Assembly (NCBI RefSeq): GCF_001598795.1
Contig: NZ_BCZP01000003.1
Location: 1-32,000 of the forward strand
DNA: 32,000 nt
Reading direction: 5' to 3'
Source: Delftia acidovorans NBRC 14950
GTDB lineage: Bacteria; Pseudomonadota; Gammaproteobacteria; Burkholderiales; Burkholderiaceae_C
Of the stretch, positions 1 through 32,000 are shown in pieces (positions within the stretch are counted from its first letter, which is position 1; each line of letters begins with the position of its first letter). The notes below the pieces were generated by a model, which was given only the letters and a program-made list of their open reading frames with translations, was not told the origin of the DNA and searched no databases. The position numbers were made by a program, and so were the translations under genes.

Positions 1-31
1 GGACAGGACTGCTTCGTCAACTGACTCGCCG
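1..31. repeat. 31-bp sequence identical to 766-796, the right part of a REP-like hairpin element truncated by the window edge
   Basis: ggacaggactgcttcgtcaactgactcgccg occurs at 1-31 and again at 766-796. In the second copy it forms the right arm of a 9-bp stem (752-760/769-777). Confidence 0.8.
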
Positions 32-405
32 CAGTTGCCAGGTCATGCCAGCCCCGCTGGAGCAACTCCAGTCGCTATGCCACAATCCGCACTAGCCCCC
101 TGTCACGGGGCCGGTGCTTGAAAACACCTTTTCCAAGACTAGCGGTGCAGCCTCCCCGTCAGCGAGGCTTTGTCACGTCTGAATCCTGTATTCGTGGGCG
201 CTTGCCCACGTCTGTGCGATTTCGGGCGGGATGGGGCTCACCGCAAGGCTGCCCGCACGACTAGTCTCGTGTTTTCAACATCCCGCCCACCTGCCTGCGC
301 TTGAAAACGCAACCCGGTGGTCTCAAGCCTCGACTAGGAGCACGGAAGCATGCGCAACGTTTGCCTTTCCACGGCCTCTCTCAACCTTGCACGGAGAGCC
401 GAGCC

Positions 406-678
406 ATGACACCCAGACCCCCACCCAGCGCCGAGCATTTCACCCAGGTCGTGACCGAGGTGGACCGCCTGGTGTAGCAAGGCTGTGCCGAAATCTCGGC
501 ACTCTCCCGCATGGCCCTGCTGTGGCTGGAAACGCCCGAGACCAGCAATCGCCTGGACGTGCTCGCCAGCGCCCTGCGCACCATCCGCAACAGCGCCGAC
601 ATGCTGGTCAGCGAAACCAGCGGCGAAGTCGTCGCCGTGGGCTGCTCCCACCACGTCAAAAGCAGCGCAGCCCCCTGA
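406..678 (+). pseudogene. Small hypothetical ORF (90 codons) interrupted by an in-frame TAG at 475-477. Alternatively a 23-aa peptide plus a 55-aa ORF starting at ATG 511.
   Basis: GGAG at 393-396 lies 9 nt upstream of ATG 406. The same frame continues past TAG 475-477 to TGA 676-678, with very high third-position G+C from 511 onward. There is no Shine-Dalgarno before ATG 511. I recognise no family. Confidence 0.35.
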
Positions 679-726
679 ACCGGGCCCAGCGCAGCAAAGG
701 CCCGTACAACTGCCCGTATGCCAGCG

Positions 727-866
727 CCTGCGTCGGGCCGCCTGCGGGGTTGCAGTCCTGCCGAAGGACAGGACTGCTTCGTCAACTGACTCGCCGTGAT
801 TGTCTGAACGTAGCGCGCAGCGCGAAGTGAGTTTCACGGCGAACCCCGCAGGCGGCCCGACGCAGG
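727..866. repeat. REP-like palindromic element: a perfect 25-bp inverted repeat (727-751 / 842-866) enclosing a 9-bp hairpin (752-760 / 769-777)
   Basis: cctgcgtcgggccgcctgcggggtt at 727-751 is the exact reverse complement of aaccccgcaggcggcccgacgcagg at 842-866. The inner stem is gcagtcctg/caggactgc. Confidence 0.85.
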
Positions 867-919
867 TTGCCCCGCAGCGCAGCGAAGGGGTCGCGGGCAT
901 CCGGGTCGTCTTTCTTTGG

Positions 920-953
920 CCTACCTTTCTTTGACGAATCAAAGAAAGGTAGG
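920..953. repeat. Perfect 15-bp stem / 4-nt loop hairpin (cctacctttctttga-cgaa-tcaaagaaaggtagg), AT-rich relative to its surroundings
   Basis: Read directly: arm 920-934 is the reverse complement of arm 939-953. It is followed by a second GC hairpin, gccggg(960-965)/cccggc(972-977), and an A-run (T-run on the minus strand), so it may also terminate the minus-strand gene ending at 1018. Confidence 0.8.
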
Positions 954-1017
954 TCGGCCGCCGGGCCGAGACCCGGCCTCGAAAAAACACCCCCCGGCAG
1001 GGGCAGAAACAGTCCCC

Positions 1018-1443
1018 TCACCCGACAACCACGGACCGCGCAGCGCCGACAACATCCCGCGTGCGCCTCAACCCAATCCACTGCAACTCAGCCAACACAA
1101 CAACCACCAGTGCCTGAGCCAACACCCACGCCACCCCCCAGGCAGACAACCCCAACCCACCAAACGCCAACAGCGCAACACAGCCCACAGCCCACCCAAA
1201 ATTCCCCACAACCACCAGCCCGATCAACCGCCGCGGCACAGGCGAGCGCACCGCCATCCACGCAGCCAGCAGCGCATAGCCCAGCAAAAACCAGCCTGTG
1301 GACTGCAGCAGCGCCAGAGGCAACCCCGTCACATCCGACAGCGGCTGCCCCGCCGCCAGTTGCAAGGCGCCCGAGGCGGCGCAGGAAGCAGCATCGGCCC
1401 ACATCACGCGGGGCAGGAAACGGGGGGAAGCAAACATCGACAT
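1018..1443 (-). CDS. Small hydrophobic integral membrane protein (about 4 predicted TM helices), function unknown
   Basis: ORF 1018-1470. AAGGAG lies 6 nt upstream of the internal ATG at 1443. The translation is dominated by hydrophobic stretches (LLGYALLAAWMAV, LIGLVVVGNFGWAVGCVALLAFGGLGL, VAWVLAQALVVVVLA). It is divergent from an HTH regulator. Confidence 0.6.
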   Translation of the reverse strand: MSMFASPRFLPRVMWADAASCAASGALQLAAGQPLSDVTGLPLALLQSTGWFLLGYALLAAWMAVRSPVPRRLIGLVVVGNFGWAVGCVALLAFGGLGLSAWGVAWVLAQALVVVVLAELQWIGLRRTRDVVGAARSVVVG

Positions 1444-1565
1444 GGCGAACTCCTTGAGAGCAACAGGCACACACCGTGCATGCCATGGACTGCATGGTCC
1501 GCCGCAGGCTGCACAGGGTCGATAACCTCGCAGGTCATGGCCGCCACGCCGGCCCCGCCGCTACG

Positions 1566-2393
1566 ATGCGGACCATGACCTCCACCGCCCATCCACCGTC
1601 CGCGCGCTCGCCCTTCGGCGACCATCTGCGCCACTGGCGCCAGCACCGCCGCCTGAGCCAGCAGGGCCTGGCGCTGGAGGCCGAGATCTCCACGCGCCAC
1701 CTGAGCTATGTGGAAACCGGCCGCGCCCAGCCCAGCCGCGAGATGGTGCTGCGCCTGGTGGAGCGCCTGGGCGTGCCGCTGCGCGAGCGCAACGCGCTGC
1801 TGGTGGCCGCAGGCTATGCACCCATGTACCAGGCCCGGCCGCTGGACCACCCTGACCTGGCCGCCGCGCGCCAGGCCGTGGACCTGGTGCTCAAGGGCCA
1901 CGAACCCAATCCCGCCCTGGCCGTGGACCGTCACTGGAACCTGGTGGCCGCCAACGCCATCGTGCCGCTGCTGCTGGCCGGCGTGGCGCCCTGGCTGCTG
2001 GAGCCGCCCGTCAATGTGCTGCGCCTGAGCCTGCACCCCGAAGGCCTGGGCCCGCGCCTGGCCAACGCAGCCCATTGGCGCGCGCATCTGCTGCACCGCC
2101 TGCAGCAGCAGATTGCTGCCACGTCGGATGCGCAGTTGCAGGCGCTGCACGACGAGATTGCCGCCTACCCGTTCAAGGAAGATGAAGCGGACTCACATGG
2201 CGCAGCACCTGCCAGCCACATCGCTGTGCCCTTCGCGCTGGACACCGACCATGGCCGCCTGAACTTCATCAGCACCATCACCATCTTCGGCACGCCGGTG
2301 GATGTGACCCTGCAGGAGCTGGCCGTGGAGTCGTTCTTTCCGGCGGATGCGCAGACGCAGGAGGTGCTGGGGCGGTTGAGGCAGACTGCGTAA
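1566..2393 (+). CDS. XRE-family helix-turn-helix transcriptional regulator with an MmyB-like C-terminal domain
   Basis: The N-terminal segment FGDHLRHWRQHRRLSQQGLALEAEISTRHLSYVETGRAQPSREMVLRLVERLGVPLRERNALLVAAGY is a typical XRE HTH followed by the MmyB-type extension. The start is uncertain (ATG 1566 or 1575; the ORF opens at 1476). Confidence 0.75.
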   Translation: MRTMTSTAHPPSARSPFGDHLRHWRQHRRLSQQGLALEAEISTRHLSYVETGRAQPSREMVLRLVERLGVPLRERNALLVAAGYAPMYQARPLDHPDLAAARQAVDLVLKGHEPNPALAVDRHWNLVAANAIVPLLLAGVAPWLLEPPVNVLRLSLHPEGLGPRLANAAHWRAHLLHRLQQQIAATSDAQLQALHDEIAAYPFKEDEADSHGAAPASHIAVPFALDTDHGRLNFISTITIFGTPVDVTLQELAVESFFPADAQTQEVLGRLRQTA

Positions 2394-2419
2394 ACCGGAA
2401 AGTACAGAGCCAGAAAGCA

Positions 2420-2445
2420 GCAAAGCCCGCCGAAGCGGGCTTTGC
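2420..2445. terminator. Bidirectional intrinsic-terminator-like hairpin between convergent genes
   Basis: gcaaagcccgc (2420-2430), cgaa loop, gcgggctttgc (2435-2445): an 11-bp perfect stem. It sits between the regulator stop (2393) and the acnB stop (2470). A/T residues flank it on both sides. Confidence 0.7.
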
Positions 2446-2469
2446 TCATGGAGCCGGATCAGGCCGGAC

Positions 2470-5061
2470 TCAGGCGCTCACGCCCCTGGCCACGTCCGCG
2501 TACTCTTCGATCTGGTCGAAGTTCATGTAGCGGTAGACGCTGGACTTGTCGGCATCGATCACGCCCATTTCCTTGAGGTATTCCTCCTTGGTGGGCAGCT
2601 TGCCCAGGCGCGATGCGATGGCGGCCAGCTCGGCCGAGCCCAGGAACACGTTGGTGTTCTTGCCCAGGCGGTTGGGGAAGTTGCGGGTCGAGGTGGAGAT
2701 CACCGTCGCGCCTTCGCGGACCTGGGCCTGGTTGCCCATGCACAGCGAGCAGCCCGGCATTTCGGTGCGGGCACCGGCCGTGCCGAAGGCGGCGTAGTGG
2801 CCTTCCTTGATCAGCTCGTTCTGGTCCATCTTGGTGGGCGGAGCCACCCACAGCTTGACGGGGATGTCGCGCTGGCCGCCCAGCAGCTTGGCTGCTGCGC
2901 GGAAGTGGCCGATGTTGGTCATGCACGAACCGATGAAGGCTTCATCGATCTTGGTGCCGGCCACTTCGGACAGGAACTTGGCGTCATCGGGATCGTTGGG
3001 GCAGCAGACGATGGGTTCCTTGATGTCGGCCAGGTCGATCTCGAACACGGCAGCGTATTCGGCGTCCTTGTCGGCTTCGAGCAGGTCGGGCTTGGCCAGC
3101 CAGGCTTCGACCTTCTCGATGCGGCGCTGCAGCGTCTTGGCGTCGGCGTAGCCGTCGGCGATCATGTTCTTCATCAGAACGATGTTCGAGGTCAGGTACT
3201 CCTTGATCGGCTCGGGGTTGAGCTTGATCGTGCAGCCGGCAGCCGAGCGCTCGGCCGAGGCGTCGGACAGCTCGAAAGCTTGCTCGACCTTGAGGTCGGG
3301 CAGGCCTTCGATTTCCAGGATGCGGCCCGAGAAGATGTTCTTCTTGCCGGCCTTGGCCACGGTCAGTGCGCCTGCCTTGATGGCGTACAGCGGAATGGCA
3401 TGCACGAGGTCACGCAGGGTGACGCCGGGCTGCATTTCGCCCTTGAAGCGCACGAGCACGGACTCGGGCATGTCCAGGGGCATCACGCCCGTGGCGGCGC
3501 CGAAGGCCACCAGGCCGGAACCTGCGGGGAAGGAGATGCCGATGGGGAAGCGCGTGTGCGAGTCGCCGCCCGTGCCCACGGTGTCGGGCAGCAGCAGGCG
3601 GTTGAGCCAGGAGTGGATCACGCCGTCACCGGGACGCAGGGCCACGCCGCCGCGGTTGCTGATGAAGGCAGGCAGCTCGCGGTGGGTCTTGACGTCCACG
3701 GGCTTGGGGTAGGCGGCCGTGTGGCAGAAGGACTGCATGACCATGTCGGCCGAGAAGCCCAGGCAGGCCAGGTCCTTGAGCTCGTCGCGGGTCATGGGGC
3801 CGGTGGTGTCCTGCGAACCCACGGTGGTCATGCGCGGCTCGCAGTAGGTACCGGGGCGCACGCCCTGGCCTTCCGGCAGGCCGACGGCGCGGCCGACCAT
3901 CTTCTGGGCCAGCGTGAAGCCCGCGTTCGAAGCAGCGGGCGCCTGGGGCAGGCGGAACACGGTGGAGGCAGACAGGCCCAGGAATTCGCGGGCCTTGGCG
4001 GTCAGCGAGCGGCCGATGATCAGGTTGATGCGGCCGCCGGCGCGCACTTCGTCGAACAGCACGTCGCTCTTGAGCTGGAACTCGGCGACGGTCTCGCCGT
4101 TCTTGACCAGCTTGCCGTCATAGGGCAGCACGTCGATGACGTCGCCCATCTCCAGCTTGGTGACATCGACTTCGATGGGCAGCGAGCCCGAATCTTCCTG
4201 CGTGTTGAAGAAGATGGGAGCGATCTTGCCGCCCAGGGTCACGCCGCCGAAGCGCTTGTTGGGCACGAAGGGGATGTCCTGGCCCGTGGCCCAGACGATG
4301 GAGTTGGTGGCCGACTTGCGCGAGGAGCCGGTGCCGACCACGTCGCCCACGTAGGCGACCAGGTGGCCCTTCTTCTTGAGGTCGTCGATGAACTGCATCG
4401 GGCCGCGCTTGCCGTCTTCCTCGGGCTTGAAGGCCGCGTCGGGACGGGTGTTCTTGAGCATGGCCAGGTAGTGCAGCGGGATGTCCGGACGGCTCCAGGC
4501 ATCGGGCGCGGGCGACAGGTCGTCGGTGTTGGTCTCGCCGGGCACCTTGAAGACGGTGACGGTGATCTTCTTGTCCACTTCGGGGCGCGAGGTGAACCAC
4601 TCGGCGTCAGCCCAGCTCTTCATGACTTCCTGGGCCTTGGCGTTGCCGGCCTTGGCCTTGGTGGCCACGTCGTTGAAGAAGTCGAACATCAGCAGCGTCT
4701 TCTTCAGCGCATCGGCGGCCACACCGGCGACTTCGGCGTCGTCCAGCAGCTCGATCAGGGGATGCACGTTGTAGCCGCCCACCATGGTGCCCAGCAGCTC
4801 GGTGGCCTTGGCCTTGGAGATGAGAGCCACCTGGATGTCACCGTGGGCCACGGCTGCCAGGAAGCTGGCCTTGACCTTGGCGGCATCGTCCACGCCCGGA
4901 GGAACGCGGTGCGTGAGCAGGTCGAGCAGGAAGGCGTCCTCGCCAGCGGGCGGGTTTTTGATCAGCTCGATCAGTTCGGCAACCTGCTTGGCTTCCAGCG
5001 GCAGCGGGGGGATACCGAGCGCGGCGCGTTCGGCCACGTGGTCACGGTAGGCTTTCAACAT
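2470..5061 (-). CDS. acnB: Aconitate hydratase B (bifunctional aconitase 2 / 2-methylisocitrate dehydratase)
   Basis: 863-aa ORF with the AcnB N-terminal HEAT-like/swivel arrangement ([22 protein letters not shown]...) and an aconitase catalytic core with Fe-S cysteine motifs ([17 protein letters not shown]). GGAGA RBS upstream of ATG 5061. Confidence 0.95.
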
Positions 5062-5124
5062 GATTCTCTCTCCATGGTTTTCTAAAGTGGGGCTGCTTGC
5101 GGGACGCTCAGGTCCGGGCCTGGA

Positions 5125-5712
5125 TTACTGGCCGGCGGGCTTGGGTGCTTCCAGCAGGCTGGGAGGCGGGTTCTTCTTGATGGCCTCGGCCACCTGAAGC
5201 TGATCGGGGCTCATGCATTCGTCGGCCAGGCGCTGGCCGACCTTCTGGTTCATGAGCATCGATTTGTTGGCGATCTGCAGCCAGACGGCGCCGGCATGCT
5301 TGTCTTCCAGGCGCACGGTGCCGGTCGAGGTCTTGACGGGCGACATGTGGTACTTGAAGCCCTTGCCGTCGATGTTGAAGTAACCCGGGTTGGCCTGGTC
5401 GGCCGTCACATTGACGAAGGCGCCCAGCTCGCAGGGGATGCGGCCGGTGTGCACGCGCTCGGAAATGGCCAGGTCTTCGGCGGACAGCGGCTGCTGGGCA
5501 GCAGTTGCGACGGCGGCCGCACCGCCGACGGCGGCAGCGCCGGCAGCGGCCTTGGCCGTGGTGGCCTTCTTGGCGGGGGCCTTCTTGGCCGCAGGCTTGG
5601 CAGCGGCCTTGGCCGGTGCCTTCTTTGCGGTGGCGGGCTCGGCGGCGCTGGCACCCAGGCCCATGGCCAGCAAGGGGGCTGCGATCAGGATGGAGGCGAT
5701 AGCTGTCTTCAT
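5125..5712 (-). CDS. Secreted protein of unknown function with an Ala/Lys/Pro-rich repeat linker
   Basis: AGGAG lies 8 nt upstream of ATG 5712. The Sec signal is MKTAIASILIAAPLLAMGLGASA. It is followed by AKKAPAKAAAKPAAKKAPAKKATTAKAAA low complexity and then a ~120-aa globular C-terminal region with 2 Cys. The longer ORF to 6201 overlaps the upstream gene and has an Arg/Pro-rich artefactual N-terminus. Confidence 0.65.
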   Translation of the reverse strand: MKTAIASILIAAPLLAMGLGASAAEPATAKKAPAKAAAKPAAKKAPAKKATTAKAAAGAAAVGGAAAVATAAQQPLSAEDLAISERVHTGRIPCELGAFVNVTADQANPGYFNIDGKGFKYHMSPVKTSTGTVRLEDKHAGAVWLQIANKSMLMNQKVGQRLADECMSPDQLQVAEAIKKNPPPSLLEAPKPAGQ

Positions 5713-5743
5713 ACGTTGGGCTCCTGCAAATTCCCGGTGTGGG

Positions 5744-6763
5744 CTAAGCAAGTGATTCTGATGCAAACCAGGGCTGCACCTGTGGGGGCAGCGCCTGGCC
5801 GGTCTGGTGGGCACGTGTGAGCAACTGCCAGAAATAGCGGTAGCTCGCCCGGTCATGTAATACACCATCCACGCTGACGGGCGCCCAATCGGCGGCCTCG
5901 GCGGCGGTAAGTATTTGTGCGGCCTGCGCCACTTCGTCGGCCTGGGGCGCGAAGGCGGCGAGGATGGGGCGGATCTGGTCCGGGTGGATGCTCCACATGC
6001 GGGTATAGCCGAGCCGCCGTGACGCCTGTGTGGCAGCGGCCTGCAGCGCCTGTGGATTCCTGAATTCGGTGACCACGCAGTGCGAAGGCACCTTGCCGTG
6101 CGCGTGGCAGGCAGCTGCGATCTCCAGCTTGGCACGCACGACCAGCGGATGGTCGAACTGGCCGGCCGAGCCCATGGCCGAAGCAGGAATCGCGCCGCCA
6201 TGGGCCGAGACGAAGTCCATCAGGCCGAAGGAAATGCTCTGCACGCGCGGGTGCGCCGCGATGTCGAAGGCCCGGTGCACGGCGGCGGGCGACTCGATGA
6301 GCACATGCAGCGGCAGTTCGCGGCAGCCCAGTCGGCCCAGATGCCGCTCGGCCAGCAGCACGTCGTCCACGCTTTCCACCTTTGGCAGCATGAGGTGGCA
6401 CAGGCGGTCGCCGGCCTCGCCGACGATGATGTCCAGGTCCTGCGCGAAGCTGGCGTGGTCAACGGCATGCACGCGCGCAGCCACTCGGGCACCGGGCGCG
6501 GCATCGCGCGCCAGCGAGGCCACCAGGCGCGCATGGGCCGCCTCCTGGCCCACGGGGGCGCCATCCTCGCAGTCCAGCGTGACGTCAAAGACGCAGGTGC
6601 CGAACTCGGCCATCATCTCGGCCTGCAGCTGCAGGCTCTTGCGCATGCGCACTTCCACGCCGCTGTAGTGGTCGCAGACGGGCAGGTGCAGGGCACCGCC
6701 CTGCGCATCGAGCAGCACCTGGGCCGGGTGTGCGCGAGAGGGTGTGGACGTGGCGGCGGTCAT
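5744..6763 (-). CDS. HpcH/HpaI aldolase / citrate lyase beta (CitE)-like acyl-CoA lyase family protein
   Basis: The 339-aa translation has the overall CitE/malyl-CoA-lyase-like layout ([12 protein letters not shown]..., LMLPKVES..., ISFGLMDF...). ATG 6763 overlaps the tam stop (ATGA), indicating translational coupling. Confidence 0.7.
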
Positions 6764-7566
6764 GGCTTGCGCTGGGCGACGATGAACAGGCGGGGAAAGG
6801 CCAGCAGGCGCCGGCCGTCGGCGCGCACGCCGTAGGCGGCGTCCACGCGGTTTTCGTATTCGGTGAGGAAGTCGGCCTGCAGGGCTTCGGGCAGGCCCTC
6901 GACGAAGGGCTTGAGGCCGGTGCCGCGCAGCCACTGGACGATGGCGCCGGCCGAGTCCATCGGATGCTGGTAGACGGTGTGCCAGACATCGACGGCGCCG
7001 GCCTCGACGCCGGCCTGCTCCTGCGGGCCGGCCAGCAGGTCGTAGTAGCTGCGGATGGGCAGGATGTCGGCCCGCACCTTGGCGGCATCGCCGATGTAGG
7101 CGGCAAACTTGGGCAGGCTGGCGATCTCGCGCATCACGCGGTGCGTGGCTTCCTGCCGGTTGTCGGGCATCTGTATCGCCAGCACGCCCCCTGGCGCCAG
7201 TTGGGCGAACAGGCGGGGTATCAGCGTTTCATGCTCCCCCACCCACTGGAGGGAGGCATTGGCATAAATCAGGTCGGGAGCGCTCTCGCCGGGGGCGGGC
7301 GTCCAGGAAGCAATGTCGGCCAGCGCGAAGCGGGCCTCAGGCAGATGCTGGCGCGCGGTGGCCAGCATCGCCTGGGAGTTGTCTATGCCGGTGATCGTGG
7401 CACCGGCATAGCGCTGTGCAAGCAGCTCGGTGGAATTGCCCGGCCCGCATCCCAGGTCCACCACATGGCGGGCCTGGGCCAAGGGCACACGCGCCAGCAG
7501 CTCGGCTGCGGGGCGCGTACGCTCATTGGCGAAACGCAGGTAAAGCGCGGGATTCCAGTCGAGCAT
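6760..7566 (-). CDS. tam: Trans-aconitate 2-methyltransferase
   Basis: The N-terminus [29 protein letters not shown]...[15 protein letters not shown] closely matches the enterobacterial Tam N-terminus as I remember it, and it carries the SAM-binding motif DLGCGPG. Start chosen at ATG 7566; the ORF extension to 7779 overlaps mdh. Confidence 0.85.
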
Positions 7567-7580
7567 GGCTTGCCGGCGGC

Positions 7581-8567
7581 TTACAGCAGGTGCTTGACGC
7601 CGTCCTGTTCGCCTTGCAGCTCGGCCAGGGTCTTGTCGATGCACTCTTGCGAGAAAGCGTCGATTTCCAGGCCTTCGACGATCTTGTACTCGCCGTTCTC
7701 GGTGGTGACCGGGAAGCCGAAGACGATGCCGGCGGGGATGCCGTATTCGCCGTTGGAGGGCACGCCCATGGTGACCCATTCGCCGCCCGAGCCCAGGGCC
7801 CAGTCGCGCATGTGGTCGATGGCAGCGTTGGCAGCCGAGGCAGCCGAGGACAGGCCACGGGCGGCAATGATGGCGGCGCCACGCTTGCCGACGGTGGGCA
7901 GGAACACGTCCTTGTTCCAGGCCTGGTCGTTGATCTTGGCCTTGACGCTTTCACCGTTGACGGTGGCGAAGCGGTAGTCGGCGTACATCGTGGGCGAGTG
8001 GTTGCCCCAGACGGTCAGCTTGCGGATGTCGCCCACCTTGAAGCCGGCCTTGGCAGCCAGTTGCGAGGCAGCGCGGTTGTGGTCCAGGCGCAGCATGGCG
8101 GTGAAGTTCTTGGCCGGCAGGTCCGGAGCCGACTTCATGGCGATGTAGGCGTTGGTGTTGGCGGGGTTGCCGACGACCAGCACCTTCACGTTGCGCGAGG
8201 CAGCGGCGTTCAGCGCCTTGCCCTGGGCCGTGAAGATCTGTGCGTTGGCAGCCAGCAGGTCGGCACGTTCCATGCCGGGGCCGCGGGGACGCGCGCCGAC
8301 CAGCAGGGCGTAGTCGGTGTCCTTGAAGGCTTGCAGGGGGTCGGAGTGGGCTTCGATGCCGGCCAGCAGGGGGAAGGCGCAGTCCTCGAGTTCCATGATC
8401 ACGCCCTTGAGCGCGTTCTGGGCCTTCTCGTCGGGAATCTCCAGCAGTTGCAGAATGACGGGCTGGTCCTTACCCAGCATTTCGCCGGAGGCGATGCGGA
8501 ACAGCAGGGCGTAACCAATTTGACCGGCGGCACCGGTGACGGCGACACGAACGGGCTTCTTGCTCAT
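7581..8567 (-). CDS. mdh: NAD-dependent malate dehydrogenase
   Basis: 328 aa. [45 protein letters not shown] is the Rossmann/LDH-like MDH signature of the betaproteobacterial type. GGAG lies 8 nt upstream of the ATG. Confidence 0.95.
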
Positions 8568-8697
8568 GATGAAACTCCAGGGATGGGGAAAAAATCAGGT
8601 GTTATCGGCGCCAGGTCGCACCAGCGTCAGAAACCAGCAGCCCGTGCTCCGCAAACAACGCGAAAGTGTACTCCCGATTTCGAAGCCCGGTCAATTT

Positions 8698-8718
8698 GTC
8701 TTATGTCTTATATAAGAT
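8698..8718. promoter_or_regulatory. Candidate GntR/HutC-type operator: gtcttat gtcttat ataagat (two direct heptamers plus one inverted; core 12-bp perfect palindrome tcttatataaga at 8706-8717)
   Basis: Read directly in the mdh / GntR divergent intergenic region. It is strikingly AT-rich in a GC-rich genome and has the GT...AC/AT dyad style of GntR-family operators. Confidence 0.45.
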
Positions 8719-8785
8719 ATGATCGACGTCTGTTTCCAAGTCTTTCATCTGCGTCTCCGGGAGCCTCCCCACCCCGAACTTTTCC

Positions 8786-9574
8786 ATGCCAGTCCTGCCT
8801 CCCCTCGCCTCAGACAACGCCGCCCCCACCATCGGCGCGGGCGCATCGACCCCGGCCTTCAGCCCTTTGTATCAGCAGATCAAGGGACTGATACTGCAAA
8901 GCCTTGAAGCAGGCGAATGGCGGCCCGGCGAACTGATTCCCAGCGAGATGGAGCTGGCCGCGCGCTTTCGCGTGAGCCAAGGCACGGTGCGCAAGGCCAT
9001 CGACGAGCTGGCCGCGGAGAACCTGGTGATGCGCCGCCAGGGCAAGGGCACCTTCGTGGCCACCCACGCGGCCCAGCATGTGCAGTACCGCTTCCTCAAG
9101 CTGCAGCCCGACGGCGGCGACCAGCAGGGCGAGGGCCGTGCCGAGCGCCGCATCATCGACTGCCGGCGCCTGCGCGCATCGGCGGACGTGGCGCGCGGCC
9201 TGGCGCTGCGCAGCGGCGACGCCGTGATGCATGTGCGCCGCGTGCTGTCGTTCTCCGCAATCCCGACCATTTTGGAAGACATCTGGCTGCCGGGCCACGC
9301 CTTCAAGGGCCTGACCGCCGAGCAGATGTCCGCCTACCAGGGCCCCACCTACGCCATGTTCGAGCTGGACTACGGCGTGCGCATGGTGCGCGCCGACGAA
9401 AAGATCCGCGCCGTCCTGCCCGAGGCAGAACAGGCCCTGCTGCTGGATGTCCCCAGCACCACGCCCCTGCTGAGCGTGGAGCGCACCGCTTACACATACA
9501 ACGATGTTCCCATGGAGTTACGCCGTGGCCTGTACCGCACCGACACCCATCACTACCGCAACGCGCTGAGCTGA
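8786..9574 (+). CDS. GntR-family (HutC/UTRA subfamily) transcriptional regulator
   Basis: A winged HTH (LYQQIKGLILQSLEAGEWRPGELIPSEMELAARFRVSQGTVRKAIDELAAENLVMRRQGKGTFV) is followed by a UTRA-like effector domain. No obvious RBS, so the start is uncertain. Confidence 0.85.
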   Translation: MPVLPPLASDNAAPTIGAGASTPAFSPLYQQIKGLILQSLEAGEWRPGELIPSEMELAARFRVSQGTVRKAIDELAAENLVMRRQGKGTFVATHAAQHVQYRFLKLQPDGGDQQGEGRAERRIIDCRRLRASADVARGLALRSGDAVMHVRRVLSFSAIPTILEDIWLPGHAFKGLTAEQMSAYQGPTYAMFELDYGVRMVRADEKIRAVLPEAEQALLLDVPSTTPLLSVERTAYTYNDVPMELRRGLYRTDTHHYRNALS

Positions 9575-9631
9575 ACGATCCGTTCCCCAGAGAAGCGGGC
9601 GAAAATACGCAATTCCCAGCAAAGCTGTTTT

Positions 9632-9646
9632 TATTGCATTGCAATA
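9632..9646. promoter_or_regulatory. Perfect 15-bp palindrome tattgca-t-tgcaata upstream of sdhC, a candidate operator/promoter element
   Basis: Read directly, 63 nt upstream of the sdhC ATG in an AT-rich patch (ctgtttttattgcattgcaatagaattttgc). A TAGAAT -10-like hexamer at 9645-9650 overlaps its right arm. Confidence 0.4.
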
Positions 9647-9708
9647 GAATTTTGCATCGCCGCCCCTGAGCGATTACGAAGCAGTTACATCCACGAAAGT
9701 ACCCTGCC

Positions 9709-10131
9709 ATGACTGAGCAAGCCAAAAAGCGGCCAGAGTTCCGCAACATCAACTTCTTCAAGGACCTCCCCACCTACCGGTTGCCGCCGGCCGGCATCGT
9801 GTCCATCCTGCACCGCATCAGCGGCCTGCTGATGTTCATCCTGCTGCCTTTCATCCTGTGGATGATGGACATGTCGCTGACTTCGGAGATCTCCTTCGAC
9901 GGCTTCACCTCGGTTTTCGCGGGTCCCTTCGGATGGTTCCTCAAGCTCGTGTGCCTGGCATTGATCTGGGCCTACCTGCACCACTTTTGCGCCGGCGTCC
10001 GCCACCTGTTCATGGATGTGAACCACCACGCCGTCAACAAGCAGTTCGGCAAGTCCTCGGCCCTGGTGGTGCTGGTCCTGAGCGTTGGCCTGACCCTGAT
10101 CCTGGGTGCCAAGCTGTTCGGCCTGTACTGA
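9709..10131 (+). CDS. sdhC: Succinate dehydrogenase cytochrome b556 subunit
   Basis: 140-aa membrane protein with the HRISG motif. It is the first gene of the sdhCDAB order. Confidence 0.9.
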   Translation: MTEQAKKRPEFRNINFFKDLPTYRLPPAGIVSILHRISGLLMFILLPFILWMMDMSLTSEISFDGFTSVFAGPFGWFLKLVCLALIWAYLHHFCAGVRHLFMDVNHHAVNKQFGKSSALVVLVLSVGLTLILGAKLFGLY

Positions 10132-10167
10132 TTCACGATCTCTCCCTCACGATAAGGAAAAAGAACC

Positions 10168-10533
10168 ATGTCCGTGAATTACGGCTCCAAGCGCACCGTG
10201 GTCGGTGCGCACTACGGCATCCGCGACTGGATGGTGCAGCGCGTCACCGGCGTGCTGATGGCACTGTTCACCATCGTGCTGCTGGCCAAGCTGATCTTCA
10301 GCACCGGCTCCGTCGGCTATGACCTGTGGGCCGGCATCTTTGCCCCGCAGTGGATGAAGTTCCTGACCTTCGCCGTGATCGTCTCGCTGGCCTGGCACGT
10401 CTGGGTCGGCGTGCGCGACATCTGGATGGACTACGTCAAGCCCGTGGGCCTGCGCCTGGTGCTGAACGTTTTCACCCTGGTCTGGCTGGTCGGCTGCGCC
10501 GGCTGGGGCATCCAGATCCTGTGGCGTATCTGA
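10168..10533 (+). CDS. sdhD: Succinate dehydrogenase hydrophobic membrane anchor subunit
   Basis: 121-aa three-TM protein immediately after sdhC. AAGGAAAAAG RBS region. Confidence 0.9.
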   Translation: MSVNYGSKRTVVGAHYGIRDWMVQRVTGVLMALFTIVLLAKLIFSTGSVGYDLWAGIFAPQWMKFLTFAVIVSLAWHVWVGVRDIWMDYVKPVGLRLVLNVFTLVWLVGCAGWGIQILWRI

Positions 10534-10566
10534 TAGAGACGCGGTCTCCACGATTGAAGGTTAAGA

Positions 10567-12372
10567 ATGAGCTACTCCAAAGCAAACATCACCAAGCGCA
10601 AGTTTGACGTCGTCATCGTCGGCGCTGGCGGCTCCGGCCTGCGTGCCGCGCTGGAACTGTCGCGCGCCGGCCTGTCCGTGGCCTCGTTGTCCAAGGTCTT
10701 CCCCACGCGCTCGCACACCGTGGCTGCGCAGGGCGGCGTGTCCGCTTCGCTGGGCAACATGAGCGAGGACAACTGGCACTACCACTTCTACGACACCATC
10801 AAGGGCTCCGACTGGCTCGGCGACCAGGATGCGATCGAGTTCATGTGCCGCGAAGCGCCCAACGTCGTGATCGAGCTGGAACACTTCGGCATGCCGTTCG
10901 ACCGCAACCCCGACGGCACCATCTACCAGCGTCCCTTCGGCGGCCACACGGCCAACTACGGTGAAAAGCCCGTGCAGCGAGCCTGCGCCGCGGCCGACCG
11001 TACCGGCCACGCCATGCTGCACACGCTGTACCAGCAGAACGTCAAGTCCAAGACCAACTTCTTCGTGGAGTGGATGGCGCTGGACCTGATCCGCAACACC
11101 CAGGGCGACGTGGTCGGCGTGACCGCCATCGAACTGGAAACCGGCGACCTGTACGAGCTGCACGCCAAGGCCGTGCTGCTGGCCACGGGTGGCGCTGGCC
11201 GCATCTTCCAGGCATCGACCAATGCCTTCATCAACACCGGCGACGGCCTGGGCATGGCTGCACGCGCAGGCATCCCGCTGCAGGACATGGAGTTCTGGCA
11301 GTTCCACCCCACTGGCGTGGCCGGCGCGGGTGTGCTGCTGACCGAAGGCTGCCGTGGCGAAGGCGCCATCCTGCTCAACAGCGAAGGCGAACGCTTCATG
11401 GAGCGCTACGCTCCCACGCTGAAGGATCTGGCACCGCGCGACTTCGTGTCCCGCTCCATGGACCAGGAAATCAAGGAAGGCCGTGGCTGTGGTCCCAACA
11501 AGGACTACATCCTGATGAAGCTGGACCACCTGGGCGCCGACACCATCCGCAAGCGCCTGCCTTCGGTGGAAGAGATCGGCCACAACTTCGCCAACGTGGA
11601 CATCACCAAGGAACCGATTCCCGTGGTGCCCACCATCCACTATCAGATGGGCGGCATTCCCACCAACATCAACGGCCAGGTCGTGGTGTGGGACGGTCAG
11701 CAGAACAATGTGGTCAATGGCCTCTATGCCGTGGGCGAATGCTCCTGCGTGTCGGTGCACGGCGCCAACCGCCTGGGCACGAACTCGCTGCTGGACCTGC
11801 TGGTCTTCGGCAAGTCGGCCGGCAAGCACATCGTGCAGTTCGTCAACGGCTTCGGCGACCACAAGGCCGTGCCGGCCGATGGCTCGGAGCGCACGCTCAC
11901 GCGCCTGAACCAGCTCGACGACTCCAAGGAAGGCACCTACGCCCAGGACCTGGCTGGCGACATCCGCGCCACCATGCAGCAGCATGCCGGCGTGTTCCGC
12001 ACGCAAAAGAGCATGGACGAAGGCGAAGTCAAGATCAACGCCATCCGCGAACGCGTGGGCTCCGTGACCCTCAAGGACAAGTCCAAGGTCTGGAACACCG
12101 CCCGCATGGAAGCGCTGGAAGTGGACAACCTGATCGAAGTGGCCCAGGCCACCATGATCTCGGCCGCTGCCCGCCACGAATGCCGCGGCGCCCACACCGT
12201 GTACGACTACGAGCATCCTGCCGACCACGCCGAGTTCCCGCTGGGCCGCAATGACAAGGAATGGCTCAAGCACACCCTGTGGTACAGCGCCACCAACAGC
12301 CTGGACTACAAGCCCGTGAACCTGAAGCCCCTCACGGTGGACAGCGTGCCGCCCAAGGTCCGCACGTTCTAA
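10567..12372 (+). CDS. sdhA: Succinate dehydrogenase flavoprotein subunit
   Basis: 601 aa. FAD-binding FDVVIVGAGGSGLRAAL, the covalent-FAD histidine context SHTVAAQGG, and the HGANRLG motif. Confidence 0.97.
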   Translation: MSYSKANITKRKFDVVIVGAGGSGLRAALELSRAGLSVASLSKVFPTRSHTVAAQGGVSASLGNMSEDNWHYHFYDTIKGSDWLGDQDAIEFMCREAPNVVIELEHFGMPFDRNPDGTIYQRPFGGHTANYGEKPVQRACAAADRTGHAMLHTLYQQNVKSKTNFFVEWMALDLIRNTQGDVVGVTAIELETGDLYELHAKAVLLATGGAGRIFQASTNAFINTGDGLGMAARAGIPLQDMEFWQFHPTGVAGAGVLLTEGCRGEGAILLNSEGERFMERYAPTLKDLAPRDFVSRSMDQEIKEGRGCGPNKDYILMKLDHLGADTIRKRLPSVEEIGHNFANVDITKEPIPVVPTIHYQMGGIPTNINGQVVVWDGQQNNVVNGLYAVGECSCVSVHGANRLGTNSLLDLLVFGKSAGKHIVQFVNGFGDHKAVPADGSERTLTRLNQLDDSKEGTYAQDLAGDIRATMQQHAGVFRTQKSMDEGEVKINAIRERVGSVTLKDKSKVWNTARMEALEVDNLIEVAQATMISAAARHECRGAHTVYDYEHPADHAEFPLGRNDKEWLKHTLWYSATNSLDYKPVNLKPLTVDSVPPKVRTF

Positions 12373-12399
12373 TCCAGCAGCCCACGAGAGAACAGACAA

Positions 12400-13104
12400 A
12401 TGAAGCGCACTTTCAAGATCTACCGCTACGACCCGGACAAGGATGCCAAGCCCTACATGCAGACCGTCGAGGTCGAGCTGGACGGCCACGAGCGCATGCT
12501 GCTGGACGCCCTGGTTAAGCTCAAGGAGATGGACCCCTCCATCTCGTTCCGCCGCTCCTGCCGCGAAGGCGTGTGCGGCTCGGACGCGATGAACATCAAT
12601 GGCAAGAACGGCCTGGCCTGCCTGACGAACATGAAGACCCTGCAGGGCGACATCGTTCTCAAGCCCCTGCCCGGCCTGCCCGTGATCCGCGACCTGATCG
12701 TGGACATGACGCAGTTCTTCAAGCAGTACCACTCGATCAAGCCGTACCTGCAGAACGACAGCTTCGCGTCTCCCACCAAGGAACGCCTGCAGTCGCCTGA
12801 AGAGCGCGAAGAGCTCAACGGCCTGTACGAGTGCATTCTGTGCGCCAGCTGCTCCACCAGCTGCCCCAGCTTCTGGTGGAACCCCGACAAGTTCGTGGGC
12901 CCGGCCGGCCTGCTGCAGGCCTACCGCTTCATCGCGGACAGCCGCGACGAGGCCACGGGTGACCGCCTTGACAACCTGGAAGATCCGTACCGCCTCTTCC
13001 GTTGCCACACCATCATGAACTGCGTGGACGTGTGCCCCAAGCACCTGAACCCCACGCAGGCCATTGGCAAGATCAAGGAACTGATGGTCCGCCGGGCCAT
13101 CTGA
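12400..13104 (+). CDS. sdhB: Succinate dehydrogenase iron-sulfur subunit
   Basis: 234 aa. 2Fe-2S motif CREGVCGSDAMNINGKNGLAC, 4Fe-4S/3Fe-4S motifs CILCASCSTSCP and CHTIMNCVDVCP. Confidence 0.97.
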   Translation: MKRTFKIYRYDPDKDAKPYMQTVEVELDGHERMLLDALVKLKEMDPSISFRRSCREGVCGSDAMNINGKNGLACLTNMKTLQGDIVLKPLPGLPVIRDLIVDMTQFFKQYHSIKPYLQNDSFASPTKERLQSPEEREELNGLYECILCASCSTSCPSFWWNPDKFVGPAGLLQAYRFIADSRDEATGDRLDNLEDPYRLFRCHTIMNCVDVCPKHLNPTQAIGKIKELMVRRAI

Positions 13105-13403
13105 TGACCATGACGAATACTCTGCTCGACGAACGCGAGCGAGACCTGCTGCGCTGGCGCTGCCGGCGTGGCCTGGTCGAGAACGACCTGTTCATCGCGC
13201 AGTTCTTCGCCACCTACGGAGACCAGCTCACGCGGAGACACGCGAGCGGTCTGTCTGCCTTGATGGACCTGGCAGACAACGACCTGATGGACCTCTTCTT
13301 GCGCCGCAAGGAGCCTGAAGGTGAACTCGATACCCAAGAAATCAGGGAAGTTCTGGAACTGGTGCGCAAGCGCAAGCCCGGTTCTCTCCCGCTAGTAGGC
13401 TAG
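13104..13403 (+). CDS. sdhE: FAD assembly factor SdhE (YgfY/Sdh5 family)
   Basis: 99 aa. The start overlaps the sdhB stop (TGATG). It contains the family RGxxE motif (RRGLVENDL) and the typical DxDLxxW/L-type helical pattern. Confidence 0.8.
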
Positions 13404-13428
13404 GCAATCTAGAGAAGGAAGTTTGGAA

Positions 13429-14739
13429 ATGAAACTCGCAGACAACAAAGCAACGCTGTCATTCAGCAACGGCGCTCCCAGCGTCGAGCTGCCCGTCTAC
13501 CAGGGCAACGTCGGTCCCGACGTGGTGGACATCCGCAAGCTGTACGCGCAGACCGGCATGTTCACCTATGACCCGGGCTTCCTCTCTACCGCCTCGTGCC
13601 AGTCCGCCATCACCTACATCGATGGCGACAAGGGCGAGCTGCTGTACCGTGGCTACCCCATCGAGCAGCTGGCCAAGAACTGCGACTACCTCGAGACCTG
13701 TTACCTGCTGCTGTACGGCGAGCTGCCCAACGAGTCCGAGAAGGCCGACTTCGTCGAGCGCGTGACCAAGCACACCATGGTCAACGAGCAGATGCAGTTC
13801 TTCCTGCGTGGTTTCCGCCGTGACGCCCACCCCATGGCCGTCCTGACGGGTCTGGTCGGCGGCATGTCGGCCTTCTACCACGACAACATGGACATCAACA
13901 ACGCCGAGCACCGCGACATCGCCGCGATCCGCCTGATCGCCAAGATGCCCACGCTGGTCTCCATGGCCTACAAGTACGGCATCGGTGCTCCGTACATGTA
14001 CCCCAAGAACGACCTGAGCTACGCCGGCAACTTCATGCGCATGATGTTCGGCAACCCCTGCGAGGAGTTCAAGGTGAACCCCGTGGTCGAGCGCGCGCTG
14101 GACCGCATCTTCATCCTGCACGCAGACCACGAGCAAAACGCCTCCACCTCCACCGTGCGCCTGTGCGGCTCGTCGGGCACCAACCCCTTCGCCGCCATCT
14201 CGGCCGGCGTGGCCTGCCTGTGGGGTCCTGCCCACGGCGGCGCCAACGAAGCCTGCCTGAACATGCTGGAATACCTGCAGGCCAACGGCGGCGTTGCCAA
14301 GGTCGGCGAGTTCATGGAACAGGTCAAGGACAAGAACAGCGGCGTCAAGCTGATGGGCTTCGGCCACCGCGTCTACAAGAACTACGACCCCCGCGCCAAG
14401 CTCATGCAGGAAACCTGCAATGAAGTGCTGGCCGAACTGGGCCTGGAAAAGGACCCCCTGTTCGCCCTGGCCAAGGAAGTCGAGAAGATCGCCCTGGAAG
14501 ACGACTACTTCGTGCAGCGCAAGCTCTACCCGAACGTGGACTTCTACTCCGGCATCGTGCAGCGCGCCATCGGCGTGCCCGTGAACCTGTTCACCGGCAT
14601 CTTCGCCCTGGCCCGCACCGTGGGCTGGATCGCCCAGCTCAACGAGCAGATGGCCGACCCCGAGTACAAGATCGGCCGTCCCCGCCAGCTGTTCACGGGC
14701 TCCGTGTCCCGCGACGTCAAGCCGATCGGCCAGCGCTGA
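13429..14739 (+). CDS. gltA: Type II citrate synthase
   Basis: 436 aa. Motifs [15 protein letters not shown] and [25 protein letters not shown] about 8 nt upstream of ATG 13429 (the ORF track opens at TTG 13423). Confidence 0.97.
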
Positions 14740-14771
14740 TCGCAGGTCCGAGCCTCAGCGGCCCGGCACCC

Positions 14772-14804
14772 AAAAGCCCCATGCCTTTGCATGGGGCTTT
14801 TTTC
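14772..14804 (+). terminator. Rho-independent terminator of the sdh-gltA operon
   Basis: aaaagccccatgc (14772-14784), cttt loop, gcatggggctttt (14789-14801), running into a T-tract (14798-14803). Confidence 0.9.
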
Positions 14805-14943
14805 ATTTGCGAGCCCACCGCTCCAGAAGGCCACACCAGTCCTAGGAACACCATTTTCCCTATCGTGGCATGCCCATTGATTGAGCCTATCCACCTTAAG
14901 GTGACCGTTGACCCTCCCTCAAACGGAATGGAGCCGCAGCGCA

Positions 14944-15642
14944 ATGCCCGCTGCCATTCAACGCAACCCCGGGACTCACATGCTTGTCGAAATCAACAAG
15001 GACGGAATGCTCATCCATGCGCGCGTCAGGAACGCGCGCAGCCCCGCCATCGAGAGAGGAAAGCGGACCGCCGCCATCACCGGCATCGTCGTGCACCAGA
15101 CCGATGCCAACACGGCCCAGTCTTCGCTCAACAGCTACAGGAACCCGAAGGCCAATGGGGCACACTTCCTGATCGACAAGGACGGCACCATCTACCAGAC
15201 TGCGGCCATCTATCAGCGTGCCAACCATGTGGGCCCGCTGAAGGCGAGGTGCCTGCTTGTGGGGAAATGCAAGGCCAGGGACTATGAAGGACTGAAGGCA
15301 AAGGGGGTACACCGCATCGAGATGCTGAAGGCTCCTGGTGAACGCTATCCGAGCAATATGGAGGCCATAGGTATCGAGATGGTCGGCCGAGCGGAGTTGC
15401 CGAAGGGGTTCAAACCTTCCTCCAACGAAGCGGATTTGCCCCCCGAGAGATTGCGAGGAGAGCGCGGCCTCTATCCCGCCCCGACCCAAGCTCAGAACCG
15501 GTCACTGACATGGCTTGTTGAAGCACTGCAGGACTCCATGCAACTGTCGCCCGGTGAAGTCTTCAAACATCCCGAGGTAAGTTGGAAAAATCTGACCGAA
15601 GCAGAAGGTGCAAACTGGAACCTTCCTACGAACACACCATGA
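14944..15642 (+). CDS. Leaderless N-acetylmuramoyl-L-alanine amidase, Amidase_2 (PGRP/AmpD/T7-lysozyme) fold; putative antibacterial cell-wall effector
   Basis: Motifs ITGIVVHQT (first Zn His, codon 15094-15096), GAHFLIDKDGTIYQ, ANHVG, AIGIEMVG and FKHPEV (His codon 15568-15570, Glu at +10). No signal peptide. Low G+C. The start is uncertain: TTG 14908, ATG 14944 (GGAG 10 nt upstream) or ATG 14980. Confidence 0.75.
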   Translation: MPAAIQRNPGTHMLVEINKDGMLIHARVRNARSPAIERGKRTAAITGIVVHQTDANTAQSSLNSYRNPKANGAHFLIDKDGTIYQTAAIYQRANHVGPLKARCLLVGKCKARDYEGLKAKGVHRIEMLKAPGERYPSNMEAIGIEMVGRAELPKGFKPSSNEADLPPERLRGERGLYPAPTQAQNRSLTWLVEALQDSMQLSPGEVFKHPEVSWKNLTEAEGANWNLPTNTP

Positions 15643-16151
15643 AGTACCACCAATTTTTTTGGGCAATAACTTCAGCGATGGTCATGGCCTCAACGATTCA
15701 TGCTGCTGACGCCCGGTATTCTGCGAAGCACATCCAGAAAATCAATATCTTCGCCCCCTCATCAAGCAACCCCGCTTGGGAGGATAAAAAATGGCTCGAT
15801 TGCGACGATGTGATCCTGACCGAGGAGGATGTGCGATATGCATTGCAGCATATACGCCGAATTTCGGAAAAAGCCTACTTCAGCGAAGAAAACATGGATA
15901 GATCCGGATGCTCCGGAGGTGCGTCCGTCACGTTCAAGAGCGGAAAGATCATCGTCATGGATATCGAGCCAACAGGGCGAATCAGAATCTTCGAGGCGAA
16001 CAGGAAGCTTGAACCCCTTGGAGTGCCCTCACGCTACTACGACTGCGCTCCTTGCAACAAACGCAAGATGAACCTGCTGCAAGACGCCTTGGACCGCGCC
16101 ACGGAAAGGCGGCTCAAGGAGCTGAAAAGGCAGGGCCGGCTCCCGCCTTGA
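15639..16151 (+). CDS. Periplasmic (Sec signal) protein of unknown family; putative cognate immunity protein for the upstream amidase
   Basis: ATG 15639 overlaps the amidase stop (ATGA). The signal peptide is MKYHQFFWAITSAMVMASTIHA/AD, with no lipobox. 170 aa, 4 Cys in the mature part, charged helical C-terminus. It has the same low G+C as its partner. Confidence 0.6.
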   Translation: MKYHQFFWAITSAMVMASTIHAADARYSAKHIQKINIFAPSSSNPAWEDKKWLDCDDVILTEEDVRYALQHIRRISEKAYFSEENMDRSGCSGGASVTFKSGKIIVMDIEPTGRIRIFEANRKLEPLGVPSRYYDCAPCNKRKMNLLQDALDRATERRLKELKRQGRLPP

Positions 16152-16442
16152 GTCACGGTCTGGTCTTCTCTTGCGCGCCGGTTTCGGCAATGGCCCTGAC
16201 GCTTTATTCAACGCTTCGTGCGGCCGATGCCAGATAGCCGCTCAGGCACGCGCCACCGACCCGGCTGCAACGGCTGGCGGCCTGGTGAACGACCTGCTGG
16301 CCGGCTGCGCCGCCTGGCCTGAGCGCCGGGGCCAAGCCCCCTGCTTCACGCAGCAGCGCGGTTTCGCCGACAATGCCCCCCCGGCCCTCGTGGCCGGGCC
16401 TTCCATGCGCCGGGGTTCCGGCCCCAGCCACTCCTGCACACC

Positions 16443-17756
16443 ATGAACTTTGCCTCCCTCGGCCTGAGCCCGGCGCTGGTCTCCAGCCTCCAAGACCTGG
16501 GCCTGGTCGATCCCACGCCCATACAGACCCAGTCTATCGCCCCCGTGCTTGCAGGCCGCGACCTCTGGGCCTGTGCGCCCACGGGCTCGGGCAAGACGGC
16601 CGCCTACCTGCTGCCGCTGCTGCAGCGCTGGATGGATGGCGGCAAGGCCCAGGGTGCTCAGGGCGGCTTTGTGCGAACCCTGACCACGCTGATCGTGGTG
16701 CCCACGCGCGAGCTGGCCCAGCAGGTGGGCGAGACGCTGTCCGACCTGGGCCGCGCGCTCAAGCAGCCGCCGCGCATCGGTGTGGTCTATGGCGGCGTGT
16801 CCATCAACCCGCAGATGATGATGCTGCGCGGCAGTGCCGACTTCCTGGTGGCCACGCCGGGCCGCCTGCTGGACCTGGTGGAGCACAACGCCGTGCGCCT
16901 GTCCGCCGTGCGCCACCTGGTGCTGGACGAGGCCGACCGCCTGCTGGACCTGGGCTTTCAGGAAGAGCTGCAGCGCGTGCTGGCCCTGCTGCCGAAGCAA
17001 CGCCAGACCCTGCTGTTCTCAGCCACCTACCCCGACGCCGTGCAATCGCTGGCCACGGGCCTGCTGCACGATCCCGTTCAGGCACGCGTCGATGCCGCCG
17101 AAGGCCAGGATGCCGCCAGCCCGCAAAGCATCACCCAGCGCGCCATTGCCGTGGACCGCGCGCGCCGCACGCAATTGCTGCGCCAGCTGGTGCAGGGCGA
17201 CACCGCTGCGGGTACCGACCCTGTCATGCTCGAACGTGCCCTGGTCTTCGTGGCCACGCGGCACACGGCCGAACTGGTGGCTGAAAAGCTCTACAAGGCC
17301 GGCATCTTCGCCACGGCCTTCCATGGCGACCTGAGCCAGGGCGCACGCAAGGAAGCGCTGGCCGACTTCAAGGCCAAGCGCTGGCAGGTGATGATCACCA
17401 CCGACTTGGCGGCGCGCGGCATCGACATCACCCAGCTGCCCCTGGTCGTCAACTACGACCTGCCGCGCTCGGCCACCGACTATGTGCACCGCATCGGCCG
17501 CACGGGCCGCGCGGGCGAGGACGGCACGGCCATCAGCTTCGTGACGCCGGTCGACCAGGCGCACTGGGCGCTGATCTGCAAGCGCAACCAGCTGGACCTT
17601 GAACTGGAGCAGTTGCCGGGCTTCGAGCCCACCGAGCCCGTGCCGCCGCCTCCGGTGGCGCAGGACGGCAACGGCGGCATCAAGGGCCGCCGCCCGAGCA
17701 AAAAAGACAAGCTGCGTGCCGCGCAGGCTGCCGAGGCAGCAGCCAAAAGAGGCTGA
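16443..17756 (+). CDS. DEAD-box ATP-dependent RNA helicase (RhlE-like)
   Basis: Q-motif TPIQ, motif I APTGSGKT, motif II VLDEAD, SAT, HRIGRTGRAG, and a basic C-terminal tail. Confidence 0.93.
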   Translation: MNFASLGLSPALVSSLQDLGLVDPTPIQTQSIAPVLAGRDLWACAPTGSGKTAAYLLPLLQRWMDGGKAQGAQGGFVRTLTTLIVVPTRELAQQVGETLSDLGRALKQPPRIGVVYGGVSINPQMMMLRGSADFLVATPGRLLDLVEHNAVRLSAVRHLVLDEADRLLDLGFQEELQRVLALLPKQRQTLLFSATYPDAVQSLATGLLHDPVQARVDAAEGQDAASPQSITQRAIAVDRARRTQLLRQLVQGDTAAGTDPVMLERALVFVATRHTAELVAEKLYKAGIFATAFHGDLSQGARKEALADFKAKRWQVMITTDLAARGIDITQLPLVVNYDLPRSATDYVHRIGRTGRAGEDGTAISFVTPVDQAHWALICKRNQLDLELEQLPGFEPTEPVPPPPVAQDGNGGIKGRRPSKKDKLRAAQAAEAAAKRG

Positions 17757-17775
17757 GTTTTCCAGCCCGATCCGC

Positions 17776-18813
17776 TCAGCCTGCGCCGCCGCGCCCGCCA
17801 AAGCGATCCCGGTACGCCACCGGGGTAATGCCCAGATGGCGCACGAACAGGTGGCGCAGCGCCTGCTCCGAGCCCAGGCCCACGCGCGCGGCCACGGTCT
17901 TGAGCGGCAGATGGGCCTGGCTTTCCAGCAGTTGCTTGGACGCCTCCAGCCGCGCGCTCTCCACAAAGGCCGTGGGGCTTTGCCCCGTTTCCTGCTGGAA
18001 CACGCGGCGCAGGTGCCGCTCGCTCATGTGCGCCTGCTCGGCCATCTGCGTGAGGGTCAGGGGCTCGGCCAGATGGGCCATCACCCACTGCTGCACGGCC
18101 TGCACGCCGCCGTGCTGCGCGGCCTGGGCCGCCAGCGGCACGCTGAACTGCGACTGCCCGCCGGGGCGCTTGAGATACATGACCAGGTCACGCGCCACCT
18201 CCAGCGCCAGCGCGTGGCCGAAATCCTCTTCCACCACGGCCAGGGCCAGGTCGATGCCGGCCGTCACGCCGGCCGAGGTCCACAGCTGGCGGCTGCCTTC
18301 ACCATCGCGGATTTCCTCGCGCAGGTAGATGGCATCGGCATCGACCTGCACGCGCGGATGGCGCTGGGCCAGTTGCGCCGTCACGCTCCAGTGCGTGGCC
18401 GCGCGCCGGCCGTCCAGCAAGCCCGCCTCGGCCAGGAAGAAGCTGCCCGAGCACAGCGCAATCAGCCGCTGCACACGCGGCGCCACGCGGCCCAGCCAGG
18501 CGACCAGCTCGGCCGAGCCGCCCAGCACCTGCTCGATATGGCGCGAGCCCACGACAACCACGGTGCAGCCCATGCCTGCAGCCTCCAGCCCGGCCAGCGT
18601 ATGCGTGGCCTCCAGCGACATCAGCGTGTCCGAGCGCACGGCCCCTTGCCGCTGCGAGACCACGCGCACCTCGTAGCCGTCGCTCTGGCCGCGCGCGCGC
18701 AGGTGCACGTTGGCATAGTCGAACACCGACATGGGTCCTATGGCCTCCAGCGCCTTGAAGCCGGGGTAGACGACAAGATCGATGCGGTGGGCGCTGGCGT
18801 GGCGGTGGTCCAT
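17776..18813 (-). CDS. GlxA-family transcriptional regulator (DJ-1/PfpI-like domain + AraC HTH)
   Basis: The N-terminal class-I glutamine-amidotransferase-like fold ([21 protein letters not shown]..., [26 protein letters not shown]) is followed by a C-terminal AraC double HTH ([27 protein letters not shown]...). Confidence 0.85.
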   Translation of the reverse strand: [345 protein letters not shown]

Positions 18814-18958
18814 GGGAAACGGCGGGCTCGGAGGCGGTCAGGGTGGAAAGAATGGGGCGGACTATACGAAAAGACGCAAGCACCCACGGCCAGCAGGCCC
18901 GGCCGACACCGGCCACACCCCTCAGATTCGGACATATCACCTGGGGCTGCGGCCATGA

Positions 18959-20161
<1,203 letters not shown>

Positions 20162-20165
20162 AGCT

Positions 20166-20300
20166 CCCCCTGAGGCACTGCGCGCCTTCCCCCTCTCTAT
20201 TCGCTACGCGAGGGAGGGGGACGACGCCCTCGGCTGGGCGCCCCCGCCGCGAGGCGGCTCTTGCTCGGCGCCTCTCGCCTGGGCAGCGCCAGTTTCATGG
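20166..20300. repeat. REP-like intergenic repeat, copy A (family ccccctgaggcRctKcgcgccttccccct ... gggggacgac ... cgccagtttc)
   Basis: It shares its 5' block (about 29 nt with 2 mismatches), internal gggggacgac block and 3' cgccagtttc block with copy B at 21262-21362. Copy A carries extra loop insertions. Confidence 0.8.
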
Positions 20301-20396
20301 GCCGTTGACCGTGTATAGCGTATCAACTCCCATCTTTGAATGCTGCACGCACCGCTTGCCAAGGTGCCCGTAGCATTTTTCTTTTTGAGGAACACC

Positions 20397-21269
20397 ATGT
20401 CCGCACTGCCGCCCCTGGAACTCAAGAACGCCCATGCCTGCTTCGGCGGCGCACAGCGTTTCTACGAGCATTTCTCCGCCGAGATCGGCCTGAACATGAA
20501 GTTCTCGGTCTTCCTGCCGCCCAAGGCCGTGGCCGGCGAGAAGGTGCCTGCCGTGCTCTACCTGGCCGGGCTGACCTGCACCGAAGAGACCTTCATGACC
20601 AAGGCCGGCGCCCAGCGCCTGGCCGCCGAGCTGGGCATTGCGCTGATCGCGCCCGACACCAGCCCGCGCGGCGCAGGCCTGCCCGGCGAGGCCGATGCCT
20701 GGGACTTCGGTGTGGGCGCGGGCTTCTACCTGGATGCCACCACCAAGCCCTGGGCACTGCACTGGCGCATGGAAAGCTATCTGCTGGGCGAGCTGCTGCC
20801 GCTGATCGCCGCACGCCTGCCCATTGACGCGCAGCGGCTGGGCATCTTCGGCCACTCCATGGGCGGCCACGGCGCGCTCACGCTGGCGCTGCGCCATCCG
20901 GGCCGCTTCAGGAGCCTGTCGGCCTTCGCGCCCATCGCCAACCCCGTCAACTGCCCCTGGGGCCAGAAAGCCTTCTCAGGTTATCTGGGCGATGACCGCA
21001 AGGCCTGGGAAGCGCATGACGCCAGCTGCCTGATGGCCGCCCAGACCGAGGCGCCCTACCCGGCCGGCATCCTCGTGGACCAGGGCCTGGCCGACAAGTT
21101 CCTGATCGAAAAGCAGCTGCTGCCCGAAGCCTTCGAGGCCGCCTGCGCCCAGGCCGGCCAGCCGCTGACGCTGCGCCGCCACGGCGGCTACGACCACGGC
21201 TACTACTTCATCCAGAGCTTCATTGATGACCATCTGCGCCACCATGCAGAGCAGTTGAGTACCCCCTGA
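20397..21269 (+). CDS. fghA: S-formylglutathione hydrolase (esterase D family)
   Basis: 290 aa. Typical FGGAQRFYEHFS...MKFSVFLPP N-terminus and the serine nucleophile motif GHSMGGHGAL. GAGGA RBS before ATG 20397 (the ORF track opens earlier, at 20340). Confidence 0.93.
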   Translation: MSALPPLELKNAHACFGGAQRFYEHFSAEIGLNMKFSVFLPPKAVAGEKVPAVLYLAGLTCTEETFMTKAGAQRLAAELGIALIAPDTSPRGAGLPGEADAWDFGVGAGFYLDATTKPWALHWRMESYLLGELLPLIAARLPIDAQRLGIFGHSMGGHGALTLALRHPGRFRSLSAFAPIANPVNCPWGQKAFSGYLGDDRKAWEAHDASCLMAAQTEAPYPAGILVDQGLADKFLIEKQLLPEAFEAACAQAGQPLTLRRHGGYDHGYYFIQSFIDDHLRHHAEQLSTP

Positions 21270-21362
21270 GGCGCTTCGCGCCTTCCCCCTGAAAGGGGGA
21301 CGACAGCCTCGCTGCGGGGCGGCCCTTGCTTGCTGTCCCTGGGTTGGAGCGCGCCAGTTTCC
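21262..21362. repeat. REP-like intergenic repeat, copy B, which contains the fghA stop codon
   Basis: Same family as 20166-20300. It contains hairpins aggcgc-ttc-gcgcct and tccccct-gaa-aggggga (21284-21300). The TGA of the conserved ccccctgagg block (21267-21269) is the fghA stop. Confidence 0.8.
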
Positions 21363-21396
21363 AAGATTGGGCACAAGACCATAGAACGGGCGCGTC

Positions 21397-22242
21397 TCAT
21401 CCAGGCATGCGCCCCGCGCGCATGTCCTGCGCAATCCGCTCCAGTACCTGCGGCAGGTCCTTCACGCTGGCGATCACGTGGTGGGCGCCGGCTGCGCGCA
21501 GCTTGGCCTCGGCGCGGGCTACGCGCTCGCGCACTTCTTCGGCGGGGGCGGCGGCCAGTTCGGCGGGGGAGTAGCCGACTTCGTTGCCGGACAGGGTCAG
21601 GCCCACGGTCCACATGCCGGCGTTGCGGCCTTCCTCGATGCCGGGCACGGTGTCGTCCACCTTCACGCAGGCGCGCACGTCGCCAATGCCCAGCGCCAGC
21701 ACATTGGCCAGCGCCATGAAGGGGCCTGGGCGGCCGCCTGCGGCCATTTCATCGCCGGCCACCACATGGTCGGGAGCCAGGCCGTTGGCCGCTGCCTGCG
21801 GCAGCAGCTGGTTCAGGACTTCACGCGGATAGCCCGAGCACGAGCCCACCTTCAGGCCCTGCGCGCGCAGCCAGCCCAGCAATTCAGGCGCGCCTTCGAT
21901 GGGTGCCGAAAACTCACCGACCTTGGCGATCTGCATGGGCATGAAGCGGGCGTAGATGGCATCCACGTCGGCGTCGCCAGGCGGCTGGCCGAAGGCCTTG
22001 TGCCATTGCGCGCGGATGCCTTCGTTCTGCAGCAGCTCGTGGATGTGCTGCCACTTGGACAGGCCCATGGGGCCGCGAGCCTGGGCCAGGGTGATGGTGA
22101 TGCCGAAGCTGGCAAAGGCCTCGACAAAGATCTGCGTGGGCGCCAGCGAGCCGAAATCGACCAGGGTGCCGGCCCAGTCGAAGATGACGGCCTGCAGCGG
22201 CGACAGATCGGCGGCGGCGGTGGAGACGGTGGTGTGGTTCAT
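21397..22242 (-). CDS. phnX: Phosphonoacetaldehyde hydrolase (phosphonatase), HAD superfamily
   Basis: LQAVIFDWAGTLVDFGSLAPTQIFVEAFASFGITITLAQARGPMGLSKWQHI is the PhnX N-terminus (nucleophile Asp in DWAGT, Schiff-base Lys in GLSKW). Start is ATG 22242 or TTG 22257. Confidence 0.9.
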   Translation of the reverse strand: MNHTTVSTAAADLSPLQAVIFDWAGTLVDFGSLAPTQIFVEAFASFGITITLAQARGPMGLSKWQHIHELLQNEGIRAQWHKAFGQPPGDADVDAIYARFMPMQIAKVGEFSAPIEGAPELLGWLRAQGLKVGSCSGYPREVLNQLLPQAAANGLAPDHVVAGDEMAAGGRPGPFMALANVLALGIGDVRACVKVDDTVPGIEEGRNAGMWTVGLTLSGNEVGYSPAELAAAPAEEVRERVARAEAKLRAAGAHHVIASVKDLPQVLERIAQDMRAGRMPG

Positions 22243-22296
22243 GGTGTTTATTGACAAGGAAAGAGGTTCAAACAGAAGAGGGCCGCACGCGCCTGT

Positions 22297-23385
22297 TCAT
22301 TCCAGCGTGCGGATGAAATTGCGCCCGCGCGGGCCGGATGCGGCCGACTGCAGCAGCTGCTGCCACTCATCCCCGGGCACGCCGTAGTGGGCGGGATCGG
22401 TGGCCACGCCCAGGCTTTCGAGGAAGTTGCGCAGGCGCTGCACGGCCAGCTCGCCCGTGGCGGCATCGAAGATGGACAGCAGGGCCGCGTCGGCCTGGTC
22501 GTCGGCGCCCAGGGCCATCTCCAGCACCAGCGGCAGGCTGAACGAGCAGGCAATGCCGTGGGCCACGCCATGGCGCAGCGTGATGTCGTAGGACAGCGAA
22601 TGCGCCAGCGCCGTGCGGGTGTTGGAGAAGGCCAGGCCGGCCATCAGGGCTGCCTCGGCCATGCGGCTTCGCAGCGGCAGGCTGCCCAGGTCCTGCATCA
22701 GCGCGGGCAGCGTGGCCAGGGTGCGCCGCGCGGCGCCCACGGCCAAGGTGGTGGAGACGGGATTGCGGTGCCGGTTCCAGATGGACTCCAGCGCATGCGA
22801 CAGCGCATCCAGCCCCGAGGCCAGCGTGGCGCCGGCCGGCAGGCTTTGCATGAGCTGCGCGTCGATGATGGCGGCCTCGGGCCAGGTCCAGTGCTGGTGC
22901 AGCGAGTGCTTGCGGCCAGCGGCCTGGTCCCAGATCGTGGCCCAGGGCGTGACCTCGCTGCCCGTGCCGGCCGTGGTGGGAATGGCGATCAGCGCCTTGT
23001 GGCCTGCGGCCGGCAGGGCCAGCCCCTGCTCCAGGGCCTGCAGCAGTTCGCCGAAACGCCGCGTGGGCGTGGCGCACATCAGCGCCTTGGCCGAGTCGAT
23101 GGCGCTGCCGCCGCCCAGGGCCACGATGCACGGGACCTCGGCGTATTCGCGGTGCACGCGGTCATACAGCGGGGCCAGCCACTGCACATCGGGGTTGGGC
23201 GCAATGCCGTCCACCACGCCGCGCAGCTGGCTGCCCAGCCGTTGGCGCAGCTGCTGCACCAGGCCCAGGGATTCGGCCTCGGGAAACGTCACCAGCAGGC
23301 AGTCGCGCCCGGCCAGCAGCTCGGGCAGGCGGTCCAGGCGGCCAGGGCCGGCATGGATGGCAACGGGGTTGTGATAGGTCCACAC
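22297..23385 (-). CDS. Iron-containing (group III) alcohol dehydrogenase; candidate 2-hydroxyethylphosphonate / phosphonoacetaldehyde oxidoreductase
   Basis: Motifs ALGGGSAIDSAKAL and LAHSLSYDITLRHGVAHG (Fe-ADH metal histidines). Start chosen at GTG 23385, with AAGGA 7 nt upstream. It sits between phnE and phnX in one operon. Confidence 0.8.
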   Translation of the reverse strand: MWTYHNPVAIHAGPGRLDRLPELLAGRDCLLVTFPEAESLGLVQQLRQRLGSQLRGVVDGIAPNPDVQWLAPLYDRVHREYAEVPCIVALGGGSAIDSAKALMCATPTRRFGELLQALEQGLALPAAGHKALIAIPTTAGTGSEVTPWATIWDQAAGRKHSLHQHWTWPEAAIIDAQLMQSLPAGATLASGLDALSHALESIWNRHRNPVSTTLAVGAARRTLATLPALMQDLGSLPLRSRMAEAALMAGLAFSNTRTALAHSLSYDITLRHGVAHGIACSFSLPLVLEMALGADDQADAALLSIFDAATGELAVQRLRNFLESLGVATDPAHYGVPGDEWQQLLQSAASGPRGRNFIRTLE

Positions 23386-23432
23386 AAATCGGTCCTTTGA
23401 ATGAAACGGGGGCGCCGGTAAAAGCGCAGCCC

Positions 23433-24278
23433 TCAATGGCGGGTGCCCTGCTGGATGCGGCGGCGCAGCCAGTGGGAGACGAGATCGGCGGCGATCACCA
23501 TCACGGTGATGACCACGATGCAGGTGGCCGTCTCCTGGTAGCGGAACAGCTTGAGGCTGCCGACCAGCTCGAAACCCAGCCCGCCCGCGCCCACCATGCC
23601 CAGCACCGTGGCCGAGCGCAGGTTGACCTCGAAGCGGTAGAGCACGACCGCAATCCAGGCCGTGATGGCCTGCGGTATCACGCCGAAGACGATGAGCTGC
23701 AATTGCGTGGCGCCTGCGCTGCGCAGGGCCTGCAGCGGGCCGTCGTCGATCTCTTCGATGCTCTCGGCGAAGAACTTGCCCAGCATGCCCATGCCATGCA
23801 GGGCCAGGGCCAGCACGCCGGGAAACGGCCCCAGGCCCACGGCCGAGACAAAGACCAGCGCCAGGATCAGCTCGTTGATGCTGCGCACCACGTTCAGGAA
23901 CTGCCGCGTGATGCGCCGCAGCCAGTGCCAGCCATGCAGGTTGCTGGCCGCGATGAAGGACAGCGGCAGCGCCAGCACCACGGACAGCAGCGTGCCCCAG
24001 ATGGCGATCTGCACCGTCTCCAGCGCGGGCGCCATCAGGCGCGGCAGCATGCTCCAGTCCGACGGCACGGAGCGCGCCACGAAGTCTGCGATCTGGGGCA
24101 TGCCTGCCGCCAGTTCACCCCAGCTCATCTGCGCGCCGCCCGCGCTCCAGTGCAGCACCCAGGCGATGGCCAGGGCCGCAGCCGCATAGCCGGTCCAGCC
24201 CAGGGCGCCATGGGGGCGCGGCGCGGTCCATTGCCAGCGGTCGCGCGGCTCGGGGCTCCAGGAATTGGCGCTGGTCAT
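23433..24278 (-). CDS. phnE: Phosphonate ABC transporter permease
   Basis: Multi-TM protein with the PhnE-type EAA region (MLGKFFAESIEEIDDGPLQALRSAGATQLQLIVFGVIPQ). AGGAGG lies 6 nt upstream of ATG 24278, which overlaps the phnC stop (TGATG). Confidence 0.88.
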   Translation of the reverse strand: MTSANSWSPEPRDRWQWTAPRPHGALGWTGYAAAALAIAWVLHWSAGGAQMSWGELAAGMPQIADFVARSVPSDWSMLPRLMAPALETVQIAIWGTLLSVVLALPLSFIAASNLHGWHWLRRITRQFLNVVRSINELILALVFVSAVGLGPFPGVLALALHGMGMLGKFFAESIEEIDDGPLQALRSAGATQLQLIVFGVIPQAITAWIAVVLYRFEVNLRSATVLGMVGAGGLGFELVGSLKLFRYQETATCIVVITVMVIAADLVSHWLRRRIQQGTRH

Positions 24279-25156
24279 CACAGTCCTCCTGCGGGCGCGC
24301 TGGCCCGCATCCACGAGGCAGGCACCGGCGCCTGCGCATGCAGGCCGGCAGGCCCTATGGCCGCCGTGCCCGGAGGTGTGTCCGGCTCTGCGCCCTGCCC
24401 TGCGCCTTGCCCTGCAGTGGGCTGCGCATGGTAGATGGCCTGCAGCGCGGCCTCGTCCAGCGCCTGCGGCGATCCGTCAAAGACCATGCGGCCCTGGGCC
24501 AGGCCCAGCACACGGTCGCCGAACTCCCGCGCGTAGTCCACCTGGTGCAGGTTGCAGACCACGGCAATGCCCAGCTCGCGCGTGGCATCGCGCAGGTACT
24601 GCAGCACGCTGCGCGCGGTCTTGGGGTCCAGGCTGGCCACGGGCTCGTCGGCCAGGATGACCTGGGGCTGCTGGGCCAGCGCGCGGGCAATGCCCACGCG
24701 CTGCATCTGCCCGCCCGACAGCGCCTCGGTGCGTTCCAGCGCCTTGTGGGCCAGGCCCACGCGCTCCAGGCACTGGTCGGCCAGGCGGATATCGCTTTCG
24801 CGGAACAGCTGCAGCACCGAGGCCAGGGTGCCGGTCTGGCCCAGGCGCCCGGTCAGCACGTTCTTGCGCACCGACAGGCGCGGCACCAGGTTGTGGTGCT
24901 GAAAGACCATGGCCACATGGCGAGCCAGCTCGCGCCGGCTGTGCCTGCCGCCGCCCAGCATCAGGTCCATGCCGCCCACCTCCAGCGTGCCGCTGTCGGC
25001 GCGGGCCAGGCCGTTCATGCAGCGCAGCAGCGTGGACTTGCCGGCCCCCGACAGGCCCAGCATGACGACGAACTCGCCGGGCTGCACATCCAGGTCGATG
25101 CCATGCAGCACGTGGTTGCTGCCATAGCTCTTGCGCAATTGGCGAATGCGGATCAT
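24278..25156 (-). CDS. phnC: Phosphonate ABC transporter ATP-binding protein
   Basis: Walker A GLSGAGKST, ABC signature LSGGQMQRVGIARAL, Walker B ILADEP. It has a ~45-aa Gly/Ala/Pro-rich C-terminal tail. The start overlaps the phnD stop (ATGA). Confidence 0.9.
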   Translation of the reverse strand: MIRIRQLRKSYGSNHVLHGIDLDVQPGEFVVMLGLSGAGKSTLLRCMNGLARADSGTLEVGGMDLMLGGGRHSRRELARHVAMVFQHHNLVPRLSVRKNVLTGRLGQTGTLASVLQLFRESDIRLADQCLERVGLAHKALERTEALSGGQMQRVGIARALAQQPQVILADEPVASLDPKTARSVLQYLRDATRELGIAVVCNLHQVDYAREFGDRVLGLAQGRMVFDGSPQALDEAALQAIYHAQPTAGQGAGQGAEPDTPPGTAAIGPAGLHAQAPVPASWMRASAPAGGL

Positions 25157-26040
25157 TTCATGCTCCCCAGGTCGAGCTTCAGGGCCTTGGCCGTCTGGCG
25201 TACCACGTCGTAGGCCTTGTCATCCGTGGCCGCGAAGCCGTCGAGCACACCCTGGTCGCCCCAGGGCAAGTCCTTGACCTCGGCCAGGGCCGCAGCCACC
25301 TTCTGCTTGGTGCCGGCGTCCAGGCTCTTGCGCCAGGTCATGGGCGACTCGGGGATGGGCTGGGAGCGCCAGACGATCTGGAAGTCCTCGCGCTTGACCA
25401 GGCCCTTGCTCACGGCCGAGTCGAAGATGCGGTCGGCCACGGCCGCCGCATCCACCTTGCCGTTGGCCACGGCCATGATGCTGGCGTCGTGCGAGCCCGA
25501 GAAGATCACGCGCGAAAAGCCCTTGTCCGCATCGAATCCCTCGGCCATCAACCCGGCCTTGGGAAACAGGTGGCCCGACGCCGAGGTCGGGTCCACAAAG
25601 GCAAAGCTGCGGCCCTTGAGATCGGCCACGCTGGCCGGACCCTTGTCCTTGCGGGAGATCACCATGCTGTGGTACGCGCTCTTGCCCGTCTTCTTGGTCA
25701 CGGCCACCGCAAAGGCCTCGGCGCCCGCCACCTGGCTGGCCAGCACGTACGAGAACGGGCCGAGGAAGGCGATGTCGATCTTGTTGGAGCGCAGCGCCTC
25801 GATCACGCCGTTGTAGTCATTGGCCACGAAGGGCCGCACCTTCATGCCGGTGCGGGTGGCCAGCTGGTCCATGACCTGCTGGCTGGCGCGGATCATGGCC
25901 TGCGCGTCCTCCGAGGGGATCAGGCCCACGCGCAGCTCGGCGGGCTGGGCAAAGGCGGCAGTGGTAGCGGTGGTGGCGGTGGCGGCCAGGGCCAGCACGG
26001 CTGCGGCATGGCGCAGCCAGGTCTTGCGGTTCATCTTCAT
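25153..26040 (-). CDS. phnD: Phosphonate/phosphite ABC transporter periplasmic substrate-binding protein
   Basis: Signal peptide MKMNRKTWLRHAAAVLALAATATTATTAAFAQ, then a PhnD-like LRVGLIPSED...IDIAFLGPFSYV...FVDPTSASGHLFP. AAGGA lies 8 nt upstream of ATG 26040. Confidence 0.88.
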   Translation of the reverse strand: MKMNRKTWLRHAAAVLALAATATTATTAAFAQPAELRVGLIPSEDAQAMIRASQQVMDQLATRTGMKVRPFVANDYNGVIEALRSNKIDIAFLGPFSYVLASQVAGAEAFAVAVTKKTGKSAYHSMVISRKDKGPASVADLKGRSFAFVDPTSASGHLFPKAGLMAEGFDADKGFSRVIFSGSHDASIMAVANGKVDAAAVADRIFDSAVSKGLVKREDFQIVWRSQPIPESPMTWRKSLDAGTKQKVAAALAEVKDLPWGDQGVLDGFAATDDKAYDVVRQTAKALKLDLGSMK

Positions 26041-26221
26041 GGGAGCGTTCCTTTGCATCAGGTCAGGCACATCGGCAGATCGGTGGATCCGTGAATCGCC
26101 GGCCAAATCGCCAGGCGGGTGGGGATGGCTGAATGCTAGGAGCGACATATTTCTGCCATGTGAAAGTTTCAGAATCGGTTTTGACAGCATCCATAGACAA
26201 AACCTTGAGATACCGACTTTC

Positions 26222-27073
26222 GTGAGCAACGCCCGCTACCGCGCCTTCATCGCCGTCGCCCACCACGGCAGCCTCAGCGCCGCCGCCCGCGCACTGGGCG
26301 TGAGCCAGCCCACCATCTCCACCCAGATCGCCACGCTGGAGCGCCAAAGCCAGATCGAGCTGTTCCACCGCCGCGGCTACCGCATGACGCTCACGGGCGC
26401 AGGCGCCAGACTGCTGCCCATGGCGCAGAAAATCATGGCGCTGGAGGCCGAGGCCGAATTCTTCCTGCGCGACTCGGGGCAACTGCACCAGGGCGAGCTC
26501 AAGATCGGCGCCGTGGGGCCCTTCCATGTGATCGAAATGGTGGCCGCCTACCGCGCACGGCATCCGGGCATGCAGTTGTCCATCCGCATGGGCAACTCGC
26601 AGCAGGTGCTGGCCGACCTGGAACGCTACGACACCGACGTGGCCGTGCTCGCCGGCCTCTACGACCGCCCGGAGCTGCTGGCACGCGAGTACGCGCGCCA
26701 CGCCATCGTGCTGTTCGCCCATGTGGCCCATCCCTTCGCGCGGCGCAGCGAAATCGCGCTGTCCGAACTGCAGGGCCAGCCTTTGCTGCTGCGCGAGCAC
26801 GGCTCGACCACGCGCACCGCGCTGGAATCGGTGCTGCAGGCCGCCGGCGTGCAGCCGCGCACCGAACTGGAGATCGGCAGCCGCGAAGCCATACGCGAAG
26901 CCGTGGCGCGCGGCCTGGGACTGGGCGCCGTGTCCGAAGCCGAATTCATCCCCGACCCGCGCTTTCGCCCGCTGCGCATCGCGGGCGACCCGGCCAGCAC
27001 CACCACCTATGTCTATTGCATGCGCGAGCGCAGCGACAGCCTGCTGGTGAGGTCTTTTCTGGAGGCGGTTTGA
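26222..27073 (+). CDS. LysR-family transcriptional regulator, divergent from the phosphonate operon
   Basis: HTH RYRAFIAVAHHGSLSAAARALGVSQPTISTQIATLE. The only plausible start is GTG 26222. Divergent arrangement with phnD, with a 181-bp shared control region. Confidence 0.8.
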   Translation: MSNARYRAFIAVAHHGSLSAAARALGVSQPTISTQIATLERQSQIELFHRRGYRMTLTGAGARLLPMAQKIMALEAEAEFFLRDSGQLHQGELKIGAVGPFHVIEMVAAYRARHPGMQLSIRMGNSQQVLADLERYDTDVAVLAGLYDRPELLAREYARHAIVLFAHVAHPFARRSEIALSELQGQPLLLREHGSTTRTALESVLQAAGVQPRTELEIGSREAIREAVARGLGLGAVSEAEFIPDPRFRPLRIAGDPASTTTYVYCMRERSDSLLVRSFLEAV

Positions 27074-27103
27074 GGGCCGCGCCGGGCCACCTCGGCCCCC
27101 GCC

Positions 27104-28078
27104 TCAGCCCTCCACCCTGATTCCGCGCGCCTGGATCAGCCGGGCCCACTTCGCCCGTTCATCGCGCATGAAGGCGTCAAAGCGCTGCGGCGTCCCCCCT
27201 CCATCCTCTGCGCCGAACTCTTCGAGCTTGGCCACCACATCGGGCATGGCCAGGATGCGGTTGACGTCCGCATTGATGCGGGCCACCAGATCGGCGGGCA
27301 TTCTTGCGGGGCCCACCAGGCCGAACCAGATGCTCGCGTTGAACCCGGAATAGCCCTGCTCCGCCACGGTGGGAATCTCCGCGAAGGCCTTGGCGCGCTT
27401 CATTCCCGTCTGAGCCACGGCATGGACTTTTCCGCCCTTGATGAAGGGCGCCGCCGTGGTCATCCCCTCGAACGCGTAGTCGATCTGGCCGCCCAGCAGA
27501 TCCGTCATCACGTTCGACGCGCCCTTGTACGGGATATGGAGCGCGGACACCGCCGCAGTCTGCTCGAACAGCGCCAGCGCAAGGTGCTGGGCCGACCCCG
27601 TGCCCGAGGAGCCGAAGCTGACCTCCCCCGGCTTTTGCTTCAATGCGGCCAGCAGGCCCTGCATGGTGGCGGAAGCCTTGGGGCTGGCAACCAGGACCTG
27701 CGGGGTCTGGCCCACCAGGGCGATGGCGGAGAAGTCCCGCTCCGGCGAGAAGCCGAGCCTGGGGTTGAGCGCAGGGGCAATGCCCAGGGCATTGATGTGG
27801 CCCATCATGAGCGTCTGCCCATCGGGCGCGGCCCTGGCGGCCTCGGCAGCGGCAATCAGCCCCGCCGCCCCTGGCCGGTTCTCGACGATGACGGGAATGG
27901 CCCACAGCTGGTTGAGCCGGTTGGCGATGATCCGCGCCAGGATGTCCGTGCCGCCGCCTGCCGAGAAGCCGACGAGGATTTTGACCGGGCCCGCCGGCGG
28001 CCTGGCCTGTGCAAAGCCCGGATGGGCATGCAGGGCGGTGGCTGCGGCGGCCGAGGTCAGGAACTGTCTGCGTTGCAT
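27104..28078 (-). CDS. Bug-family (TctC-like) tripartite tricarboxylate transporter substrate-binding protein
   Basis: Tat-like signal MQRRQFLTSAAAATALHA, then the Bug signature VKILVGFSAGGGTDILARIIANRL...VENRPGAAG. Confidence 0.88.
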   Translation of the reverse strand: MQRRQFLTSAAAATALHAHPGFAQARPPAGPVKILVGFSAGGGTDILARIIANRLNQLWAIPVIVENRPGAAGLIAAAEAARAAPDGQTLMMGHINALGIAPALNPRLGFSPERDFSAIALVGQTPQVLVASPKASATMQGLLAALKQKPGEVSFGSSGTGSAQHLALALFEQTAAVSALHIPYKGASNVMTDLLGGQIDYAFEGMTTAAPFIKGGKVHAVAQTGMKRAKAFAEIPTVAEQGYSGFNASIWFGLVGPARMPADLVARINADVNRILAMPDVVAKLEEFGAEDGGGTPQRFDAFMRDERAKWARLIQARGIRVEG

Positions 28079-28113
28079 GGCTTGTCTCCTTGGATGATGG
28101 GCTGGCGGCGGTC

Positions 28114-29238
28114 TTACGCCACCGAGGTCCAGCGGCCGAACCGGGACACCTGCGCCTCGTCGAAATTGAAGCCGAGCCCCGGCGTCTGGTGCAGCACGAC
28201 ACGGCCCTTTTCCTGCGCCAGCTGGCGGTCCAGCAGGCGGCGGAAGTTCAGCACCTGGTCATCCCAGAAGAACTCGACATAGCGCGCATTGGGGGTCGCG
28301 GCCACCAGCGGCGCGTGCACATCGTGAAACCAGTGCGGACACATCTGCAGCCCATAGCCAGCGGCCATGGCGGCAATGCGCTTCCACTCGGTAATGCCCC
28401 CGCAGACTGCGGCGTCGGTCTGCAGGATGGATGCGGCGCCCATGTCGAGCAGATGCTTGTGGTACCAGCGGCCATAGCCGATTTCCGCGGTGGCCACGGG
28501 AATGCGGGTGAGCTTTGCCAGGCGGGCGTGGCTTTCGACATCGTCGGGGCTGAACGGCTCCTCGATGAAATAGGGGTCGTATGCCTCCATGCGGCGCAGG
28601 TACTGCATGGCCTGCACGGTGTCCACCCAGCCGTTGTTGCAGTCCAGCATGAGCTCCACGTCCGGGCCGATGGCCTCGCGCGCCGCCTTCACGCGCGACT
28701 CCTCGCCCTGGGGCGACCAGCGGCCGGTCTTCATCTTCACGGCCTGAAAGCCCAGCTCGACATAGCCGGCCATCTCCTCGCCGACATGGCCGGCGGTCTT
28801 GCCGTCCACGTAGTAGCCGCCGCTGGCATAGGCCGGCACCGTGTCCAGCTCCACCGCGCCCAGGTACTTGTGCAACGGCATCTGGGCGGTGCGGGCATTG
28901 AGATCCCACAGCGCAATGTCGAGTGCGCTCAGTGCGCGCATCACGGTGCCCATGCGGCCTTGCAGCAGCGCCTCCTGGTACATCTCCTTCCACAGCCCTT
29001 CGACGGCCAGGCAATCGCGGCCCAGCAGCACAGGACCGAGCAGTTGCTCGACCGCGACGCGGAACAGCTCGCCCGCCGCATTGCCCACATAGCAAAAGCC
29101 GATGCCTTCGACGCCGTCGCTGCTGCGGACCTTGACCAGTCCGTAGTGGCGGTCGACCACGGTGCGGTTCGACAGATAGGTGACCTTGTCCAGCGGCACG
29201 CGGGCAACGCAGACTTCAATGGATTCGATGAGGGGCAT
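28114..29238 (-). CDS. Enolase-superfamily enzyme, mandelate racemase/muconate lactonizing subgroup (probable acid-sugar or related dehydratase)
   Basis: KxK motif (AVKMKTG), metal ligands in LMLDCNNGW, FIEEPF and ATAEI, and a C-terminal His in CPHWFHD. AGGAG-type RBS before ATG 29238. Confidence 0.85.
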   Translation of the reverse strand: MPLIESIEVCVARVPLDKVTYLSNRTVVDRHYGLVKVRSSDGVEGIGFCYVGNAAGELFRVAVEQLLGPVLLGRDCLAVEGLWKEMYQEALLQGRMGTVMRALSALDIALWDLNARTAQMPLHKYLGAVELDTVPAYASGGYYVDGKTAGHVGEEMAGYVELGFQAVKMKTGRWSPQGEESRVKAAREAIGPDVELMLDCNNGWVDTVQAMQYLRRMEAYDPYFIEEPFSPDDVESHARLAKLTRIPVATAEIGYGRWYHKHLLDMGAASILQTDAAVCGGITEWKRIAAMAAGYGLQMCPHWFHDVHAPLVAATPNARYVEFFWDDQVLNFRRLLDRQLAQEKGRVVLHQTPGLGFNFDEAQVSRFGRWTSVA

Positions 29239-29344
29239 GTGCTCTCCTGACATGGTTTGGAAGCGGGAACGAGCGAACTTTGCGCTTCAGGAGATCTGCA
29301 ACAAAGATGGTGTCCCATGGTTCAGATGACGCAAAATGCGTCGC

Positions 29345-30211
29345 ATGGATTCGCGCTTTCTCCAGAGCTTCATTGCCGTCGTGGACTGCGGCTCGATGGC
29401 CGACGCCGCGCGCAGGCTGGACCTGCCGCCCACCACCGTGGCCCAGCAGATGCGTGCGCTGGAGGCCGACGTGGGCTGCGCACTGCTCACGCGGGTGGGC
29501 CGGACGGTGCGGCTCACCGTCGTTGGCGCCCGGATCGTGGAGCATGCGCGGGAGGTGCTCAAATCCGTGGAGAACCTGAGGTCGGCCGCATCGGCCACCG
29601 AGCTTCCCGCAGGCCCATTGAGGCTGGGGGCAACGCCCACGGCGCTGATGGGCCTGGTGCCCCCGCTGCTGCGCCGGTGGATGAGCGCCCATCCGGCCGT
29701 GCGCGTCTACATCGAACCCGGCACCTCCTCACTGCTGCTGGACCAGGTGCAGGCCGGCCATCTGGATGCGGCCATCCTTGTGCACCCGGCCTTCGCCATG
29801 CCCAAGACCTGCGAATGGCGGCTGATGCGCAGCGAGGCGCTGATTCTTCTCGCGCCCCGGGACATGAAGGTGCGCGATCCGCTGCTCACGGCCGCACGCG
29901 AGCCCTTCATCCAGTACGACCGCAAGGTGGTGGCAGGAAAAATGGCGGATGAATACCTGCGGGGCCACGGCATCAAGCCAAAGGTCCGCTTCGAGCTGGA
30001 CGGCATCGAGCAGATCGCACAGCTGGTTGCGGAAGGCTTCGGTGTCTCCATCCTGCCGGACTGGCCCGTGCTGGGACCGCCGGATGCCAGAACGCGCCGA
30101 TGGCCGCTGCCCCCTCCGAGCCCGTCCCGCGAAGTGGGCATGGTGTGGCTGCGCTCTTCGGTGCGCTCCCCTCTGGCAGCCGCCTTGTCCGAGCTGATCG
30201 ACCACCACTAG
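29345..30211 (+). CDS. LysR-family transcriptional regulator
   Basis: MDSRFLQSFIAVVDCGSMADAARRLDLPPTTVAQQMRALE HTH. Divergent from the enolase-superfamily gene. Start is ATG 29345 or 29336. Confidence 0.85.
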   Translation: MDSRFLQSFIAVVDCGSMADAARRLDLPPTTVAQQMRALEADVGCALLTRVGRTVRLTVVGARIVEHAREVLKSVENLRSAASATELPAGPLRLGATPTALMGLVPPLLRRWMSAHPAVRVYIEPGTSSLLLDQVQAGHLDAAILVHPAFAMPKTCEWRLMRSEALILLAPRDMKVRDPLLTAAREPFIQYDRKVVAGKMADEYLRGHGIKPKVRFELDGIEQIAQLVAEGFGVSILPDWPVLGPPDARTRRWPLPPPSPSREVGMVWLRSSVRSPLAAALSELIDHH

Positions 30212-30248
30212 CTGACCCGGCCCTGGCCGGGGCCTGTGCCGCCGGGAC

Positions 30249-31388
30249 TCAGAACAGGCTGCGTTGCGCCAGCAGCAGCGAAGGGTGGTAGAGACTGCAA
30301 TCGAGCCGCAGCGGCTCGCGGTTGAACCCGTACCGACGGCAGGCCAGCGCGAAGCGCTGGCGCAGCAGCTCGGCCCAGTGGCCCGTGCCCTTCATGCGCT
30401 GGCCGAACTCGGCGTTGTACACGCGGCCGGCCTCGCGCTGCTCGCCCTGGATGCCGTGCAGGTCGCGCACGCGCTCCATCACGCGGCGGGCGCGGTCGGG
30501 GTAGTGCACCTGCAGCCATTGCTCGAACAGCGGCGCCACTTCCCAGGGCAGGCGCAGCACGGCATAGAAGGCATGGCGCGCGCCTGCGTCGGCGGCCGCC
30601 TCCAGCACCTTCTCCAGGTCTTCGTTGATGAAGGGAATCTGCGGTGCCAGGCTCACGCCCACGGGCACGCCCGCCTCGGTCAGCGCGCGGATGCTGCGCA
30701 GCCGGCGGTGCGGCGCGGCGGCGCGCGGCTCCAGGTGGCGTGCCAGGTCAGCGTCCAGCGTGGTCAGCGTGATGTGCACCGAGGCCAGGCCCTGGCGCGC
30801 CAGCGGGGCCAGCAGGTCCAGGTCACGCTCCACCCCGCTGCCCTTGGTGACGATGGAAAACGGGTGGCGCGCCTCGGCCAGCACTTCGATCAGGCGGCGC
30901 GTCAGCCCCAGCTCGCGCTCCACGGGCTGGTAGCAGTCGGTGACCGAGCCCAGCATCACGGGCGCGGCCACATGGCTGGCGCGCGACAGCTCGGCGCGCA
31001 GCAGCTCGGGCAGGTTCTGCTTGGCGATGAGCCGGGTCTCGAAGTCCAGCCCTGGCGACCAGCCCAGGTAGCTGTGCGTGGGCCGGGCATAGCAATAGAT
31101 GCAGCCGTGCTCGCACCCCCGGTAGGGATTGAGCCCCATGTGAAACGGCAGGTCGGGCGACTGGTGGCGGCTCAGCGCCGAGCGGGCCTGCTCCCAGCGC
31201 AGTTCGGTGCGCAGGGGCGCGGCTTCCTCGCCTTCGGCAGGCGCCTCAAGGCTGCCCCAGCCGTCATCGAACGCCTCGCGCGGGTCGGTGGTGAAGCGGT
31301 GGGCCAGCTGGCTGGCTGCGCCCCGGCCCTTGATGGCGTGCAGGGGAATGAAGGCCGGCTCCGGAGAGAGGTCTGGGTTGGCGCGCAT
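30249..31388 (-). CDS. Radical SAM protein, PA0069 / SplB-like 'DNA repair photolyase' family (COG1533)
   Basis: CxxxCxxC cluster motif CEHGCIYC preceded by NPYRG. 379 aa. GGAG lies about 8 nt upstream of ATG 31388. A LexA box lies 27 nt upstream. Confidence 0.85.
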   Translation of the reverse strand: MRANPDLSPEPAFIPLHAIKGRGAASQLAHRFTTDPREAFDDGWGSLEAPAEGEEAAPLRTELRWEQARSALSRHQSPDLPFHMGLNPYRGCEHGCIYCYARPTHSYLGWSPGLDFETRLIAKQNLPELLRAELSRASHVAAPVMLGSVTDCYQPVERELGLTRRLIEVLAEARHPFSIVTKGSGVERDLDLLAPLARQGLASVHITLTTLDADLARHLEPRAAAPHRRLRSIRALTEAGVPVGVSLAPQIPFINEDLEKVLEAAADAGARHAFYAVLRLPWEVAPLFEQWLQVHYPDRARRVMERVRDLHGIQGEQREAGRVYNAEFGQRMKGTGHWAELLRQRFALACRRYGFNREPLRLDCSLYHPSLLLAQRSLF

Positions 31389-31412
31389 GGGGTTCGCTCC
31401 CGCAACGATGAA

Positions 31413-31432
31413 TACTGTACAAACATACAGAT
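31413..31432. promoter_or_regulatory. LexA (SOS) box, taCTGTacaaacatACAGat
   Basis: CTGT (31415-31418) - N8 - ACAG (31427-31430) with an AT-rich spacer, matching the beta/gammaproteobacterial consensus CTGT-N8-ACAG. It lies between the divergent radical-SAM and GNAT genes. Confidence 0.75.
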
Positions 31433-31459
31433 CATAGCTGCGCAGCAGCCCGTTATCCA
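31431..31459 (-). promoter_or_regulatory. Putative sigma70 promoter for the radical SAM gene (-35 TGGATA, 17-bp spacer, -10 TATGAT) abutting the LexA box
   Basis: On the minus strand, TGGATA (31459-31454), a 17-nt spacer, then TATGAT (31436-31431). The LexA box starts immediately downstream of, and overlaps, the -10. Confidence 0.45.
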
Positions 31460-31483
31460 GAACGATGACAATGCCCCTGATCC

Positions 31484-31936
31484 ATGCCATCCAGACCCAT
31501 GCACCACATCCGCCCTGCCATCGACAGCGACTTCCCGTCCTTGCTGGCCTGCGATCCATATGCCCGCAGCCATGCTGAACGCCAGGCCTTTCTGCGGGAG
31601 AAAACGGCCGCTGGCGCGGTATTGGTGGCCGAGTGGGATGGCTCCGTGTCGGGTTTTGCCGTGCTGGAGCCCGGATTCTTCGGCCATGGGTTCATCTCCC
31701 TCATCGCCGTGGCAGATGCAGCGCGGCGCAGCGGCGTGGCGCTGGCACTGCTGGCGGCGGCCCGGCAGCGCTGCACCACGGACAAGCTCTTTACCTCGAC
31801 CAATGCATCGAACCTGGCCGCGCAGGCGCTGTTCGCCCAGGCGGGCTTTGTGCCCAGCGGGCGCGTGGACAACCTGGACCCCGGCGACCCCGAGCTGATC
31901 TTTTTCAAGGCCCTGGGCAGCACGCGCGCGCAGTAG
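31484..31936 (+). CDS. GNAT-family N-acetyltransferase
   Basis: 150 aa. Acetyl-CoA binding-loop-like segment LIAVADAARRSGVALALLAAA and C-terminal NLAAQALFAQAGFVPSG. Start is ATG 31484 or 31499. Confidence 0.75.
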   Translation: MPSRPMHHIRPAIDSDFPSLLACDPYARSHAERQAFLREKTAAGAVLVAEWDGSVSGFAVLEPGFFGHGFISLIAVADAARRSGVALALLAAARQRCTTDKLFTSTNASNLAAQALFAQAGFVPSGRVDNLDPGDPELIFFKALGSTRAQ

Positions 31937-32000
31937 CGCTCGCAGCAGGCCGCGTCAACCCCACGCCAATCCGCACCGCACCGTGCGGGTTCGCTTGGCA

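Follow-up and report, generated by a model that had tools for sequence, protein, structure and literature searches.

The gltA–helicase junction of Delftia acidovorans NBRC 14950 carries a low-G+C islet with two overlapping genes that probably constitute a horizontally acquired antibacterial toxin–immunity module: gene 1 encodes a leaderless zinc amidase of the Amidase_2/PGRP fold, which would be injected into other cells, most probably by a type VI secretion system (T6SS), and gene 2 encodes a secreted four-cysteine protein, which would protect the producer. The two genes form a near-obligate cassette. A gene 2-family open reading frame directly follows the amidase gene in 74 of the 75 metagenomic loci whose sequence extends far enough downstream. 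As judged by sequence comparison, the effector–immunity reading of the pair is well supported, and all comparative tests proposed in the earlier note on this DNA, which had put this reading forward, came out in its favor. The locus itself agrees with the description in that note in all points that could be checked. The window mentioned below is the whole stretch of DNA that was analyzed, 32 kb in length.

Architecture of the cassette and its products

The cassette lies directly after the intrinsic terminator of gltA (14772–14801, forward strand), in which a 13-bp stem with 7 G–C pairs carries a 4-nt loop and precedes a T-rich tail—a strong terminator, as had been noted—and which bounds the inserted islet on its upstream side. 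The islet (14810–16160) is recognized by its dip in G+C and by its absence outside Delftia among the matches listed. Its G+C falls to 0.48–0.53 compared with 0.62–0.72 in the flanks, and the minimum among all 500-bp segments of the 32 kb (0.498) starts at position 15501, the mean of the window being 0.664 with an sd of 0.041. Two hand counts given in the earlier note, 118/240 G+C for 15661–15900 and 40/60 for 13501–13560, were reproduced exactly upon recounting. The islet is also without the strong GC3 bias of its neighbors, as that note had claimed: gene 1 features a G+C of 0.582 and a GC3 of 0.706 and gene 2 a G+C of 0.528 and a GC3 of 0.649, compared with GC3 values of 0.92 for gltA and 0.877 for the helicase gene. 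The two genes share an ATGA stop/start overlap at 15639–15642 on the forward strand, reported before and read directly from the sequence, which implies translational coupling. A 4-nt or similarly short overlap is also present in Variovorax, Paracidovorax, Chitinimonas, an Erwinia plasmid, and metagenomic loci.

Gene 1 (14944–15642, forward strand) is the proposed toxin, assigned as a leaderless zinc amidase from its PF01510 match, fold, conservation, and dN/dS. Its open reading frame spans 14908–15642 and encodes 244 residues at full length. The likely starts are ATG 14944, preceded by a GGAG at a distance of ten bases, or ATG 14980, with which the 220-residue form found in homologues such as that of Variovorax would begin; the product has approximately 220 residues and a mass of about 25 kDa, and the conserved gene 1 residues named below are numbered from ATG 14980. 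The protein matches Pfam Amidase_2 (PF01510) over residues 55–222 of the 244-residue frame with an E-value of 2.3e-18 and 67.2 bits at a cut-off of 26, and its N terminus is not hydrophobic, which bears out the earlier description as an Amidase_2 protein without a signal peptide. Pfam returned no NlpC/P60, Tae4, or related match, and the protein carries no recognizable T6SS targeting motif.

Fold comparison on AlphaFold models of both proteins had been suggested as a check. The model of gene 1 reaches a pLDDT of 95 and features the α/β fold of the AmpD/PGRP/T7 lysozyme type: 47 fold matches in the PDB at E ≤ 1e-3, with TM-scores of 0.4–0.65, are all AmpD, AmpDh2/3, AmiD, endolysin amidases, PGRPs, or T7 lysozyme. 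The best of these are AmpD, AmpDh3/2, endolysins, and PGRPs, with E-values of 2e-6 to 1e-3. At the sequence level, the PDB holds no relative at E ≤ 0.01. Eleven positions are invariant in 71 homologues, namely H39, H62, H83, C91, C97, E114, N126, E133, H197, K203, and E207. By inspection, H39 (in VVHQT), E133 (in GIE), and H197 together with K203 (H-x5-K) fit known zinc/catalytic motifs, and a T7 lysozyme sequence, aligned in part, gives the same fit. Two residues beyond the conserved Lys, where a Cys or Asp usually provides the third zinc ligand, neither is present, and the invariant E207 presumably takes over this role. The clade of gene 1 is separate from AmpDh3 and features an insertion of approximately 35 residues with two invariant cysteines.

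Gene 2 (15639–16151, forward strand) encodes a secreted periplasmic protein, proposed as the cognate immunity protein from its signal, its four cysteines, and its linkage to gene 1. The signal peptide comprises approximately residues 1–22 (nt 15639–15704), and about 150 residues are left after cleavage. The N terminus is hydrophobic and Sec-like, and the A-x-A/A-D cleavage site is conserved across 74 homologues, in which C55, C91, C136, and C139 are invariant—two disulfides probably stabilize the protein. It has no C-terminal membrane anchor, second membrane segment, or lipobox, and it matches no Pfam, NCBIfam, or PHROG family, in line with the earlier description of a Sec signal, no lipobox, and no recognized family. 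The AlphaFold model, with a pLDDT of 85, consists mostly of β-sheet; it finds no fold match in the PDB or BFVD, and neither sequence nor fold matches any described immunity or inhibitor family. A role as spanin or holin was considered and rejected in view of the cleavable signal, the β-sheet fold, the single membrane segment, the tandem copies, and the lack of a viral match.

Linkage, mobility, and divergence

Among the 75 metagenomic loci, the amidase gene is followed by one gene 2-family copy in 61, by two in 9, and by three in 4. This arrangement, with the partner often duplicated in tandem, agrees with the effector–immunity layout that had been read from the Delftia locus. Tandem relatives of gene 2 are also found in Variovorax YR750 (three and two copies), at the Delftia locus L019 (two copies), and on the Erwinia plasmid (two copies). 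In an iterative profile search, the gene 2 family also takes in the partners of amidases with just 44–50% identity to gene 1, and 0 of 1085 shuffled decoys were ever included. Before their own inclusion, the partners reached E-values of 6.6e-7 (Paracidovorax), 2.9e-18 (Chitinimonas), 2.9e-10 (Erwinia), and 2e-31 (prophage). Direct HMM comparison of gene 2 with the partners from Paracidovorax and from an Rhs-linked locus is weak, at 1.4 and −0.4 bits, as is hhalign (P 0.009–0.09). The Paracidovorax partner is joined to the family through intermediate sequences, and the relation of the Rhs-linked partner is too marginal to be taken as homology, with E-values of 0.009–0.04 and the best decoy at approximately 0.06.

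The cassette is found among housekeeping genes at unrelated positions in Delftia, Variovorax (two loci), Paracidovorax, a MAG, and Chitinimonas and occurs, in addition, on plasmids of Erwinia rhapontici and in one prophage, where it is carried as opposite-strand cargo next to the endolysin of that phage. In most hosts, its G+C is lower than that of the flanks. The earlier note had named conservation at this locus in all relatives with native composition as a finding that would speak against its reading, and the composition found is non-native in most hosts. Among the matches listed, the cassette is present at the gltA–helicase junction only in Delftia, and 80 genomes from outside this genus lack it after gltA. 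This sample comprises more distant Burkholderiales and other genomes, with Comamonas badia as the sole Comamonas and with no Delftia or Acidovorax listed; the Delftia loci came from a separate search for contigs encoding the two proteins. Absence from the junction is, accordingly, shown for these 80 genomes, whereas within Delftia the variation takes the form of hyper-divergent alleles with varying copy number rather than of the presence/absence polymorphism that had been predicted. Between Delftia strains, dS amounts to 0.01 for gltA and 0.06–0.09 for the helicase gene, to 0.28–0.33 for gene 1, and to 0.73–1.45 for gene 2, whose divergent Delftia alleles are 67% and 80% identical. Both cassette genes have a dN/dS of approximately 0.2 (0.16–0.22 for gene 1), and this purifying selection indicates that they are real genes.

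Secretion contexts and competing explanations

Since gene 1 is leaderless and gene 2 is Sec-exported, the two proteins could meet only in a periplasm. Lacking a signal peptide, the amidase would be synthesized in the cytoplasm and then exported as a small cargo effector by a contact-dependent injection machine, most probably a T6SS. In the periplasm of a neighboring Gram-negative cell, it is predicted to cut the MurNAc–L-alanine bond of peptidoglycan, which would leave the glycan without peptide stems and cross-links and make the cell lyse. Gene 2, exported by Sec into the periplasm of the producer itself, would bind and block the amidase arriving from sister cells. The toxicity of gene 1, its neutralization by gene 2, and the exact bond cut are predictions, and the T6SS is the putative route for the Delftia copy in particular.

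A search for homologues of gene 1 near secretion genes, suggested earlier as a check, gave one pair in a T6SS core operon and three Rhs C-terminal domains. The pair, 50% identical to gene 1, was seen in two contigs (L181 and L180) that represent a single T6SS-cluster context, with all genes on one strand in the order tssM-tagF-tssA-tssB-tssC-[amidase][partner]-orf130-orf142-tagJ-tssE-tssF-tssG. In three further proteins (P0297, P0267, and P0327), an Rhs-associated core (TIGR03696, 60–89 bits, cut-off 32.5) is immediately followed by the amidase domain. The downstream gene is visible for P0297 only, the contigs of P0267 and P0327 being too short; on contig L102, this gene overlaps the 3' end of the Rhs-amidase gene and encodes a small lipoprotein-like protein. 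In Proteobacteria, Rhs fusions generally travel as T6SS cargo. Most copies of the cassette lie at a distance from secretion genes: a T6SS, Rhs, PAAR, or adaptor gene is missing within 6–10 kb in all of nine annotated stand-alone contexts (Delftia, three in Variovorax, Paracidovorax, the L103 MAG, Chitinimonas, the Erwinia plasmid, and the prophage). The 32-kb window itself holds no T6SS, Rhs, PAAR, or adaptor gene, as had been stated. T6SS genes are present in D. acidovorans SPH-1 (PMC4239648).

The scarcity of nearby T6SS genes leaves some room, albeit little, for a toxin–immunity module that reaches its targets by another route, namely a bacteria-killing type IV secretion system, outer-membrane vesicles, or release by lysis. 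Such a route would fit the plasmid-borne Erwinia copies, the fusion of two relatives (P0282 and P0316) to TrbL/VirB6, and an N-terminal match of one distant relative to XVIPCD, the signal of the Xanthomonas-type type IV system, which at 21.3 bits is weak and below the cut-off of 24.9. However, gene 1 itself has no XVIPCD match in Pfam and no receptor-binding domain, translocation domain, or signal peptide; a T6SS is the sole system with which a direct operon-level link was found, and the Rhs fusions also point to it; and a protein of about 25 kDa is within the range of known Hcp- and VgrG-carried cargo. Other relatives carry LysM or PG_binding_1 domains, which, together with the TrbL/VirB6 fusions, indicates that the amidase clade is not solely a toxin. 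A diffusible bacteriocin was set aside as a further candidate because gene 1 lacks receptor-binding and translocation domains.

Two readings without a toxin fit the data poorly. A cytoplasmic housekeeping or stress amidase similar to AmpD or AmpDh3, with a function in recycling or programmed autolysis and with gene 2 as a separate or regulatory periplasmic protein, would account for the best folds of gene 1, for its lack of a signal peptide and, hence, its default location in the cytoplasm, and for the position of most cassettes among housekeeping genes; AmpDh3, whose T6SS role is disputed, is likewise co-transcribed with a small gene. This explanation is unlikely, however, given that gene 1 scores 20.1 bits against the AmpD equivalog NF008758, with a cut-off of 143 and a match over just 26 residues, and finds no sequence relative in the PDB at the threshold given above. 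Nor would it lead one to expect a foreign composition, a different locus in each genus in addition to plasmids and a prophage, dS values of the cassette 30–100 times those of flanking genes, tandem arrays of the periplasmic partner, or an amidase that occurs as an Rhs C-terminal domain and inside a T6SS operon. Gene 1, hence, is no AmpD equivalog; the earlier note had listed homologues that are consistently AmpD/AmiD-type recycling enzymes among the findings that would contradict its proposal. The second reading, a remnant phage lysis cassette in which gene 1 would be an endolysin and gene 2 a spanin-like protein or another lysis accessory, draws on matches of gene 1 to PHROG amidase/endolysin families (E 1e-11 to 1e-6), on the solved endolysin amidases among its fold matches, and on the one IMG/VR prophage fragment that bears the cassette. 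The PHROG matches reflect the shared fold only. Searches with tblastn of both proteins against 50,697 phage genomes gave no match, a single close relative was found among 2.9 million viral contigs, and the prophage copy runs on the strand opposite to the phage genes, beside an endolysin that the phage already has. No holin, terminase, or other phage gene is near any chromosomal copy, and gene 2—without a PHROG match or viral protein fold, with a cleavable signal and mostly β-sheet, and lacking a C-terminal membrane anchor and lipobox—does not resemble a spanin, for which tandem duplication would also be unexpected. A phage origin is, hence, very improbable.

Relation to described effectors

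With the pair read as effector and immunity protein, a close parallel in layout is the Tae1–4/Tai1–4 group (for example, Tse1–Tsi1 and Ssp1–Rap1a): a small leaderless hydrolase gene directly upstream of a periplasmic immunity gene with a signal peptide, with immunity genes that are sometimes duplicated, with modules that are often orphaned away from the main cluster, and with action in the periplasm of the target cell, as proposed for gene 1. Those T6SS amidase effectors that are well established are known as cysteine peptidases acting within the peptide stem. Tae1–4 are papain-like NlpC/P60 endopeptidases of this kind, whereas gene 1 has the zinc-dependent Amidase_2/PGRP fold and is predicted to cut the MurNAc–L-Ala bond instead. 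Gene 2 matches no Pfam family and, hence, none of the Tai or Rap families.

The nearest precedent, and a cautionary one, is AmpDh3 (PA0807) with PA0808 of Pseudomonas aeruginosa; the enzyme has the fold of gene 1 and ranks among its top fold matches (4bxd, E 1.4e-5). AmpDh3, too, lacks a leader and shares its transcript with a small gene downstream, PA0808; it is approximately 19% identical to gene 1, which sits in a separate clade, and PA0808 is compared here by description only. The pair is listed as an effector–immunity pair of the H2-T6SS (PMC10281587). This claim is disputed by Colautti, Bullen and Whitney 2023, as cited in PMC11582642 and PMC9998450, and the latter places AmpDh3 mainly in the cytoplasm. 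The suggestion that the pair represents an undescribed Amidase_2 effector family, hence, holds in part: neither the gene 1 subfamily nor the gene 2 family was found described in the literature searched for Amidase_2/PGRP T6SS effectors, yet an Amidase_2 enzyme had been claimed as a T6SS effector before, in the contested AmpDh3–PA0808 case, the sole such claim to date. The pair would, accordingly, be a new effector–immunity family within a type of system that is already known. The Rhs polymorphic toxins P0297, P0267, and P0327 bear the amidase right after the core, in P0297 with an overlapping downstream gene; gene 1, in contrast, stands alone, without an Rhs, PAAR, or VgrG portion. A 2012 catalogue of polymorphic toxin domains lists no Amidase_2 domain; the term "PGRP" is unmatched there, and amidase is mentioned only for FlgJ-like glycohydrolases (PMC3482391). 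TseP of Aeromonas dhakensis is a dual amidase–lysozyme T6SS effector that acts on peptidoglycan (PMC11893102); compared by description only, it is a larger, two-domain chimera.

On balance, the evidence leans slightly toward a widespread, undescribed interbacterial toxin–immunity family, in which an Amidase_2 zinc amidase—T6SS cargo, Rhs domain, or possibly type IV substrate—is paired with a four-cysteine neutralizer. If true, this would add a second, mechanistically different attack on peptidoglycan to that of the stem-cutting cysteine peptidases, as well as an immunity protein with a fold absent from solved structures, and the contested use of Amidase_2 enzymes as T6SS effectors would be settled in a different system. 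The pair is compact and easily tested, with about 220 residues for the amidase and about 150 for the mature partner. The very old, divergent Delftia alleles beside near-identical core genes, together with the duplicated and triplicated immunity genes of Variovorax, would make the cassette a clean example of an arms race in soil and plant-associated Comamonadaceae.

The amidase islet and its two proteins

The islet lies between gltA and a helicase gene. gltA extends to 14739; beyond it, 14772–14801 forms a strong intrinsic terminator (13-bp stem and a T run). The ORF of gene 1, the proposed effector, spans 14908–15642 with two realistic starts, ATG 14944 (GGAG ten bases upstream) and ATG 14980 (fitting 220-aa homologues); gene 2, the proposed immunity protein, spans 15639–16151 and shares an ATGA overlap with gene 1. 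Terminator, ORFs, and overlap are as described in the earlier note, whose hand counts of G+C were exact on recount. The weaker GC3 bias that it ascribed to the islet is also found: gene 1 has a G+C of 0.582 and a GC3 of 0.706, and gene 2 has 0.528 and 0.649, compared with a GC3 of 0.92 for gltA and 0.877 for the helicase gene. The G+C minimum among 500-bp windows of the 32 kb is 0.498 and starts at 15501. The 290-bp spacer 3′ of gene 2 has a G+C of 0.71, so native composition is back right at the gene 2 stop codon. Gene callers differ on the helicase start (upstream region 16171–16442), giving 437–438 aa or 490 aa across Delftia contigs.

Gene 1 had been read as an Amidase_2 protein lacking a signal peptide, and this assignment stands: the Pfam match has E=2.3e-18, no signal peptide is found, and the 47 significant PDB fold matches of the confident AlphaFold model (pLDDT 95) are exclusively AmpD, AmpDh2/3, AmiD, endolysin amidases, PGRPs, or T7 lysozyme, at identities of just 12–21%. 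The PDB holds no sequence relatives at E≤0.01. With the AmpD equivalog model, gene 1 reaches 20.1 bits where 143 is required, so it does not qualify as an AmpD equivalog. Residues H39, E133, H197, K203, and E207 (numbered from ATG 14980) are invariant across 71 homologues, as are C91 and C97 in a clade-specific insertion; E207 may stand in for the usual third zinc ligand.

Gene 2 belongs to no family in Pfam, NCBIfam, or PHROG, in agreement with its earlier description as a Sec-signal protein of no recognized family. Its 74 aligned homologues share a hydrophobic N terminus, an A-x-A/A-D signal-peptidase site, and four invariant cysteines. In the model (pLDDT 85), a long C-terminal helix comes after a β-sheet domain, and there is no meaningful fold match among PDB and viral proteins (best E 0.06–0.07, TM≤0.26).

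Alleles, linkage, and mobility of the cassette

The genome that the window belongs to is Delftia-like: gene 1 occurs at 97% identity in the same sdhCDAB–sdhE–gltA/DEAD-box helicase setting on several contigs, and homologues bear the NCBI names Delftia acidovorans or D. tsuruhatensis. The cassette is present at the gltA–helicase junction in every Delftia contig examined, but its alleles differ sharply. Relative to the window, amino-acid identity is 99.8–100% for gltA (dS 0.01), 97–98% for the helicase (dS 0.06–0.09), 88–89% for gene 1 (dS 0.28–0.33), and 65–78% for gene 2 (dS 0.73–1.45); one Delftia lineage carries gene 2 in two tandem copies. The dN/dS is ~0.2 for both genes, and the divergent variants are therefore long-standing functional alleles that have been retained or swapped at a single site rather than decaying DNA. 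Within 5 kb downstream of gltA, no gene 1-, gene 2-, or helicase-like genes were found in 80 non-Delftia genomes among the matches listed (mostly Burkholderiales, including Curvibacter, Rhodoferax, Hydrogenophaga, Polaromonas, Variovorax, Ramlibacter, and Comamonas badia). The presence/absence difference anticipated in the earlier note is thus seen between Delftia and these 80 genomes; among the Delftia contigs examined, it is alleles and copy number that vary. A second strain-variable spot lies beside the cassette: the helicase and AraC/DJ-1 regulator genes are just 19 bases apart in the window (17757–17775), and some Delftia strains carry an extra 300–333-aa ORF without Pfam match between them (L015:10628–11629 and L016:10715–11617 on two homologue-bearing contigs).

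An amidase homologue with an overlapping small 3′ gene recurs in unrelated genomic settings: between aldo-keto reductase and acetyltransferase genes in Variovorax paradoxus; at two loci of Variovorax sp. YR750, with three and two partner genes in tandem; among housekeeping genes in Paracidovorax konjaci, Chitinimonas prasina, and a MAG; on Erwinia rhapontici plasmids, with two small genes; and in one prophage, as cargo on the opposite strand, flanked by the endolysin and CI-like repressor genes of the phage itself. A gene 2 family ORF directly follows the amidase in 74 of the 75 metagenome loci with enough downstream sequence, in one (61 loci), two (9), or three (4) copies. When the amidase is just 44–50% identical to gene 1, its partner scores low with the narrow Delftia/Variovorax profile and enters the family via intermediates in an iterative search, which included 0 of 1085 shuffled decoys. 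The G+C of the cassette is below that of its flanks in Delftia and Variovorax (0.57 versus 0.68), in the Paracidovorax amidase (0.57 versus 0.71), and on the Erwinia plasmid (0.38–0.41 versus 0.58). As a cassette, the pair is mobile.

Three further loci are of note. On the Variovorax-like metagenomic contig L169 (6001–7218), the amidase frame extends to 7218 (~405 codons), and a normal partner gene comes after it; the extra length may reflect a frameshift, an assembly error, or a fusion with what was once the first partner copy. In Paracidovorax konjaci (L014:15454–16817, minus strand), a second overlapping pair without Pfam matches lies ~5 kb from the cassette and may be another toxin–immunity pair: a leaderless 220-aa protein and one of 234 aa that starts with a membrane segment and whose sequence is reminiscent of Sel1-like repeats. 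The MAG contig carries, 2.5 kb upstream of its cassette, a Rap1a-family gene (L103:6969–7507, minus strand; PF18602, named in Pfam for a T6SS amidase immunity protein), with a 70-aa ORF ahead of it and no effector evident beside it.

Genomic links to the T6SS and to Rhs proteins

Gene 1 has 1413 relatives among 1.8 billion representative proteins, as judged by an exhaustive profile search. Rhs polymorphic toxins have as their standard layout an Rhs core followed by a C-terminal toxin domain, and in three of the best 150 of 1413 relatives an Rhs-associated core domain (TIGR03696, 60–89 bits, cut-off 32.5) directly precedes this amidase. On L102, the sole long-enough contig, an overlapping 3′ gene encodes a small lipoprotein-like protein whose cysteine pattern is similar and whose homology to gene 2 is only marginal. 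Upstream (L102:2–1293), a further Rhs protein ends in a different C-terminal domain, rich in cysteine and histidine, and a 121-aa ORF follows it; the locus would thereby consist of arrayed Rhs C-terminal modules for toxin and immunity. Others among the best 150 of 1413 carry LysM, PG_binding_1, or TrbL/VirB6 domains, and one has a sub-threshold XVIPCD match. In two representative TrbL/VirB6 type IV secretion channel proteins (P0282 and P0316), the C-terminally fused amidase could open the cell wall as an integral enzyme of T4SS assembly.

On contigs L181 and L180, an amidase 50% identical to gene 1 and a gene 2 family partner, both of native composition, lie on one strand within a T6SS core operon (tssM-tagF-tssA-tssB-tssC-amidase-partner-orf130-orf142-tagJ-tssE-tssF-tssG). 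This is the most direct link of the pair to delivery machinery. Proximity of gene 1 homologues to secretion genes, which the earlier note had proposed as a check, amounts to one T6SS-operon context (two contigs) and three Rhs fusions (protein fragments); most cassette copies, that of the window included, have no secretion genes close by. Directly 3′ of the T6SS-embedded pair (L181:7162–7991 and L180:1654–2483), two small ORFs without Pfam match look like a second, papain-like effector–immunity pair: orf130 (130 aa) is leaderless and has a possible Cys/His pair (NTECVEF...GRHAAIY), and orf142 (142 aa) has a signal peptide as well as several cysteines. PMC4239648 lists T6SS genes for D. acidovorans SPH-1.

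Proposed function and alternatives

Cell-wall effector–immunity pairs are a well-known kind. The literature searched describes Tae1–4 and Tae5, TseP, and the disputed AmpDh3; none of its papers describes this amidase clade or the four-cysteine partner, and the pair therefore appears to be a novel amidase clade and partner within the known class. Support for the undescribed family proposed in the earlier note comes from comparative genomics. The 2012 catalogue of polymorphic toxin domains lists no Amidase_2 toxin.

An injected amidase with periplasmic immunity is the best-supported explanation of the pair. Gene 1, a leaderless and putative zinc amidase, would be loaded onto a contact-dependent injection apparatus, most likely a T6SS, for delivery to the neighbor's periplasm, where it would cut peptide stems from the glycan; gene 2, exported by Sec to the producer's periplasm, would block the incoming enzyme. 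The comparisons show the topology and linkage of the pair, its immunity-like arrays, mobility, and divergent alleles, as well as the Rhs fusions and a single homologue embedded in a T6SS operon. We infer toxicity, inhibition, and bond specificity, along with the delivery route of the window copy; a different route such as a T4SS has a low probability.

An AmpD/AmpDh3-like housekeeping role agrees with the fold and missing signal peptide of gene 1, and AmpDh3–PA0808 is a real warning: claimed as a T6SS pair and listed as such in PMC10281587, it was later disputed (Colautti et al. 2023, as cited in PMC11582642 and PMC9998450), with AmpDh3 described as mainly cytoplasmic in the latter. Such a role is nevertheless unlikely, as it leaves the periplasmic partner arrays, mobility, divergence, and Rhs and T6SS links unexplained. 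A remnant of phage lysis genes is more improbable still: the cassette has no matches in 50,697 phage genomes, phage neighbors are absent, and the sole prophage copy is a separate cargo gene.

What the first reader, a model, noticed from the sequence alone, without database searches (positions are those of the whole stretch)
21397..27073. Phosphonate operon phnDCE-FeADH-phnX without phnW: candidate 2-hydroxyethylphosphonate uptake and oxidation pathway
Five tightly packed minus-strand genes (ATGA, TGATG, 47-nt and 54-nt junctions) encode a PhnD/PhnC/PhnE transporter, a group III iron alcohol dehydrogenase and phosphonatase PhnX, with a divergent LysR regulator. The established PhnX route needs PhnW (2-aminoethylphosphonate:pyruvate aminotransferase) to make phosphonoacetaldehyde, and no aminotransferase is present in or next to this operon. 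The only known phosphonate-linked Fe-ADHs I recall are biosynthetic phosphonoacetaldehyde reductases (PhpC-type), which make 2-hydroxyethylphosphonate (HEP). Run in reverse, the same chemistry would give HEP -> phosphonoacetaldehyde -> acetaldehyde + Pi, a catabolic route I do not recall being characterised. An alternative is that the ADH only reduces the acetaldehyde product.
Basis: inference. Interest (0 to 1): 0.62.

Follow-up and report, generated by a model that had tools for sequence, protein, structure and literature searches.

The report
Delftia hydroxyethylphosphonate uptake and breakdown operon

Summary
Five minus-strand genes, phnD-phnC-phnE, a group III alcohol dehydrogenase (ADH) and phnX, sit with the stated ATGA, TGATG, 47-nt and 54-nt junctions beside a divergent LysR gene.

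Piazza et al. (Protein Sci, Sept 2026, PMC13576164) showed that a PhpC-type ADH from Paraburkholderia fungorum oxidises 2-hydroxyethylphosphonate (HEP) to phosphonoacetaldehyde. Its cluster has phnX and no phnW, and adding PhnX released phosphate. That enzyme had no appreciable activity on ethanol.

- The window's ADH passes the NCBIfam TIGR03405 cut-off.
- It is 48% identical to the tested enzyme and keeps all eight metal- and HEP-binding residues the paper names.
- The genome (Delftia, estimated 100% complete) has no detectable PhnW, PbfD, C-P lyase, PhnA, Phn-HD or PEP mutase.
- 42 of 50 related genomes carrying the cluster have no PhnW-like gene.

This copy differs from the tested cluster in two ways. 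It uses a PhnDCE ABC importer instead of an MFS carrier, and the gene order differs. Its PhnD has Ser where phosphite-binding proteins have a capping Tyr and E. coli PhnD has Asp.

This scan reached the same verdict earlier on other DNA.

The parts
25153..26040 (-). phnD: periplasmic phosphonate-binding protein, 295 aa with a signal peptide (MKMNRKTWLRHAAAVLALAATA...). It is the predicted HEP-binding component.
   Evidence: PF12974 234 bits; TIGR03431 266.8 bits against a cut-off of 261.1. An AAGGAA ribosome-binding site lies 7 nt before ATG 26040. The nearest solved structures are the phosphite binders PtxB and PhnD1 (E 1.6e-45), but their capping Tyr (Te_PtxB Y208) is Ser232 here, and E. coli PhnD has Asp at this position. 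The IPESPM motif is invariant in 71 of 71 cluster-linked orthologues.
24278..25156 (-). phnC: ABC transporter ATPase, 292 aa, with a roughly 45-aa low-complexity C-terminal tail.
   Evidence: TIGR02315 304 bits against a cut-off of 266. Its start overlaps the phnD stop as ATGA.
23433..24278 (-). phnE: ABC transporter permease, 281 aa from ATG 24278.
   Evidence: TIGR01097 296 bits against a cut-off of 217. It overlaps the phnC stop as TGATG.
22297..23385 (-). phpC-type (group III, pf00465) alcohol dehydrogenase, 362 aa, GTG start preceded by AAAGGA. It is the predicted NAD-dependent HEP dehydrogenase (HEP to phosphonoacetaldehyde). NCBI's naming rule would call it 'PsrA'.
   Evidence: TIGR03405 475 bits against a cut-off of 423.7. 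It is 48% identical (E 6e-100) to the characterised P. fungorum PhpC, WP_074772540. It keeps D193, H197, H262 and H276 (metal) and K159, T258, Y266 and R353 (HEP). In the tree it falls in a well-supported clade whose 12 members all have the phnDCE-ADH-phnX context.
21397..22242 (-). phnX: phosphonoacetaldehyde hydrolase (phosphonatase), 281 aa. It is the C-P bond-cleaving step.
   Evidence: TIGR01422 328 bits against a cut-off of 220. It is the only match over that cut-off in the genome. The DWAGT nucleophile motif and the GPMGLSKW lysine motif are visible in the sequence.
26222..27073 (+). Divergent LysR-type regulator, 283 aa, GTG start. It is the predicted substrate-responsive activator of the operon.
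   Evidence: HTH_1 plus LysR_substrate domains. TIGR03339 (AEP-catabolism-associated LysR) scores 326.7 bits, just under its cut-off of 341.1. A divergent orthologue is present in nearly all related loci.
26041..26221 (.). 181-bp divergent control region with two conserved blocks. Block 26188-26211 is LTTR-box-like: an ATCTATAG-type dyad in relatives that is degenerate here. Block 26131-26174 is a likely phnD promoter or activation site and includes the TTTC-N8-GAAA dyad at 26150-26165.
   Evidence: Alignment of 20 intergenic regions; coordinates. The sigma-70 consensus scan found nothing, as can happen with an activator-dependent promoter. The functions of these blocks are inferred, not shown.

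Best explanation
The unit is a self-contained, LysR-controlled operon for uptake and hydrolytic breakdown of 2-hydroxyethylphosphonate (HEP).

1. PhnD binds HEP in the periplasm and PhnC/PhnE import it (inferred).
2. The PhpC-type ADH oxidises HEP with NAD+ to phosphonoacetaldehyde. This is shown for a homologue that is 48% identical and inferred here.
3. That reaction lies thermodynamically towards HEP. PhnX pulls it forward by irreversibly hydrolysing phosphonoacetaldehyde to acetaldehyde and phosphate. PhnX family membership is shown; the coupling is shown for the homologue.
4. Acetaldehyde enters central metabolism (inferred).
5. The divergent LysR protein probably senses HEP and activates phnD-X from the shared 181-bp region (inferred).

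The genome has no detectable PhnW, PbfD, C-P lyase, PhnA or PhnZ-type enzyme. This operon therefore appears to be the organism's only phosphonate route, and it does not serve 2-aminoethylphosphonate.
For: - Gene identities pass curated cut-offs.
- Biochemistry of the homologous system (PMC13576164): P. fungorum PhpC oxidises HEP with kcat 0.36 per s and KM 1.36 mM. It prefers NAD and is Zn-activated. [quoted passage not shown] With PhnX added, phosphate was released.
- The window ADH is 48% identical to that enzyme over 359 residues, and all eight named ligand residues are conserved. These residues are invariant across the clade.
- Own genome, estimated 100% complete: PhnW best 77 and 123 bits against cut-offs of 401 and 361; PbfD 135 against 633; no PhnJ, PhnA or Phn-HD; PEP mutase 129 against 320. 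The best PhnW-like hit is a BhcA-like aspartate-glyoxylate aminotransferase.
- The operon architecture is conserved in about 68 of 80 loci.
- Of 50 genomes carrying the cluster, 6 have PhnW over the cut-off, 2 more have a match of about 300 bits, 3 have PbfD and 6 have PhnJ.
- PhnD lacks both the phosphite-capping Tyr and the Asp found at that position in E. coli PhnD.
Against: - Nothing has been measured for this protein or this organism.
- Identity to the tested enzyme is only 48%, and the tested enzyme comes from a differently organised cluster (phnX-phpC-MFS).
- The tested PhpC is a modest HEP dehydrogenase (kcat/KM 270 per M per s) and works about 250-fold better in the reductive direction.
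- A close relative of the tested enzyme, B. cenocepacia PsrA, has a lipid-peroxidation phenotype and no link to phn genes.
- PhnD's ligand is unknown, and its nearest solved relatives bind phosphite or methylphosphonate.
- The absence of genes rests on a 91-contig draft with 2851 withheld bases.
Confidence: 0.85

Rival explanations
1. The operon serves 2-aminoethylphosphonate (AEP) after all. PhnDCE would import AEP, an unrecognised aminotransferase or oxidase elsewhere would make phosphonoacetaldehyde, PhnX would cleave it, and the ADH would only detoxify the acetaldehyde product to ethanol.
For: - The LysR regulator is closest to the AEP-catabolism-associated LysR family (TIGR03339, 326.7 bits).
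- NCBIfam annotation links phnX to AEP catabolism.
- The genome has class V aminotransferases with weak PhnW similarity.
Against: - No PhnW or PbfD reaches even a third of its cut-off, and the best hit is BhcA-like.
- 42 of 50 genomes carrying the cluster have no PhnW-like gene.
- The tested homologue had no appreciable activity on ethanol, and AEP inhibits it.
- The ADH keeps the Lys/Arg clamp and the Tyr that the paper's model predicts hold the phosphonate group.
- PhnD has Ser where E. coli PhnD has Asp.
- The LysR score is below the family cut-off.
Confidence: 0.05
2. The ADH is a general aldehyde reductase of the PsrA/YqhD type that removes toxic short-chain aldehydes. Its place in the phn operon would be incidental, or would serve only to protect the cell from phosphonoacetaldehyde or acetaldehyde.
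For: - NCBIfam now names TIGR03405 'iron-containing alcohol dehydrogenase PsrA'.
- The B. cenocepacia psrA mutant accumulates peroxidation products and is complemented by E. coli YqhD.
- Some Burkholderiales carry a LysR-ADH pair with no adjacent phnX (loci L086, L090, L095-L097, L099, L105).
Against: - PsrA's enzymatic activity was never assayed.
- In the window the ADH lies between phnE and phnX, separated from them by 47-nt and 54-nt gaps, and that position is conserved across more than 15 genera.
- The window enzyme belongs to a separate, well-supported clade in which every member has the phn context.
- Without an enzyme that makes phosphonoacetaldehyde, PhnX would have no substrate in this genome.
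Confidence: 0.05
3. The true substrate is a different hydroxy-phosphonate, or HEP released from a conjugate such as a phosphonoglycan or phosphonolipid fragment. Free HEP would then be only a proxy substrate.
For: - The paper argues that environmental HEP occurs mostly bound in polysaccharides.
- Related clusters sit beside phospholipase C or phosphodiesterase genes (L106; L107).
- PhnD's specificity is untested.
Against: - PhnX is specific for phosphonoacetaldehyde (established knowledge of the family), so the alcohol must be a 2-hydroxyethyl phosphonate.
- No esterase or glycosidase is part of the conserved operon.
- PhnD-type binding pockets are small.
Confidence: 0.05

Closest known systems
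Degradative PhpC + PhnX cluster of Paraburkholderia fungorum (HEP dehydrogenase WP_074772540; Piazza et al., Protein Sci 2026, PMC13576164)
   Same: - Same enzyme pair: a pf00465/TIGR03405 ADH plus PhnX.
- A divergent LysR regulator, no phnW or pbfD in the cluster, and no biosynthetic genes.
- All eight metal- and HEP-binding residues are conserved.
   Different: - Only 48% identical, and in a different, well-supported clade.
- The transporter is a PhnDCE ABC importer rather than an MFS carrier, and the order is transporter-ADH-phnX rather than phnX-ADH-transporter.
- P. fungorum also has a separate AEP cluster; no such genes were detected in this genome.
PbfG-type HEP catabolic clusters (pf00107 Zn-dehydrogenase; Actinomycetota, Planctomycetota, Bacteroidota and others; same paper)
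   Same: Same pathway logic: HEP to phosphonoacetaldehyde, then PhnX or PhnY-PhnA. These clusters also often lack phnW.
   Different: The dehydrogenase has an unrelated fold and is about 300-fold more efficient on HEP. It is not present here.
Biosynthetic phosphonoacetaldehyde reductases PhpC/FomC/DhpG/AglG of Streptomyces (EC 1.1.1.309)
   Same: Same protein family and same reversible reaction.
   Different: Those enzymes work reductively inside pepM/ppd biosynthetic clusters. This genome has no PEP mutase, and the ADH is paired with a C-P hydrolase and an importer.
PhnW-PhnX phosphonatase pathway for 2-aminoethylphosphonate (Salmonella phnRSTUVWX, Pseudomonas aeruginosa, Bacillus cereus)
   Same: Same final step (PhnX) and same intermediate. 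LysR-type, substrate-responsive control is known for some of these operons.
   Different: The entry enzyme is an alcohol dehydrogenase, not an aminotransferase, and the substrate is HEP, not AEP. PhnW was not detected anywhere in the genome.
[quoted passage not shown] 2022, PMC9113575)
   Same: Same NCBIfam family, TIGR03405. A close relative from B. arboris is 49% identical to the window ADH and keeps all the HEP-binding residues.
   Different: PsrA is not linked to phn genes. It is defined by a mutant phenotype, and its activity has not been assayed.

Membership tests
Degradative PhpC-type HEP dehydrogenase (pf00465; NCBIfam TIGR03405) | Whole-protein score over the curated TIGR03405 cut-off | tested here: met
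   475.1 bits against a cut-off of 423.7.
Degradative PhpC-type HEP dehydrogenase (pf00465; NCBIfam TIGR03405) | Metal ligands Asp191, His195, His260, His274 (P. fungorum numbering) | tested here: met
   D193, H197, H262 and H276 align with them in the BLASTP alignment to WP_074772540. They are invariant in 27 family members.
Degradative PhpC-type HEP dehydrogenase (pf00465; NCBIfam TIGR03405) | Phosphonate-binding residues Lys157, Arg349, Thr256 and the PhpC-specific Tyr264 (Phe in sulfoacetaldehyde reductases) | tested here: met
   K159, R353, T258 and Y266 align with them. The residue roles come from an AlphaFold3 model in the paper, not from a crystal structure.
Degradative PhpC-type HEP dehydrogenase (pf00465; NCBIfam TIGR03405) | Clustered with a phosphonoacetaldehyde-consuming enzyme (phnX or phnY-phnA) and not with pepM/aepY | tested here: met
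   phnX starts 54 nt downstream. No PEP mutase was found in the genome.
Degradative PhpC-type HEP dehydrogenase (pf00465; NCBIfam TIGR03405) | NAD+-dependent oxidation of HEP to phosphonoacetaldehyde | not testable with these tools
   This needs the purified enzyme. It has been shown only for the homologue that is 48% identical.
PhnX phosphonoacetaldehyde hydrolase (HAD superfamily, TIGR01422) | Score over the equivalog cut-off | tested here: met
   328.1 bits against a cut-off of 220, full-length match 1-251 of 251.
PhnCDE phosphonate ABC importer | All three components score over their equivalog cut-offs and are adjacent | tested here: met
   TIGR03431 266.8 against 261.1; TIGR02315 304.2 against 266.1; TIGR01097 295.7 against 216.7. 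The genes overlap as ATGA and TGATG.
PhnW-PhnX pathway for 2-aminoethylphosphonate | Presence of AEP:pyruvate aminotransferase PhnW (or the oxidase PbfD) in the cluster or elsewhere in the genome | tested here: not met
   Best scores are 77 bits (TIGR02326, cut-off 400.8), 123 bits (TIGR03301, cut-off 360.8) and 135 bits (TIGR03329, cut-off 632.8) in a genome estimated 100% complete.
PtxB/PhnD1 phosphite-binding proteins | Strictly conserved capping tyrosine (Te_PtxB Y208) that makes the P-H...pi contact and excludes larger R groups | tested here: not met
   Ser232 aligns with Y208. The role of the Tyr is taken from PMC5700983.
AEP-catabolism-associated LysR regulators (TIGR03339) | Score over the subfamily cut-off | tested here: not met
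   326.7 bits against a cut-off of 341.1. It is a near relative that falls just outside the family.
PsrA/YqhD-type stress aldehyde reductase | Role in removing lipid-peroxidation aldehydes, with a gene not linked to phosphonate genes | tested here: not met
   The gene context is a phn operon. The stress phenotype itself cannot be tested with these tools.

The most novel reading that the evidence does not exclude
The PhnD of this operon founds a HEP-specific subfamily of phosphonate-binding proteins. It would derive from PtxB-like phosphite binders by replacing the capping Tyr with Ser in the invariant IPESPM motif. Delftia, Comamonas and many other Burkholderiales would then be HEP-only phosphonate specialists, which would imply that HEP rather than AEP is the phosphonate these soil and freshwater bacteria meet. 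A corollary is that B. cenocepacia 'PsrA' is really a HEP/phosphonoacetaldehyde enzyme and that the NCBI family name misdescribes its members.
Probability: 0.45. Interest if true: 0.4.

Novelty: new member of a known kind. Interest (0 to 1): 0.25.

Why it matters
The result confirms that a reader working from sequence alone deduced a real pathway. HEP catabolism through a PhpC-type dehydrogenase plus PhnX was proven at the bench only in September 2026.

For annotation, it shows that 'PsrA' alcohol dehydrogenases and 'AEP catabolic' phnX labels in Comamonadaceae, Oxalobacteraceae and Alcaligenaceae most likely denote a HEP operon.

Three modest points go beyond the paper:
- This clade uses an ABC importer whose binding protein has a distinctive pocket residue, which can be tested by ITC.
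- Most genomes carrying the cluster have no detectable AEP route or C-P lyase, so they appear to be HEP specialists.
- The regulator is a candidate HEP sensor that could be useful as a biosensor part.

Tried and rejected
- **Sequencing runs.** I tried look-up of sequencing runs to look for RNA evidence of co-transcription.
- **Paper supplements.** Tables S1 and S2, which list the clusters, are not held. I could not check whether Delftia is listed.
- **Order-level sample.** A sample of 300 genomes for TIGR03405 was spread too thinly: 9 hits over the cut-off, one of them the window's own genome. I replaced it with searches of 50 named genomes that carry the cluster.
- **Promoter scan.** The sigma-70 and terminator consensus scan found no promoter in 21200-27200 and no terminator after phnX.
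- **Achromobacter paper.** The glyphosate-phosphonatase paper (PMC11203657) describes a different cluster, hpnW-phnS-X-U-T, and is not relevant here.
- **Pho box.** A CTGTCA(C/T) half-site is present in distant relatives but degenerate in the window (CAGAAAT). I make no claim of Pho control.
- **Biosynthetic direction.** Rejected because the genome has no PEP mutase.
- **Phosphite uptake.** Suggested by PhnD's nearest solved structures, but rejected because the capping Tyr is absent.
- **Outgroup error.** My first outgroup choice picked the wrong ORF. I corrected it.
- **Structure prediction.** Not run. The tool returns no coordinates, so it could not test the geometry of the ligand pocket.

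Full report
**Observation**

ORF listing and Pfam/NCBIfam scans give the following genes on the minus strand:

| Gene | Coordinates | Family | Bits | Cut-off |
|---|---|---|---|---|
| PhnD | 25153-26040 | TIGR03431 | 266.8 | 261.1 |
| PhnC | 24278-25156 | TIGR02315 | 304 | 266 |
| PhnE | 23433-24278 | TIGR01097 | 296 | 217 |
| Group III alcohol dehydrogenase (ADH) | 22297-23385 | TIGR03405 (plus PF00465, PF25137) | 475.1 | 423.7 |
| PhnX | 21397-22242 | TIGR01422 | 328 | 220 |

A LysR-type regulator lies on the plus strand at 26222-27073 (GTG start). It scores 326.7 bits against TIGR03339, just below the 341.1 cut-off.

A 181-nt divergent control region separates phnD from lysR. Third-position G+C is 0.86-0.93 in all six genes, so these are real genes in a 66-70% G+C genome. 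No aminotransferase is in or next to the unit. The neighbours are an esterase and a TctC-family protein, both convergent with the unit.

**Organism and conservation**

The ADH is 94-95% identical to that of Delftia acidovorans MMO-42 and 83% identical to that of D. tsuruhatensis. The window is therefore from a Delftia.

A scan of one genome per species returned 80 loci. In about 68 of them, lysR is divergent from phnD-phnC-phnE-ADH-phnX in the same order. The genera include Delftia, Comamonas, Acidovorax, Orrella, Herbaspirillum, Janthinobacterium, Achromobacter, Alcaligenes, Variovorax, Roseateles, Mitsuaria, Pseudorhodoferax, Jeongeupia, Deefgea, Andreprevotia and Uliginosibacterium. The same operon sits on a 643-kb Comamonas antarctica replicon, where RefSeq annotates the ADH as 'psrA'.

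**What is known**

A full-text search found Piazza et al., Protein Sci 2026 (PMC13576164). The authors surveyed non-biosynthetic clusters containing phpC homologues. Most carried phnX or phnY-phnA without phnW or pbfD.

They expressed the PhpC of Paraburkholderia fungorum (WP_074772540) and showed the following:
- It oxidises HEP with NAD+ (kcat 0.36 per s, KM 1.36 mM).
- Zn2+ is the preferred metal.
- The equilibrium lies towards HEP.
- Adding PhnX pulls the reaction forward and releases phosphate.

Lockwood et al. 2022 had earlier noted that about half of phpC genes are not tied to biosynthesis.

**Is the window's enzyme the same kind?**

I recovered WP_074772540 from the protein collection as P0281 and compared it directly. 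Identity is 48% over 359 residues, E = 6e-100.

Every residue the paper names aligns with an identical residue in the window protein:
- Metal ligands D191, H195, H260 and H274 correspond to D193, H197, H262 and H276.
- The predicted HEP clamp K157 and R349, plus T256 and the PhpC-specific Y264, correspond to K159, R353, T258 and Y266.

These residues are invariant in all 27 family members I aligned. In a maximum-likelihood tree the window ADH falls in a well-supported clade (99/97) of 12 sequences, all with the phnDCE-ADH-phnX context. The Burkholderia/Paraburkholderia enzymes cluster apart from it in a separate well-supported group; P. fungorum PhpC itself was not in that tree, and I place it in that group by its similarity to these enzymes. 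The nearest solved structure is sulfoacetaldehyde reductase 6JKO/6JKP, the template the paper also used.

The P. fungorum cluster itself is lysR divergent from phnX-phpC-MFS (likewise). The window is therefore an architectural variant, with an ABC importer and the opposite enzyme order.

The window's genome is 6.63 Mb in 91 contigs, with estimated completeness 100%.

| Enzyme | Family | Best score (bits) | Cut-off |
|---|---|---|---|
| PhnW | TIGR02326 | 77 | 400.8 |
| PhnW/AepZ | TIGR03301 | 123 | 360.8 |
| PbfD | TIGR03329 | 135 | 632.8 |
| PhnJ (C-P lyase) | PF06007 | none | 25 |
| PEP mutase | TIGR02320 | 129 | 319.6 |
| PhnA | TIGR02335 | none | 407.6 |
| Phn-HD | TIGR03276 | none | 214.6 |

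The best PhnW-like protein is a BhcA-like aspartate-glyoxylate aminotransferase. There is one PhnX and one TIGR03405 ADH in the genome, and both are the ones in the window. On this evidence the operon is the genome's only recognisable phosphonate route, and it cannot depend on PhnW.

Across 50 named genomes that carry the cluster:
- 6 have PhnW over the cut-off, and 2 Achromobacter genomes score about 300 bits.
- 3 have PbfD.
- 6 have PhnJ.
- None of the 18 genomes from Delftia, Comamonas, Acidovorax and Orrella, plus one record labelled Pantoea, has PhnW or PbfD.

These genomes are related to one another, so the counts describe the sample and are not a statistical test.

**The transporter**

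PhnD's closest solved relatives are the phosphite binders Te_PtxB, Pm_PhnD1 and Ps_PtxB (E 1e-45 to 1e-40), ahead of E. coli PhnD (5e-27). Bisson et al. 2017 (PMC5700983) showed that a strictly conserved capping tyrosine (Te_PtxB Y208) makes the P-H...pi contact and sterically excludes larger substituents.

In the alignment that position is Ser232 in the window protein. E. coli PhnD has Asp there; my recollection, not checked here, is that this Asp contacts the amine of AEP. The motif IPESPM is invariant in all 71 cluster-linked PhnD orthologues and in a Vibrio pelagius phpC-phnDCE cluster. A Leisingera phpC-phnDCE-phnA-phnY cluster has Asp instead.

I infer, without proof, that this PhnD subfamily has an open, neutral pocket suited to a hydroxyethyl group.

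**Regulation**

Aligning 20 intergenic regions shows two conserved blocks:
- An LTTR-box-like dyad next to lysR at 26188-26211. It is ATCTATAG-like in relatives and degenerate in Delftia.
- A block at 26131-26174 that contains a TTTC-N8-GAAA dyad and a TAGCAT-like element.

A Pho-box-like half-site is visible in distant relatives but not convincingly in the window. The sigma-70 scan found nothing. I infer HEP-responsive LysR activation by analogy with AEP-responsive LysR control of phosphonatase operons. This is untested.

**Rivals**

- *AEP operon with the ADH acting on acetaldehyde.* This is contradicted by the genome-wide absence of PhnW and PbfD, by the homologue's lack of appreciable ethanol activity, and by the conserved phosphonate clamp.
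- *General stress aldehyde reductase.* This rests on the B. cenocepacia PsrA mutant phenotype. That enzyme was never assayed, and the window gene is embedded in a conserved phn operon.
- *Biosynthetic role.* Excluded because there is no PEP mutase.
- *Phosphite uptake.* Disfavoured because the capping Tyr is missing.

**Verdict**

The pathway is now published, so this is a new, uncharacterised member of a known kind: an ABC-importer variant from a different enzyme clade. This scan reached the same conclusion earlier on other DNA, and I found the paper independently.

What remains of interest is modest: the PhnD pocket signature, the apparent HEP-only lifestyle of this clade, and the probably misleading 'PsrA' family name. 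Confidence that the operon works as stated is about 0.85. Interest is 0.25.

Noticed in passing
L086, L090, L095, L096, L097, L099 (ADH near 9001-10065, or 4504-5586 in L090) and L105:4891-7068: Several Burkholderiales carry a TIGR03405-type ADH beside a phn-type LysR gene with no adjacent phnX or transporter. They include Delftia sp. PS-11, Comamonas aquatilis and Burkholderia arboris, and this is the context of B. cenocepacia PsrA. All HEP-binding residues are conserved. The B. arboris enzyme is 79% identical to the Paraburkholderia sediminicola enzyme, which sits in a phnX-phpC-MFS cluster, and is its sister in the tree. 'PsrA' may therefore be a HEP/phosphonoacetaldehyde enzyme whose PhnX partner is encoded elsewhere or has been lost.
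   Followed up: partly
window 26131-26174 and the aligned intergenic regions of L046, L051, L053, L068, L071: Distant relatives have a CTGTCA(C/T) or TTGTCAT half-site, resembling half a Pho box, in the conserved phnD promoter block. In Delftia the same position reads CAGAAAT. Whether the operon is under Pho control as well as LysR control is open.
   Followed up: partly
L106:147-2297 and L107:1-4806: In Comamonas antarctica and Paraburkholderia sediminicola the HEP cluster lies next to phosphocholine-specific phospholipase C and phosphodiesterase genes. That neighbourhood resembles a phosphate-scavenging region. The window's copy instead lies between formaldehyde-detoxification genes and a Bug/enolase-superfamily unit.
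   Followed up: no
L060, L062, L063, L064, L070, L083 (about 11050-12000; 7428-8258 in L063): Achromobacter and Alcaligenes copies have a second LysR paralogue (48-54% identical to the window's) immediately downstream of phnX. Pseudorhodoferax soli (L074:361-3874) carries a second, inverted phnDCE-lysR set upstream.
   Followed up: no
P0100 (618 aa, JGI contig of 67.8 kb): One metagenomic relative is called as a single PhnE-ADH fusion protein (PF00528 plus Fe-ADH), about 90% identical to the window ADH. It could be a real fusion across the 47-nt spacer or a gene-calling or frameshift artefact.
   Followed up: no
window 24278-24420 (C-terminal end of phnC): PhnC carries a roughly 45-residue Pro/Ala/Gly-rich tail beyond the ABC domain that is poorly conserved in relatives. 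The tblastn matches for PhnC end earlier in most loci.
   Followed up: no
L082 (record titled 'uncultured Akkermansia sp.') and L094 (record titled 'Pantoea sp. 18069'): Two records with titles from unrelated taxa carry Comamonadaceae/Burkholderiales-like copies of the operon (58% and 74-75% ADH identity). These are more likely bin contamination or mislabelled cultures than horizontal transfer.
   Followed up: no
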